Source: Muribaculaceae bacterium
GTDB taxonomy: Bacteria; Bacteroidota; Bacteroidia; Bacteroidales; Muribaculaceae
Assembly: GCA_023664185.1 (NCBI GenBank)
Contig: JAMPGA010000001.1
Span: forward strand, 839,473 to 903,472
DNA length: 64,000 bases
Direction: 5' to 3'
Made by a program: the position numbers and the translations under genes
Shown here: piece by piece, positions 1 to 64,000 of the stretch
Layout of the letters: the number at the start of each line of letters is the position of its first letter
Numbering within the stretch: the first letter of the stretch is position 1
The notes under the pieces: generated by a model
The model's database searches: none
What the model saw: the letters and a program-made list of their open reading frames with translations, nothing else
What the model was told of the DNA's origin: nothing

Positions 1-2
1 CA

Positions 3-3533
<3,531 letters not shown>

Positions 3534-3571
3534 TTCACACGGCAGATTTACAAAGTTTTACTGAAATTTTG

Positions 3572-3579
3572 TAAATTTG
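3572..3579 (+). promoter_or_regulatory. Bacteroidetes sigma-A -7 element for etfBA-acd
   Basis: TAAATTTG matches TAnnTTTG; TTTA 21 nt upstream; about 90 nt before the etfB ATG. Confidence 0.6.
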
Positions 3580-3666
3580 CCGTTGAATTTCCTTGAAGTT
3601 TGTTCGTCAACCCCCCGTTCAGACTATTCTAACATTCGCCTTAAAATAATCCAAACCATAGCAAAT

Positions 3667-4539
3667 ATGAGTCTCAACATCATCGTGCTCGCCAAGCAGG
3701 TGCCCGACACCCGCAATGTGGGCAAGGATGCCATGAAAGAAGACGGCACCATCAACCGAGCTGCGCTCCCCGCCATCTTCAACCCCGAGGACCTCAACGC
3801 CCTCGAGCAGGCACTTCGCTTAAAGGATGCCAATCCCGGCTCCACAGTGACACTTCTGACAATGGGTCTGCCCCGCGCCTCAGAGATAATCCGAGAAGCC
3901 ATCTATCGCGGTGCCGACGGCGGCATTGTCCTCACTGACCGCGCCCTGGGTGGCGCCGACACTCTGGCCACATCCTACTCGCTGGCACAGGCCGTGAAGA
4001 GAATCGGCAACTTCGACATCATCCTCGGCGGTCGTCAGGCCATCGACGGCGACACCGCTCAGGTGGGTCCCCAGATTGCCGAAAAACTCGGACTTCCCCA
4101 AATCACATATGCCGAGGAAATCCTTGAGCTCAAGGATGGATACGTCACCGTGAAGCGCCGCCTCGAAAATGGCGTGGAGACACTCCGCTCGCCGCTCCCC
4201 TGCGTGGTCACAGTCAACGGCTCAGCTGCACCCTGCCGCCCCCGCAATGCCCAGCGCATCATGAAATATAAATATGCTGCATCGCCCACAGAGGCCGCCT
4301 CGATGAGCCCTGAGCGCAAAGAGATGATAGAGAAACGTCCCTATCTCAACATCCCCGAGTGGAGCGCTGCCTATGTTGAGGCCGATCCCACACAGATAGG
4401 TCTGCCCGGATCACCCACAAAGGTTAAGGCCGTTGAAAACGTTGTCTTCACAGCCAAGGAGAGCCGCGTGCTCGACGACAGCGACGAGCAGATCGAAGAA
4501 CTCGTCAAAGAACTCATAGCCAACCACACAATCGGATAA
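3667..4539 (+). CDS. etfB: Electron transfer flavoprotein beta subunit
   Basis: Start at ATG 3667 (MSLNIIVLAKQVPDT). Motifs NPEDLNALE, RGAD, GADTLATS, GRQAIDGDTAQVGP. Confidence 0.95.
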   Translation: MSLNIIVLAKQVPDTRNVGKDAMKEDGTINRAALPAIFNPEDLNALEQALRLKDANPGSTVTLLTMGLPRASEIIREAIYRGADGGIVLTDRALGGADTLATSYSLAQAVKRIGNFDIILGGRQAIDGDTAQVGPQIAEKLGLPQITYAEEILELKDGYVTVKRRLENGVETLRSPLPCVVTVNGSAAPCRPRNAQRIMKYKYAASPTEAASMSPERKEMIEKRPYLNIPEWSAAYVEADPTQIGLPGSPTKVKAVENVVFTAKESRVLDDSDEQIEELVKELIANHTIG

Positions 4540-4547
4540 TCACAGCC

Positions 4548-5573
4548 ATGGATCAGAACAACTTAATCGTATATCTCGAAATCGAAGATGGCCGTGTGGC
4601 CGATGTGAGCCTCGAACTCCTCACCAAGGGCCGCAAGCTGGCCGACCGCCTCGGCGTCAAGCTTGAAGCCCTCGCCGTAGGTGCCGGTCTTGACGGAATA
4701 GACCAGCAGGTGTTCCCCTATGGCGTTGACCGTCTCTACAAAGTGGAGGACGAACGTCTCCGTCACTACACCTCCAATCCTCATGCCGCAGTCCTCATAA
4801 ACCTCTTCCGCGAAATCAAGCCCCAGATCTGCCTCATGGGCGCCACATGTGTGGGCCGCGACCTGGGTCCCCGCGTCAGCTCGTGCCTGCACAGCGGCCT
4901 CACCGCCGACTGCACAGCTCTTGAGATCGGCGACCACAAAGATCCCAAGACCGGCAAGGAGTATACCGACCTTCTCTATCAGATCCGTCCGGCCTTTGGC
5001 GGCAACATTGTGGCCACCATCGTCAATCCCGAGTGCCGTCCGCAGATGGCCACCGTGCGCGAGGGCGTGATGAAAAAGCAGGTACTCGACCCCGAATACA
5101 AAGGCGAAGTCATCGTGCTCGACCCCAAGAAATATGTGGCCGATGAGGATTTTGCAGTGGAGATAATTGACCGCCACATAGAGAAATCGAAAATCAACAT
5201 CAAGAACGCCTCCATCATCGTGGCCGGCGGTTACGGTGTGGGCTCGAAAGAAAACTTCCAGCTGCTCCACGACCTGGCCGACACCCTCGGAGCCGAAGTG
5301 GGAGCATCGCGCGCTGCCGTCGACGCAGGCTTCACCGAACATGCACGCCAGATAGGCCAGACCGGTGTGACTGTGCGCCCCAAACTCTACATAGCATGCG
5401 GCATCTCCGGTCAGATTCAGCACATAGCCGGTATGCAGGAAAGCTCCATCATCATCTCAATCAACAACGATCCCGCAGCTCCCATCAACTCCATAGCCGA
5501 CTATGTCATAACCGGCAATCTCGAGGACGTGGTGCCCAAGCTCATCAAACACTATAAGAAGAACTCTAAATAA
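4548..5573 (+). CDS. etfA: Electron transfer flavoprotein alpha subunit
   Basis: GLTADCT, RPAFGGN, GASRAAVDAG, QIGQTG, GISGQIQH FAD-binding motifs. Confidence 0.95.
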   Translation: MDQNNLIVYLEIEDGRVADVSLELLTKGRKLADRLGVKLEALAVGAGLDGIDQQVFPYGVDRLYKVEDERLRHYTSNPHAAVLINLFREIKPQICLMGATCVGRDLGPRVSSCLHSGLTADCTALEIGDHKDPKTGKEYTDLLYQIRPAFGGNIVATIVNPECRPQMATVREGVMKKQVLDPEYKGEVIVLDPKKYVADEDFAVEIIDRHIEKSKINIKNASIIVAGGYGVGSKENFQLLHDLADTLGAEVGASRAAVDAGFTEHARQIGQTGVTVRPKLYIACGISGQIQHIAGMQESSIIISINNDPAAPINSIADYVITGNLEDVVPKLIKHYKKNSK

Positions 5574-5585
5574 CGCTGTCACATC

Positions 5586-7289
5586 ATGGCTAACTTCTAT
5601 ACAGACAATCCCGACCTCAAGCACCATCTCACCCATCCGTTGATGGAGAAGATTGTGGCTCTGAAGGAACGAAACTATACAGACGCCGAGAAGTTTGACT
5701 ACGCTCCTCTCGACTATAACGATGCCCAGGACTCTTACGACCGTGTACTGCAGGTGGTAGGCGAAATCTGCGGCGACATCATAGCCCCCAACTCCGAGGA
5801 TGTGGACCATCAGGGCCCGCACGTTGAAAACAACCGTGTTATCTATGCCGACAAGACCAAAGATAATCTCGAGGCTTGCCGCAAAGCCGGACTCATGGGT
5901 ATGGCTATGCCCCGCCGTCTGGGTGGACTGAACTTCCCCATCACCCCCTATATCATGGCCGCAGACATCGTCAGCCGCGCCGACACAGGTTTTGAAAATC
6001 TGTGGGGTCTGCAGGACTGCGCCGAGACCATCTACGAGTTTGCCTCGGAAGAGCAGAAGTCAAAATTCATCCCCCGCGTGTGTGCAGGCGAGACCATGTC
6101 TATGGACCTCACCGAGCCCGACGCCGGTTCAGACCTTCAGAGCGTCATGCTCAAGGCCACCGAGCAGCCCGACGGCACATGGCGCCTCAACGGTGTGAAG
6201 CGCTTCATCACCAACGGTGACTCAGACATCCATCTGGTGCTGGCCCGCTCAGAAGCCGGAACTAAGGATGGCCGCGGCCTCTCGATGTTTATCTACGATA
6301 AGCGCGACGGCGGTGTCAATGTGCGTCGCATTGAAAACAAGATGGGTATCAAAGGCTCTCCCACCTGCGAGCTCACCTATAAGAATGCCAAAGCCGAACT
6401 CTGCGGCTCGCGCCGCATGGGTCTCATCAAATATGTGATGGCCCTTATGAACGGCGCCCGCCTGGGCATCGCAGCCCAGAGCGTGGGTGTGAGCGAACTT
6501 GCCTACCGCGAGGCTCTTGCCTATGCCCGCGACCGCAAACAGTTTGGCAAACCCATCATCGAGTTCCCCGCCGTCTACGAGATGCTCTCAGTGATGAAGG
6601 CCAAGCTCGACGCCTCACGCTCGCTGCTCTACGAGTGCGCCCGTTATGTAGACATCTACAAAATCTACGACGACATCGCCAAAGAGCGCACCCTCACCCC
6701 CGAAGAGCGCAAGGAGTCGAAATACTACTCCAAGCTGGCCGATGCCCTCACCCCCATGGCCAAAGGCATGGGTTCGGAATACTGCAACCAGAACGCCTAC
6801 GACTGTATCCAGATCCACGGTGGATCGGGCTTCATGAAGGACTATGCCTGCGAGCGCCTCTATCGCGATGCCCGCATCACATCTATCTACGAAGGCACCA
6901 CCCAGCTCCAGGTAGTAGCAGCCATCCGCCACGTCACCACCGGCACATATCTCAGCCTCATCCGCACATATCAGGAGGCCGAAGTGCGCCCCGAGCTGCA
7001 GGCTCTCAAAGACCGCCTGGCAGCCCTCACAGAGTGCTATGCCAAAGCCGTTGAGAAGGTTGCCTCAGTTGACAATCAGGCTTATGGCGACTTCATGGCT
7101 CGCCGACTCGTGGAAATGGCCGGCGTGATCGTCATGAGCTACCTCCTCCTGGCCGACGCCCAGCGCAACGAAGCCTTCAATCGCTCTGCCGAGATCTATG
7201 CCAACCTCGCCGAGGCTGAAGTGGTGAAGCATGCCGGATTCATCGACATGTTTAACCCCGATGAAGTAGAGCTCTACAAAGCAGAATAA
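5586..7289 (+). CDS. Acyl-CoA dehydrogenase family protein
   Basis: MDLTEPDAGSDL, LNGVKRFITNG, KMGIKGSPTC, R-KQFGK, QIHGGSG, IYEGTTQ; co-transcribed with etfBA. Confidence 0.93.
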   Translation: MANFYTDNPDLKHHLTHPLMEKIVALKERNYTDAEKFDYAPLDYNDAQDSYDRVLQVVGEICGDIIAPNSEDVDHQGPHVENNRVIYADKTKDNLEACRKAGLMGMAMPRRLGGLNFPITPYIMAADIVSRADTGFENLWGLQDCAETIYEFASEEQKSKFIPRVCAGETMSMDLTEPDAGSDLQSVMLKATEQPDGTWRLNGVKRFITNGDSDIHLVLARSEAGTKDGRGLSMFIYDKRDGGVNVRRIENKMGIKGSPTCELTYKNAKAELCGSRRMGLIKYVMALMNGARLGIAAQSVGVSELAYREALAYARDRKQFGKPIIEFPAVYEMLSVMKAKLDASRSLLYECARYVDIYKIYDDIAKERTLTPEERKESKYYSKLADALTPMAKGMGSEYCNQNAYDCIQIHGGSGFMKDYACERLYRDARITSIYEGTTQLQVVAAIRHVTTGTYLSLIRTYQEAEVRPELQALKDRLAALTECYAKAVEKVASVDNQAYGDFMARRLVEMAGVIVMSYLLLADAQRNEAFNRSAEIYANLAEAEVVKHAGFIDMFNPDEVELYKAE

Positions 7290-7309
7290 AACTCGACTGT
7301 TTCCCAAAT

Positions 7310-7351
7310 AAACCCGCCTCGTTGGCTTCATGCCGGAGAGGCGGGTTTTTT
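7310..7351 (+). terminator. Intrinsic terminator of etfBA-acd
   Basis: AAACCCGCCTC ... GAGGCGGGTTT stem followed by a T tract. Confidence 0.8.
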
Positions 7352-7427
7352 CAAATTTGTCAGTTAGGCAAAATTTGGGGACACTCCCTTAGGAAAGTTT
7401 TCCTGAAAAACCGTCAAAATAGTTTTG

Positions 7428-7752
7428 CTAAATATTGCTGTCCGATAAAAATTTTTGAGGGCATCCCAAAAATTAGGGCTGGCACCTATTGCAGGAGTCA
7501 GCCCTTATTGGTTATTTAGAGGTCGCCAAACTTTCTTAAATAACCATGGGTAAAAGTAGTCATTTTAGCGGACATCATCCCGAAAAGGACTGGGAATCCA
7601 TACTTGAATCGGCCTCCGGACTCCTTCCTCAACCATCACTTTTTGACTGAGGGGGGCTTGGAAAACATAAAAAGCAGACTCGACCGCTGAAAATCAGCAG
7701 TCGAGCCACATGTTTTTGTCCTTATCAACTTTTATCGGACAGCAATATTTAA
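7428..7752 (+). mobile_element. Miniature internally deleted IS (probably IS4 family, Bacteroidales DUF4372/DDE type)
   Basis: Perfect 22-bp inverted repeats TAAATATTGCTGTCCGATAAAA (7429-7450) and TTTTATCGGACAGCAATATTTA (7730-7751) enclose a 34-aa ORF resembling transposase termini. No clean target duplication seen. Confidence 0.8.
7546..7650 (+). pseudogene. Transposase remnant: N-terminal ~9 codons fused in frame to C-terminal ~25 codons
   Basis: MGKSSHFSGH-HPEKDWESILESASGLLPQPSLFD*. Both halves resemble, from recall, the termini of Bacteroidales IS4-family transposases (MGKSxHFSGQP ... PEKDW ... SLFD). Confidence 0.7.
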
Positions 7753-7805
7753 AAATTGATTACCGACGGGGCGTAAGTAAACTGTTGATAATCCGCTATA
7801 TAAGC

Positions 7806-7831
7806 AAAAAAAACTCGACCGAGGTCGAGTT
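7806..7831 (-). terminator. Terminator downstream of tRNA-Cys
   Basis: AACTCGACC/GGTCGAGTT stem with an 8-nt U tract on the minus strand. Confidence 0.75.
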
Positions 7832-7837
7832 CTATTG

Positions 7838-7908
7838 AGGTTCCTAGCAGAATCGAACTGCTGTAAACGGTTTTGCAGACCGGCGCCTAACCACTCGGCC
7901 AAGGAACC
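7838..7908 (-). tRNA. tRNA-Cys (GCA)
   Basis: Minus strand GGTTCCTTGGCCGAGTGGTTAGGCGCCGGTCTGCAAAACCGTTTACAGCAGTTCGATTCTGCTAGGAACCT folds as a cloverleaf with anticodon loop CTGCAAA. Promoter TACCTTTG at 7939-7932. Confidence 0.96.
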
Positions 7909-8005
7909 ATTGCTTTTTTTCTTTTGCTCTGCAAAGGTAGGACTTTTTTTTTGAATCTGCAAGAGCCGGAGTGTAGTTTTTGCAATTTTTTTGGTCGGTG
8001 TGATG

Positions 8006-8035
8006 AAAAAAACGGCTCCCGGATGGGGAGCCGTT
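8006..8035 (-). terminator. Terminator downstream of pgi
   Basis: AACGGCTCCC/GGGAGCCGTT stem with a U tract on the minus strand. Confidence 0.75.
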
Positions 8036-8058
8036 GGGTGGGGTTGGGGATATTCGGT

Positions 8059-9405
8059 TTATTTCTCCAGACGAGCCTTAATGGCTTCGGTTTCAGCCTC
8101 ATATCCGGGCTTGGCCAGGAGTGCAAACATGTTGCGCTTGTAGGCCTCTACGCCGGGCTGGTTGAAGGGGTTGACTCCGAGCATGTAGCCGCTGATGCCA
8201 CAGGCTTTTTCGAAGAAGTAGATGAGCTGGCCCAGATATTTCTCCTGGATGGCGGGGAGGGTGATGAGGATGTTGGGCACTCCACCGTCCACGTGTGCCA
8301 GGCGTGTGCCGAGCTCGGCCATCTTGTTTACTTCGTCGACGTGCTTGCCGGCAATGTAGTTGAGGCCGTCGAGGTTGGCATCGTCGGTGGGGATGAGCTT
8401 TTCGTGAGCGGGCTCTGCTACTGAGATTACAGTCTCAAAGATGGTGCGTTCGCCGTCCTGGATCCACTGACCCATGGAGTGGAGGTCTGTGGAGTTGTCG
8501 ACTGCGGCGGGGAATATGCCTTTGTGATCCTTGCCTTCGCTCTCGCCGTAGAGCTGTTTCCACCATTCTCCGAAGTAGTGGAGTTTGGGGTTGTAGTTCA
8601 CGAGGATCTCTATTTTTTTACCTGCCTGATAGAGAGCGTTGCGAGTGGCGGCATAGAGGTATGCGGGGTTGGCTTCGTCGGGGGCGTTGGTGGCTTTTTC
8701 CATCTCGCCTGCGCCGTCGATGAGTGCGCGGATGTCAAATCCGGCCACGGCTATGGGCAGAAGGCCTACGGGGGTGAGCACTGAGAAGCGTCCGCCCACG
8801 TTGTCAGCGATTACAAATGTTTTGTAGCCTTCTTCGTTGGCCAGAGTGCGGAGGGCGCCGCGTTTGGCGTCGGTGATGGCCACAATTCGTTTGCGGGCTT
8901 CGTCGATGCCCAGCTGACGCTCCAACTGCTCCTTGAGCAGACGGAATGCGATGGCGGGCTCGGTGGTGGTGCCGCTCTTTGATATTACGATGATGCCGAA
9001 TCGTTTGTCTTTCAGATAGTCCTGAAGTTCATACAGGTAGTCTTCGCCGATGTTCTGGCCGGCAAAGATCACTTTAGGCTCGCCTTCCACGCCGGGACGA
9101 TAAGCTGCAAAGCTGTCGCTGAGGGCTTCGATCACGGCCTTTGCTCCGAGATAGCTGCCGCCGATACCGATGGCTACGACGGTGTCGCAGGTGGCGCGGA
9201 GTTTTTCGGCGCTTGCTATGATGTCGTCAAGCTGGGCATCGGTGGTTTCTGTGGGGAGGTTTACCCAGCCAAGGAAGTCGTTGCCTTCGCCCGAGCCGGT
9301 GAGCACCTTGTCAAGGGCATCGGTGGCTTTGGCGTCGAGGTTGCTGATCTGCTCGCAGCTCACTGCCGAGAGGACATCCTTGATGTCAACGTTCAGAGTT
9401 TTCAT
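8059..9405 (-). CDS. pgi: Glucose-6-phosphate isomerase
   Basis: [45 protein letters not shown]. Confidence 0.97.
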
Positions 9406-9439
9406 GCTATTATATTTTAGAAGTGATGTTTATTTTCTC

Positions 9440-10432
9440 TCAGATAAACCATTTGCCCAGGGCGCGCATGGCGCGCTCGGCGTTGGCGTGACGGTAGAGT
9501 ATGTCATACACGGCATCGAGTATGGGCATCTCTACTCCGTAGCGTTTGTTGATTTCCTTGATGCACTTGGTGCCGTAATATCCTTCGGCAGTCTGTTCCA
9601 TCTCCATGCGGGCGGTAGACACTGAGTAGCCTTTGCCTATGATCGACCCGAAGTTGTGGTTGCGCGAGAATCTGGAGTAGGCCGTCACCAGCAGGTCGCC
9701 CAGGTAGACGCTGTCGCATATGCAGCGGGGACGGGGACACACCTCGTCGATGAAGCGCTCCATCTCGCGGATGGCGTTGCTCACCAGCATAGCCAGGAAG
9801 TTGTCGCCACCCTTCATGCCGTGGACTATGCCGGCGGCTATGGAGTAGACGTTTTTGAGTACGGCGGCATATTCGATGCCTTCAACATCGCTCGAGGGTA
9901 TGGTGCGTGTGGTGGGCGAGTTGAGACATTTGCCAAATTCTTCGGCATACTCCACGTTGTGGCATCCCACGGTCAGGAAGCTCGGACGCGACAGAGCCAC
10001 CTCTTCGGCGTGGCAGGGGCCTGATATCACGATGCTCTTCTCGGGGTTCACGCCGAAACGGTGGGTCATATAGTCGGTGATTATCTCATTGTCGCCGGGC
10101 ACTATGCCCTTCACGGCCGAGACTATCGTCTTGCCCGAGATGTCGACTGATATCTTGTTGATGTGTGTCTTGAAGTAGGGCGAAGGCATCACCAGCAGCA
10201 GTGTGTCGGCACGGCTGCAGACGTCGTTTATGTCGCTCGAGAAGTCGATGCGGCTCACATCAAACTCCACATCAGTGAGATAGGCCGGGTTGTGGCCCAT
10301 CCGTTTGAAGTCCTCTATGCGGTCGTCACGCCTCATATACCAGAGTATGCTCTGGCAGTTGCGCAGCAGAAGTTTGGCGAGAGCTGTGGCCCAGCTTCCG
10401 CCTCCCATCACCGCTATTTTTTCAAAACTCAT
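9440..10432 (-). CDS. gpsA: NAD(P)H-dependent glycerol-3-phosphate dehydrogenase
   Basis: GGGSWATA Rossmann motif, SGPCHAEEV, LKNVYSIAAG, GDLLVTAYSRFSRN, AEG. Confidence 0.94.
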   Translation of the reverse strand: MSFEKIAVMGGGSWATALAKLLLRNCQSILWYMRRDDRIEDFKRMGHNPAYLTDVEFDVSRIDFSSDINDVCSRADTLLLVMPSPYFKTHINKISVDISGKTIVSAVKGIVPGDNEIITDYMTHRFGVNPEKSIVISGPCHAEEVALSRPSFLTVGCHNVEYAEEFGKCLNSPTTRTIPSSDVEGIEYAAVLKNVYSIAAGIVHGMKGGDNFLAMLVSNAIREMERFIDEVCPRPRCICDSVYLGDLLVTAYSRFSRNHNFGSIIGKGYSVSTARMEMEQTAEGYYGTKCIKEINKRYGVEMPILDAVYDILYRHANAERAMRALGKWFI

Positions 10433-10452
10433 GGCTTAGGTGGCTTGATGAG

Positions 10453-11997
10453 TTAATCTTCAGTTTTCTCTTCGGTATTCTGAACCGGCTTCTTTTCGGG
10501 GCGCATCTGCGGGAAGAAGAGCACTTCCTGGATGGTGGTCTGTCCGGTCATGAGCATCACCAGACGGTCCATGCCTATGCCCATGCCCGATGTGGGGGGC
10601 ATGCCGTATTCGAGAGCGCGGATGAAGTCTTTGTCGATTATCATTGCCTCGTCGTCGCCCTTTTCGCCCAGACGCATCTGCTCTACAAATCGCTCATACT
10701 GGTCGATGGGGTCGTTGAGCTCGGAGTAGGCGTTGGCCAGCTCTTTGCCGTTGACCATGAGCTCGAAGCGTTCGGTGAGCTCGGGGTTGTTGCGGTGACG
10801 CTTGGTGAGGGGCGACATCTCGATGGGATAGTCGATGATGAATGTGGGCTGTATGAACGAGCCTTCGCATTTCTCGCCAAAGATTTCGTCGATGAGTTTG
10901 CCTTTGCCCATAGTTTTGTCCACCTCGATTCCCATGGCCAGGGCAGCCTCGCGCAGCTCATCTTCGGTCTTGCCGGTGATATCAAATCCGGTCTTCTCGA
11001 GGATGGCATCTGTCATGGTGAGGCGGCGATAGGGAGCCTTAAAGTTGATGACGTTGTCGCCCACCTTGACTTCGGTGGTGCCGTTGACGTCGAGACAAAT
11101 TTTCTCGAGCATCTTTTCGGTGAACTCCATCATCCAGTTGTAGTCCTTATAGGCCACATATATCTCCATGCATGTGAACTCGGGGTTGTGTGTGCGGTCC
11201 ATTCCCTCGTTACGGAAGTTTTTGGAGAACTCATACACACCCTCGAAGCCGCCCACGATGAGGCGCTTCAGATAAAGCTCGTCGGCAATGCGCAGATACA
11301 GAGGTATGTCCAGAGCGTTGTGGTGGGTGATGAAGGGGCGGGCGGCGGCTCCACCGGGTATAGACTGGAGTATGGGGGTCTCCACCTCCATATAGCCTGC
11401 GCGGTTGAAATACTCGCGCATGGAATTGTAGACTTTGGTGCGCTTGATGAAAATGTCCTTCACACCGTTGTTTACCACGAGGTCTACATAGCGGCGGCGG
11501 TAGCGCAGCTCGGGATCGTCAAATCCGTCATAAACCACGCCGTCCTTGATCTTGACCACGGGGAGGGGGCGGAGCGATTTGCCCAACACTGTGAGCTCGT
11601 GCGCATGCACGGAGATCTCGCCTGTCTTGGTGCGGAACACATAGCCCTTCACACCCACAAAGTCGCCTATGTCAAGGAGTTTCTTGAACACCACGTTATA
11701 CATATCCTTGTTTTCGCCGGGGCATATCTCGTCGCGGTTCACATAAACCTGAATGCGGCCGGTGGAATCCTGGAGCTCCATGAAGGAGGCTTTGCCCATG
11801 ATGCGGCGCCCCATCACACGTCCGGCCACACACACCTCTCTTTCGGGTGCGTCGTCGGAGAATGTTTCTTTGATTTCAGCGGCATATCCGTCTACCGGAT
11901 ACTCTGCTGCGGGGTAAGGCTCGATGCCCATGCGGCGCATCTCTTCGAGGCTCTGACGCCTGATAAGTTCCTGTTCACTGAGTGAAGGTGCGTTCAT
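10453..11997 (-). CDS. lysS: Lysine--tRNA ligase (class II)
   Basis: OB fold, [48 protein letters not shown]. Confidence 0.98.
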
Positions 11998-12105
11998 ATC
12001 GTCAATATATTGTGGTGTCGTTTTTACACTGTTATTACTCTAATTGCAAAATTACAATTATTTTTGTCTATACTGTGTTAATTTAAGTTTAAAGTTTCAC
12101 AGCCA

Positions 12106-14844
12106 TCAGCTTCGGGTGACGTTGAGGCCATGACGGGAGAGGGTCATTTCTATCATGCGCCCGTTGGCCGGGAGGCCCGGAGAGGTCTGGAGAATGTGTT
12201 TTATCCTCGAGGCTGCACCGGGGTCTTTAGCTATCATGTACAGGTAGCCTCCACCCCCGGCACCGGGGAGTTTGTAGCCCAGACAGAGATCGTCAATAAG
12301 TCGTGTCACAGCCTCTACGGCCGGCGGATTGGTGCCTGGGTCGAGACTGATATTCTGTTGCCAGGTCTGTCTGACGAGCTGCCCCATGCGGTTGAAGTCG
12401 TCGCGCTGTATGGCGTCATACATCTCCATGGTGTGGGCTTTCATGCGCCTGAGCATCTGCAGCTGTTTGCCCTGATTGAGAAACATGCGTCTTACGATCT
12501 CGGCCAGGATATCCTTGGCCGTGCGTGTCAGGCCCGTGTAGTAAAGCAGATGGCACGGGGCATATTCGGGCGAGGTGAACAGATCGGAGGGAAGACGGCG
12601 CACCATGGGAGTCTGGTCGAAACCCTTGGTGGTCTGCAGCAGCTTCACTCCGCCTATCACTCCGCCATACTGGTCTTGCCAGCCTCCGCCGGTGGTGAGA
12701 AGTTGCTCCAGCACAAGTGTGCGGCGGCATATCTCCACCTTGTCCCAGGCCAGGTCGCAGAAGTCGCTCACGGCTCCGAGCACAGTGGCTGCCAGAATCG
12801 AGCTTGTGCCCAGGCCGCTTCCGGCCGGAATAGCCGAGAAGAGGGTTATCTCCAAGCCGCCCCCTATGGACTCGAGCTGCGCTTTGAGCGATGCATACTG
12901 CTCCAGGCTGAAGCGCGGATGGAATCCGGCCAGAGCCAGGGCAGCCTTGGGGATGGAGAAGGGCGAGCCTACCTTTTTGAAATCCATCAGCTGCTCGAAG
13001 GTCGTGATGGTCTCCGAGGCTCCAAGGTCGATGCTACGGCAGACAATATGGGGCTCGGGGCATGGACGGATATAGGTCTGCAGCGGAGGCTGACCGTTGA
13101 GCTCGATGGCCAGATTTATCACATTGCCACCTTCAACGAGGCAGAAGGGGGGAGTGTCAGTCCACCCACCGGCAATATCGATGCGCACGGGCGAGCGGCT
13201 CCACACTATCTGGTCGGCACACACTGCCCTGCGCGGGGAGTTAGGCGATATTCCCAGAGTGTCTATAAGACCGCTGCGCAGCAGCGAGAAGGCTTTTTCC
13301 TCCTGCTCCTTCCACAGCTCATCGCCGCGACGGCGCAGTATCTCGCCGCGCCACATGGCGTCGCTCATGCGTTTGAGCAATGGTTCGGACGAAGGGAGAG
13401 GGACGGGAATGGCTATGGAGCCGGAAGCAAATGCCGAGGCTTCCTCGTCGAGGTCGAGCTGATAGAACACGCTGTGCTGATGATTCACGGCCATAGCCTC
13501 GCGGTTGGCGGTGCTGAAACGGCGGCGTTGCTCCACAAGGCGTCGCAGAGAGGCCACATCCGATATCTGCTCGGCGCTCATCAGAGTCACTCCTTCGGGC
13601 AGCGGCTGTCCGGCCAGCATCAGCGAGGCCATCCGGCCCATCGCTTCAATATTGTCGACCACAGGAAACTGCGGGCGCTTCTGTTCATCCCCTGCAAAAC
13701 GGTCGTCTATGTCATATACCCTCACCATCCAGCGGTCTGAATCCAGCGGCACTATGTCGAGGCATTGACCCGGCGAGAGTGTAATCTCCCAGTCGTTTTC
13801 GGGCACACCGGTCACTATATTGTCGGTAGTGATGGTCCATCTCGGACCTATATATGAGTTTTCCACCCACACGTTGGTATTGGCCGGTGTAAACGGAGTG
13901 CGTGTGATGGAGTTCTGCACAAATATCGAGGGGTGAGGCTTGCGGTCGCGGTGCATTATCTCGCGCTGATCGTTGACGATGTTCTGTATGGCCAGCGTCG
14001 ATGATATCATTTCGCGGCTTGTGCCAAAGTGATAAAACTCCCCACCGGGCAGGGGCAGAATCTCCACAGTGAGTCCGGCCAGTTCGGGGTCGGGGTGTGA
14101 AGGGTTGCGCCCCAGGGCACGCCCGAAGTCGGAATAGAGGTCATACTCCCTGAGATTCCCATTTTCGTCGCGCGAGCGGCGGCGCAGCAGCTCCACGGCC
14201 TTATCGCTCAGAAGCCACACGCCTATATCTGTGAGATAATACCCCTCCTGAAGCAGAGACGAGAGGGTTTCGGGCGAAGGTTTCTGCAGCATCCTGTCGA
14301 GCACGTTGGGCGAGGAGTGGCGGCTGAAAAACACACCGTGATGGCTGGCAATCGAGGCGTCGAGCCAAAGGCCGTAGCACACCACGTCGGCATCCGGGAT
14401 AGGCCCGAGCTCCTCGGCGGCACGGATGTAAACGTCTCCGCTCACAATCATGGTGTTGAGGCGTGATGGTGCCTTCTCCATGATACGCTCGTAGAGAGGC
14501 AGCTGCAGGTCGAGCAGCGTCTGCGACAGGCTCTGTCCGCGCTCCCAGCGAAATATGGGTATGGGTGTCAGAATCTTGCCCGAGGGGGCATAGGCCGGGA
14601 GACGTCGGCTCTGGCCTCCGGCATGCAGCAGTATGCGTCGCCTTGAGGAGAGCCACGACTCAAATGTCGAGTCGGGAGCCCAGGCGCGGTGACACTCTTC
14701 GAGGAGCCATGTAGTGCCACCTCCGCTCCCCAGACGTGAGCCTATGGGATCGGAGGTGCAGAAGTATTCGTCAAAGCCAAGCCCCGTCACCTCGTGGAAC
14801 GAGCCCACGAGGTTTGGGGGTAGCGACAATAGTTTTTGTGTCAT
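12106..14844 (-). CDS. fkp: Bifunctional L-fucokinase / L-fucose-1-phosphate guanylyltransferase
   Basis: Start MTQKLLSLP at 14844 (TAATG overlap with the upstream peptidase). LHAGGQSRRLP in the N-terminal domain; GHMP kinase motifs RIDIAGGWTD, PAGSGLGTSS, GGGWQDQ, KLPGAGGGG. Confidence 0.95.
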   Translation of the reverse strand: MTQKLLSLPPNLVGSFHEVTGLGFDEYFCTSDPIGSRLGSGGGTTWLLEECHRAWAPDSTFESWLSSRRRILLHAGGQSRRLPAYAPSGKILTPIPIFRWERGQSLSQTLLDLQLPLYERIMEKAPSRLNTMIVSGDVYIRAAEELGPIPDADVVCYGLWLDASIASHHGVFFSRHSSPNVLDRMLQKPSPETLSSLLQEGYYLTDIGVWLLSDKAVELLRRRSRDENGNLREYDLYSDFGRALGRNPSHPDPELAGLTVEILPLPGGEFYHFGTSREMISSTLAIQNIVNDQREIMHRDRKPHPSIFVQNSITRTPFTPANTNVWVENSYIGPRWTITTDNIVTGVPENDWEITLSPGQCLDIVPLDSDRWMVRVYDIDDRFAGDEQKRPQFPVVDNIEAMGRMASLMLAGQPLPEGVTLMSAEQISDVASLRRLVEQRRRFSTANREAMAVNHQHSVFYQLDLDEEASAFASGSIAIPVPLPSSEPLLKRMSDAMWRGEILRRRGDELWKEQEEKAFSLLRSGLIDTLGISPNSPRRAVCADQIVWSRSPVRIDIAGGWTDTPPFCLVEGGNVINLAIELNGQPPLQTYIRPCPEPHIVCRSIDLGASETITTFEQLMDFKKVGSPFSIPKAALALAGFHPRFSLEQYASLKAQLESIGGGLEITLFSAIPAGSGLGTSSILAATVLGAVSDFCDLAWDKVEICRRTLVLEQLLTTGGGWQDQYGGVIGGVKLLQTTKGFDQTPMVRRLPSDLFTSPEYAPCHLLYYTGLTRTAKDILAEIVRRMFLNQGKQLQMLRRMKAHTMEMYDAIQRDDFNRMGQLVRQTWQQNISLDPGTNPPAVEAVTRLIDDLCLGYKLPGAGGGGYLYMIAKDPGAASRIKHILQTSPGLPANGRMIEMTLSRHGLNVTRS

Positions 14845-17012
14845 TATTCTGCGGAGTCGGCATTGGTGGCCTGAGGCTTGAGCCATTTGTCAAACCAGCG
14901 GAAGAAGAGACGCTGCCACAGTATGGCGTTCTGGGGTTTGAGTATCCAGTGGTTTTCGTCGGGATAGATCACCATCTCGGCGGGGATGCCGCGAAGTTTT
15001 GCGGCGTTGAAGGCCATCTGTCCCTGCGACGAAAGGATGCGATAGTCGAGCTCGCCGTGCGATATCATGATGGGAGTGTCCCATTTGTCGACGAAGCGGT
15101 GGGGCGACAGTGCAAATGTGCGCTGGGCTGTGGCATTGTCCTTGCGCCAGAAGGCTCCGAAGTCGGGCTCTACGGTGGCGTCGGGATTCTGGCGCATGGC
15201 GCCTCCGCCCATATCCCAGTTGGCAAACCACATTTCCTCGGTCTCCAGATACTGCGACTCCATGTTGAAGATACCTGCGTGAGCCAGGAAGGCAGCGAAA
15301 CGCTTCTCATGGTTGCCGGCAAGCCAGTAGGTTGAGAAACCTCCGTAGCTGGCACCGGTGCAGCCGATGTGGGCAGCGTCAACATAGGGGAACTGTTTCA
15401 TATAGTCAACAGCGGCAAGATAGTCCTTCATGTTCTGGCCACCGTAGTCGCCCGATATCTGTGCGTTCCATTCGGTGCCGAATCCGGGCAGACCGCGGCG
15501 GTTGGGGGCTATGACCACATAGCCGTTGGCTGCCATGAGGGCAAAGTTCCAGCGATAGCTCCAGAACTGGCTCACAGCCTGCTGGGGTCCACCCTGGCAG
15601 TAGAGAATGGCGGGATATGTCTTGGTCGAGTCGAAATCCTGGGGATAGATGGTCCACACGAGCATCTCCTTGCCGTCGGTGGTGGGCACCATCTTTTTCT
15701 CCACGGTGGGCATCTTGAGCGATGCGAGGAGCTCGGTGTTGACGTTTGAAATCTGCTTCACCTCGCCGTTGGCAGCGACGTGGAACACTTCGTTGGGATA
15801 CAGCATGGAGTGGCGCAGAGTCACCAGCGATCCGTCGGCCACGGGAGCCAGTGCAGCGTAGTCGCAGATGCCGTCGGCCACAGTCTTAATCTCGCGTGTG
15901 GCCACGTCGACGCTGAATATCGGTGTCACACCATCCTTGGCGGCTATGAAATAGATCGATTTTCCGTCGGGATTCCATGCGATGGCATCGGCAGTATAGT
16001 CCCACTGCTCGGTAAGATCGGATTTAGCTCCCGAAGCGAGGTCGAGTGTGAAGATGCGGTTTTTGTCGCTTTCATACCCATCGCGCTCCATCGAGAGCCA
16101 TGCCAGGGTCTGGCCGTCGGGCGAGAAGGTGGGGTTGATGTCGTAGCCCATCATACCCTCGGTGAGACAGCTGGTCTGCTTGGAGTCGAGAGTGTAGAGA
16201 TAGAGGTCTGAGTTGGTAGACACGGCATAGTCCACGCCGCTCTTTTTGCGGCAGGTGTAGACAAGGCTCTTCGAGTCGGGAGCCCAGGCAAACTGCTCGA
16301 TGCCGCCGAAGGGGCGCATGGGCGACTCAAAGCTGGGCTCGTCGGCCATGATATCCTCAAGGGCTGTGATCTTCTTGCCGTCAAACTCTCCCACGAAGGG
16401 GTGGGGTATTTCGGTGATCCACTCGTCCCAGTGCTTATACATAAGGTCGTCTATCACACGGCCGGTAGCCTTGGGCAGATCGGGATAAATATCCTTGGCC
16501 TCGCGGGCATATTTCACGGTCGACACCACGATCACCTTGCTGCCGTCGGGCGAGAAGAGGAATCCTTCTACGCCTTTCTCCACTTCGCTGGCCTGGGTGC
16601 GTCCTGAGCCGTCGGCGTTCATCACAAACACCTGAGGCTTCCCATCTACGGGATATGTGAAGGCAATCTTCTCACCGCCCTCTATCCAGCAGAAGTTGCC
16701 TTCGCTCGAGGCGGTTTTGGTGAGGCGCTTCAGCTCCGAGCCGTCGAGGTTCATGGTATAGAGGTCGGCGTTGCTCTTGTTCTCCTCCACGCTTTCATAT
16801 GATATGGCAAAGAGCACTTTCGAGCCGTCGGGCGACACTTTCACGTCGCTCACACGACCCAGAGCCTCAAGGGCGTCGATATCAAAAATTCCTGTGCTTG
16901 TCTTGAAATCGGGCTTGTCTATTACCTTGCCCTCGTCGGCTGATTGTGAGCCGCCACACGACACCAGCACGGCTGCTATACCGGCAGACATCATTACAGA
17001 CTTTAGATTCAT
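14844..17012 (-). CDS. S9 family (prolyl oligopeptidase/dipeptidyl peptidase-like) lipoprotein peptidase
   Basis: Lipobox LVSC, beta-propeller repeats, catalytic GASYGG, D in HGELDYRI, H in DENHWI. Confidence 0.92.
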   Translation of the reverse strand: MNLKSVMMSAGIAAVLVSCGGSQSADEGKVIDKPDFKTSTGIFDIDALEALGRVSDVKVSPDGSKVLFAISYESVEENKSNADLYTMNLDGSELKRLTKTASSEGNFCWIEGGEKIAFTYPVDGKPQVFVMNADGSGRTQASEVEKGVEGFLFSPDGSKVIVVSTVKYAREAKDIYPDLPKATGRVIDDLMYKHWDEWITEIPHPFVGEFDGKKITALEDIMADEPSFESPMRPFGGIEQFAWAPDSKSLVYTCRKKSGVDYAVSTNSDLYLYTLDSKQTSCLTEGMMGYDINPTFSPDGQTLAWLSMERDGYESDKNRIFTLDLASGAKSDLTEQWDYTADAIAWNPDGKSIYFIAAKDGVTPIFSVDVATREIKTVADGICDYAALAPVADGSLVTLRHSMLYPNEVFHVAANGEVKQISNVNTELLASLKMPTVEKKMVPTTDGKEMLVWTIYPQDFDSTKTYPAILYCQGGPQQAVSQFWSYRWNFALMAANGYVVIAPNRRGLPGFGTEWNAQISGDYGGQNMKDYLAAVDYMKQFPYVDAAHIGCTGASYGGFSTYWLAGNHEKRFAAFLAHAGIFNMESQYLETEEMWFANWDMGGGAMRQNPDATVEPDFGAFWRKDNATAQRTFALSPHRFVDKWDTPIMISHGELDYRILSSQGQMAFNAAKLRGIPAEMVIYPDENHWILKPQNAILWQRLFFRWFDKWLKPQATNADSAE

Positions 17013-17094
17013 GGTTTTTGAAAAAACGGGGAATTATCGCCCGGAGGCATCGGGTGCCTGCCGGGAAGATAATTCCCCTATGAGGTTTATTTGA

Positions 17095-18039
17095 TTATTT
17101 TATCAGATATTGCGATGATATGGACTCGTGGGTGTGTACTCGACGGATGGTGTCGGCAAAGAGACGTGCCACTGAGAGTATGGTGGCTTTCTTGCAGTTT
17201 TTCTGGAAGGGGATGGAGTTTGTAAACATCATCTCCTCGAGAGCCGAGTTGTCCACACGCTCGGAGGCGGGATCGCTCATGATAGCGTGAGAGCACAGGG
17301 CGCGCACTGAGCGAGCTCCGTTGGCCTTCATGAGGTCGGCGGCCTTGGTGATGGTGCCGGCCGTATCCACCATGTCGTCAATCAGAATCACGTCCTTGTC
17401 CTTGACGTCGCCAATCACGGTCATGTTGGCCACCACATTTGCCTTGGCACGCTGTTTGTGGCAGAGCACCAGCGGCACGTCGAGGTATTTCGAGTAGCTG
17501 TTGGCACGTTTTGCGCCGCCCACGTCGGGAGAGGCTATCACAAGATCCTTCAACCCAAGGCTCTGGATATAGGGGATAAACACCGACGAGGCATAGAGAT
17601 GATCGACGGGAATATCAAAGAAGCCCTGTATCTGGTCGGCATGGAGATCCATGGCTATGATGCGGTCTACGCCTGCAGTGGTGAGCAGGTTGGCCACAAG
17701 CTTGGCGGCGATGGATACACGTGGCTTGTCCTTGCGGTCCTGACGCGCCCATCCGAAGTAGGGCATGACGGCGACAATCGAGGCTGCCGACGCACGTTTG
17801 GCGGCGTCGATCATGAGCAGCAGTTCCATAAGGTTGTCGGAATTCGGGAAGGTGGACTGCACGAGATATACCTCGCAGCCACGGATTGACTCCTCAAACG
17901 AAACTTCAAACTCGCCGTCGGCAAAGTACTGGATGTTCATCTTGCCGAGCTCGCAACCCAGCTCGCGGCATATCTCCTCGGCCATATAGGTAGAGCGTGT
18001 GCCGGAAAAAATTTTGATTGGTGGCAGATTGTCAATCAT
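17095..18039 (-). CDS. prs: Ribose-phosphate pyrophosphokinase
   Basis: FADGE, PYFGWARQDRK, DLHADQIQGFF, SPDVGG, IDDMVDTAGT. Confidence 0.97.
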   Translation of the reverse strand: MIDNLPPIKIFSGTRSTYMAEEICRELGCELGKMNIQYFADGEFEVSFEESIRGCEVYLVQSTFPNSDNLMELLLMIDAAKRASAASIVAVMPYFGWARQDRKDKPRVSIAAKLVANLLTTAGVDRIIAMDLHADQIQGFFDIPVDHLYASSVFIPYIQSLGLKDLVIASPDVGGAKRANSYSKYLDVPLVLCHKQRAKANVVANMTVIGDVKDKDVILIDDMVDTAGTITKAADLMKANGARSVRALCSHAIMSDPASERVDNSALEEMMFTNSIPFQKNCKKATILSVARLFADTIRRVHTHESISSQYLIK

Positions 18040-18148
18040 AAGATTATGTGAAATGATTGGGACGGCTTTGTAGCAGGGCAGCCTCCACTACGGAGAGTGT
18101 GCCCTCAAAACTCGCCACAAAATTACGAAAATTCAGCCTAACTTCACC

Positions 18149-18706
18149 TTAATTTGCCAAAAAATCATCGTCTTCATCCGAGAAATTGCCCTCTTCGGCT
18201 CTTTTGAGCTCTCTCATTAGCTCTGTGCGGATGTAGCAGTATTTGTCATTGGGCCGGATCTCCGATAAGGTTTTCCTCAGCCTCGGGGCATATTCCTCGA
18301 ATAGCCTTGTGCTACACAATTCCTTAAGTGTGTCGGAAAAAAGTTTTACGACCTGTTCTACCTTATTTTCTTCAAGATAGTTGTTTTTGGCATACTTACA
18401 GATTTCCAGGATGGTATTGACCATCAAGCGTGCCACTGCTTCGTCGCCCGGCTCAAGCTTGGAAAAACGCTTTATTATGGAGCGTATCTCCCTCACGCGC
18501 ATGGCCGGCACGTAGTGGCGTGTGCGGTATATCTCCTTGATTATTAGATTCAGATACTCATCCGACTTTTTGTCTAAATCCGGTGAGGCAAAAAAATCAA
18601 GTATCTCCTTGGCTTCGCGGCTTTTGGAATATAGGTCGAGAATTATGTCGAGCAGTTGCGGGGCCGTAAAGCCGTTGAGGGTTTTACGCAGACTTGCCTT
18701 GCTCAT
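18149..18706 (-). CDS. Conserved hypothetical helical protein (DUF6155-like)
   Basis: 185-aa ORF whose ATG overlaps the dsbD stop; N-terminus MSKASLRK...ILDLYSKSREAKEILDFF resembles this Bacteroidales family from recall. Confidence 0.6.
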   Translation of the reverse strand: MSKASLRKTLNGFTAPQLLDIILDLYSKSREAKEILDFFASPDLDKKSDEYLNLIIKEIYRTRHYVPAMRVREIRSIIKRFSKLEPGDEAVARLMVNTILEICKYAKNNYLEENKVEQVVKLFSDTLKELCSTRLFEEYAPRLRKTLSEIRPNDKYCYIRTELMRELKRAEEGNFSDEDDDFLAN

Positions 18707-20715
18707 TTTTTCAGACCTTTTTCAAGAAATTCGGTGAATCGGGGTATGTTTTCGTCATACGAGAAGGGGCCGGAGAGTAGCTCTCCACGATCGTTGAGTA
18801 TCACATAGTAGGGTTGGGCATTGGCGTTGAATTTCGAACGCTGCAGATAGCTCCATTTGTCGCCATAGGTGTCGAGGGTGACGGTGCGGCCGTTCTCTTC
18901 CACCTTCATAGGTTTGGGCAGAGGTTTCTTTTCGTCGACCATGAGTTTTATCACCACGAAGTTGTCGGATATCATGGTCTTAACCCCTTCGTCGTCGAGC
19001 ACAGCGCCCTCCATCTTGCGGCAGTTGACGCATCCGTGGCCCGAGAAGTCGATCAGCACAGGCTTCCCTTCGAGGCGCCCGGCCTTCATACCCTCCTCAA
19101 AGTCGTCATACTCCTTAAACGAGTTGCCGTAGAGGTTGAAATCCTGGGTCCACAGCGGCGGCACAAAGGCGCTAACACCCTTAAGCGGCGCGCCCCACAG
19201 TCCGGGAATGAGGTAGACAGTGAATGCCAACGAAATGAGCGCCAGGAAGAAGCGGGTGACTCCTATCGAGGGCTCGGCATCGCCATAGTGCGAGAAGTTG
19301 AACTTGCCCAACAGGTAGAGTCCCAGCAGCAGGAATATGGCAATCCAGAGCGCCAGGAATATCTCACGGTCCAGTATATGCCAGCCATAGGCCAGATCGG
19401 CCACCGAGAGGAATTTGAGCGACAGGGCCAGCTCGACAAATCCGAGCACCACCTTGAGCGTGTTCATCCATCCGCCTGAGCGCGGGGCGCTCTGGAGCAT
19501 CGTGGGGAACATGGCAAAGAGCATGAAGGGAAGGGCAAGGGCTGTTGAGAATCCGAGCATACCTATGGCCGGACCCCACACATTGCCCATCGAGGCTGCC
19601 TCAACCAGCAGGGTGCCTATGATGGGGCCAGTACACGAGAAGGAAACAAGCGTCAGGGTAAAGGCCATGAAGAATATGGAGAGCAGGCCGGTGGTGCGCT
19701 CGGCGGTGGCATCCATGCGGTTGGCCCACGACGCCGGGAGCTTTATCTCGAATGCGCCGAAGAAGGAGATGGCAAACACTACGAGAAGCAGGAAGAATAT
19801 TATGTTGCACACGGCCGATGTGGAGAGCGCGTTGAGCGAGCTGGCTCCGAATATGCCGGTGATTATCAATCCTAAGGCTACATAGATTACTATAATGGAT
19901 ATGCCGTAGATACAGGCGTCCATCACCGAGCGTGAGCGATCCTTACCCTTTTTAAGGAAAAAGCTCACTGTCATCGGTATCATGGGCCACACACATGGAG
20001 TGAAGAGAGCCACAAGGCCGCCTAAGAAACATGTGAGGAAGATGTAGAGCAGTGAGCGTCCGGCTATCTCATTGCCTGTGTCACCCTCCGAGAAATCAAC
20101 CGGTGCCCACAGGTCTATCTCGTCGGCCGGGGCTATGGCTGTGGTTTCCGTGGATGCAGTGTCGGGCTGTACTGGTGCGGTAGCCTCTATTGTAGCAGTA
20201 TCGGCTGCCACAGGTGTTGTTGTAGCTGCTGCGGGTTCCTCGGCGGGGGTAGCTTTTATCTTGGCTTTGCCGGTGAATGTAAACGACTCTTTTGACGGAG
20301 GGATGCAGTTCTGATCGTTGCAGGCGCCATAGCGGATGGCTGCATCGATGCTGAAGTCGGGCTTGGTGGCGGTAAACTTCTGTGTGATGGTCACACTTGA
20401 GGTCCACCACGAAAGCTCCATCTCGAATATCTCGTCCATCTCTTTATGGGCAGGGGTGGATGGGGTCTTGGCGCCGTTGAGCACGACGCCCTCGGTGGTG
20501 AAGTTTATCTCGAGAGGCTGCGGGCCCTCGCCAGCCGGGAAATCCCATGAATACAGATGCCAGCCAGGCTCTATGGCAGCAGTCAGTGTTATCTCACCCT
20601 TGTCATCGCCGGTCATCTTCAGCTCGCCGGTCCATTTTACCGGTGCCATTATCTGGGCTGACACGCCAATGACGGCACAAAATATTAGAAGTATGAAAAA
20701 TGAGAGTCGTTTCAT
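18703..20715 (-). CDS. dsbD: Thiol:disulfide interchange protein DsbD (DsbC-N, CcdA TM, thioredoxin domains)
   Basis: Signal peptide, GWHLY, GACNDQNC, TPCVWPMIP, FSCTGPIIG, C-terminal GCVNC. Confidence 0.92.
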   Translation of the reverse strand: MKRLSFFILLIFCAVIGVSAQIMAPVKWTGELKMTGDDKGEITLTAAIEPGWHLYSWDFPAGEGPQPLEINFTTEGVVLNGAKTPSTPAHKEMDEIFEMELSWWTSSVTITQKFTATKPDFSIDAAIRYGACNDQNCIPPSKESFTFTGKAKIKATPAEEPAAATTTPVAADTATIEATAPVQPDTASTETTAIAPADEIDLWAPVDFSEGDTGNEIAGRSLLYIFLTCFLGGLVALFTPCVWPMIPMTVSFFLKKGKDRSRSVMDACIYGISIIVIYVALGLIITGIFGASSLNALSTSAVCNIIFFLLLVVFAISFFGAFEIKLPASWANRMDATAERTTGLLSIFFMAFTLTLVSFSCTGPIIGTLLVEAASMGNVWGPAIGMLGFSTALALPFMLFAMFPTMLQSAPRSGGWMNTLKVVLGFVELALSLKFLSVADLAYGWHILDREIFLALWIAIFLLLGLYLLGKFNFSHYGDAEPSIGVTRFFLALISLAFTVYLIPGLWGAPLKGVSAFVPPLWTQDFNLYGNSFKEYDDFEEGMKAGRLEGKPVLIDFSGHGCVNCRKMEGAVLDDEGVKTMISDNFVVIKLMVDEKKPLPKPMKVEENGRTVTLDTYGDKWSYLQRSKFNANAQPYYVILNDRGELLSGPFSYDENIPRFTEFLEKGLKK

Positions 20716-20788
20716 TATACTTTCATCTGTAAATTTGTGCAAAATTACGCATTTTACCGCTGATTTTGTGTTAAAATGTACAGAAAAT

Positions 20789-20835
20789 AAAAAAATCGCC
20801 CCAACAAGGCTCTGTCGAGGACCTTGATGGGGCGA
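20789..20835 (-). terminator. Terminator downstream of the RidA gene
   Basis: TCGCCCCA/TGGGGCGA stem with a U tract on the minus strand. Confidence 0.65.
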
Positions 20836-20848
20836 AAAGACGGTGTAA

Positions 20849-21223
20849 TCAGAGTGCGGCGATCACCTCAATCTCCACCAGCACCCCTTTTGGGAGCTCG
20901 CGCACGGCCACGGCCGAGCGTGCGGGGTAGGGAAGAGTGAAGAACTGGCCGTAGACCTCGTTCATGGGGCCGAAATTGGCCATGTCTGACAGGAATACAG
21001 TGGTCTTCACCACGTTTTCAACTCCTGCGCCTGCGGCGTTGAGCAGTGCGAGCACGTTGGCCAGAGCCTGCTCGGTCTGTGCCTTGATGCCGCCGGGTAT
21101 TTGTCCGTCGGCGGGGTTTACGGGAATCTGACCTGAGCAGAAAAGCAGATTGCCCACTTTGATGGCCTGGCTGTAGGGGCCGATGGCGGCGGGTGCAGCT
21201 GTGGTTGCGATAGCTTCTTTCAT
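20849..21223 (-). CDS. ridA: RidA/YjgF/UK114 family reactive-imine deaminase
   Basis: APAAIGPYSQA, SGQIP, VVKTTVFL, PARSAVAV, VEIEVIA. Confidence 0.93.
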   Translation of the reverse strand: MKEAIATTAAPAAIGPYSQAIKVGNLLFCSGQIPVNPADGQIPGGIKAQTEQALANVLALLNAAGAGVENVVKTTVFLSDMANFGPMNEVYGQFFTLPYPARSAVAVRELPKGVLVEIEVIAAL

Positions 21224-22566
21224 GATTTTGATATTTGGATGAATTTTAGATGTACATCTTTACCTTTGTCCTGTGCGGCTTGGGCCACGGCCTGGAGCAG
21301 CGGGGTGAGCTGTGCGGTCTCAGCATCGAAGGTGTTGAGAAAATCCGACGAGCCGAAATTGTCGAGGGTGCGGTCTACGAATTCAAGCGTGTATTTCTCG
21401 GGCGACAGTGCGGGCACCACCGGGAGCATCGTGGGGTCGACTTCCGTTGTCCCCTCGGGGAGAATGTGTGAGGTGAGCCCGGCCTCAGTGAGTCGCTTGA
21501 CTGTTTCGTTCATCAGTCGCAGGGGTATGGTCAGCGTGGAGGAGAGTTCAGAGCAGGTCTGCGGCTTCTTACCGGCATCCATGCGCTGCACTATGGCTGC
21601 CATTACGGCTATCTCGATCTTGCGGCGGTAGACAAACGATATGGTGCGCGTCTGTTTGTCGTAGCTGAACATCGATATGTTCTGGGCTGCACAGCATATC
21701 AGCGCTCCGGCCAGAGTGATGAGCCATGACAGCTGCATCCATATGAGCATGAGGGGCAGGAAGGAGAAAGAGCCATAGATGGCATTGTATTTGGCCACAT
21801 ATAACTGACCCGAAATAAACAGCCATTGCAGTATCTGAAAGGCTGTGCCGGCCACGATTCCGGCAACGATGGCGTTTTTAAACCTCACCCTGGTGTTGGG
21901 GATGAGGATATAGGCTCCGGCAAAAAAAAGCCACGCCAGCATGTAGCTGAGGCAGTCGAATATCACCTCGAGCAGTGGGGTCATGAAATGGGGGAGCAGT
22001 TTCTGTATGGCCGTCGACATGAACACCTGCAGACCACCCGAACATATCATGAGTATGGGCAGTATGATGCAGATGGCCAGATAGTCGGTGGCCTTGCGGA
22101 ATATGGAGCGGTCTACCGTGACGCCCCAAACCTGATTGAAAGTGTCTTCAACGCTGTCGAGCAGTGAAATTATGGTCCACAACAGAAAGACTATGCCTAC
22201 ACCGACAAATATCCCCTCGGAGGCCTGGGCAAGTGTGGAGTCGACAAACGAGAATGCCATCTCCAGGGCTCTGTGCTGCGAGGGGAGATAGCTAAATAGC
22301 TGAGACTGGAGCAGATTTTGAAACCCGAATCCACGCCCTATGGCAAACAGCAGGGCTATGGCGGGAACTATGGCCAGAAGGGTGCGGTAGGTCATGGCGC
22401 AGGCCTTCGACTGGAGATCGGTGCTGAAAAATGTGCGCACAGTGAGGTTCAGGGTCTTCACTATGTTCACCTTCAGAATGTCGCGATGGTCGTCCCACAC
22501 CCCTTCCGAGACATATTCCCAGAAGGCGAGCGCTTTGTCGTAGAGTCGGTCGAATTTGCTGCTCAT
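21220..22566 (-). CDS. YihY/virulence factor BrkB family membrane protein
   Basis: KACAMTYRTLLAIVP, multiple TM segments, YNAIYGSFSFLPLMLIW, C-terminal helical/HTH extension. Confidence 0.88.
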   Translation of the reverse strand: MSSKFDRLYDKALAFWEYVSEGVWDDHRDILKVNIVKTLNLTVRTFFSTDLQSKACAMTYRTLLAIVPAIALLFAIGRGFGFQNLLQSQLFSYLPSQHRALEMAFSFVDSTLAQASEGIFVGVGIVFLLWTIISLLDSVEDTFNQVWGVTVDRSIFRKATDYLAICIILPILMICSGGLQVFMSTAIQKLLPHFMTPLLEVIFDCLSYMLAWLFFAGAYILIPNTRVRFKNAIVAGIVAGTAFQILQWLFISGQLYVAKYNAIYGSFSFLPLMLIWMQLSWLITLAGALICCAAQNISMFSYDKQTRTISFVYRRKIEIAVMAAIVQRMDAGKKPQTCSELSSTLTIPLRLMNETVKRLTEAGLTSHILPEGTTEVDPTMLPVVPALSPEKYTLEFVDRTLDNFGSSDFLNTFDAETAQLTPLLQAVAQAAQDKGKDVHLKFIQISKS

Positions 22567-22580
22567 GACGTTGGTTTTCG

Positions 22581-23438
22581 TTATTCTTCGTCTTTATCTT
22601 CTTCTATATAGGTGCGTGCGGCCTGCGAGCGTGAGGTGTCCAGAGCTCTTGTGTATTTTTCCTTATCAAGCGAGGCCTGCCGGGCACGGCGCATGGTCAG
22701 GGCATAGTCATAGAGTGTGGCTATCTGCCTGACGGTTTTCTGCGGCAGTGTCAGCGATGAGGTGGCACCCCCCTCTCCGTTGAAGGTGAGGGTCACTTTC
22801 GAAGTCGGGTGATAGTAGATTAAACGGCCCACGCTGTCACATTCGGCAGCTATGAAGGTGATGCGCTCCTGTCCCGATGAGCGGTCGTTGCGCTCGCCGT
22901 CGAAGCCGACAGCGCTTGTCGAGGCTGTATCGCCGTCGGCAGTCACAGTGACCGAGGTCGATTTTATGCCTTTGCCCTTGAGGGTGGATATAAGATAGAA
23001 GTCACCTTCGGGCGACAGACGGGCCTGTATGCCGCTGACATTTAAAATATCATCCGGATTGGCGCCTACGGCCACATAGTAGCCCTCAATGGGATTGCTC
23101 ACATACTTCACCAGCGATTTCAGAGAGTCTGCTCGGGCGCTCAGGATGGCCAGCTGCTGATCTGAAAGCTCCAAGTTGAACAATGTGATCCCCTCGACGG
23201 CTCTGGCTCCGATATGCATGGCCTGCCTGCGTGCCTCTATGGCGCGGGGATAGGCGTGGTTGATGGAGTCTACCAGAAGCTTGGCTTGTTTGTAACTGTG
23301 AACTTCCAATGCATGGGCGGCCTCCTGAACCAGTGCCGAGGCCTCCTTCTCGCCGTTGTCTGTCGAGCAGGACGGTGAGAAAATCAACACAAGGAGTGAT
23401 GCTGTGATAATGATGGCTTTAATTGCTGCGTTGCACAT
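22581..23438 (-). CDS. Hypothetical lipoprotein
   Basis: Hydrophobic signal with lipobox PSC; in-operon with relA and yihY. Confidence 0.75.
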   Translation of the reverse strand: MCNAAIKAIIITASLLVLIFSPSCSTDNGEKEASALVQEAAHALEVHSYKQAKLLVDSINHAYPRAIEARRQAMHIGARAVEGITLFNLELSDQQLAILSARADSLKSLVKYVSNPIEGYYVAVGANPDDILNVSGIQARLSPEGDFYLISTLKGKGIKSTSVTVTADGDTASTSAVGFDGERNDRSSGQERITFIAAECDSVGRLIYYHPTSKVTLTFNGEGGATSSLTLPQKTVRQIATLYDYALTMRRARQASLDKEKYTRALDTSRSQAARTYIEEDKDEE

Positions 23439-25626
23439 TTTTTACGCCTTTGACTGCTTGAATTTTTTTGATCACATTGTTGAGAGCCTCAGTGTCGTTG
23501 ACACCCACAACGAGAAATCCCGAGAAGATGCCGTCGTGGCTCTCTATGGAAATGTTGCGTAGAAGCACGTCTTTCTCTTTGTTTATCACCGAGGTGATGT
23601 TTGTGACGATGCCTATGTCGTCATTGCCCACTATGCGGATGGTGGCGGCGGTCTGATTGCCGGTCTTGCCCGACCAGCGGGTGCGTATCACACGATAGGG
23701 GTAGCGCTCGTGGATATGTGCGCTGTTGGGACAATCCTCGCGATGTATTTTCACCACACCTTCCGACGAGATAAAGCCGAATACTTTGTCGCCGAAGATA
23801 GGGTTGCAGCAGCGGGCCATACGGTAGTTCATGCCGCGAATGTTGTCGGTGCCTATCACGAGCACGTCGTCGTTTTTCGTGGCTTCCTCCATCTTTTGCG
23901 TTGGGTCGGCCAGCTCAAACTCCTCGGCGCTGCGTCGTTCTGGCTGCAGGGCAGCCTTGGCATCTGCCGCCTGGATGGCTTCGTAGCCGGCTATCACGTC
24001 GGCCGGATCGATGGTCTCGTCGGCCAGCGATTTATAGAAGTCGGTCACGGTCTTATAGCCCATCTTCTTGATGGTGCGCATCAGTATACCCTCGTCGAGC
24101 TCGATCTTGCGATTTTTGCAGCGCCGCTGCAGCAGCTCCTTGCCGTATTCGCTTGATCGGGCTGCGCGCTCGTTGATGGTCTGGCGTATCTTGGTACGTG
24201 CCTTTCCGGTCACCACAATGTTGAGCCAGTCCTGTTTAGGTGTCTGCGAGGGTGAGGTGAGAATCTCAACAGTGTCGCCGGAGCGCAGCTTGTGGCCCAG
24301 TTTGCGGTTGCGGCCGTTGACTTTGCCTCCTATACATGCACACCCCAGCTTCGAGTGGATGGCAAAGGCAAAGTCGAGCACCGTGGCGCCCAGGGGGAGG
24401 CGGTGAAGGTCGCCCTGCGGAGTAAAGACGAAAACCTCTTTGTCGTATAGATCCATCTTGAAGTTTTTCATCAGCTCCATCGGGCCCTCGGCGGTCTCAA
24501 GGATGTCGCGAACGTTGTTCATCCACTGGTCCAGAGAGCTTTCACTCTTTATGCCTTTGTATCGCCAGTGGGCAGCCAGACCTTTCTCTGCCACGAGATC
24601 CATGCGGTGGGTGCGTATCTGCACCTCCACCCATTTCCCTTCAGGTCCCATCACGGTGGTGTGGAGCGACTCATAGCCGTTGCTCTTGGGTATGGTGATC
24701 CAGTCGCGCAGACGCTTGGGGTTGCTGGTATACATGTCGGTGACTATCGAGAATACTCTCCAGCACTCGGCTTTCTCGCGCTCGGGCTCTACGTCGAGTA
24801 TGATGCGTATGGCAAAGAGGTCGTAGACACCCGAAAGATCCACCTGCTGTTTGCGCAGCTTGTTCCAGATGGAATAGATGGACTTGGTGCGTCCCTTTAT
24901 TTCATATTTCAGCCCGGTATGATCGAGTTTTTCCCTAAGCGGGGTGATGAACGAGGTGATGTAAGCATCGCGCTCGGCCTTGGTCTCGTTGAGGCCGCGG
25001 GCTATGCGGGTGTAGGTGTCGCGTGAGGTATATTTCAGCGACAGATCCTCCAGCTCGCTCTTTATTTTATACAGACCCAGACGGTGGGCCAGTGGGGCGT
25101 AGAGATAGTTGGCTTCAAAGGCAGTGTCGGTTACGAATTTCTCGTCGGGGTGATGGTTTATCGCCCTCATCAGCGTGAGCCTCTCCACTATCATTATGAT
25201 GATGACGCGTATATCGTCGGCCAGAGCCATGAGCAGCCGTCGGAAGTTGTCGGTCTTCACCACGGTCTGCTTGCCATAGAGCGACGACACTTTTATGAGT
25301 CCGCTCACCAGGTGAGCCACGTCAGGGTCCCAATCGGCGGCTATGCGCTCTGTGCTCACCGCACCGGCGGCTGCGAGCTGATAGAGCATCACGGCCAGAA
25401 TCATGTTGCGGTCGGGCGACACCATCTCGCACAGGGCTATGGCGGCGTTGAGCGACTGCACTGTGGGGTCGATGCCATGGCGCGGAGGGAGGCTGGCGCC
25501 TCTCTCCGCGGCTTGGCGGTAGATATCTTTTAGTTTCCCATAGTCGCCCGTAGCTGCCACATCGGCGCTGAGGCCGACAAGCTTTCTGACGAGAAGGGGT
25601 AAGGTGAGGTTTGTGGCTTTTTCCAT
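23419..25626 (-). CDS. relA: Long RelA/SpoT homologue, (p)ppGpp synthetase with degenerate HD domain
   Basis: APLAHRLG, GRTKSIYSI, DLFAIRI, YESLHTTV, TGS domain (DFAFAIHS..G), C-terminal ACT domain. Confidence 0.92.
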   Translation of the reverse strand: MEKATNLTLPLLVRKLVGLSADVAATGDYGKLKDIYRQAAERGASLPPRHGIDPTVQSLNAAIALCEMVSPDRNMILAVMLYQLAAAGAVSTERIAADWDPDVAHLVSGLIKVSSLYGKQTVVKTDNFRRLLMALADDIRVIIIMIVERLTLMRAINHHPDEKFVTDTAFEANYLYAPLAHRLGLYKIKSELEDLSLKYTSRDTYTRIARGLNETKAERDAYITSFITPLREKLDHTGLKYEIKGRTKSIYSIWNKLRKQQVDLSGVYDLFAIRIILDVEPEREKAECWRVFSIVTDMYTSNPKRLRDWITIPKSNGYESLHTTVMGPEGKWVEVQIRTHRMDLVAEKGLAAHWRYKGIKSESSLDQWMNNVRDILETAEGPMELMKNFKMDLYDKEVFVFTPQGDLHRLPLGATVLDFAFAIHSKLGCACIGGKVNGRNRKLGHKLRSGDTVEILTSPSQTPKQDWLNIVVTGKARTKIRQTINERAARSSEYGKELLQRRCKNRKIELDEGILMRTIKKMGYKTVTDFYKSLADETIDPADVIAGYEAIQAADAKAALQPERRSAEEFELADPTQKMEEATKNDDVLVIGTDNIRGMNYRMARCCNPIFGDKVFGFISSEGVVKIHREDCPNSAHIHERYPYRVIRTRWSGKTGNQTAATIRIVGNDDIGIVTNITSVINKEKDVLLRNISIESHDGIFSGFLVVGVNDTEALNNVIKKIQAVKGVKNVQRSN

Positions 25627-25641
25627 TAATTGCTCTGATCG

Positions 25642-26952
25642 TTAATCGCGGCGATATATGCAAGCGCCTACTGAGTTGAGGCGTGTATCTATGGCTTCAT
25701 ATCCGCGGTCTATCTGGTCGATGTTGTCGATGGTCGATACGCCCTTGGCACTCATGGCCGCTATGAGCATGGCTATGCCGGCGCGGATATCGGGTGAGTG
25801 CATATTGTTGGCTCTTAGGGCAAACTTGTGATTGAGGCCTATCACCACAGCGCGGTGTGGGTCGCAGAGCATTATCTGTGCGCCCATGTCAATGAGACGG
25901 TCCACAAAGAAGAGTCGGCTCTCAAACATCTTCTGGTGAATGAGCACGCTACCCTTACACTGTGTGGCTGTCACGAGCATCACCGACAGAAGGTCGGGCG
26001 TGAGTCCGGGCCACGGGGCATCGGCTATCGTGGGTATCGATCCATCGAGGTTGGTTTCGATCTCATAAACCTCTTGCTCGGGCACTACGATGTCATCGCC
26101 CCTGCGCTCCAGGTTTATGCCCAGGCGCCTGAAGGAGTCGGGGATGATACCCAGATTGTCATATGACACATCCTTGATGGTGAGTGTGCTGCGGGTGAGG
26201 GCTGCCATGCCTATGAACGAGCCCACCTCAATCATGTCGGGCAGTATGGTGTGGTCGGCACCCGTAAGTTTCTCCACTCCGGTGATGCGCAGCAGATTAG
26301 AGCCTATGCCGTCAATCTGCACGCCCATCCCCACGAGCATCTTGCACAGCTGCTGCACGTAGGGCTCGCAGGCTGCATTATAGATGGTGGTGGTGCCTTC
26401 GGCCAGCGAGGCAGCCATAATGATATTGGCTGTACCGGTCACCGAGGCCTCGTCGAGCAGCATATAGCATCCCTTCAAGCCGTTGACGCTTACCAGATAA
26501 TAGGCCTGGCGCTCTTCATTATAGGCCATCATGGCTCCCAACTTGGTGAGTCCGGTGATATGGGTGTCCACTTTGCGGCGTCCTATCTTGTCGCCGCCGG
26601 GTTTGGCAAAGTAGGCCTGTCCGAGTCTGGCAAGAAGCGGTCCCACCACCAGCACCGAGCCACGCAGCCCGGCGCAGCGAGCCACAAAGTCGGCGCTCGA
26701 CACATAGTCCTCGTCAATGTCGTCGGCCTGAAAGCGGTAGGTCGAGTCGTCGAGCTTGTCCACCTTCACCCTCATGGCCCTGAGCAGGTTGATGAGGTTG
26801 GTGACATCAAGAATGTTGGGAACATTATGTATTGTGACAGGCTCGGATGTCAGAAGTGTGGCACTGATGACCTGCAGAGCCTCGTTTTTGGCTCCTTGCG
26901 GACGAATATCGCCATGCAAGTGATGGCCTCCTTCAATAATATAGGTGCTCAT
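25642..26952 (-). CDS. murA: UDP-N-acetylglucosamine 1-carboxyvinyltransferase
   Basis: GAKNEAL, LRGSV, PGGDKIGRR (Asp variant at the fosfomycin Cys position), SVTGTAN, WPGLTPD, DIRAG, IDRGYE. Confidence 0.96.
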   Translation of the reverse strand: MSTYIIEGGHHLHGDIRPQGAKNEALQVISATLLTSEPVTIHNVPNILDVTNLINLLRAMRVKVDKLDDSTYRFQADDIDEDYVSSADFVARCAGLRGSVLVVGPLLARLGQAYFAKPGGDKIGRRKVDTHITGLTKLGAMMAYNEERQAYYLVSVNGLKGCYMLLDEASVTGTANIIMAASLAEGTTTIYNAACEPYVQQLCKMLVGMGVQIDGIGSNLLRITGVEKLTGADHTILPDMIEVGSFIGMAALTRSTLTIKDVSYDNLGIIPDSFRRLGINLERRGDDIVVPEQEVYEIETNLDGSIPTIADAPWPGLTPDLLSVMLVTATQCKGSVLIHQKMFESRLFFVDRLIDMGAQIMLCDPHRAVVIGLNHKFALRANNMHSPDIRAGIAMLIAAMSAKGVSTIDNIDQIDRGYEAIDTRLNSVGACIYRRD

Positions 26953-27022
26953 AATAGATAGTTGAGAGAAATGAGAGAAGAGTGTGGCTGATAACTTTTA
27001 TAATTGTTTAACAATCGGGAGG

Positions 27023-28042
27023 TCAGATGTGTTCAACCTCGGGGGTAAGAGTTATGCCAAAACGTTCTCTGACGCTCGAGATCACGGCTTTTTCCAGAGC
27101 CACGATTTCGTCGGGCGTGGCCTTGTGGTCGGGATTGACTATGACGAGCGGCTGAGAGTGCCACACGGCGGCGTTTCCCATCGAGCGCCCCTTCCAGCCA
27201 CATTGGTCTATGAGCCATGCGGCCGGAATTTTTACTCCACCATCCACTTCATAGTGTGGCACTTGCACTTCCTCACCCTCGGCGGCCACAATCTGCTCGT
27301 AGGTCTCGCGGCTCACCACCGGGTTTTTGAAGAAGCTTCCGGCGCTGGGTGTCGAGGCCGGGTCGGGGAGTTTGGTGTTGCGTATGGCTATCACGGCCTC
27401 CCTCACTTGTCCGGGAGTCGTGGGAACCTCTGAAAATGCCTTGGCCAGTGCCGGATAGGACACCACCGGGCGCGGTGTAGCCGACAGACGGAAGGTCACG
27501 GCTGTGATGATATAGTTGCCCTTTAGGCTCGGGCTCTTAAACATTGAATAGCGGTAGCCATAGTCGCAGTCGGCGCCCTTGAGGGTGACAAATTCGCCAC
27601 TTGAGCGGTCGAAAGCCTCGATTGTGTCTATCACATCGGCAGCCTCGACACCGTAAGCCCCCACGTTCTGCACAGCCGCCGAGCCCACCTCGCCGGGAAT
27701 GCCCGAGAGATTTTCTACACCCCACAGGTTGCGCTCACACATCTGGGCTATGAAACTGTCCATGGTCTGGCCGGAGCCCACACGCACCAGCACAGAATCT
27801 CCCTCCCGGCCCGCCTCCTCGATGAAGCGGATGGCACTGTGTATCACCACTCCGGGATAGTCTCTGAGAAAAAGCAGATTGCTACCGGCGCCGATATGAA
27901 AGATATCGACTCCGGGACGGATGCTGGAAAGAAGAAAAGGGATGTCGGAAGCTTTGTCATACTCCATGAAACACCCGCATTTCACCGGCATTGCAAATGT
28001 GTTGCGCTCAGTGAGGTCGTAATTTTGGCTCGTCGTAATCAT
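27023..28042 (-). CDS. murB: UDP-N-acetylenolpyruvoylglucosamine reductase
   Basis: GAGSNLLF, GIPGEVG, QNVGAYG, YGYRYSMFK, SAGSFFKNP, LTPEVE; start taken at ATG 28042. Confidence 0.95.
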   Translation of the reverse strand: MITTSQNYDLTERNTFAMPVKCGCFMEYDKASDIPFLLSSIRPGVDIFHIGAGSNLLFLRDYPGVVIHSAIRFIEEAGREGDSVLVRVGSGQTMDSFIAQMCERNLWGVENLSGIPGEVGSAAVQNVGAYGVEAADVIDTIEAFDRSSGEFVTLKGADCDYGYRYSMFKSPSLKGNYIITAVTFRLSATPRPVVSYPALAKAFSEVPTTPGQVREAVIAIRNTKLPDPASTPSAGSFFKNPVVSRETYEQIVAAEGEEVQVPHYEVDGGVKIPAAWLIDQCGWKGRSMGNAAVWHSQPLVIVNPDHKATPDEIVALEKAVISSVRERFGITLTPEVEHI

Positions 28043-28076
28043 AAGCGCAAAGTTATAAAAAAAGTTGAGTAGAAAC

Positions 28077-28103
28077 AAAAAATCCCAGGGGAGAGCCCCT
28101 GGG
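28077..28103 (-). terminator. Terminator downstream of the GH140-like gene
   Basis: CCCAGGGG/CCCCTGGG stem with a U tract on the minus strand. Confidence 0.65.
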
Positions 28104-28145
28104 CTATTATGCCGAGCCCCATACTGGGGCGTGAGTTACCTTGGA

Positions 28146-29600
28146 TTATTCTGTGAGATTTGTGGTGTCGATGGGGATAGGAGTGGGGGAGAGGGTGGTT
28201 TGGTCGGGGGTGATGTAGGCCTTGGTGGAGTCGATGGCTATAAGCACTCCGTCGCGGGTGTCGGCGGGGATGTGGGTCACGTTTTTATCCTTTTTGCCCA
28301 GGTAGGTCAGCGTTCCGGTGGCCGCATCCATCCACCACAGGTTTTTCTCTTTGCCCGAGATGCCGGAGAGGTATATATCCATGGGTCGGCCGGTGTGGTT
28401 GTAGACCAGGATATAGTCGTTGCCACGTGTGGCTATCAGTCGGTCGTAGCGCTCGCCGTTGTTGCGTATCACACTCTGATCGGCCACACGGTCGAAGTAA
28501 GGCATCGTGAGCATAAGGCGCTTCAGGTGGATCATCTGATTGTATCCTGGATCGTCGAGTGCCTTGTACCAGGGCTTTTTCTCACCGTCGGCAAAGTAGG
28601 CTCCACCCACTCCGGGCCTTACAAACTGCATTATGGAATTGTGGCCGTAGGTGTGTCCGCACGAGCCACCAAAGACACCCCAGTAGGCATAGCGGCGCAC
28701 ATCCTTGTCGGTCCAGCGGGGCTCGGCGTCGGAGTGAAGACCCTGAGGAATATCCTCATAGCTCGGTTCGCCGTCGAGCACGGGCTTGACGGGCTTATAC
28801 ATTCTGGCAGAATCCACATACATCCAGGCGTCCTCTTCGGTGCCGTCGGGGATGGGATACTCTTTGTTGCCCATGCGCTGATTGTAGCGTCGGTGGCCGC
28901 TCTGATACATATTGAAGTCGAGCCACGGGCGCGAGTTGAACCAGCGGGCCGAGGTGGTGCGTCCGCGCGGATGGAAGGTCATGATATGGTTGGGGTCGTT
29001 TTCCTTTATGGTCTCAGCAAGTGTCTCCCAGACCTCAGGCTTCACATCGCCCTGAATGTCGCCACCTATAATCCATATGATGTTTGGGCGACCTTTGTAG
29101 CGGTCGGCCAGGAATTTTCCATAAACCTTGGCCTGGTCCACATTCATCATTCCGGCTTTTACGAGCCCTCCCCATATGCAAACCATGCCGATGTAAATGC
29201 CTTTGCTCTCGGCTGTCGAGATGATCTGATCCATGTGGTCCCAGTAGCCATACTCGCCGGGCTTGTCTATATTGTCCATATTCCAGCCGTCGGGGTGGGA
29301 GTATTTGCCATAAGCATTCATGGTAGGGACTCCGTTGATGGTCTGCACCTGCACCACGTTGAATCCGGCCTGCGAGGCGCGCCCCAGGTAGTAGCCGGCC
29401 TCATCGCGGTCAAGGCGTTCGGGCAGAAGCCATCCGGTGTCGCCAAGCCAGAAGAAGGGAGAGCCGTCGGTGTGCTGCAGATAGAGCCCGTTGTCACTGA
29501 CGCGCAGGGCGCCATGCTGCCATGGCTTATCAATTTTGGGCGCTCCTGTGGCCGATATGGTGGCCATAATCACGGTTAGCAGGATATACAGTTTTTTCAT
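28146..29600 (-). CDS. DUF4038 / GH140 (apiosidase-like) glycoside hydrolase
   Basis: Signal peptide, PFFWLGDTGWLL, GFNVVQVQ, IWIIGGD, MTFHPRG, QSGH, KPVLDGEPSYE, GHTYGHNSIMQF. Confidence 0.85.
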   Translation of the reverse strand: MKKLYILLTVIMATISATGAPKIDKPWQHGALRVSDNGLYLQHTDGSPFFWLGDTGWLLPERLDRDEAGYYLGRASQAGFNVVQVQTINGVPTMNAYGKYSHPDGWNMDNIDKPGEYGYWDHMDQIISTAESKGIYIGMVCIWGGLVKAGMMNVDQAKVYGKFLADRYKGRPNIIWIIGGDIQGDVKPEVWETLAETIKENDPNHIMTFHPRGRTTSARWFNSRPWLDFNMYQSGHRRYNQRMGNKEYPIPDGTEEDAWMYVDSARMYKPVKPVLDGEPSYEDIPQGLHSDAEPRWTDKDVRRYAYWGVFGGSCGHTYGHNSIMQFVRPGVGGAYFADGEKKPWYKALDDPGYNQMIHLKRLMLTMPYFDRVADQSVIRNNGERYDRLIATRGNDYILVYNHTGRPMDIYLSGISGKEKNLWWMDAATGTLTYLGKKDKNVTHIPADTRDGVLIAIDSTKAYITPDQTTLSPTPIPIDTTNLTE

Positions 29601-29646
29601 GGAATTGAACTATGTGGGTTGAATGTGAGTGAATGGCAGGGGGCGG

Positions 29647-29695
29647 AAAAACAATCACAGCCTCGCGGTCAGCTTTTTGACTCCGAGGCTGTGAT
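29647..29695 (-). terminator. Terminator downstream of the PPIase gene
   Basis: ATCACAGCCTCG/CGAGGCTGTGAT 12-bp stem with a U tract. Confidence 0.75.
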
Positions 29696-29726
29696 CTGTA
29701 GGTTCAACACCCTCACGGGTAGGGGT

Positions 29727-31661
29727 TTATTTTTCAGTATAGAGTTTTTTCAACTCTTTTTTGTTGAGTTTTACCTTGTATTTCTTTTTCAGGTCCTGCA
29801 CCCAGGCCTGCTCGAGTTCCTGCTGGAGGTCAGACGACACGGCGGCCTTGACATCGGCAGCCTCCTCGGGCTGGTCGATTACCTTGTAGTCGTAGGGGAA
29901 CCAAGCAGCCCACTTGCCTACGGGGTCGGCCTTCTCACCCTGGAATGCTATCTCATCTACAATCTTGTTGTCGCCTTTGGCTGTGAGCACGTGCTCCACC
30001 TTGACGTCCTGGCCAAACTCGTTGCGCATGGTCTTTACCAGCGAGTCGCGCTCCACGGTGTGCGATGCCAGATAACCCTTGGCTGCCGAGGCGATGGAGT
30101 CTGAAGTGGCAAGCACTACGTAGCCCTTGAAGCGGGGTTTGTCCCAGGTGGTATACTTGTCGCGGTGGGCCTTGAAATATGCTTCGAGAGCATCGGCATC
30201 TTTGTTGGCGCGATCCCAGATGTTGCGGTTTGAGATTTCGAAGAGCAGAATACCGTCGCGATACTCGTTCACGAGATTGCGATACTCGGGGTTCTCTTTG
30301 GCAAACTCTGTGCGTCCGTAGCGGATGGTGAGCTGGGTGAGCAGGTCGTTGGCCTGGCGCTCGAATGTGCCAAAGGGGTCGCGGTCTTTCTCGCGGGTCG
30401 AAGCCGGAATCTCGGCCAGCACCTGTGCTGCCTTCACTGAGCCGTCAGGGGTGGAGCAAATCACTGTCGAGGGGTCAACGGCATCGAAGGCCTCAGCATT
30501 CTTTTTGTCTGCCATTGCCAGACGCACCTTGGCCAGGCCCTCATTGTCGATGGAGAATCCCCATTTCTTCTGCAGCTCGGCTATGCGGGCCTCGCGGGGC
30601 ATGTTCTTGCGGTTGTCGCGCATCATCGACGAGAGTATCATGCCGCGGTGTTCGGCGAGAGTGCCCAGGGGCTTACGCTCGGTCACCAGCACGATGTGAT
30701 ATCCAAAGGGGCTCTGGAAGGGTTCGGAGAACTGACCCACGGGGGTGGCAAACGCTGCCTCCTCAAACTCGGGCACCATGACTCCGGCGCCAAACAGACC
30801 CAGATCGCCGCCATTCTGCTTCGAGCCGGGATCCTCGCTCTCGGCCTTGGCCAGCTCGGCGAAGTCGGCTCCATTCTGCAGCAGTGTGTAGATCGAGTCG
30901 ATGCGTGCCTTCTGGGCTGCCACTTCCTCGGGCGACATGTTTTGAGTGAGTTTCAGTATATGGCTTGCGTGCACTGATCCAGGGTTGGGCTTTTCGTCGT
31001 TCACACGGATTATGTGCCATCCGTAGGGTCGATCGTCGATCACGTCAGAAATCTGCCCGACAGCTGTCTCGTAGGAAGCTTTCTCAAAGGGATAGGGGAA
31101 ACGCCCGGTGGTAAACCAGCCCATGCTGCCGCCGTTCTGCAGAGCAGAGCGGTCGTAGGAGTATGTCTTGGCCATCTCGGCAAAGTCAGCTCCGGCCAGA
31201 ATGGCGCTGCGGATAGAGTCGAGTTTCTGGCGGTTGGCATCGCGCTCGGCCTGATTGTCGCCCATCGGGAGCATGATGTGGCTCACATTGCGCAGGGTCT
31301 GCATATGCAGCCAGGCGTCGTTGATGAGTTTCTCTCTCACCAGGGTGTCGGTAAGATAAGGCGTGGAGATGTCGGCACAATAGCCATCAAGCTCTTTGAT
31401 GAAGCTTGCGGTTGTGTCTATGCCGGCAGCCTCCGCATCGGCCACCTTGAGCTTATACACCACAAACATGTCGAGATACTCGTCGATGCTCTGGGGCTTC
31501 TCCTGCTGAAGGTTGTTCTTGTTGTAGAGGTATTCAAATTCGCTCCGGCTGATGTCTTTGCCGTTGATTGTCATCACGACCGGATCGCCTGCAGGCGCGG
31601 CTGCTGTGGCTCCAAGGATTGCGGCGGCAATCAGCGCGGCCGGGAGAAAATGTTTTTTCAT
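29727..31661 (-). CDS. Peptidyl-prolyl cis-trans isomerase, SurA/PpiC (parvulin) type with two rotamase domains
   Basis: Signal peptide; two SHI-L ... FAE.AK..S.D..S...GG.LG ... F..AAF ... GYHI repeats. Confidence 0.92.
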   Translation of the reverse strand: MKKHFLPAALIAAAILGATAAAPAGDPVVMTINGKDISRSEFEYLYNKNNLQQEKPQSIDEYLDMFVVYKLKVADAEAAGIDTTASFIKELDGYCADISTPYLTDTLVREKLINDAWLHMQTLRNVSHIMLPMGDNQAERDANRQKLDSIRSAILAGADFAEMAKTYSYDRSALQNGGSMGWFTTGRFPYPFEKASYETAVGQISDVIDDRPYGWHIIRVNDEKPNPGSVHASHILKLTQNMSPEEVAAQKARIDSIYTLLQNGADFAELAKAESEDPGSKQNGGDLGLFGAGVMVPEFEEAAFATPVGQFSEPFQSPFGYHIVLVTERKPLGTLAEHRGMILSSMMRDNRKNMPREARIAELQKKWGFSIDNEGLAKVRLAMADKKNAEAFDAVDPSTVICSTPDGSVKAAQVLAEIPASTREKDRDPFGTFERQANDLLTQLTIRYGRTEFAKENPEYRNLVNEYRDGILLFEISNRNIWDRANKDADALEAYFKAHRDKYTTWDKPRFKGYVVLATSDSIASAAKGYLASHTVERDSLVKTMRNEFGQDVKVEHVLTAKGDNKIVDEIAFQGEKADPVGKWAAWFPYDYKVIDQPEEAADVKAAVSSDLQQELEQAWVQDLKKKYKVKLNKKELKKLYTEK

Positions 31662-31791
31662 TGAAATGGATGAAATGATTTTTTTGTGTCTGTTCTATCC
31701 TTTAAAACGGAAACAGGCGCGTTTTATTGCAAAAATGCACAACTCAGATATTGAATTGTGCATTTTTGCTGTATTCATCATTGCGGATGGC

Positions 31792-34001
<2,210 letters not shown>

Positions 34002-34328
34002 GTTGGTCGATGGTTATGCCCAGAAGCTTCATTTCGTCGTGCAGGGTGGGAACTGTGGAGTTGAAAAATTCCTCACGCCTGGCGGCATCGACCTTCTCCA
34101 GGGCATCGGGAGCCAGAAAGAACCCCAGGCCACGGCGAGCCACGATGATGTCGTGGGCCTGCAGATATTCATAGGCCTTGAGTACGGTGTGGGAGTTTAC
34201 AGCCACTGTTATGGCCAGCTCTCTCACCGACGGCACCCTCTGGCCCGGACACCACTCGCCCGTGAGTATGCGCCCGAAGCTGTAGTCGATTATCTGGCGG
34301 TAAATGGGTCTGTCCTGATTAAACTCCA

Positions 34329-35096
34329 TTAGATTCTCTTGAAATGTTTGTAGGTGGCACGGATGAGGAAGACGGAAACCGCCAAGGCAAGGAAGTCGAT
34401 GGTCAGGGACAGTGGCAATATCCAGCTTTTCGCCATCGTTTCGGCGTCCTCGGGGTCATATTCAAGGCCCAAAAATCCGTCATGCAGACCTACGTAAAAT
34501 CCTATGACACTTATAATAAGTCCGGTGACGAAGTAGATGCCGAAGTAGGTGATCACGGCTCGGGCCACACGGTGGGACCTGCGAGTACACATCACTATCC
34601 ACAACGTCAGGGCTATGGAGAATATTGTCTGTGTCACTCCTGCGACTATGCTCAGCCAAAGTGGCGTGTCGGTGCGGCTCTGCTGAAATAGCATCTCTAT
34701 CGACTTCATCGACAGATTGCCCACGGGGAGAAACAATCCCATAAGTATGCACAAAAGGTACCACACTCCGTTGAGCAGAACGGGCACTATGATGATGGAA
34801 AACAACAGATAGAACACGGTTTTCTCGGCTGGTGTCACCGGGAGCTGGGCCATGAGCGTGTCGTCGCGATGATTGAATATCAGGGGGCTGAGCGATACGA
34901 ACAGACTGAGGACAACAGATATGAATATGTAGAGTGGCATGAATCCATAGCTCACTCCCACAGTCAGTGCGCATGCCACATAGGCCAGGATCACGCTCAC
35001 CAGACCCCACGTACACCAGCGGACGACGCTCTGACGGTAGAACCCGAGCAGGCTCATGGCTCTGCGCAGCGAAAAGGTATCAGTTTGCATAGTCAC
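34329..35096 (-). CDS. Membrane protein, probable ABC-2-type permease
   Basis: About 6 hydrophobic segments, LP...EK motif, located between ABC ATPase and gntR with overlapping start/stop codons. Confidence 0.75.
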   Translation of the reverse strand: MTMQTDTFSLRRAMSLLGFYRQSVVRWCTWGLVSVILAYVACALTVGVSYGFMPLYIFISVVLSLFVSLSPLIFNHRDDTLMAQLPVTPAEKTVFYLLFSIIIVPVLLNGVWYLLCILMGLFLPVGNLSMKSIEMLFQQSRTDTPLWLSIVAGVTQTIFSIALTLWIVMCTRRSHRVARAVITYFGIYFVTGLIISVIGFYVGLHDGFLGLEYDPEDAETMAKSWILPLSLTIDFLALAVSVFLIRATYKHFKRI

Positions 35097-35937
35097 AGTT
35101 TATCATTTTTACAATTTCCTCACCGCGCTCCGAGAGCAGAGCCGAATAGAGCAGCGCAAAGTCTACATCCGTAGTAGCCTCACTGGCAGCCTTTTCGGAG
35201 GGGATGATGGAGTTGAAGCGTCCCGATTCCTGTTCGGTGAATATGGCCGCGCGGTCGGGGATAGAGGTGGAGACGAATATCAGTCGGGAGGCTATTTCCC
35301 ATGTGGGGGCACACACTTTTAGATGGCCGTGGCTCACCATTAACACCCCGTCGTACAGGGCTTTAAGATCGGCCACGCTGTGGGTGGAGACCACAATGGT
35401 CTGCGAGTCTGAGATGCTGCGGGCCATCATTGAGCGCAGCAGTTTTCGTGAGGTGATGTCCAGACCGTTGGCCGGCTCGTCGAGCAGCAGCATATCCACA
35501 CCAAGCGCCAGCACATAGGCCAGTTTGGCTTTACCCGACATTCCCAGAGAGAGTCCTTTGAGCTTTTCATTGCCTGTGAGTCCGAAGTCGCTCAGGTTCT
35601 GCTCGAAAGCTTCGGCTGAGAATTCGGGGTAATACACCGAGTGTATGCCGGCGAAATCTCTGATGGTCTCAGTCGGAATTTCGAGAGAGTCGGGCAGGAA
35701 AAATATGCGGCGCCTCAGATTGGGGCTAGTTTGGGTAGTGTCGGTGCCGTCGAGAAGACAGTGACCTGACAGCGGTCGTGCCAGTCCGGCCATCACGCGC
35801 AGCAGAGTGCTTTTGCCGGCCCCGTTTTCGCCCATGAGCAGGTGTATACCCGGTTCGAGCGTGCCGGTCACTTCCTCCAGAGCCCTGGCTCCGCCACTGC
35901 GCGGATAGCTGTAAGTGATATGGTCGAGGGTGATCAT
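35080..35937 (-). CDS. ABC transporter ATP-binding protein
   Basis: Walker A GENGAGKST, signature LSLGM, Walker B LLLDEP, STH H-loop. Confidence 0.93.
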   Translation of the reverse strand: MITLDHITYSYPRSGGARALEEVTGTLEPGIHLLMGENGAGKSTLLRVMAGLARPLSGHCLLDGTDTTQTSPNLRRRIFFLPDSLEIPTETIRDFAGIHSVYYPEFSAEAFEQNLSDFGLTGNEKLKGLSLGMSGKAKLAYVLALGVDMLLLDEPANGLDITSRKLLRSMMARSISDSQTIVVSTHSVADLKALYDGVLMVSHGHLKVCAPTWEIASRLIFVSTSIPDRAAIFTEQESGRFNSIIPSEKAASEATTDVDFALLYSALLSERGEEIVKMINCDYAN

Positions 35938-36815
35938 TTTACCGGAGTAACGTTGAATCCTTCCTTGCGTAGCAGCGAGATAAGTCCATCTTCGCCGGGC
36001 AGGTGTCCGGCTCCAACGGCTATAAGCACGGAGGCAGTGGGAAGCAGTGCAGCTATCACTTTCATCCAGTTGAGGTTGCGTGTGCGTATCAGACTGTCCG
36101 AGGCTTCAGCCATGCCGAAATTGGGGTCTTCCATCAGCTGGAGCATGGCATTGAGGTCGCCCTGCAGATAGGCCTGAGCCAAACGGCGGCTGAAGTCGAG
36201 CGCCATACCGTCGTGGCGCACAGCCTCCATAAGCTCCTCGGCCTGCTTGAGTATGGGTGAGCCAAACAGGAGCGACGCCTGCTGCTCAACGGTCTCCAGT
36301 CCGGCCACGGTTTTGCCGACAGCCTTTGCGCGAACCTGTATCTCGCCGTCTATCTGCTGGGCTGCGTTGAAGTCGGGAAACTGCTGCTGAGCCTGAAGCA
36401 TAGCCAGAACAGTTGATACCATTGCGGGTTTGAGTGGCGCCATCTGGCTTATATCAGCCATCGCACCCATGTATTTCTTGATTACTGTGTTTACTGAGTC
36501 CTGCTGAGCCGGGGTGAGCACCATGGTGAGCAGCGAGTCGGCCGGAGCCATACCTGCGGTCATGATTATCTGCTGAGCCTGAGACGTCTGAGCGGAAGTC
36601 ATGTCCATCTCGCCATACACCTGGTCGACAGCCTTGAGAGCTTCAGTGAATCCGGGAACACTATCGAGCACCGATATGGGCGCTACGTGATGAGTGCCAA
36701 AAAGATACGATGTCGGAGCGTCTGCACCGGGAGGTGTGATTTTCCATAACAGCTGAGCACTGGCAGTGGAGACCACAGCCACAGCGATGATAAGCGAAAG
36801 GATGAACCGTTTCAT
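35934..36815 (-). CDS. TraB/GumN family protein
   Basis: Start MKRFILS at 36815 with signal peptide; LLWKI, SYLFGTHH, GLETVEQQ, RNLNW, VGAGHL.GEDG. Confidence 0.9.
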   Translation of the reverse strand: MKRFILSLIIAVAVVSTASAQLLWKITPPGADAPTSYLFGTHHVAPISVLDSVPGFTEALKAVDQVYGEMDMTSAQTSQAQQIIMTAGMAPADSLLTMVLTPAQQDSVNTVIKKYMGAMADISQMAPLKPAMVSTVLAMLQAQQQFPDFNAAQQIDGEIQVRAKAVGKTVAGLETVEQQASLLFGSPILKQAEELMEAVRHDGMALDFSRRLAQAYLQGDLNAMLQLMEDPNFGMAEASDSLIRTRNLNWMKVIAALLPTASVLIAVGAGHLPGEDGLISLLRKEGFNVTPVK

Positions 36816-36922
36816 AGTCGATTGCGTTTGTTTTGATGATTCGAATTGAGGTGTTGAGGTGTTGTAGTTATCTAACACACCGCAAAGGTATGGCAAAAAA
36901 CTCAAACCACCAAACAAATCAC

Positions 36923-36957
36923 AAAAAATCCTGTCCAATCGGATAGGGTGGGCAGGA
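36923..36957 (-). terminator. Terminator at the end of the TA relic
   Basis: TCCTGTCCA/TGGGCAGGA stem with a U tract on the minus strand. Confidence 0.6.
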
Positions 36958-36966
36958 AAATGAATT

Positions 36967-37345
36967 CTAAAAGAGTTCAGAGTGGAAGTCGTAACGAACA
37001 AGCTTTATTACCGGAATATCTCTGTCAAACCATATTAGTAATGAGTCGTTTTCAACATGACATTCCAGGTGGTTTTTGTAATTGCCATGAAGTAGATGCG
37101 GCCGAAATTCATCTGGGATATCAATTCCTTTAGTGAGTAGATCGAGAGTTTCGAGGTCGTCAGACTCTTCGGCTTCTTTCATAGCGGCCAAGGTAGTCTT
37201 GTTGGTTCGTTCCGCAATAAAAGCCATCAGTACGCTTTCCACTAAATTGTTGAGGCTCCGGTTATGGCGCTTGGCTTCCTCTTGCAAGAGTGAAAGCAGT
37301 TCAGAATTAAGTCGGAAAGATGTCTATTTCCTTATTGTGTAATAC
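36967..37345 (-). pseudogene. Collapsed type II toxin-antitoxin pair: RHH antitoxin fused in frame to C-terminal half of a YafQ-like toxin
   Basis: IRK*TSFRLNSELLSLLQEEAKRHNRSLNNLVES...ETLDL joined to LTKGIDIP..HLLHG...ECHVENDSLLIW...HSELF; in-frame TAG at 37326-37324. Confidence 0.8.
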
Positions 37346-37358
37346 AAAAATATAACAC
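37337..37358. promoter_or_regulatory. Probable antitoxin operator palindrome
   Basis: GTGTAATA-N6-TATAACAC (7/8 inverted match) at the antitoxin start. Confidence 0.45.
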
Positions 37359-37399
37359 TGCAAAATTCTATAAGTTTTTATTGTAGGGGTCGTAAACAG

Positions 37400-37430
37400 A
37401 AAAACGGAGATCCTCAAAGTGAGGATCTCC
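37400..37430 (-). terminator. Terminator downstream of tRNA-Arg
   Basis: GGAGATCCTCA/TGAGGATCTCC 11-bp stem with U tract. Confidence 0.75.
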
Positions 37431-37439
37431 ATATCGGTG

Positions 37440-37511
37440 TACCCCGGAGGGGAATCGAACCCCTATCTGAAAATTAGGAATTTCCCATTCTATCCATTGA
37501 ACTACCAGGGC
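37440..37511 (-). tRNA. tRNA-Arg (CCT)
   Basis: Minus strand GCCCTGGTAGTTCAATGGATAGAATGGGAAATTCCTAATTTTCAGATAGGGGTTCGATTCCCCTCCGGGGTA folds as a cloverleaf, anticodon loop TTCCTAA. Promoter TTTG-N20-TAATTTTG at 37552-37521. Confidence 0.95.
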
Positions 37512-37752
37512 TTGCGGGTGCAAAATTACACAAAATTGTTGGGATAAACAAATAAACCAATTGCTCAACATTCTAGTAGTCGATATATACCGGCAGAAGA
37601 AATTTAGACAAATTATTGATATATAGCGGTGAAATTCATGAACTTTTTTGTATCTTTGTGGTCGTTTGTGCTCGATGTTCCAGCTAAGGAATATGCACAG
37701 ACACATTAAGCTGCAAAAACGACGAAACTAAAAAGCTGAATTTAAACATTTT

Positions 37753-40044
37753 ATGAGACCAATCAAGAAAACCATCGAACTGCCCGACGGTCGCACCATC
37801 ACCCTTGAGACCGGCAAACTGGCAAAGCAGGCAGATGGAGCGGTAGAACTTCGCATGGGCAACACCATGCTTCTGGCCACAGTATGTTCGGCCAAGGAGG
37901 CCGGCGAAGGCGTGGACTTCATGCCTTTGACTGTGGAGTATAAAGAGAAATTTTCGTCCAACGGACGTTTTCCCGGCGGCTTTTTGAAGCGCGAAGGACG
38001 TGCCAGCGACTATGAGATACTCACATCTCGTCTTGTTGACCGCGCACTCCGCCCCTTATTCCCCGATAATTATCATGCAGACACCATCGTGCAGGTGACA
38101 ATGTATTCGGCCGACGGTGTAGATATGCCCGATGCCCTCGCAGGCCTTGCAGCCTCAGCTGCCATGACCGTGAGCGACATCCCCTTCAACGGTCCTATCT
38201 CGGAGGTCCGCGTGGCCCGCATAGACGGACAGTTTGTGATCGATCCTACCTATGAGCAGCTTGAGAAAGCCGACATGGAGCTTATGGTAGGTGCCACCTA
38301 CGACAACATCATGATGGTGGAAGGCGAGATGAACGAGGTGAGCGAAGCCGATCTTCTGGCTGCTCTCCGCGCCGCCCACGATGCCATCAAGGTACAGTGT
38401 AAGGCTCAGATGGAACTGGCCGAGGAAGCTGGCGCCACCGTGAAGCGCGAATACTGCCACGAGGTGAACGACGAGGAGCTCCGCAAGGACGTGCGCGAGA
38501 AATGCTACGACAAGGCTTATGCCATCGCCAAGGCTGGAAGCGCCGACAAACACTGGCGTCAGGACTCGTTTGATGCCATCTGCCAGGAATATATCGACTC
38601 ACTCCCCGAGGAGGAGCGCGACGAGAAGACACCTCTGGTGAAGCGCTACTATCACGATGTGGAGAAAGAGGCCATGCGCCACTGCGTGCTCGACGAGGGC
38701 ATACGTCTAGACGGCCGCAAGACCACCGAGATCCGTCCCATCTGGTGTGAGGTGGACTATCTCCCCGGCCCCCACGGATCAGCCATATTTACCCGTGGTG
38801 AGACTCAGAGCCTTGCTACAGTGACCCTCGGCACCAAGCTCGACGAGAAGATTCTCGACGAAGTGCTCAACCAGGGTCGCGAGCGCTTCCTGCTCCACTA
38901 CAACTTCCCTCCCTTCTCCACAGGCGAGGCCCGTGCACCCCGCGGTGTAGGCCGTCGTGAAGTGGGTCATGGCAACCTGGCTCACCGCGCTCTGAAGCGT
39001 ATGCTCCCCGACGACTTCCCCTACGTGTGTCGCGTAGTGAGCGATATCCTCGAGAGCAACGGTTCGTCGTCAATGGCCACCGTCTGCGCCGGCACCCTCT
39101 CGCTGCTCGACGCCGGTGTGAAGATGAAACGCCCCGTATCAGGTATAGCCATGGGTCTGATCTCTGACAGCGCCACTGGCAAGTATGCCATCCTCTCGGA
39201 TATCCTTGGCGACGAGGATCACCTCGGCGACATGGACTTCAAGGTGACCGGCACACGCCAGGGCATCACAGCCACACAGATGGACATCAAGGTCGACGGC
39301 CTCAGCTACGAGATACTTGAGAAGGCTCTCATGCAGGCTCGCGACGGACGCATGCACATCCTCGACAAGATCCAGGAGACCATCCCCGCACCTCGCGAGG
39401 ACTACAAGCCCCACGTGCCCCGCATCGTCACCATGCTCATTCCCAAGGAGCTTATCGGTGCCGTGATTGGCCCGGGCGGAAAGGTGATCCAGGGCATCCA
39501 GGAGGCTTCGGGCGCCACTGTCAGCATCGACGAGATCCCCGAAGGCGGCTACATCGAGGTGGCTGCTGCCAACAAGTCCTCGATCGACAAGGCTCTCGAG
39601 ATGATCAACGCCATCGTTGAGCTCCCCGAAGAGGGCAAGGTATACAAAGGCAAAGTGCGTTCGATACTCGAGTTCGGAGCCTTCGTTGAGTTCATGCCCA
39701 ACCGCGATGGTCTGCTCCACATCTCAGAGATCTCATGGGATCGCCTCGAAAACATGGAGGCTTCCGGCCTCAAGGAGGGCGACGAGGTAGAGGTGAAGCT
39801 CATCGAAATCGACAAGAAGACCGGCAAATACCGTCTCTCAATGCGTGCACTGCTCCCCAAGCCCGAAGGCTATGTGGAGCGTCAGCGCCCCGAGCGTGGC
39901 GACCGTCCCCGTCGTGAAGGCGGCGAACGCCGTGACCGTGGCGACCGTCCCCGTCGTGAAGGCGGCGAACGCCGTGACCGTGGCGACCGTCCCCGCCGTG
40001 AAGGTGGTGATCGTCCCCGTCGCGACCGTGGTCCCCGCGAATAA
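37753..40044 (+). CDS. pnp: Polyribonucleotide nucleotidyltransferase
   Basis: [52 protein letters not shown] and S1 domains. Promoter TATCTTTG at 37651-37658. Confidence 0.98.
39895..40041 (+). repeat. Coding tandem repeat in the PNPase tail (42-bp unit, [14 protein letters not shown])
   Basis: Two identical 42-bp copies at 39901-39942 and 39943-39984 followed by degenerate partial copies. Confidence 0.9.
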
Positions 40045-40104
40045 GAGCCTTACCCATAACACATATTATAGGACAGACCCTAATGCGATATTAAATCAAA
40101 CACT

Positions 40105-40139
40105 TCCCCTGGCCTCGTCTGAAGGCCGGGGGATTTTTT
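40105..40139 (+). terminator. Terminator downstream of pnp
   Basis: TCCCCTGGCCT/AGGCCGGGGGA stem followed by TTTTTT. Confidence 0.75.
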
Positions 40140-40146
40140 CTGCAAT

Positions 40147-40530
40147 ATGAATACGTTGTCAAATATTTTTATCGTGGGTGCCGGCAGCTGCCTGGGGGGC
40201 GTGGTGCGCTATCTACTGAGCCGTGTGGTGCAGTCGGGCTTACACACTGCATTCCCATGGGGCACATTGGTGGTCAATTTGCTGGGATGTTTTGTGATAG
40301 GCCTGGTGTATGGACTGATAGACAGGGGCTTCCAGCTGTCCGACTCCATGCGGCTGTTCATCACCGTTGGGTTTTGCGGAGGCTTCACCACATTTTCCAC
40401 CTTCATGCACGAGAACTATCTGCTCTTTACCGCTCCAAACCATCTGCTTGTGGCTCTCTACCTGCTGGCAAGCGTAACAGCCGGATTTATAATGGTATAT
40501 GCGGCCTACAGCATTGCCAGAATGTTCTGA
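40147..40530 (+). CDS. crcB: Fluoride efflux channel FluC/CrcB
   Basis: GGVVRY, FPWGTLVVN, GFCGGFTTFSTF. Confidence 0.95.
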   Translation: MNTLSNIFIVGAGSCLGGVVRYLLSRVVQSGLHTAFPWGTLVVNLLGCFVIGLVYGLIDRGFQLSDSMRLFITVGFCGGFTTFSTFMHENYLLFTAPNHLLVALYLLASVTAGFIMVYAAYSIARMF

Positions 40531-40549
40531 TAGGTGACACTAAAAATAT

Positions 40550-40587
40550 CGCGCCCCATGGCTGCAGGCTTGCAGCTATGGGGCGCG
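40550..40587. terminator. Probable bidirectional terminator between crcB and htrA
   Basis: CGCGCCCCATGGCTGCA/TGCAGCTATGGGGCGCG 17-bp stem. Confidence 0.75.
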
Positions 40588-40685
40588 TTGTTTAAGTCAA
40601 CTGTCAGGTAATCTTAATAAATCTTATTTACCTTTTTTTGAAAAACAGAAAATATAATTTACTAATCAGTGAAAAAGCTGTTCGT

Positions 40686-42200
40686 TTATTGTGCGGTCAG
40701 GTCAACGGCATATATGCCTCGACGACCGGTGGGATAAACTCCGCGGAGTATCATCACCTTCTCGTCTGACTGGCCTCGCATTATCGATCGGTATATCTTC
40801 TCCACATCCTCGGGTGTGGATACTCGGGTGTCGTTGATGGAGACGATAATGAAGCCCTTGCGCACGCCGGCATCGGCAAAAACGCCGTCCTTCACATCGG
40901 CCACACGCACGCCGTTGTCAATGCCCAGCTGCTTGAGCTGCGAGGCGTCGGGCTTGGCAAATGCGCAACCCAGATCGGCAAAATCGCCCGCCTTGGTCAC
41001 AGTGGTGTTGCCCTGCGAGTTGAGGAGCTTGATGTCGACAGTGTGCTGCTTGTTGTCGCGGATATAGGCCACCGTGATCTTGTCGCCGGGACGGTATTTT
41101 GCCACCTGCTCCTGGAGCTCGGCGGTATTGTTGGTGGGAGTGTCATTGATAGCTGTGATCACGTCGCCCTCCTTGATGCCTGCCTCACGGGCCGACGAGC
41201 GTTCCGAGACACCGGCCACATAGACACCCTTGGTCACAGCGGTGATGCCGTGCTCCTTGGCGGTTTCGGCGGTGAGGTCGGTGATGGATACACCGAGCAC
41301 AGCACGCTGCACAGAGCCATACTGACGCAGATCGCTCACCACTTTCTTGACGATAGAGGTGGGGATGGCAAATGAGTATCCGGCATAGTTGCCTGTCTGC
41401 GAATAGATGGCTGTGTTAATGCCGATGAGCTCGCCGTTGAGAGTGACAAGTGCTCCGCCCGAGTTGCCGGGATTGACGGCGGCGTCGGTCTGGATATACG
41501 ACTCAATACCCATGGGACGCGAGTGGGCTGCCGACGATATGCTGCGCGACTTGGCCGAAACAATGCCGGTGGTGACCGTAGAGGTGAAGCCGAAGGGATT
41601 GCCCACGGCAAGCACCCACTCGCCCACCTTGAGCTGCTCACTGTCGCCCATCGGGATTACGGGCAGATCCTTGGCATCGATTTTTATAAGCGCAAGGTCG
41701 GTGGTGGGGTCAGCGCCTATCACGGTGGCGTCGAATGTTCGGTTGTCGTTGAGGGTCACCTCAAGGCGCTCGGCCTCATCGATTACATGGTTGTTGGTGA
41801 CGATATATCCGTCAGCGCTTATTATGACACCCGAGCCAAGGCCACGCTGCTGCTCGCGCTGAGGAGCCTGCTGCTGGCGCTGCTGCTGGCGGGGTGATCC
41901 GAAGAAGTATTCAAAAAACGGGTCGTCCATAAAACCCCCTCCCTGCTGATAGCCGCGGGGAGTGGCAAAACTCTTTATCGAGACAACGCCGTTTATGGTG
42001 CTCTCAGCGGCCTTGGTGAAGTCGGTGGCCGGAGTGACAGCTGATGAAACTGTGTAGAACTGTCCGTTGTTCGAAGCCTGAGTAGAGGCTGATGGTGTAA
42101 AGGCCGAACCGGTGAGACTGCTGACGGCAACAGCTGTCAGCGCGGAGCTGAAGATGGCTGTGCCTGCTGCGAGTGCTATGATCTTTGCTGTTGTTTTCAT
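40686..42200 (-). CDS. HtrA/DegP (Do family) serine protease with two PDZ domains
   Basis: Start MKTTAK at 42200; GLGSGVI, TNNHV, DLALIK, IQTDAAVNPGNSGGAL. Confidence 0.95.
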   Translation of the reverse strand: MKTTAKIIALAAGTAIFSSALTAVAVSSLTGSAFTPSASTQASNNGQFYTVSSAVTPATDFTKAAESTINGVVSIKSFATPRGYQQGGGFMDDPFFEYFFGSPRQQQRQQQAPQREQQRGLGSGVIISADGYIVTNNHVIDEAERLEVTLNDNRTFDATVIGADPTTDLALIKIDAKDLPVIPMGDSEQLKVGEWVLAVGNPFGFTSTVTTGIVSAKSRSISSAAHSRPMGIESYIQTDAAVNPGNSGGALVTLNGELIGINTAIYSQTGNYAGYSFAIPTSIVKKVVSDLRQYGSVQRAVLGVSITDLTAETAKEHGITAVTKGVYVAGVSERSSAREAGIKEGDVITAINDTPTNNTAELQEQVAKYRPGDKITVAYIRDNKQHTVDIKLLNSQGNTTVTKAGDFADLGCAFAKPDASQLKQLGIDNGVRVADVKDGVFADAGVRKGFIIVSINDTRVSTPEDVEKIYRSIMRGQSDEKVMILRGVYPTGRRGIYAVDLTAQ

Positions 42201-42361
42201 GAATTTTTGTGATGTATGTTTACTTATAAGACTGCAAAAAACGTGCAATGTTACATCGCAATTGCCAACTTTAAAGTATTTTAATAGCGTACGGAGGTTT
42301 TTAAGGAATATTTAGGAGCGCGGGGGAAAGTATTCATAAAATTTTCTTAATTTTGCATGTC

Positions 42362-43210
42362 ATGTCACGCACTATTTCATACATCGTAATCATTTTGTCA
42401 GTCATGATGCTGATGGCGTCATGTTCCACGACACGCCGGGGTGTGCCGGTGGCAGTTTCCGACACTCCGGGCCATGCTGCTGCGGTGCAGCCATCTGTGC
42501 CCGATGGCCGCGACTTGTTGCATCCTCGCTCCAAGGCTTTGGTGAGCGAGGCCCGTTCGTGGCTGGGCACACCTTATAAATATGGCGGCGAGGATCACAG
42601 CGGAGTCGATTGCTCCGGCCTGGTGATGCAAGTCTACAAAAATGTGCTTGATATAAAGATGCCCCGCTCGTCGGGCGAGCAGCGTGACTTCTGCTCGCTC
42701 ACTGCAGTGGCATCGCTCATCCCCGGCGATCTGCTCTTCTATGCCACCGGAAAGGACAAGGAGAGAGTCTCGCACGTGGGTATATATATAGGTGGGGGCA
42801 AGATGATACATGCCTCCGCATCGCGTGGAGTGGTGGAGAGCGATATAAGCGAGCAGTATTTCGTAAACCGTTTTGCCGGCGCCGGCTTTGTGGATCGCTA
42901 TCATGCCATGCTCAAACCATCAAAACCGACAAAACCCTCCAAACCCGAACGTACCGCACCGCGCCCTGTGGATGTTGGGGTTGAGCTTGCCTCCACTCCC
43001 CAACCCGCTGTGGAAGAAAAGACTCCAGAGCGGACACAGCCCGAACCGGAGGCTGCACAGGTAGCTGTGGCAGCCACCACTGCTTTAGCCGTGACAACAC
43101 CGATAACATCTACGGTCGAGACCACTGCATCGCAGCCGACAGCCGAACCCAGTGTAGAAGATGCCCGCAATGCTGTGTTGGGCTCAATCATCGAAAGAAA
43201 ATTGAAATGA
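42362..43210 (+). CDS. NlpC/P60 (C40) peptidase lipoprotein with Pro/Thr/Ala-rich tail
   Basis: Lipobox MASC, LGTPYKYGG, DCSGLV, HVGIYIGGGKMIHAS. Confidence 0.92.
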   Translation: MSRTISYIVIILSVMMLMASCSTTRRGVPVAVSDTPGHAAAVQPSVPDGRDLLHPRSKALVSEARSWLGTPYKYGGEDHSGVDCSGLVMQVYKNVLDIKMPRSSGEQRDFCSLTAVASLIPGDLLFYATGKDKERVSHVGIYIGGGKMIHASASRGVVESDISEQYFVNRFAGAGFVDRYHAMLKPSKPTKPSKPERTAPRPVDVGVELASTPQPAVEEKTPERTQPEPEAAQVAVAATTALAVTTPITSTVETTASQPTAEPSVEDARNAVLGSIIERKLK

Positions 43211-44514
43211 ATATTTCGCCTGACAGAAACATACGCCCCGCCATCCATCGTATAGGCCCCCTCTCGCTGGCTCCCGATGTGGTGAGCATGCTCCCCAACG
43301 GCATCACTCTTCATGTCGTGGACAATGGACCTAACGAAGTGTGCCGTCTGGGCATAGTACTCCCGGGTGGATTGGCGGAGAGCCGTGTGGCCGGAGAGTA
43401 TGAGATGATTTCAAAGCTGCTCCCCGAGGGGAGTGTGCATACCCCCGGATCGCGTATGGCCGACATGCTCGAGACCAACGGCGCCTGGGTGATGCCGTCG
43501 ATATCGACTCACCACACCGTGCTCAATACCTTTGCCCTCTGCTCAGTGTTCAGCAACATATTGCCACTGGCGCGCGAGATGGCCTTCGAGCCCTCGTTTG
43601 AGCCTGAGGCCGTGAGCCGAGTGGCGCGCCGCATGAGCTCGAACATAGCCGTGAATCAATGTAAAGTGGGATATCTTGCCACAAAGGCTTTGAATCCCGC
43701 CATGTTTGGAGCGACCAATCCGCTGGCCCAGATGCCCGATCCCGATACTGTTTTGGGTTTCACTCCTGAGGCCCTGCGCGAGGCTCATATTCGGCGTCTC
43801 GACCTCAGGGAGGTGCATATCTATCTGGCAGGCAAGATTTCGGCTGAGATGATCGATGCCGTGACGCGCGAATTCGGCCGCATAGACATCGGAGTGCGCT
43901 TCGCTCTGACTGAACCCGTTTTTGAGGCTTATCCAGAGCCCTGCGAGATATTCACCCCCATGCCCGATGCCCTGCAGAACGGCGTGAGAATAGCCCTGCC
44001 GGTGCCAGGCAGAGATAATCCCGATTTCATCAGGCTCCGCATTGCCACATGTGCTCTGGGTGGATATTTCGGCAGCCGCCTCATGGCCAATATACGCGAG
44101 GACAAGGGGCTCACCTATGGAATCACAAGCGCGCTCTATGGCTATCCAGAAAACGGGTATATGGTGATCTCCACCGAAACTGCGTGCGAGAATACCGATC
44201 TGGTCATATCGGAGAGTATAAGTGAAATAGAGCGTCTGAAGGATGAATCTACTTTCACACACGAAGAGCTCGACAGCCTCACCAGCTTCCAGATGTCCGG
44301 ACTGGCTGCGGTGCTCGACACCCCTTTCCAGCGCATGGACTTCTTGCAAAACCAGGTGCTGGCTGACACCCCGTCAGATTATTTTGCACGCCAGTATGAG
44401 GCAGTCTCCACCACTACGGCAGCGACAATAGCCGAAACGGCTGCCCGATACTTCGACACTTCGCGCGTCATAGTCTCGGTGGCCGGAAAGAGAATTGTGG
44501 AGGCTACCAGCTGA
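43207..44514 (+). CDS. M16 (pitrilysin-like) peptidase family protein, apparently non-catalytic
   Basis: LPNGI, LGGYFGSRLMANIREDKGLTYGI; no HxxEH zinc motif in the N-terminus. Confidence 0.85.
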   Translation: MNISPDRNIRPAIHRIGPLSLAPDVVSMLPNGITLHVVDNGPNEVCRLGIVLPGGLAESRVAGEYEMISKLLPEGSVHTPGSRMADMLETNGAWVMPSISTHHTVLNTFALCSVFSNILPLAREMAFEPSFEPEAVSRVARRMSSNIAVNQCKVGYLATKALNPAMFGATNPLAQMPDPDTVLGFTPEALREAHIRRLDLREVHIYLAGKISAEMIDAVTREFGRIDIGVRFALTEPVFEAYPEPCEIFTPMPDALQNGVRIALPVPGRDNPDFIRLRIATCALGGYFGSRLMANIREDKGLTYGITSALYGYPENGYMVISTETACENTDLVISESISEIERLKDESTFTHEELDSLTSFQMSGLAAVLDTPFQRMDFLQNQVLADTPSDYFARQYEAVSTTTAATIAETAARYFDTSRVIVSVAGKRIVEATS

Positions 44515-55125: not shown

Positions 55126-55976
55126 TGGTCTATCTGGGAATAATGCTTTCCAAGATATTTTTTATGTGTGATTCTGGTGATGACTGTGGGGCTAATGAGC
55201 TTTGAGAGTCTCCATATCTGGGTGGCAAGCCAGGGGGTGGGGTAGAGACTCAGAATCATTTGGTCTTCACGCTCCCTTTTCTTCCATGAAGGATGGTTTT
55301 TATCGGCCATGGGCGACGCTGCGAAGTTCTGCCCCGTGGTCTTTGACAGTTCATGACACCGGAAAGCCCAGCAATATCGCCCAATGCGCCTGAAGGGGTG
55401 GCCTGTGGCTATGAGACGCTTCCAGAACTCGGTGTCCATGGCATAGCCGAAATCCTCGCGCAGGTAGCCGATCTCATCAAACACCGATCGTCTCACAAAG
55501 GCCGAGGGGCCACCGTTGGAAAATTGGAACCGCTTGTTCCAGAAAGCCGATTCGCCCTCGATGAGTCCGCTGCGTATTATCACCCCCTTGCTGTCTATCC
55601 ACACCACGTTGCCCAGATAAAAATCGGTGGAGGGATATCTGTGTGCAGCGCGGTCTATGGCCCGGAGTGTGCCCGGCATCATAACATCGTCGGAATTCAG
55701 CCAGGTCACAAACTCACCTTTGGCCCGGCGGAAGCCATTGTTGATGGCCTCGCTCTGTCCGCCGTCGGGAGCCGACTGCCAGTGAGCCAGACGAGACTCG
55801 TAGCGGCGTATCACATCCACCGAGCCGTCGGTCGAACCGCCGTCCATCACTATCACTTCATAGTTTGTATAGTCCTGATTGAACACCGAGAGGAGAGCCT
55901 CGTCGAGATATTCAGCCTGGTTGAACGACGGTATTATAATGGATATAGCGGTTTCCCTGTCTGTGCACTTTGTCAT
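55122..55976 (-). CDS. Glycosyltransferase family 2
   Basis: SIIIPSFNQ, MDGGSTDGS, GQSEAINNG, WLNSDD. Confidence 0.92.
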   Translation of the reverse strand: MTKCTDRETAISIIIPSFNQAEYLDEALLSVFNQDYTNYEVIVMDGGSTDGSVDVIRRYESRLAHWQSAPDGGQSEAINNGFRRAKGEFVTWLNSDDVMMPGTLRAIDRAAHRYPSTDFYLGNVVWIDSKGVIIRSGLIEGESAFWNKRFQFSNGGPSAFVRRSVFDEIGYLREDFGYAMDTEFWKRLIATGHPFRRIGRYCWAFRCHELSKTTGQNFAASPMADKNHPSWKKREREDQMILSLYPTPWLATQIWRLSKLISPTVITRITHKKYLGKHYSQIDQ

Positions 55977-57210
55977 TGAGATAAGCCTGACTGTATTGGG
56001 TTATGAAAAATATAATGCTGAACACTGTAATGGGGCGGCTGCCCAAGGGGGAGAAGAGGATATCCCATATGGTCATCGATGCGAGCACCAGATTGAACAG
56101 CAGCATCCTGGGATTGTACAGTAGATATCTGAACAGGAATTTGAACATCAGCACCAACACCCACAGCCACAAGAACATACCCAGAATGCCGGCCTGGATC
56201 CAGGAACCGAAGATGTGGGAGTGTGTGGGCATGTATTGATCCATTCCCGATATGCCTCGGTTCACCGACTTCTCTATGCCAATCTTTTCGCGGAAGCGGT
56301 TCACCACATTGTCTTTGTCCTTGGCAAAGCTGCCATAACCCATCAGCGGGTTGGCTATTATGGCATATCCGGCTTCAAAGAAGTCTATTCGTCCGGAGGC
56401 TATGCCTATTGCCGAGCTGGCCTGTTTTTTGTATTTCAGCTGAGCATACTCGCCCAGCACACCTTTGGCGGCCAGGCTGGAGTAGAGGTATTTCACACCT
56501 CCGAAAGCCACACACAGACAGAGAACAAGGGGTATGGAGTGGCGGTAGAGAGCCCGGCGCCGCGCACGCTTGTTGCTGTTGTTTACCTTGCCGATGGTGA
56601 GCAGTATTATCACATCAAGTGTATAGATGAGAAACAGGTATCTCGATAGATTGAATAGCCCGTAGAAGCCAAAGGCAAATATCGTGATGCAGGCTGCCTT
56701 GCGGTGTCCGGCATAATACATGTAGGCAGCTGCCGCAAGAAACAGATATTGCAGAGAGTAGTAGCCCCACACGATATCGGCTATCTCGCTATCCTCTGTC
56801 CCTGAACCAAAGAGCAGATATGAAAGATAGCGCGAAATGGCAGCTCCGGCAATGAAGGTGAGCATACGCTCGGGCTTGTCGCTCAGCATCCAGTAGCCAA
56901 ACGGTATGAGGCAGAGGAAGAACACCACATTGAACGCCCCCTTCAGACTGTTTTCCAGAGAGCTTTCGTTGTAAATGTCGGCTATCAACACTCCGGCCAG
57001 CCACAGACATGCCAGGGTGGCGAAAGTGCGCATGCGGCCGTTGTGGAGAAACGATCTGAACGGTATGAACGGAGTGATGAGAAATACCAGTATCTCGCCT
57101 GCGGCAAATGTGCCCAACAGGCGGAATTTGACGAATGTGAGCAATCCCACAAGAAAGATCAGCTTGTCTTTCCTGTCGAATTGTTTTATGTATTGTCTGA
57201 TGGGAGACAT
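55912..57210 (-). CDS. wzy: Probable polysaccharide polymerase/ligase (Wzy/WaaL-like)
   Basis: About 10-11 TM segments, periplasmic loop with SGR, P.MGYG and HS.....W.Q.GI.G motifs; directly follows wzx. Confidence 0.7.
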   Translation of the reverse strand: MSPIRQYIKQFDRKDKLIFLVGLLTFVKFRLLGTFAAGEILVFLITPFIPFRSFLHNGRMRTFATLACLWLAGVLIADIYNESSLENSLKGAFNVVFFLCLIPFGYWMLSDKPERMLTFIAGAAISRYLSYLLFGSGTEDSEIADIVWGYYSLQYLFLAAAAYMYYAGHRKAACITIFAFGFYGLFNLSRYLFLIYTLDVIILLTIGKVNNSNKRARRRALYRHSIPLVLCLCVAFGGVKYLYSSLAAKGVLGEYAQLKYKKQASSAIGIASGRIDFFEAGYAIIANPLMGYGSFAKDKDNVVNRFREKIGIEKSVNRGISGMDQYMPTHSHIFGSWIQAGILGMFLWLWVLVLMFKFLFRYLLYNPRMLLFNLVLASMTIWDILFSPLGSRPITVFSIIFFITQYSQAYLNDKVHRQGNRYIHYNTVVQPG

Positions 57211-57218
57211 AAAGGCAA

Positions 57219-58538
57219 TCAATTATTCCATATTCCTGTGGCGGTGCCCCTTATGAGAGCCATGCATTGGCGTCCGCTCCATATAAGCCTAAGCAGGCTT
57301 ATGGCAGAGAGTGTCACGGGAATGCCTGCCACTCCGATGTGGCCACACAGGTAGATGGCCAAAGGAATGAACAGGACGGTTTGGATGATTTCGGCGCAGA
57401 ACTGCACTTTGAGTTTTCCGGTGCCGTTGATGAAGTTGACAAAGATATTGCCCGGAATCAGGAGCACCACATATAGTGCACACCATAGAGTCAGAGCCAA
57501 GGGGATATTCACCTCGCTCTTCAGCCAGATGCGGTAGACTGGGGCTGAGAGGAGCGTCATGGCCACCGCTATGGCGCAGAGCAAGCCCCACATGCCCAGC
57601 AGACGGCGCAGGGTGGAGTTCATCCAGGACAGGTCATTTTTTGTATACGCCTCTGTCACAGCCGACCATACAGGGGTCAACACAATGTTTGATACCAGCA
57701 GAAGCACTGAAAAATACTTGTAGGCAAGATTGTAGGGGGTCACCTCGGCCGGACCCAGGAGGTGGGAAATGATGATGTTTGACGATAAAAATATCACCAC
57801 CGTGGTGATCTGTATAACAAAAAATCGTGCGCTCAGCGACGCCAGCTGTCCGAAAAGCCTCAGACGTATGTACTTGATCGACGGCCGCAGAAACCTGTAT
57901 CGGCTGAACACCACGGGATACATGGCCACATATACCAGCGCCGGTACTGCCGTGAAGATAAGAGCCACCAGCTGCAGCGACGATGCCGTGGTGCGGGTGA
58001 TGATCCATATCAGCACCAGCGAGATGAGGCTGCCGATAAAGTAGATGATGTCGTTCATGGCCGGCTGCTGAAGGGCAGTGTAGACTGTGCCAACCAGTCG
58101 CACTATAAAGGTGAGACACGTGAATCCCACCACGATGAGCATGGTCGAACCCAGCGAGCTGACTCTGGCGGGCTCTACATTGAGCATGCTATACCAATCT
58201 ATCCACCGACTGGCGGCCAGATATAGCAGAAAGAAAGTCCCGATTATCACGGCGAGCACAAAAAATGTGGTGCTCACGTAGATACGCCCGCTCTCGGTGT
58301 CCTCGTGGGCCATGGCCTCGGCAAGCTTGTTGCGCAGGCCGTTGCCCAGCCCTATGTCGAGCAGGAAAATCCAGCTCACTGTGGTGCTTATGGTTAGCCA
58401 CACACCATACTCGTAGTCGTTGAGATAGTCAAGGGTTATGGGAACCACGATGAAGGAAATCAGCGCGGCGCCCCCTCTGAACACAGAGGAAGCCAGGATG
58501 TTTTTAACTACGTTGCGGCTGCGGGTGTTGGTGATCAA
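57219..58538 (-). CDS. wzx: Polysaccharide flippase (MOP/MATE superfamily)
   Basis: YG.WLTIS, DIGLGNGLRNKLAEA, about 12 TM segments; TTG is the only in-frame start near the predicted N-terminus. Confidence 0.88.
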   Translation of the reverse strand: MITNTRSRNVVKNILASSVFRGGAALISFIVVPITLDYLNDYEYGVWLTISTTVSWIFLLDIGLGNGLRNKLAEAMAHEDTESGRIYVSTTFFVLAVIIGTFFLLYLAASRWIDWYSMLNVEPARVSSLGSTMLIVVGFTCLTFIVRLVGTVYTALQQPAMNDIIYFIGSLISLVLIWIITRTTASSLQLVALIFTAVPALVYVAMYPVVFSRYRFLRPSIKYIRLRLFGQLASLSARFFVIQITTVVIFLSSNIIISHLLGPAEVTPYNLAYKYFSVLLLVSNIVLTPVWSAVTEAYTKNDLSWMNSTLRRLLGMWGLLCAIAVAMTLLSAPVYRIWLKSEVNIPLALTLWCALYVVLLIPGNIFVNFINGTGKLKVQFCAEIIQTVLFIPLAIYLCGHIGVAGIPVTLSAISLLRLIWSGRQCMALIRGTATGIWNN

Positions 58539-58544
58539 GGTTGA

Positions 58545-58844
58545 GAGTGTGTCTAATAAAGGGTGTTAACGCGTAGGGTTCATGTTATGAGATGTGTTTA
58601 TCGATGCAGTTTCGGGAGTGTACTGGATGTACACGACTGAAACAAAGCGATAAAGACATCCATAGCATGAAGTCAAATCATTCTTTCTTTTCGCGTTATT
58701 TCGCCTCATAAGACTTTTATAAATTCTGAAATGTTGTTTTAACGAGTGTGAATTAACGAAAGTTACCTCGGCTCGGCCACTCTTTGCCGCTTTTTGTCTA
58801 AAGATTGGCCCCCTACACGTTAACATCCTTTATTAGACACACTC
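58545..58844. mobile_element. 300-bp MITE-like element with 34-bp terminal IRs and TGA target duplication
   Basis: GAGTGTGTCTAATAAAGGGTGTTAACGCGTAGGG (58545-58578) versus reverse complement of 58811-58844 matches 32/34; TGA at 58542-58544 and at 58845-58847. Confidence 0.75.
58566..58826 (-). CDS. 86-aa ORF spanning the element from IR to IR (translation unproven)
   Basis: ATG lies in the right IR, TAA in the left IR, same frame as wzx; no recognisable family. Confidence 0.3.
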   Translation of the reverse strand: MLTCRGPIFRQKAAKSGRAEVTFVNSHSLKQHFRIYKSLMRRNNAKRKNDLTSCYGCLYRFVSVVYIQYTPETASINTSHNMNPTR

Positions 58845-59081
58845 TGAGTCAAGACAAAATCTTCCATTCCGGCCTCCTGTAAAAGAAGCCGACAAAGCAG
58901 GGATGGCTCGGAGTTTTTTCTGCGACCCGACGAGAGATCGCTGCGAGGCTCGCCACGGCTTCCTGACCCAGGCAGTCGGTAGGCGCATCCCGGTGTCTGT
59001 CTCCTTTGTTGCGGCTCTGTGGCCGGGACAGTGAACAGACTCACTTCCCTGTATGGCGATCAGCCGGAGCTAATCCGGGCG

Positions 59082-59113
59082 CAAATTTACAGAATATTTG
59101 TGGTATATCCAAA
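59082..59113 (-). promoter_or_regulatory. Consensus Bacteroidetes sigma-A promoter driving the glycan locus
   Basis: TTTG (59113-59110) - N20 - TAAATTTG (59089-59082) on the minus strand. Confidence 0.75.
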
Positions 59114-59117
59114 TTTG

Positions 59118-60188
59118 TCAGAGGTAGTGGCGCAGGGGGTGAGGGGAGCATATCGTTCCGGGTGGGATGGGTGTGCCGAGATCGTGAGGGGTCAGGGAGG
59201 TGCCGTCGGGGAGCAGGAGCAGATAGTCGTCGTAGGGGAGAAGCCGGAAGCTGTCAGCGAGTGTGAAACCGGCGGGGAGGGCTATGTCGTCACTCGCGAT
59301 CATCGGCACAGAGCTCGGGAAGGCTTTGAGATATGCCTGCCGCAACAACTGATGGAGCGTGGCGGGAGTAGATGTGAGGCATCGACGCCCGATGCACGAT
59401 ATTTCTGAGGGCATATCGGGAGGAGTAGCCGCTGGGAGGATGAGTATATTCCCTTTCACATCGAATCCCTCTGGCGTGTGGGTAACGATGAATTCGGCTA
59501 TCTTTCTGCCATATGCGCCGGGGTTTATTATGGTAGTGCCAGCTGCAGAGGTGACACCGGGATTGCTGTGGACGTGTCCGCTCACTATGAGGTCGATTCC
59601 GACGGTCTGCGCGGCTATTTCAGCGCACTCCTGCGGCCCCAGGTGGAAGAGCCCCACGGTGAGATCAGGGGTGGCGGAAGCCCGCAGTGAGGCGAGGACG
59701 GAGCGGATACTCTCCAGAGGGTCAGCGATCTCCGCACCCTGCCATCCGGCCAGTGCGCACTCCGGGGTGACGAGCCCAATGACAGCAATGAGCCATCCGT
59801 CAGCCCGAATCAGTGTCCATGGCTTCACATTGTCAACTCCTCGGAGATTAGCTGCAAGCAGCGGTGCTGTTAGTGTGGCGCCATATTGGCTGAATGCCTC
59901 CGGCCCGGCATCAAGATCATGGTTGCCCGGCGCCATGGCGTCATATCCGGCTTCGTTGGCAAGAAGAGCCGGAAGATTAGGCGAGCGGGTCAGCAGATGG
60001 TTTGCCGCATAGGCCGGCAGCCCGCCCCCCATAAAGTCGCCTGCGTCGAGCAGAAGGTGGGGCATGGGGTATGACGACACAAACTCCCTCACCCGAGCCA
60101 GCGAGCCGACATCGGGGCGGGGAGTTTGCTGTCCGTTGTAATAGAGACCGTGGAGGTCTGTGGTGGCCAGTATACCAAACTGTTTCAT
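59118..60188 (-). CDS. Calcineurin-like metallophosphoesterase (5'-nucleotidase/CpdB N-terminal domain) with reduced C-terminus
   Basis: TTDLHG, DAGDFMGG, GNHDLD, LFHLG, SGHVH; no signal peptide. Confidence 0.82.
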   Translation of the reverse strand: MKQFGILATTDLHGLYYNGQQTPRPDVGSLARVREFVSSYPMPHLLLDAGDFMGGGLPAYAANHLLTRSPNLPALLANEAGYDAMAPGNHDLDAGPEAFSQYGATLTAPLLAANLRGVDNVKPWTLIRADGWLIAVIGLVTPECALAGWQGAEIADPLESIRSVLASLRASATPDLTVGLFHLGPQECAEIAAQTVGIDLIVSGHVHSNPGVTSAAGTTIINPGAYGRKIAEFIVTHTPEGFDVKGNILILPAATPPDMPSEISCIGRRCLTSTPATLHQLLRQAYLKAFPSSVPMIASDDIALPAGFTLADSFRLLPYDDYLLLLPDGTSLTPHDLGTPIPPGTICSPHPLRHYL

Positions 60189-60964
60189 CAGGGATTGGGG
60201 CCTGTGTATAGTGCTCTCACTTTTCCCACCGAGAGTTTGCCCTCCACTTTCAGGGGTATGCGCCGGGCGTCAGTGGTGATCCATGCCGAGATAGGAGCCG
60301 AGCTCTGTTTGCCGTGGCTGGTGAAGGTGAAATTGATGAGATAGGTATCAAACTTCGATCCGTTCAGATTCATGGTCTGCCGCCCCTTGTAGATTATCTT
60401 TAGTAGCTCTTTTTTTGCGCCCGAGAAGATATTGAGGGTCTTGCTGTCGCCGGCAGTCATGGAGTCGAAATCCATGGCGCGGAGATAGAAGAAAGCGCTG
60501 AGCATGTCGACGGTCATACCGGTGGCTTCCAGCTCGGTTTCCGATTTTTCAGTTTTGTCCGACTTGGCGGCTCGGCGGTATCTCACCACTTCGGCGGTGA
60601 AGATGTCGCCGTTGTGATTGAAAGTGAGGATATCTTTCTTATACTTGCCGTTCTCGTGGGCTATGAGGGTGTATTGGGTGGGGTATAGTCCCTGATGGGT
60701 CATGGTGGTGTAGAGGGTGTCGCGCAACATGTAGATGCTGTTGGCCCAGGGCGCGTTTTCGGCATAGAGACTGGCTCGATAGAAGTTGCCGTCGGAGCGC
60801 AGGGTCATAGTGGCATACCCGGCCACCTTATTGATGAATCCCCATTTGTAGATGACGTCGTAGGTCAGCGTCTCGTCGGAGAGCGTCGGCGTGGCTGTCT
60901 GCGCGCCCGCGGCCAGAGGCCCGAGCAGAACGCTTATCAGTATGAGGAGAAATGTTCGTTTCAT
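60188..60964 (-). CDS. DUF3108 family exported protein
   Basis: Start MKRTFLL with signal peptide; E.LTY...YKWG, D.LSAFFYLR, WITTDARRIPLK. Confidence 0.8.
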   Translation of the reverse strand: MKRTFLLILISVLLGPLAAGAQTATPTLSDETLTYDVIYKWGFINKVAGYATMTLRSDGNFYRASLYAENAPWANSIYMLRDTLYTTMTHQGLYPTQYTLIAHENGKYKKDILTFNHNGDIFTAEVVRYRRAAKSDKTEKSETELEATGMTVDMLSAFFYLRAMDFDSMTAGDSKTLNIFSGAKKELLKIIYKGRQTMNLNGSKFDTYLINFTFTSHGKQSSAPISAWITTDARRIPLKVEGKLSVGKVRALYTGPNP

Positions 60965-60981
60965 AAGAAATAGTTGAAGTG

Positions 60982-61611
60982 TTATAAATCCCCGAATGGG
61001 AGAGCCGATCGGGCGGCTTGCTCTATTCGCTTGTTGCGCCAGCACTTGCGGCACACAGCTATATAGCGGTCATCGCCTCCTATCTCCACCTGCTCACCTT
61101 CTTCCACAAAGTCGCCGTTGCGGTCTATGCGGGCGTTTATTATGGTTTTGTGGCCACAGGTGCAAGTCGATTTTATCTCGTCGATCGTGTCGGCTATCTC
61201 GAAGAGCCTGCGCGAGCCCTCAAAGAGGTGGCTTTGGAAGTCGGTGCGAAGACCGTAGCAAATCACATTGCTGCCAAAGTCGTCAACCACTCTCGACAGC
61301 TGGTCTACCTGCTCGGCAGTGAGAAACTGAGCCTCGTCTACCAGAATCCAGTCTATCACGGCATCCATCTGAGCAAACATCTCGCGGGCCATCTCATAGA
61401 GGTCGCTTTCGTGATATATCCAGCGACATTCACGTTCTATGCCGATGCGCGATCGGATCACGTTTTTCGACTCGCGGGTGTCTATCACGGGCTTGAGACA
61501 CACGTATCTCATGCCTCGTTCTTCAAAGTTGTATGCTGTTGTGAGCAGAAGCGCGGTCTTGGCCGAGCCCATTGTGCCATATCGGAAATATAGTTTTCCT
61601 TTTCTATACAT
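60982..61611 (-). CDS. tdk: Thymidine kinase
   Basis: Start MYRKGKLYFRYGTMGSAKT; VDEAQFL, YGLRTDF, CTCG, YIAVCRKC. Confidence 0.96.
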   Translation of the reverse strand: MYRKGKLYFRYGTMGSAKTALLLTTAYNFEERGMRYVCLKPVIDTRESKNVIRSRIGIERECRWIYHESDLYEMAREMFAQMDAVIDWILVDEAQFLTAEQVDQLSRVVDDFGSNVICYGLRTDFQSHLFEGSRRLFEIADTIDEIKSTCTCGHKTIINARIDRNGDFVEEGEQVEIGGDDRYIAVCRKCWRNKRIEQAARSALPFGDL

Positions 61612-61684
61612 CTCAGTGGGTGTGGGGGGAATGATGTAAGGGGGATGAATATATTTTTTGCGGCACAAAGGTAATGAACTTTTC

Positions 61685-62320
61685 TCAGACACCCAACTTT
61701 TCAGTCTGCCGTGTCAGCACATAGTCCATATGGCTCATTTCATATTTCAGCAGCGTACCCTTCACCTTCACATCCTCCATCAGCTTCATGCCACCATAGC
61801 GGATGGCCAGAGCGCTTTTGAGCGATTCCTCAAGCCGGGTCACCATCTCGGGAGGAAGTGTGAACTCTGAGGCCGGGGTAGTACCGTCGATAGATGTGGA
61901 CACGCTCGAGGGGTCGACTTTCACGGTGATGGTCTGGGGGTCGATGGAGAGCGATACTTCATCGTCATCTATCACATTCCATGTTCCACTGGCCTGAGCG
62001 ATGGCTGAAGCTGTGAGCCCTACGGGCATGGTGCCGTCTCCCTCGGCCACTACCTGGGTCGACATTGTCATGACGGCCTCGATGGTCAGGGGGCCTACCG
62101 GGAATTTGCCGTTGGATATATAGGCCGTGTCGGGCTTAAAGTAATAGCTCTCAGTGATGGAGGCGGTCACAGCGGCATTGTCGGTGACCTGTTCGGGTGT
62201 TCCGGCCCAGATGCCGGTCATCTGCGATGCCAGGCGCTTCTCCTCGCTCTCACACGAACTGATCGACATGGCCATTGCTGCCACTGCCACAGCTACTGAT
62301 AAAATTTTTGAAATTTTCAT
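61685..62320 (-). CDS. Hypothetical lipoprotein
   Basis: Start MKISKIL at 62320; lipobox SSC followed by acidic ESEE. Confidence 0.78.
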   Translation of the reverse strand: MKISKILSVAVAVAAMAMSISSCESEEKRLASQMTGIWAGTPEQVTDNAAVTASITESYYFKPDTAYISNGKFPVGPLTIEAVMTMSTQVVAEGDGTMPVGLTASAIAQASGTWNVIDDDEVSLSIDPQTITVKVDPSSVSTSIDGTTPASEFTLPPEMVTRLEESLKSALAIRYGGMKLMEDVKVKGTLLKYEMSHMDYVLTRQTEKLGV

Positions 62321-62392
62321 ATGCTGGTTTCTTTTCTGATTAATCATTACCATATTTTTACAACGAACAACTATGCCCAATGGTTTGTAATA

Positions 62393-62424
62393 TTTGCTTA
62401 CGGAAGGCAAATTTATTAATTTTG
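62393..62424 (+). promoter_or_regulatory. Sigma-A promoter for ssb-maf, overlapping a divergent -7 element
   Basis: TTTG-N20-TAATTTTG on the plus strand; TAAATTTG on the minus strand at 62415-62408. Confidence 0.65.
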
Positions 62425-62441
62425 CGATATAGATATCAGTT

Positions 62442-62768
62442 ATGAGTGTAAACAAAGTAATCCTTCTGGGCAATGTGGGCAAGGATCCCGAGATCCGCTA
62501 CATTCAGACACGCCCCATAGCCACCTTCTCGCTGGCCACCAACGAGCCTGCTCCTCCTGCTCCCGACGGGCAGGCTGCCCCGCCGCGCACCGAATGGCAC
62601 AATATAGTGATGTGGGATGCCATGGCCACCACTGCCGAGCGCTACATACGCAAGGGTACACGGCTGTATGTGGAGGGCAAACTGCGTCATCGCGTCTGGC
62701 AGGATCGTAATGCCATATCGCGCACCGTCACCGAAATCTATGTGGACTATTTCGAAATTTTAGGCTGA
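62442..62768 (+). CDS. ssb: Single-stranded DNA-binding protein, OB fold only
   Basis: VNKVILLGNVGKDPE, TEWHNIV, YVEGKLR; ends at EILG* with no acidic tail. Confidence 0.9.
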   Translation: MSVNKVILLGNVGKDPEIRYIQTRPIATFSLATNEPAPPAPDGQAAPPRTEWHNIVMWDAMATTAERYIRKGTRLYVEGKLRHRVWQDRNAISRTVTEIYVDYFEILG

Positions 62769-62784
62769 TTATCCCTACTGATGT

Positions 62785-63375
62785 ATGTTTAAACCGCTTT
62801 CCAATCTTAATAAATATGATGTGGTGCTGGCCAGCGGCTCACCACGCCGCCGCGAACTGCTGGCGCTGCTCGATATTGACTTCCGCGTTGACACTTCTCA
62901 CTCTGTTGACGAATGTGTGCCCGAAGGAATGTTTCCCGAAGATATCCCGGTCTATCTATCTAAGCTCAAAGCTGATGCCTATCCCCTTGAGCCTGACGAT
63001 CGCCGTCTGGTTATCACGGCCGATACCATCGTGATTCTCGATGGCCGGGTACTTGGCAAACCCTCGTCGCTCAAAGCTGCCGCCGAGATGCTTGCACTCC
63101 TCCAGGGCAACACACAGACGGTGATAACCGGAGTGACCATCCGCACAGCCACATCCACGCAGACATGGAGCGTGGAAACCAAAGTGCAGTTTTCCGACCT
63201 TACTCCCGAGGAGATAGCCTACTATGTGGAGCAATATCAGCCCCTCGACAAAGCCGGCGCCTATGGCATACAGGAATGGATTGGTGCAGCCGCCATCCGC
63301 TCCATCCAGGGCAGCTTCTATAATGTGATGGGTCTTCCCGTCCACCGCCTATACCAGGCTCTCAAGGCTGTTTGA
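62785..63375 (+). CDS. maf: Maf family nucleoside triphosphate pyrophosphatase (YhdE type)
   Basis: LASGSPRRRELL, ITADT, LGKP, DKAGAYGIQ, NVMGLP. Confidence 0.94.
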   Translation: MFKPLSNLNKYDVVLASGSPRRRELLALLDIDFRVDTSHSVDECVPEGMFPEDIPVYLSKLKADAYPLEPDDRRLVITADTIVILDGRVLGKPSSLKAAAEMLALLQGNTQTVITGVTIRTATSTQTWSVETKVQFSDLTPEEIAYYVEQYQPLDKAGAYGIQEWIGAAAIRSIQGSFYNVMGLPVHRLYQALKAV

Positions 63376-63462
63376 AAAGTCATGGGACTCAGGAAACCAA
63401 AAGTCGAGTGTTTCATAGCCCTCCTGTGGGAGTTTGAAAAAATTAAGATTTTTTAGGTATGG

Positions 63463-63493
63463 TTTGTTTGATATTAAAAAAAGTATATCTTTG
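63463..63493 (+). promoter_or_regulatory. Sigma-A promoter for the terminal lipoprotein gene
   Basis: TTTG-N19-TATCTTTG, 24 nt before the ATG. Confidence 0.7.
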
Positions 63494-63516
63494 CCGTTGA
63501 ACTTAAAATATTTTTT

Positions 63517-64000
63517 ATGAAACACATGAAGTTTTTTTTCAATCTTTTGATTGGAGCATTACTCATGGCTTGTTCGAGTGAGACAGTACTGGACGAGCCA
63601 CCAACGGAGACGACAAATGATATTGTCGATAATCATCGTGTTTCTCAAACAGAGGCTGTAGAAATCGCGTGCGATTTCATGAAGAGCCTGGATTTATCGC
63701 AGGAAAGACTCTATTCTTTACCAGAAGTGAGCTTTGTCGTTGATGAAAAAAGATCTCGTGGTGTCAGTGTGCTCCCAGACACACTCGCTTATGTCATAAA
63801 CTATCCAGACAATAAAGGCTTTGTGATAGTCTGCGCGGATACTAAGGGTAAATCAATTTTAGCCTTCTCCGAAACTGGGACTTTCTCATTCGAAAATGAA
63901 ATTGTGATGGAAAGTTTTGTGTCTAACATAAAACCCTATGTTGAAAAGCGTGATACTATGGGGATTGATACGGGCTTACAATTGGAAATGGGCTTTAAGC
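63517..64000 (+). CDS. Lipoprotein with Spi/I69 pro-domain, probable C10 (streptopain-like) peptidase; runs off the window
   Basis: Translated by hand: MKHMKFFFNLLIGALLMAC ... DTLAYVINYPDNKGFVIVCAD ... ILAFSETG; open to the window end. Confidence 0.72.
   Translation, partial: MKHMKFFFNLLIGALLMACSSETVLDEPPTETTNDIVDNHRVSQTEAVEIACDFMKSLDLSQERLYSLPEVSFVVDEKRSRGVSVLPDTLAYVINYPDNKGFVIVCADTKGKSILAFSETGTFSFENEIVMESFVSNIKPYVEKRDTMGIDTGLQLEMGFK

Follow-up and report, generated by a model that had tools for sequence, protein, structure and literature searches.

A MITE with a conserved fold in the 5' leader of a Muribaculaceae wzx operon, and a probably accidental open reading frame that crosses it

The Correia elements of Neisseria (CREE/NEMIS) and the ERIC/IRU elements of enterobacteria are small, non-coding sequences with terminal repeats, which are present in many copies and often lie near gene starts. 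When these elements are co-transcribed, their long hairpins can alter the processing or the stability of the mRNA, or the supply of promoters, in a manner that depends upon orientation. Another type of repeat, viz. the Rickettsia palindromic elements, sits inside genes and is read as part of the host protein. The element described here, found ahead of a wzx gene in the window (the whole stretch of 64,000 nucleotides of Muribaculaceae DNA that was analysed), resembles the Correia and ERIC/IRU elements in being small, non-coding, repeat-ended, multi-copy and close to starts. A search of the literature on this MITE family found nothing, and the general census of MITEs which covers Bacteroidota is that of PMC11602168.

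The gene in question encodes a wzx-type flippase of 439 aa with a TTG start (57219..58538, minus strand; Pfam PF01943, Polysacc_synt) and it is the first gene of a wzx-wzy-GT2-GT4 glycan operon. In the alignment with a 76%-identical orthologue (P0002), its start, TTG58538, coincides with the ATG of that gene. A Bacteroidetes-type promoter, TTTG-N20-TAAATTTG, is predicted at 59082..59113 (minus strand) from its motif, whose definition (TTTG at -33 and TAnnTTTG at -7) is established for Bacteroides; this promoter begins 2 nt past the stop codon of the metallophosphoesterase gene (59120-59118) and it is kept in the orthologous loci. Scans of the region for sigma-70 promoters and terminators gave nothing meaningful for a Bacteroidetes genome. 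The promoter is followed by a conserved 5' leader of ~215 nt (58868..59081, minus strand), in which the blocks GAAGTGAGTCTGTTCAC, GGAGACAGACA, GGGATGCGC, CCTGGGTCAGG and CGAGCCATCC are invariant in an alignment (A1) of orthologous loci. The wzx leader is also found upstream of a different flippase in the genome G024, while an Rfam search of the conserved leader gave no match and BLAST against 300 genomes of the family gave almost nothing outside its own genome. Located upstream of a flippase gene, this leader may act at these loci as a cis-regulatory RNA.

Positions 58545..58844 (300 bp) are a non-autonomous transposable element (MITE) inserted in the 5' leader of the wzx operon. Its sense strand, i.e. 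the strand whose fold is conserved across the superfamily described below, is the minus strand and runs in the same direction as wzx. The terminal inverted repeats are 34-35 nt long, and the 35 nt of 58544-58578 and 58811-58845 are 94% complementary. The 5' repeat on the sense strand (GAGTGTGTCTAATAAAGGATGTTAACGTGTAGGG; 58811..58844, minus strand) carries an ATG at 58826-58824, which is found, as part of ATGTTAAC, throughout the family, and the 3' repeat (58545..58578, minus strand) carries a TAA at 58568-58566. The insertion point is a TCA inside a short upstream ORF (uORF) of the leader, 6 nt upstream of TTG58538, and the TCA target-site duplication is present at 58845..58847 and at 58542..58544 (both minus strand), the downstream copy being followed by ACC and then by TTG58538. 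There are 11 dispersed copies of the element in the 2.1-Mb genome, on 5 contigs and with sizes of 72-360 bp, all of which show the same terminal ends; their interiors are ~90% identical, and indels of 2, 5, 20 and 57 nt are seen among the copies other than that at wzx. The identification of the element as a MITE follows from the 35-nt terminal repeats, the 11 copies, the TNA duplications and the syntenic loci which lack it. The insertion appears to be tolerated in its present orientation, since the genes of the operon are intact despite the ~4% divergence of the wzx copy from its consensus.

A number of searches for relatives or a mobilizing partner of the element were negative. No domain was found by a Pfam search of its ORF, and Rfam gave no match at E <=1 for the window region. 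A plasmid and phage comparison of one full-length member showed no similarity. The exact terminal-repeat pattern had 0 matches in GTDB species genomes and 0 in metagenome contigs, and the leader-junction pattern had 0 matches in metagenome contigs. The transposase search, which covered the DDE_Tnp_1 and DDE_Tnp_4 profiles, gave no match in the genome. Further, no pair of ends 0.6-4 kb apart was found to enclose a transposase, and the only pair (in L085) encloses ffh.

The element belongs to a large superfamily of Bacteroidales MITEs with TNA duplications, which are 3 bp long; in 51 of 66 family members the two flanking copies are identical. The superfamily ends are of the GAG(C/T/G)TTGTTTAATAA... 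type, and the AAATGTTAAC motif of the 5' repeat described above is also seen in the superfamily terminal repeats. The superfamily signature TCAGTCGTGTACATCCAGTACACTCC, which in the wzx copy is located at 58615..58640 (minus strand), was found on more than 118 contigs from Bacteroidales species genomes, and within it lies an invariant hairpin, GTGTAC-ATCCA-GTACAC (helix 7; 58634-58618, minus strand). The fold of the superfamily comprises 54 pairs, 35 of which show compensatory changes. The paired cells amount to 95.9%, versus 76% in shuffled alignments (0 of 500 reach 95.9%) and 35-46% when the partners are slid, and the covariation score of 0.547 compares with values of <=0.10 upon sliding. 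Because the covariation is strong and the pairing is far above both the shuffled and the slid controls, it is clear that the superfamily interior is conserved through nucleic-acid secondary structure and not through coding. Some superfamily branches do carry an ORF of 106-113 codons, which begins at the repeat ATG and points away from the adjacent gene. An Rfam search with five full-length members found nothing in their elements at E <=1; the one hit which passed the gathering score of its family, a FopS sRNA, lies elsewhere in L065 and is unrelated. Sub-threshold matches to miRNA models were seen for L158 in the Rfam search. A hammerhead-like reading of GAUGAGGGAG...GACCGAAGAG was rejected, as the core nucleotides misfit and Rfam was empty.

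As was proposed in an earlier sequence-only reading of this DNA, the insertion at wzx split a leader ORF that had ended in an overlap with the wzx start. Evidence for this comes from the orthologous loci L041 and L042, both of which are syntenic (TK-DUF3108-Metallophos-wzx-wzy-GT2-GT4) and lack the element. When 58545-58844 and one TCA are removed, the reconstructed empty site reads ATGGAAGATTTTGTCTTGACTCAACCTTGATC, in which the uORF encodes MEDFVLTQP followed by a stop and overlaps the wzx start as TTGA. In L041 the uORF, encoding MEDFVITQPHD and a stop, overlaps the wzx ATG as ATGATTGA; in L042 it is only 5 codons long and its stop lies 13 nt upstream of the start; and in G024 it is fused in frame with the gene. 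In its present form the uORF (58820..58867, minus strand), which starts at ATG58867 and encodes MEDFVLTQSVSNKGC and a stop, consists of 8 ancestral codons and a remainder made up of repeat sequence, and, as also reported earlier, its TAA (58822-58820) and ATG58826 overlap within the right inverted repeat to give ATGTTAA. Four loci (L041, L042 and L033/G024 among them) share the conserved uORF start, ATGGAAGATTTT, and in three of the four the uORF runs up to the gene start, overlaps it or is fused with it. However, due to the shortness of the uORF in L042 and its fusion in G024, the conservation of ATGGAAGATTTT may not reflect coupling; the sequence could instead be a nucleotide motif bordering the conserved leader.

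The ATG at 58826 opens an ORF of 86 codons across the element (58566..58826, minus strand), and its TAA, in the left inverted repeat, is in frame with TTG58538 and 27 nt upstream of it. This arrangement, as well as the GTG frame of the flipped orientation (58563..58640, plus strand) which closes after 25 codons, was correctly described in the sequence-only reading, all of whose sequence details are present where they were placed. However, the suggestion built upon them, viz. that the ORF serves as a translational relay which restores the lost coupling, is not supported, the ORF being no conserved device. In all six sister copies of 296-360 bp (c2-c7) the frame of the repeat ATG is closed after 9 codons (MLTCRAANL and a stop), whereas in the window copy it is open solely through a private 1-nt deletion (58810..58811, minus strand; GGG-GGCC here versus GGGCGGCC in the sister copies in the alignment of copies), which links the repeat ATG to a stop-poor core frame. 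Frameshifting indels are present in c4, c5 and c8, in-frame stops are found in the 57-bp module, and the homologous frame in a relative from the same genus (G004) contains 8 stops. Frequent breakage of the ORF in homologous copies is the outcome which the sequence-only reading itself had named as refuting the relay. The pN/pS of the frame, 0.67, is similar to the values of 0.69 and 0.88 for the two stop-filled frames. Nor does the ORF go beyond what chance can supply, as in neutral simulations starting from the family consensus, with 11 random substitutions and 0-2 indels, an element-spanning start-to-stop ORF arose in 3.8-7.5% of copies (~6%). The consensus of the subfamily in this genome itself has a stop-free frame of 84 codons, bounded in each repeat by the TAA of GTTAAC, and a run of this length is mildly unusual (p ~0.03 by shuffling), a point which counts against the accidental reading. 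Further, the stop/start overlap is built into the repeat and represents no extra coincidence, because all three frames entering the inverted repeat stop within ~12 nt of its ATG. The 86-codon ORF is a by-product of the repeat ATG, the stop-free frame of the consensus and one private deletion, and it should not be annotated, or pursued, as a gene or a switch; the account of an insertion that repairs its own coupling reduces to a single private indel in a repeat family.

Based on these results, the locus is probably best explained by insertion of a MITE, accidental formation of the 86-codon ORF, and read-through transcription with direct initiation at wzx. Transcription from the conserved promoter at 59113-59082 would proceed through the leader and the element to express wzx, translation would begin directly at TTG58538, where the end of the repeat provides an A/T-rich context, and any ribosome traffic across the element would be incidental. 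Read-through is plausible because the subfamily lacks a -7 box, the copy c10 lies near a native promoter, and the operon promoter and leader are conserved. The predicted fold of the full transcript (-129.5 kcal/mol, z = -9.4) has a 35-bp stem which ends 6 nt before the TTG, and unassisted initiation beside such a stem could be poor.

It is unlikely, although more defensible than the other alternatives, that the element acts as a portable promoter or 5' leader, in which case the gene at its 3' end would receive from it a promoter directed outwards or a region that favours initiation, wzx would be driven from within the element, and the native promoter would be dispensable. This explanation draws upon the placement of the copies, as in 5 of 10 copies of this genome the same end lies 2-21 nt before a start codon (the genes being wzx and those for an OMP beta-barrel protein, a SpoU methylase, a beta-helix lipoprotein and a 739-aa protein), and a sixth copy, oriented likewise, lies 172 nt ahead of a gene. 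It also draws upon c6 and c8, which follow terminator-like hairpins and have no -7 box upstream, and upon other branches of the superfamily, as a TAnnTTTG box is present on the sense strand in 35 of 66 elements versus 5 on the antisense strand, and one branch has a full TTTG-N22-TACATTTG promoter. However, the subfamily considered here has no such box, an exact scan for TAnnTTTG finding none on either strand in any of its copies in this genome, and in other species the adjacency to start codons is biased 21:2 towards the opposite end, so that their sense promoter points away from the gene. Further, a native TTTG...TACATTTG promoter precedes c10 (190 bp) at a distance of 15 nt, and 2 nt separate c10 from the ATG of its gene. 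The elements are clearly not oriented at random with respect to the adjacent gene, and their orientation seems to matter. Targeting of stop codons was considered as a reason why the elements lie so close to start codons, but it applies to just 13 of 61 elements.

A functional relay in this particular copy is improbable. According to this explanation, the 1-nt deletion was selected after the insertion broke the uORF coupling, and ribosomes that finish the uORF at ATGTTAA restart there on the 86-codon ORF, melt the stem, keep Rho-dependent polarity in check and stop 27 nt short of the TTG. The retention of the uORF start in the four loci, and its relationship to the gene start in three of them, are in keeping with this, as are the predicted stem abutting the start codon and the deletion, which is private to the wzx copy and correctly placed. 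As a counterpoint to the favoured explanation, the chance of ~6% estimated for this single copy is not large, and the deletion sits where a compensating mutation must fall. The copy c10, which also needs read-through, shows a comparable arrangement, with a repeat-to-repeat ORF of 53 codons which ends 14 nt before the ATG of its gene. Set against these points are the absence of coding constraint, the possibility noted above that ATGGAAGATTTT is a nucleotide motif, and the fact that a lone indel is beyond statistical testing and might be an assembly error. In addition, c3 and c6 lack any such ORF, although real start codons follow them at 5 and 11 nt, respectively. The non-random orientation of the family does fit the earlier proposal that the effect of the insertion depends upon its orientation.

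It is less probable still that the ORF is absent from the cell, the assembly consensus having wrongly dropped a C (GGGGG in place of GGGCGG) and the true copy closing after 9 codons. The difference is of one base in a G-rich run and is the sole change of this kind among the copies; however, real-looking indels in other copies indicate that indels are common in the family, and nothing points directly to an error. It is highly improbable that the segment is an invertible switch, with the repeats serving as recombination sites to turn the glycan operon on or off, because, although 35-nt inverted repeats lie directly before the first gene of a glycan locus, the 3-bp target duplications, the 11 dispersed copies with ~90% identical interiors adjoining unrelated genes, the empty orthologous sites and the failure to find a promoter box inside the element are those of a transposon, and nothing suggests that the element flips in place.

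Returning to the favoured explanation of a MITE insertion with read-through, its wider significance lies in the superfamily, which is an uncatalogued group of MITEs in Muribaculaceae and other gut Bacteroidales with a covarying fold and TNA targets, and whose members are habitually located 2-30 nt ahead of start codons in one orientation. Tentatively, and with the odds leaning against it, the superfamily may be more than selfish DNA, specifying a structured RNA of ~300 nt which folds on the sense strand and in many branches comes from an internal Bacteroidetes promoter, with the orientation towards the adjacent start codon being selected. The promoter-less and partly deleted subfamily present here would then have been reversed and would now serve as a transcribed 5' leader for at least 5 genes including wzx, translation over the element (in this copy and in c10) being one route to non-polarity. 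If the orientation bias reflects an effect on expression, these elements would supply regulatory variation widely among gut commensals, surface-glycan loci included.

In comparison to the known systems, the element shares the 3-bp TNA/TWA duplication and terminal inverted repeats with the IS5-family (IS1031/ISL2-type) and PIF/Harbinger-type transposons and their MITEs; however, the duplication is the sole basis for this assignment, since neither a transposase with matching ends nor a DDE_Tnp_1 or DDE_Tnp_4 protein was found for it. Similar to the Bacteroides capsule invertible promoters (Mpi/fin-type invertons), it places inverted repeats just before a glycan operon, but it differs from them in having no internal promoter box and in its target duplications, dispersed copies and empty orthologous sites. 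Initiation in Bacteroidetes occurs mostly without Shine-Dalgarno pairing, and the ancestral uORF stop, as reconstructed and as seen in L041, would have overlapped the wzx start in the manner of termination-reinitiation coupling (ATGA/TTGA), although this overlap is not seen in L042 or G024. As with the Rickettsia palindromic elements and other MITEs that are open in frame, this is a mobile repeat which ribosomes could read, and some branches have the 106-113-codon ORFs noted above, but most copies of the present element have a broken frame, which is without coding constraint. Lastly, in contrast to the Correia and ERIC/IRU elements, which it otherwise resembles, the element has TNA rather than TA duplications and a length of ~300-360 bp rather than 100-155 bp, it is found in another phylum, and its interior forms a multi-helix covarying structure which extends beyond the terminal hairpin.

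The minus-strand features described in the sequence-only reading of the wzx region are all present as stated. The earliest possible start of wzx, which encodes a 439-aa Polysacc_synt flippase, is TTG58538, and upstream of it the leader ORF (MEDFVLTQSVSNKGC; ATG58867 to a TAA at 58822-58820, minus strand) reads into the right inverted repeat of the element, where its stop codon overlaps ATG58826 as ATGTTAA. This ATG opens an 86-codon ORF (58826..58566, minus strand), the TAA of which lies in the left repeat, 27 nt upstream of TTG58538 and in the same frame. The inverted repeats are 35 nt in length and 94% complementary, and the mirror GTG frame of the flipped element is closed after 25 codons. 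From this arrangement it was proposed that ribosomes are handed on from the leader ORF through the 86-codon ORF to wzx, with coincidence as the alternative.

The genome to which the window belongs (2.12 Mb, 15 contigs, 54% G+C) contains 11 copies of the element by BLAST, spread over five contigs (C7, C8, C9, C10 and C14). Four of them, including that in the window, measure 296-303 bp, three measure 360 bp and carry an additional 57-bp module, and the others measure 282 bp, 190 bp (two copies) and 72 bp; all have the termini GAGTGTGTCTAATAAAGG(A/G)TGTTAAC. The 72-bp remnant (C8:134717-134788) consists of two terminal repeats joined head to head with the interior deleted, and in the 190-bp deletion derivatives (C8:218469-218658 and C7:972276-972465) a 53-codon frame is open end to end on both strands. 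For a relay, sister copies should keep the repeat-to-repeat ORF open; in c2-c7, however, the frame from the repeat ATG is already closed after 9 codons (MLTCRAANL). That the 86-codon ORF is open in the window copy is due solely to the private loss of one C (GGG-GGCC vs GGGCGGCC in sister copies). With this C missing, the ATG is joined to a frame that in the subfamily consensus runs through 84 codons without a stop, from the TAA of GTTAAC in one repeat to that in the other, and lacks a start codon near its beginning. Coding constraint on this frame was not found either: its pN/pS against the consensus is 0.67, compared with 0.69 and 0.88 for the stop-filled frames, stop-creating substitutions number 3 in it vs 5 and 5 in the other two, frameshifting indels are present in c4, c5 and c8, the 57-bp module contains in-frame stops, and 8 stops interrupt the matching frame of a same-genus relative.

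When the consensus was given 11 random substitutions and 0-2 single-base indels, 3.8-7.5% of trials yielded a start-to-stop ORF across the element; the consensus itself is open for 84 codons, a run with p ~0.03 under shuffling. Further, all three frames entering the repeat hit a stop within ~12 nt of its ATG, so that any ORF reading in from upstream is bound to form a stop/start junction there. The repeat ATG is present family-wide and opens ORFs of 9 to 113 codons. Those of 91-113 codons occur in three superfamily branches, and in these species the adjacent gene starts at the other end of the element on the other strand, so that the ORFs run away from the gene and no relay to it is possible. 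Within the own genome, c3 and c6, located 5 and 11 nt from a start codon, respectively, have 9-codon ORFs from the repeat ATG and hence no relay ORF; c8, at 21 nt, has an ORF of 64 codons ending ~100 nt before the gene start, and c10 (190 bp), 2 nt before the ATG of a gene for a 739-aa protein, has one of 53 codons, running from repeat to repeat and ending 14 nt before that ATG. The alternative of coincidence is most likely the correct one. A functional translational relay across the element to wzx is improbable, its sole physical argument being the predicted 35-bp stem near the TTG, which ribosomes could help to open. The interpretation of the element as a coding gene fails because its frame is closed in sister copies and shows no constraint, and that as an invertible promoter also fails, no TAnnTTTG box being present between the repeats.

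By its structure, the element is a MITE. Its 26-nt core motif TCAGTCGTGTACATNNAGTACACTCC is also found in diverged same-genus relatives, and in more than 118 contigs from species-representative genomes of Muribaculaceae, Muribaculum, Duncaniella, Paramuribaculum, Barnesiella and other Bacteroidales. Among 66 elements with clean ends, the length is mostly 345-360 bp and the 3-bp flanking duplication (TTA, TAA or TCA) is the same on both sides in 51; such lengths and TNA duplications are marks of a MITE. By its duplications, we take the superfamily to be a MITE of an IS5/Harbinger-like TNA-duplicating transposon; a search for paired ends enclosing a transposase, and for DDE_Tnp_1/DDE_Tnp_4 in the window's genome, found no autonomous partner. 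Judging by the names attached to homologues of the flippase, the organism belongs to the Muribaculaceae. The closest two of these homologues (76% and 74% identity) are encoded in loci with the same gene order throughout (thymidine kinase, DUF3108, metallophosphoesterase, wzx, wzy, GT2, GT4). As neither locus contains the element, the TCA flanking the window copy is its target duplication. No Rfam family was matched by the window region or by five full-length superfamily members. One contig of an uncultured Muribaculum carries, unrelated to the element, a FopS-family sRNA (L065:6488-6555; Rfam RF04319, 61.6 bits, above the gathering score).

The interior of the element has a conserved fold, as seen in an alignment of 26 dereplicated superfamily members with both terminal repeats trimmed by their outer 26 nt. 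Compensatory double changes are seen in 35 of the 54 pairs of the consensus fold. Paired cells amount to 95.9%, compared with 76.2% for shuffled partners (0/500 reach the observed value) and 35-46% for partners slid by 1-3 columns, and the covariation score is 0.547 vs 0.190 and <=0.10, respectively; G-U exceeds A-C in these helices (100 vs 14 cells on the sense strand), which argues that the folded strand is the one in the wzx direction in the window, where all these strand and fold statistics are for helices predicted on the sense strand and for cells that are not independent events. One part of the fold is a long stem with the internal loop GAUGAGGGAG/GACCGAAGAG and with a hairpin of covarying sequence (UGUGGC/GCCACA, UUAUGG/CCAUAA, CAUAGC/GCUAUG). 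The 3' domain, retained in the window copy, which lacks the 57-bp module (helices P2 and P3), encloses an invariant GUGUAC-loop-GUACAC hairpin. The string FVSVVYIQYTPET in the 86-codon ORF is the translation of this hairpin (GTGTAC...GTACAC), and the sequence under the ORF is thus conserved because of secondary structure.

In the single strain of this species represented by the own genome, 5 of 10 copies are followed, 2-21 nt from their 3' (sense) end, by the start codon of a gene in the same orientation, viz. wzx or the gene for an OMP beta-barrel protein with a signal peptide, a SpoU methylase, a beta-helix lipoprotein and the 739-aa protein. In other species, a start codon lies <=30 nt from an element end in 43% of copies vs 22% of random intergenic TTA/TAA sites (p = 6e-4), and this is predominantly the 5' end, with the gene on the opposite strand (21 vs 2, p = 7e-5), a bias that is reversed in the own genome (0 vs 5; Fisher p = 2e-4, small numbers). 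Orientation relative to the adjacent gene, which was given a role in the sequence-only reading, thus seems to matter. As TTA and TAA duplications are equally frequent overall, we infer that the bias reflects selection on the consequences of insertion rather than the insertion mechanism. The stop codon of the upstream gene was also considered as the insertion target, and it accounts for only 13 of 61 insertions.

The Bacteroidetes-type promoter of the operon (TTTG-N20-TAAATTTG; 59113-59082, minus strand) is conserved in orthologues, and together with the leader (58868-59113, minus strand) it aligns with L041:2764-3000, L042:2794-3000 (the orthologous loci) and L033:1403-1590 (minus strand), the blocks GAAGTGAGTCTGTTCAC, GGAGACAGACA, GGGATGCGC, CCTGGGTCAGG, CGAGCCATCC and GGAATGGAAGATTTT being invariant. 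Promoter and leader are located upstream of the flippase gene with which a glycan locus opens in at least four Muribaculaceae genomes, in one of which (G024, a genus member with locus L033) the flippase is a different, unrelated one. The uORF is ancestral: its start ATGGAAGATTTT and the ~215-nt upstream leader are conserved in both orthologues. It overlaps the start of wzx in L041 (uORF MEDFVITQPHD; overlap with the ATG as ATGATTGA) and, as TTGA, in the empty site reconstructed for the window. As the uORF of L042 has only 5 codons and closes 13 nt upstream of the start, and that of G024 is fused in frame, a role in coupling is possible rather than established. The ~215-nt leader, which has no Rfam match, may act in cis as a regulatory leader, or it may mark the conserved edge of a glycan locus that recombines.

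Of 66 elements, 35 carry a TAnnTTTG box on the sense strand and 5 on the antisense strand; the own genome's subfamily, window element included, has no such box. One branch (uncultured Muribaculum MGBC113403 and relatives; L043, L051, L065, L074, L096, L116, L132, L137, L144 and L159) carries a full Bacteroidetes promoter, TTTGTTTCATATCGTTGACATATTTTTACATTTG (TTTG-N22-TACATTTG), on the sense strand in mid-element (~positions 139-172 of each), which would transcribe the 3' structured domain outward. The copy c10 is located 15 nt downstream of a native promoter (TACATTTG), and its placement there indicates that read-through occurs in this element family. Given this case, the conserved operon promoter and the lack of a box in the element, a leader transcript crossing the element is expected: transcription would begin at the 59113-59082 promoter and pass through leader and element, and wzx translation would initiate at TTG58538. 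In the predicted fold of this RNA the 35-bp repeat stem extends to 6 nt upstream of the TTG (-129.5 kcal/mol, z = -9.4), and such a stem could lower initiation or invite RNase III-type processing. The window copy differs from the consensus at 11 positions and by the deletion, and as the operon genes are intact despite this divergence, the insertion is tolerated.

The structured superfamily, its oriented insertions close to start codons and the conserved flippase leader merit modest follow-up. Neither a description of this superfamily in the literature nor an Rfam model of it was found; a general census (PMC11602168) shows MITEs to be abundant in Bacteroidota. In its probable co-transcription, its hairpin formation and its sensitivity to orientation, the element would be similar to Correia or ERIC-type repeats.

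What the first reader, a model, noticed from the sequence alone, without database searches (positions are those of the whole stretch)
58542..58847. 300-bp MITE-like element with 34-bp IRs sitting just before the first gene of the glycan locus
Seen: 34-bp inverted repeats (32/34 identical, outer 18 perfect) starting with GAG, flanked by a direct TGA repeat. The element lies between the consensus promoter (59113-59082) and the wzx TTG (58538). Known: GA(A/G) ends with a 3-bp TNA duplication are typical of IS5-family IS1031-group elements, and Bacteroidales glycan loci are often phase-varied by IR-bounded inversions. Inference: this is a non-autonomous IS5-derived MITE that may now act as a regulatory or invertible cassette. 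I found no full TAnnTTTG promoter inside it (best match TAACTTTC at 58765-58758), so it is not a standard invertible promoter. No recombinase or transposase is adjacent.
Basis: partly seen in the sequence, partly recalled or inferred. Interest (0 to 1): 0.75.

Follow-up and report, generated by a model that had tools for sequence, protein, structure and literature searches.

The report
Orphan IS5-type MITE before wzx
The 300-bp inverted-repeat element is a real but ordinary miniature transposon (a transposase-less derivative of an IS5-family insertion sequence, 11 copies in this Muribaculaceae genome) that landed in the untranslated leader 3 bases before the wzx start codon; nothing indicates that it is an invertible switch.

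Summary
Observation confirmed. Window 58545-58844 is a 300-bp element with 34-bp terminal inverted repeats (32/34) and a duplicated TGA.

It is one of 11 copies (67-358 bp, 81-96% identical) in this 2.1-Mb Muribaculaceae genome. Nine have perfect 3-bp TNA target duplications. All 11 are intergenic.

A congener (G005) carries a 1124-bp autonomous IS with GAG ends, a TAA duplication and a 251-aa IS5-family transposase. Its ends share the same modules: a related TIR, a subterminal hairpin and an AAGTTACC box. So the MITE/IS5 reading is supported.

No matching transposase exists in the assembly, so the family looks orphaned there.

The closest relative (G067, Wzx 75% identical) keeps the promoter and leader but lacks the 303 bp at the homologous TGA. 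That is an empty site.

The element lies in the 5' leader, not in the coding sequence. The Pfam Wzx profile begins at residue 10 of the TTG-started ORF.

The invertible or regulatory idea is not supported:
- no Bacteroidetes-type promoter inside
- no serine recombinase in the genome, and the nearest tyrosine recombinase is 43 kb away
- metagenome contigs show only the filled site in the reference orientation

The element is most likely a passenger. At most it is mildly inhibitory, because its 35-bp RNA stem abuts the start codon. New member of a known kind; low interest.

The parts
58545..58844 (.). MITE-A copy, 300 bp, a non-autonomous IS5-family element
   Evidence: 11 genomic copies, alignable end to end, flanked by TNA duplications.
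58545..58578 (+). Left terminal inverted repeat (34 nt), GAGTGTGTCTAATAAAGGGTGTTAACGCGTAGGG
   Evidence: It shares the GAG..TGTC..TAATAAA..GTTAACGC..AGG layout with the TIR of the G005 IS.
58811..58844 (-). Right terminal inverted repeat (34 nt), matching the left arm at 32/34
58542..58544 (.). Left copy of the 3-bp target-site duplication (TGA)
   Evidence: Nine of 11 copies have matching TNA flanks.
58845..58847 (.). Right copy of the 3-bp target-site duplication (TGA)
58607..58643 (.). Subterminal hairpin module, CAGTTTCGGGAGTGTAC-TGGAT-GTACACGACTGAAAC, inherited from the parent IS end
   Evidence: About 93% identical over 28 nt to the right-end hairpin of the G005 IS. Present in related MITEs of G004, G007 and G074. 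The stems covary between the conserved flanks GRGA and GACYG.
58758..58778 (.). GAAAGTTACC-TCGGCTCGGCC box, the second module shared with the parent IS ends
   Evidence: GGAAGTTACCATCGCCTCGGCC lies downstream of the transposase stop in L047.
57219..58538 (-). wzx-type flippase gene (439 aa, TTG start). The MITE's duplication ends 3 nt upstream of the start codon.
   Evidence: Pfam Polysacc_synt, E = 1.3e-11, residues 10-290 against profile positions 1-265. Homologue N-termini and the G067 comparison support this start.
58848..59081 (-). Original 5' leader of the wzx operon, about 235 nt before the insertion
   Evidence: 69% identical to the G067 leader over 198 nt. The alignment is interrupted only by the 303-bp insert.
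59082..59113 (-). Bacteroidetes-type promoter, TTTG-N20-TAAATTTG
   Evidence: The only perfect match in 58400-59200. Conserved in G067.

Best explanation
Window 58545-58844 is one copy of a miniature inverted-repeat transposable element (here called MITE-A). It consists of the two roughly 150-bp ends of an IS5-family insertion sequence with the transposase gene deleted. Such elements move only when a cognate DDE transposase supplied in trans binds the 34-bp terminal repeats, cuts the element out and inserts it at a TNA trinucleotide, which is duplicated. That happened here at a TGA in the untranslated leader of a wzx-wzy-glycosyltransferase operon, 3 nt upstream of the wzx TTG start. This assembly has no cognate transposase, so the family is probably immobile here. 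The copy is transcribed as part of a leader lengthened from about 235 to about 540 nt. Its two arms form a 35-bp RNA stem that ends 6-8 nt before the start codon. The expected effect on wzx is neutral to mildly inhibitory (inferred, not shown). It is not an invertible promoter cassette. Shown: repeat structure, copy number, target duplications, relatedness to an autonomous IS5-family element, the empty site in a relative, and position relative to promoter and start codon. Inferred: mobilisation in trans, present immobility and the effect on expression.
For: - The genome holds 11 copies of 67-358 bp, 81-96% identical where they align.
- Nine of the 11 have perfect 3-bp TNA duplications: TGA, TAA x3, TTA x5.
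- All 11 copies are intergenic.
- Congener G005 has a 1124-bp IS (L047:718-1841) with GAG ends, a 33-bp TIR and a TAA duplication.
- Its 251-aa transposase scores 177 bits on NF033580 'IS5 family transposase' (cut-off 110). It also matches PF01609, PF13340 and PF13586.
- The IS ends align module by module with MITE-A: TIR, hairpin and AAGTTACC box.
- Related MITEs with TAA duplications occur in G004, G007 and G074.
- No transposase was found in the genome. Six-frame HMM searches with PF01609 and PF13586 gave 0 hits. tblastn with the G005 transposase found only a 17-aa stub. No contig end runs into such an IS.
- Empty site: G067 (Wzx 75% identical) aligns on both sides, and 18 nt there correspond to 319 nt here. 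A TGA stands at the homologous position.
- The Wzx Pfam profile starts at residue 10. The upstream frame differs between this genome and G067, so the insert lies in the leader, not in the CDS.
- The TIR stem is predicted with z = -9.4. Positions -20 to -8 are fully paired in the filled form.
Against: - No autonomous element with this exact TIR was found anywhere. The pattern gave 0 hits in GTDB species genomes and JGI metagenome contigs. The closest IS shares only about 65% of TIR positions.
- The genome is a 15-contig MAG, so a multi-copy IS could have been lost in assembly or binning.
- Two of the 11 copies lack matching duplications.
- The effect on wzx expression is untested. Predicted accessibility of the start codon itself changes little: mean P(unpaired) is 0.43 filled against 0.49 empty.
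- Logan contigs drop rare variants, so low-frequency excision or inversion cannot be excluded.
Confidence: 0.87

Rival explanations
1. The MITE has been co-opted as a cis-regulator of the glycan operon. Three routes are conceivable. Its 35-bp arm duplex in the mRNA could be an RNase III or translation-blocking structure. A weak outward promoter (TCGCTTTG at 58650 with a TTTG 23 nt upstream) could drive wzx. Or the in-frame 86-codon open frame (ATG 58826 to stop 58566) could relay ribosomes from the leader to the wzx start.
For: - The insert sits 3 nt from the start codon, and the stem pairs positions -20 to -8.
- 303 bp keeps the upstream frame, the MITE open frame and wzx all in one frame.
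- An open frame of 65-87 codons on that strand persists in 7 of 10 longer copies.
- Downstream genes are intact.
Against: - Changes among copies are spread evenly over codon positions, 17/20/18, so there is no coding constraint.
- In the ancestral 358-bp copies the TIR ATG is out of frame with that open frame.
- The -7 box candidate lacks the conserved A, and TAACTTTC has no -33 box.
- The upstream leader frame is not conserved in G067.
- The same element sits at 10 unrelated sites, and the insertion is absent from the closest relative. Nothing indicates selection for it.
Confidence: 0.08
2. The element is an invertible, phase-variable cassette. A site-specific recombinase would flip the 232 bp between the 34-bp repeats to switch the glycan locus, as with Bacteroides capsule promoters.
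For: Inverted repeats lie between a promoter and the first gene of a glycan locus. One 'opposite strands' joint (58578/58801) appeared in two metagenome runs at 90% likeness.
Against: - There is no TAnnTTTG promoter inside on either strand.
- The promoter lies outside the repeats and is conserved in a relative that lacks the element.
- There are 11 copies with TNA duplications, and the element is related to a DDE-transposase IS.
- The genome has no PF00239 serine recombinase. The nearest PF00589 hit is 43 kb away and outside the window.
- The odd joint disappears at 99% likeness.
- An exact contig (58742-58840, depth 26.5 against 22 in the flanks) carries the reference orientation at full depth.
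Confidence: 0.02
3. The insertion disrupts wzx. On this view the true start was the ATG at 58988, 47 codons upstream and in frame once the 303 bp are removed, so the element truncates the flippase and makes the locus a pseudogene-in-waiting.
For: Joining the flanks gives an uninterrupted frame from ATG 58988 into wzx. The ATG and the first roughly 9 codons resemble those of G067.
Against: - The Pfam profile starts at position 1 at residue 10 of the TTG-started ORF.
- Homologues start 7-21 residues before the KKN motif.
- In G067 the region after that ATG is in a different frame from wzx and stops 20 nt before it. It is therefore not an N-terminal extension.
- The 47 residues are Arg/Ser-rich and unlike a Wzx N-terminus.
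Confidence: 0.03

Closest known systems
IS5-family insertion sequences, IS1031/IS427-type subgroup (single roughly 250-aa DDE transposase with a DUF4096 N-terminus, GAG ends, 3-bp TNA duplication; subgroup traits from my own knowledge of ISfinder)
   Same: GAG termini, 3-bp TNA duplication, and a TIR and subterminal modules shared with a congeneric IS whose transposase passes NF033580.
   Different: It has no transposase gene, is 300 bp instead of about 0.9-1.1 kb, and no autonomous copy with the identical TIR was found.
Bacterial MITEs derived from IS elements (for example the Neisseria Correia-type and IS1106/IS5-related elements, and the Porphyromonas gingivalis MITEs); large catalogues exist for Bacteroidota (bioRxiv 10.1101/2024.01.18.576219; PMC5306136)
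   Same: Short, TIR-bounded, multi-copy, intergenic and genus- or species-specific. It has deletion derivatives of 358, 300, 280, 188 and 67 bp.
   Different: The family is a new sequence. It is not found at over 85% identity in any of 57 congeners, in GTDB species representatives, in JGI metagenome contigs or in phage records.
Bacteroides invertible capsule promoters (IR-flanked promoters flipped by Mpi or Tsr recombinases; own knowledge)
   Same: Inverted repeats upstream of the first gene of a glycan locus.
   Different: There is no promoter inside and no recombinase. It is multi-copy with target duplications, and the real promoter is outside and fixed.
IS insertions that activate Bacteroides genes from outward promoters (cfiA, nim and erm activation; reviewed in PMC9330008)
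   Same: A mobile element inserted a few nucleotides upstream of a start codon.
   Different: No consensus outward promoter was detected, and the native promoter is still present upstream.

Membership tests
MITE (non-autonomous IS derivative) | Short (under about 500 bp) with terminal inverted repeats | tested here: met
   300 bp with 34-bp TIRs matching at 32/34.
MITE (non-autonomous IS derivative) | Multiple copies, each with its own target-site duplication | tested here: met
   11 copies, 9 with perfect TNA duplications.
MITE (non-autonomous IS derivative) | No transposase coding capacity | tested here: met
   The only open frame shows no codon-position bias (17/20/18) and no family hit. 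The internal sequence aligns to IS ends only.
MITE (non-autonomous IS derivative) | Ends shared with an autonomous IS that could mobilise it | tested here: inconclusive
   A congeneric IS (L047) shares the TIR layout (about 22/34), the hairpin (93% over 28 nt) and the AAGTTACC box. No IS with the identical TIR was found.
MITE (non-autonomous IS derivative) | Empty site in a related genome | tested here: met
   G067 lacks the 303 bp at the homologous TGA, with both flanks aligned.
IS5 family (parent element) | DDE transposase of the IS5 family | tested here: met
   For the related IS only: NF033580 at 177 bits against a cut-off of 110, and PF01609 at 5.9e-20. There is none in this genome.
IS5 family, IS1031 subgroup | GAG ends with a 3-bp TNA duplication | tested here: met
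   The subgroup definition is recalled from ISfinder and was not checked here.
IS5 family, IS1031 subgroup | Transposase clusters with IS1031-group transposases | not testable with these tools
   ISfinder and a subgroup reference set are not available.
Bacteroidales invertible promoter | A promoter lies between the inverted repeats | tested here: not met
   The scan for TTTG-N15-24-TAnnTTTG found only 1-mismatch -7 boxes inside. The perfect promoter lies outside, at 59113-59082.
Bacteroidales invertible promoter | Both orientations present in a population | tested here: inconclusive
   Only the reference orientation is seen in exact contigs of two runs. Contigs drop rare variants.
Bacteroidales invertible promoter | A cognate site-specific recombinase (Mpi-type serine or Tsr-type tyrosine) | tested here: not met
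   No PF00239 hit in the genome. The nearest PF00589 hit is 43 kb away and there is none in the window.

The most novel reading that the evidence does not exclude
The ends of this IS5 lineage, and therefore every MITE copy including this one, carry a subterminal hairpin whose stem varies with compensatory changes between the conserved flanks GRGA and GACYG. This hairpin may be a functional structured module, for example a transposase-binding DNA hairpin or an RNA element that acts on transcripts reading through the element. Placed 3 nt before the wzx start, together with the 35-bp arm duplex, it would then impose post-transcriptional control (RNase III processing or a translation gate) on the glycan operon of this species.
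Probability: 0.08. Interest if true: 0.45.

Novelty: new member of a known kind. Interest (0 to 1): 0.2.

Why it matters
The main value is for annotation. The repeat is a mobile-element scar, not a phase-variation switch, so the glycan locus should be annotated with a fixed promoter and a MITE-bearing leader. It also records a species-specific MITE family, and a second one, in a small Muribaculaceae genome that appears to have lost the matching transposase. Such families are useful as strain markers and as an example of orphaned non-autonomous elements. If the insertion does dampen wzx expression, it would be one route to strain-level differences in surface glycans, but that is untested.

Tried and rejected
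- Rfam at a permissive threshold on 58400-59200 gave only chance-level hits.
- The sigma-70 and terminator scan found no terminator in the element on the mRNA strand. Its sigma-70-like hits are not relevant to Bacteroidota.
- Exact-TIR pattern scans of GTDB species genomes and JGI metagenome contigs gave 0 hits.
- Comparing 23 IS5-type transposase loci of the genus with the MITE found no closer parent than the G005 IS.
- There was no match among phage records.
- There were no RNA runs, so expression could not be examined.
- Read-level tests for inversion or excision are limited to Logan contigs of three metagenome runs from one study. These break at the repeat.
- One 'opposite strands' joint at 90% likeness vanished at 99%, so it belongs to another copy.
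- The idea that the element interrupts the wzx coding sequence was considered and rejected.
- The idea that the 86-codon open frame is a gene was rejected.

Full report
**1. The observation**

The region reads exactly as described. The repeat finder reports a single inverted pair, 58544-58578 / 58811-58845, 35 nt, 94% complementary, 232 nt apart. The outermost pair is the A and T of the two flanking TGAs.

- The element proper is 58545-58844 (300 bp) with 34-nt arms. The arms differ at positions 19 and 28, and the outer 18 nt are identical.
- TGA is duplicated at 58542-58544 and 58845-58847.
- Folded as RNA on the mRNA strand, the region has z = -9.4 against dinucleotide shuffles.
- The 439-aa ORF 57219-58538 (minus strand, TTG start) is a Wzx-type flippase (Pfam Polysacc_synt, E = 1.3e-11).
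- It is followed by a Wzy-like gene and three glycosyltransferases.
- Upstream lie a metallophosphoesterase, a DUF3108 protein and thymidine kinase.

**2. It is a repeated mobile element**

The window is contig C7:839473-903472 of a 2.12-Mb, 15-contig assembly. By thymidine-kinase relatives the organism is a Muribaculaceae of the Duncaniella type.

- The genome holds 11 copies of the element: 358 bp (x3), 301, 300, 299, 296, 280, 188 (x2) and 67 bp. They are 81-96% identical to this copy where they align.
- Nine of the 11 are flanked by a perfect 3-bp direct repeat of the form TNA: TGA, TAA x3, TTA x5.
- All 11 are intergenic.
- The 358-bp form is the most complete. The 300-bp form, including this copy, has lost a 58-bp right-hand hairpin module, and the shorter forms are further internal deletions.

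**3. Its origin**

Weak matches in congeners led to related MITEs with TAA duplications in G004, G007 and G074. They also led to a full-length IS in G005 (locus L047:718-1841).

- That IS is 1124 bp, with ends GAGCCTGTCCCATAATAAATGTTAACGCTGAGG, a TAA duplication and one 251-aa ORF.
- The ORF passes NCBIfam NF033580 'IS5 family transposase' (177 bits, cut-off 110). It also matches Pfam DDE_Tnp_1, DUF4096 and DDE_Tnp_1_2.
- Its plasmid-borne relatives are all annotated as IS5 family transposases.
- The two ends of this IS align module by module with the two halves of MITE-A. The modules are the TIR, a hairpin flanked by GGAG and GACYGAA, and a GAAAGTTACC-TCGGC..GGCC box.

MITE-A is therefore the fused ends of an IS of this lineage. 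Subgroup membership itself needs ISfinder and was not tested.

**4. No parent in this genome**

- Six-frame HMM searches of the assembly with PF01609 and PF13586 gave no hit.
- tblastn with the G005 transposase found only a 17-residue stub. The stub belongs to a second MITE family that is 86-92% identical to the G005 IS ends.
- No contig end runs into such an IS.
- Among 58 genomes of the genus, MITE-A at over 85% identity is found only here.
- Its TIR has no exact match in GTDB species genomes or JGI metagenome contigs. There is no match in phage records.
- None of 23 IS5-type loci in the genus is closer than the G005 IS.

The family looks orphaned. One caveat applies: a MAG can lose multi-copy ISs during assembly or binning.

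**5. Where exactly it sits, and the empty site**

The closest relative with this locus is G067 (Wzx 75% identical).

- Its promoter, leader and the start of wzx align with this window on both sides of the element.
- Between the aligned blocks this genome has 319 nt where G067 has 18 nt. G067 has a TGA at the homologous position. This is the predicted empty site in diverged form.
- The Pfam profile begins at position 1 at residue 10 of the TTG-started ORF.
- Homologues begin 7-21 residues before the conserved KKN motif.
- Removing the 303 bp does open the frame up to an ATG at 58988. However, the corresponding stretch in G067 is in another frame and stops 20 nt before wzx.

So the element lies in the 5' leader, with its duplication ending 3 nt before the start codon. 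It does not lie in the coding sequence.

**6. What it does there**

- No TAnnTTTG promoter lies inside. The best candidates are TAACTTTC without a -33 box, and TCGCTTTG, which lacks the conserved A.
- No intrinsic terminator lies on the mRNA strand, so read-through from the native promoter is expected.
- In the predicted mRNA the arms form a 35-bp duplex that pairs positions -20 to -8.
- The start codon itself stays about as accessible as in the reconstructed empty leader: mean P(unpaired) is 0.43 against 0.49.

A mild negative effect on initiation, or RNase III cleavage, is plausible but only inferred.

- That frame exists and is in phase with wzx.
- Changes among copies fall evenly on codon positions (17/20/18), so it is not under coding constraint.
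- In the ancestral 358-bp form the TIR ATG is out of frame with it.

**7. The inversion idea**

- The genome has no serine recombinase.
- Its five tyrosine-recombinase hits all lie outside the window, the nearest 43 kb away.
- In two metagenome runs that hold this locus at single-copy depth, exact contigs join each flank to its arm. One exact contig (58742-58840) carries the reference orientation at full depth.
- No empty-site or inverted joint is seen at 99% likeness. An 'opposite strands' joint seen at 90% likeness disappears at 99%, so it comes from another copy.
- Contigs cannot exclude rare variants.

**8. Verdict**

The suggestion of an invertible or regulatory cassette is not supported. 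MITEs are abundant and catalogued in Bacteroidota (bioRxiv 10.1101/2024.01.18.576219) and known in Porphyromonas (PMC5306136). This is a new sequence family of a well-known kind, and interest is low.

Noticed in passing
L047:718-1841 (G005); own-genome copies outside the window, for example C7:1046984-1047357, C9:95457-95624, C13:2257-2460: A second MITE family (MITE-B) occurs in at least about 10 copies in the window's genome. It is 86-92% identical to the ends of the G005 IS, and one copy keeps the first 17 codons of the transposase. The transposase itself is absent from the assembly.
   Followed up: partly
window 58607-58643; L047:765-815 and 1745-1780: The subterminal hairpin of this IS5 lineage has conserved flanks (GRGA...GACYG) but at least 6 different, internally complementary stems. 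Examples are GTGTAC/GTACAC, GCAATGC/GCATTGT, GTGTGGC/GCCACAT and GTTATGG/CCATAAC. This is compensatory variation that suggests a structural role. The GTGTAC version has very high depth in the metagenome runs, so it is common in the community.
   Followed up: partly
own genome outside the window: C7:139042-139057, C7:471148-471163, C7:1158753-1158768, C7:191345-191360, C7:642534-642549, C7:181589-181604, C4:9158-9173: There are seven solo stubs of the MITE-A terminus. Each has 13-20 nt of GAGTGTGTCTAAT..., most are preceded by TNA, and none has a partner arm nearby. They may be deletion or excision scars. The mechanism is unexplained.
   Followed up: partly
window 58848-59081 and L053:1304-1485: The roughly 235-nt wzx leader has blocks conserved with G067, including an ATG followed by MR.P..WVR. 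In G067 this forms a 40-codon upstream ORF ending 20 nt before wzx. It could be a leader peptide or a leader RNA. It was not seen upstream of more distant wzx genes.
   Followed up: partly
own genome, contig C12 (55.8 kb): The first and last 55 nt of contig C12 are identical. It may therefore be a circular replicon, either a plasmid or a phage.
   Followed up: no
own genome C14:30772-31067 and C8:218470-218657: Two MITE-A copies lack matching flanks (TCA/TAT and ATA/TCA). This could be flank mutation or recombination between copies.
   Followed up: no
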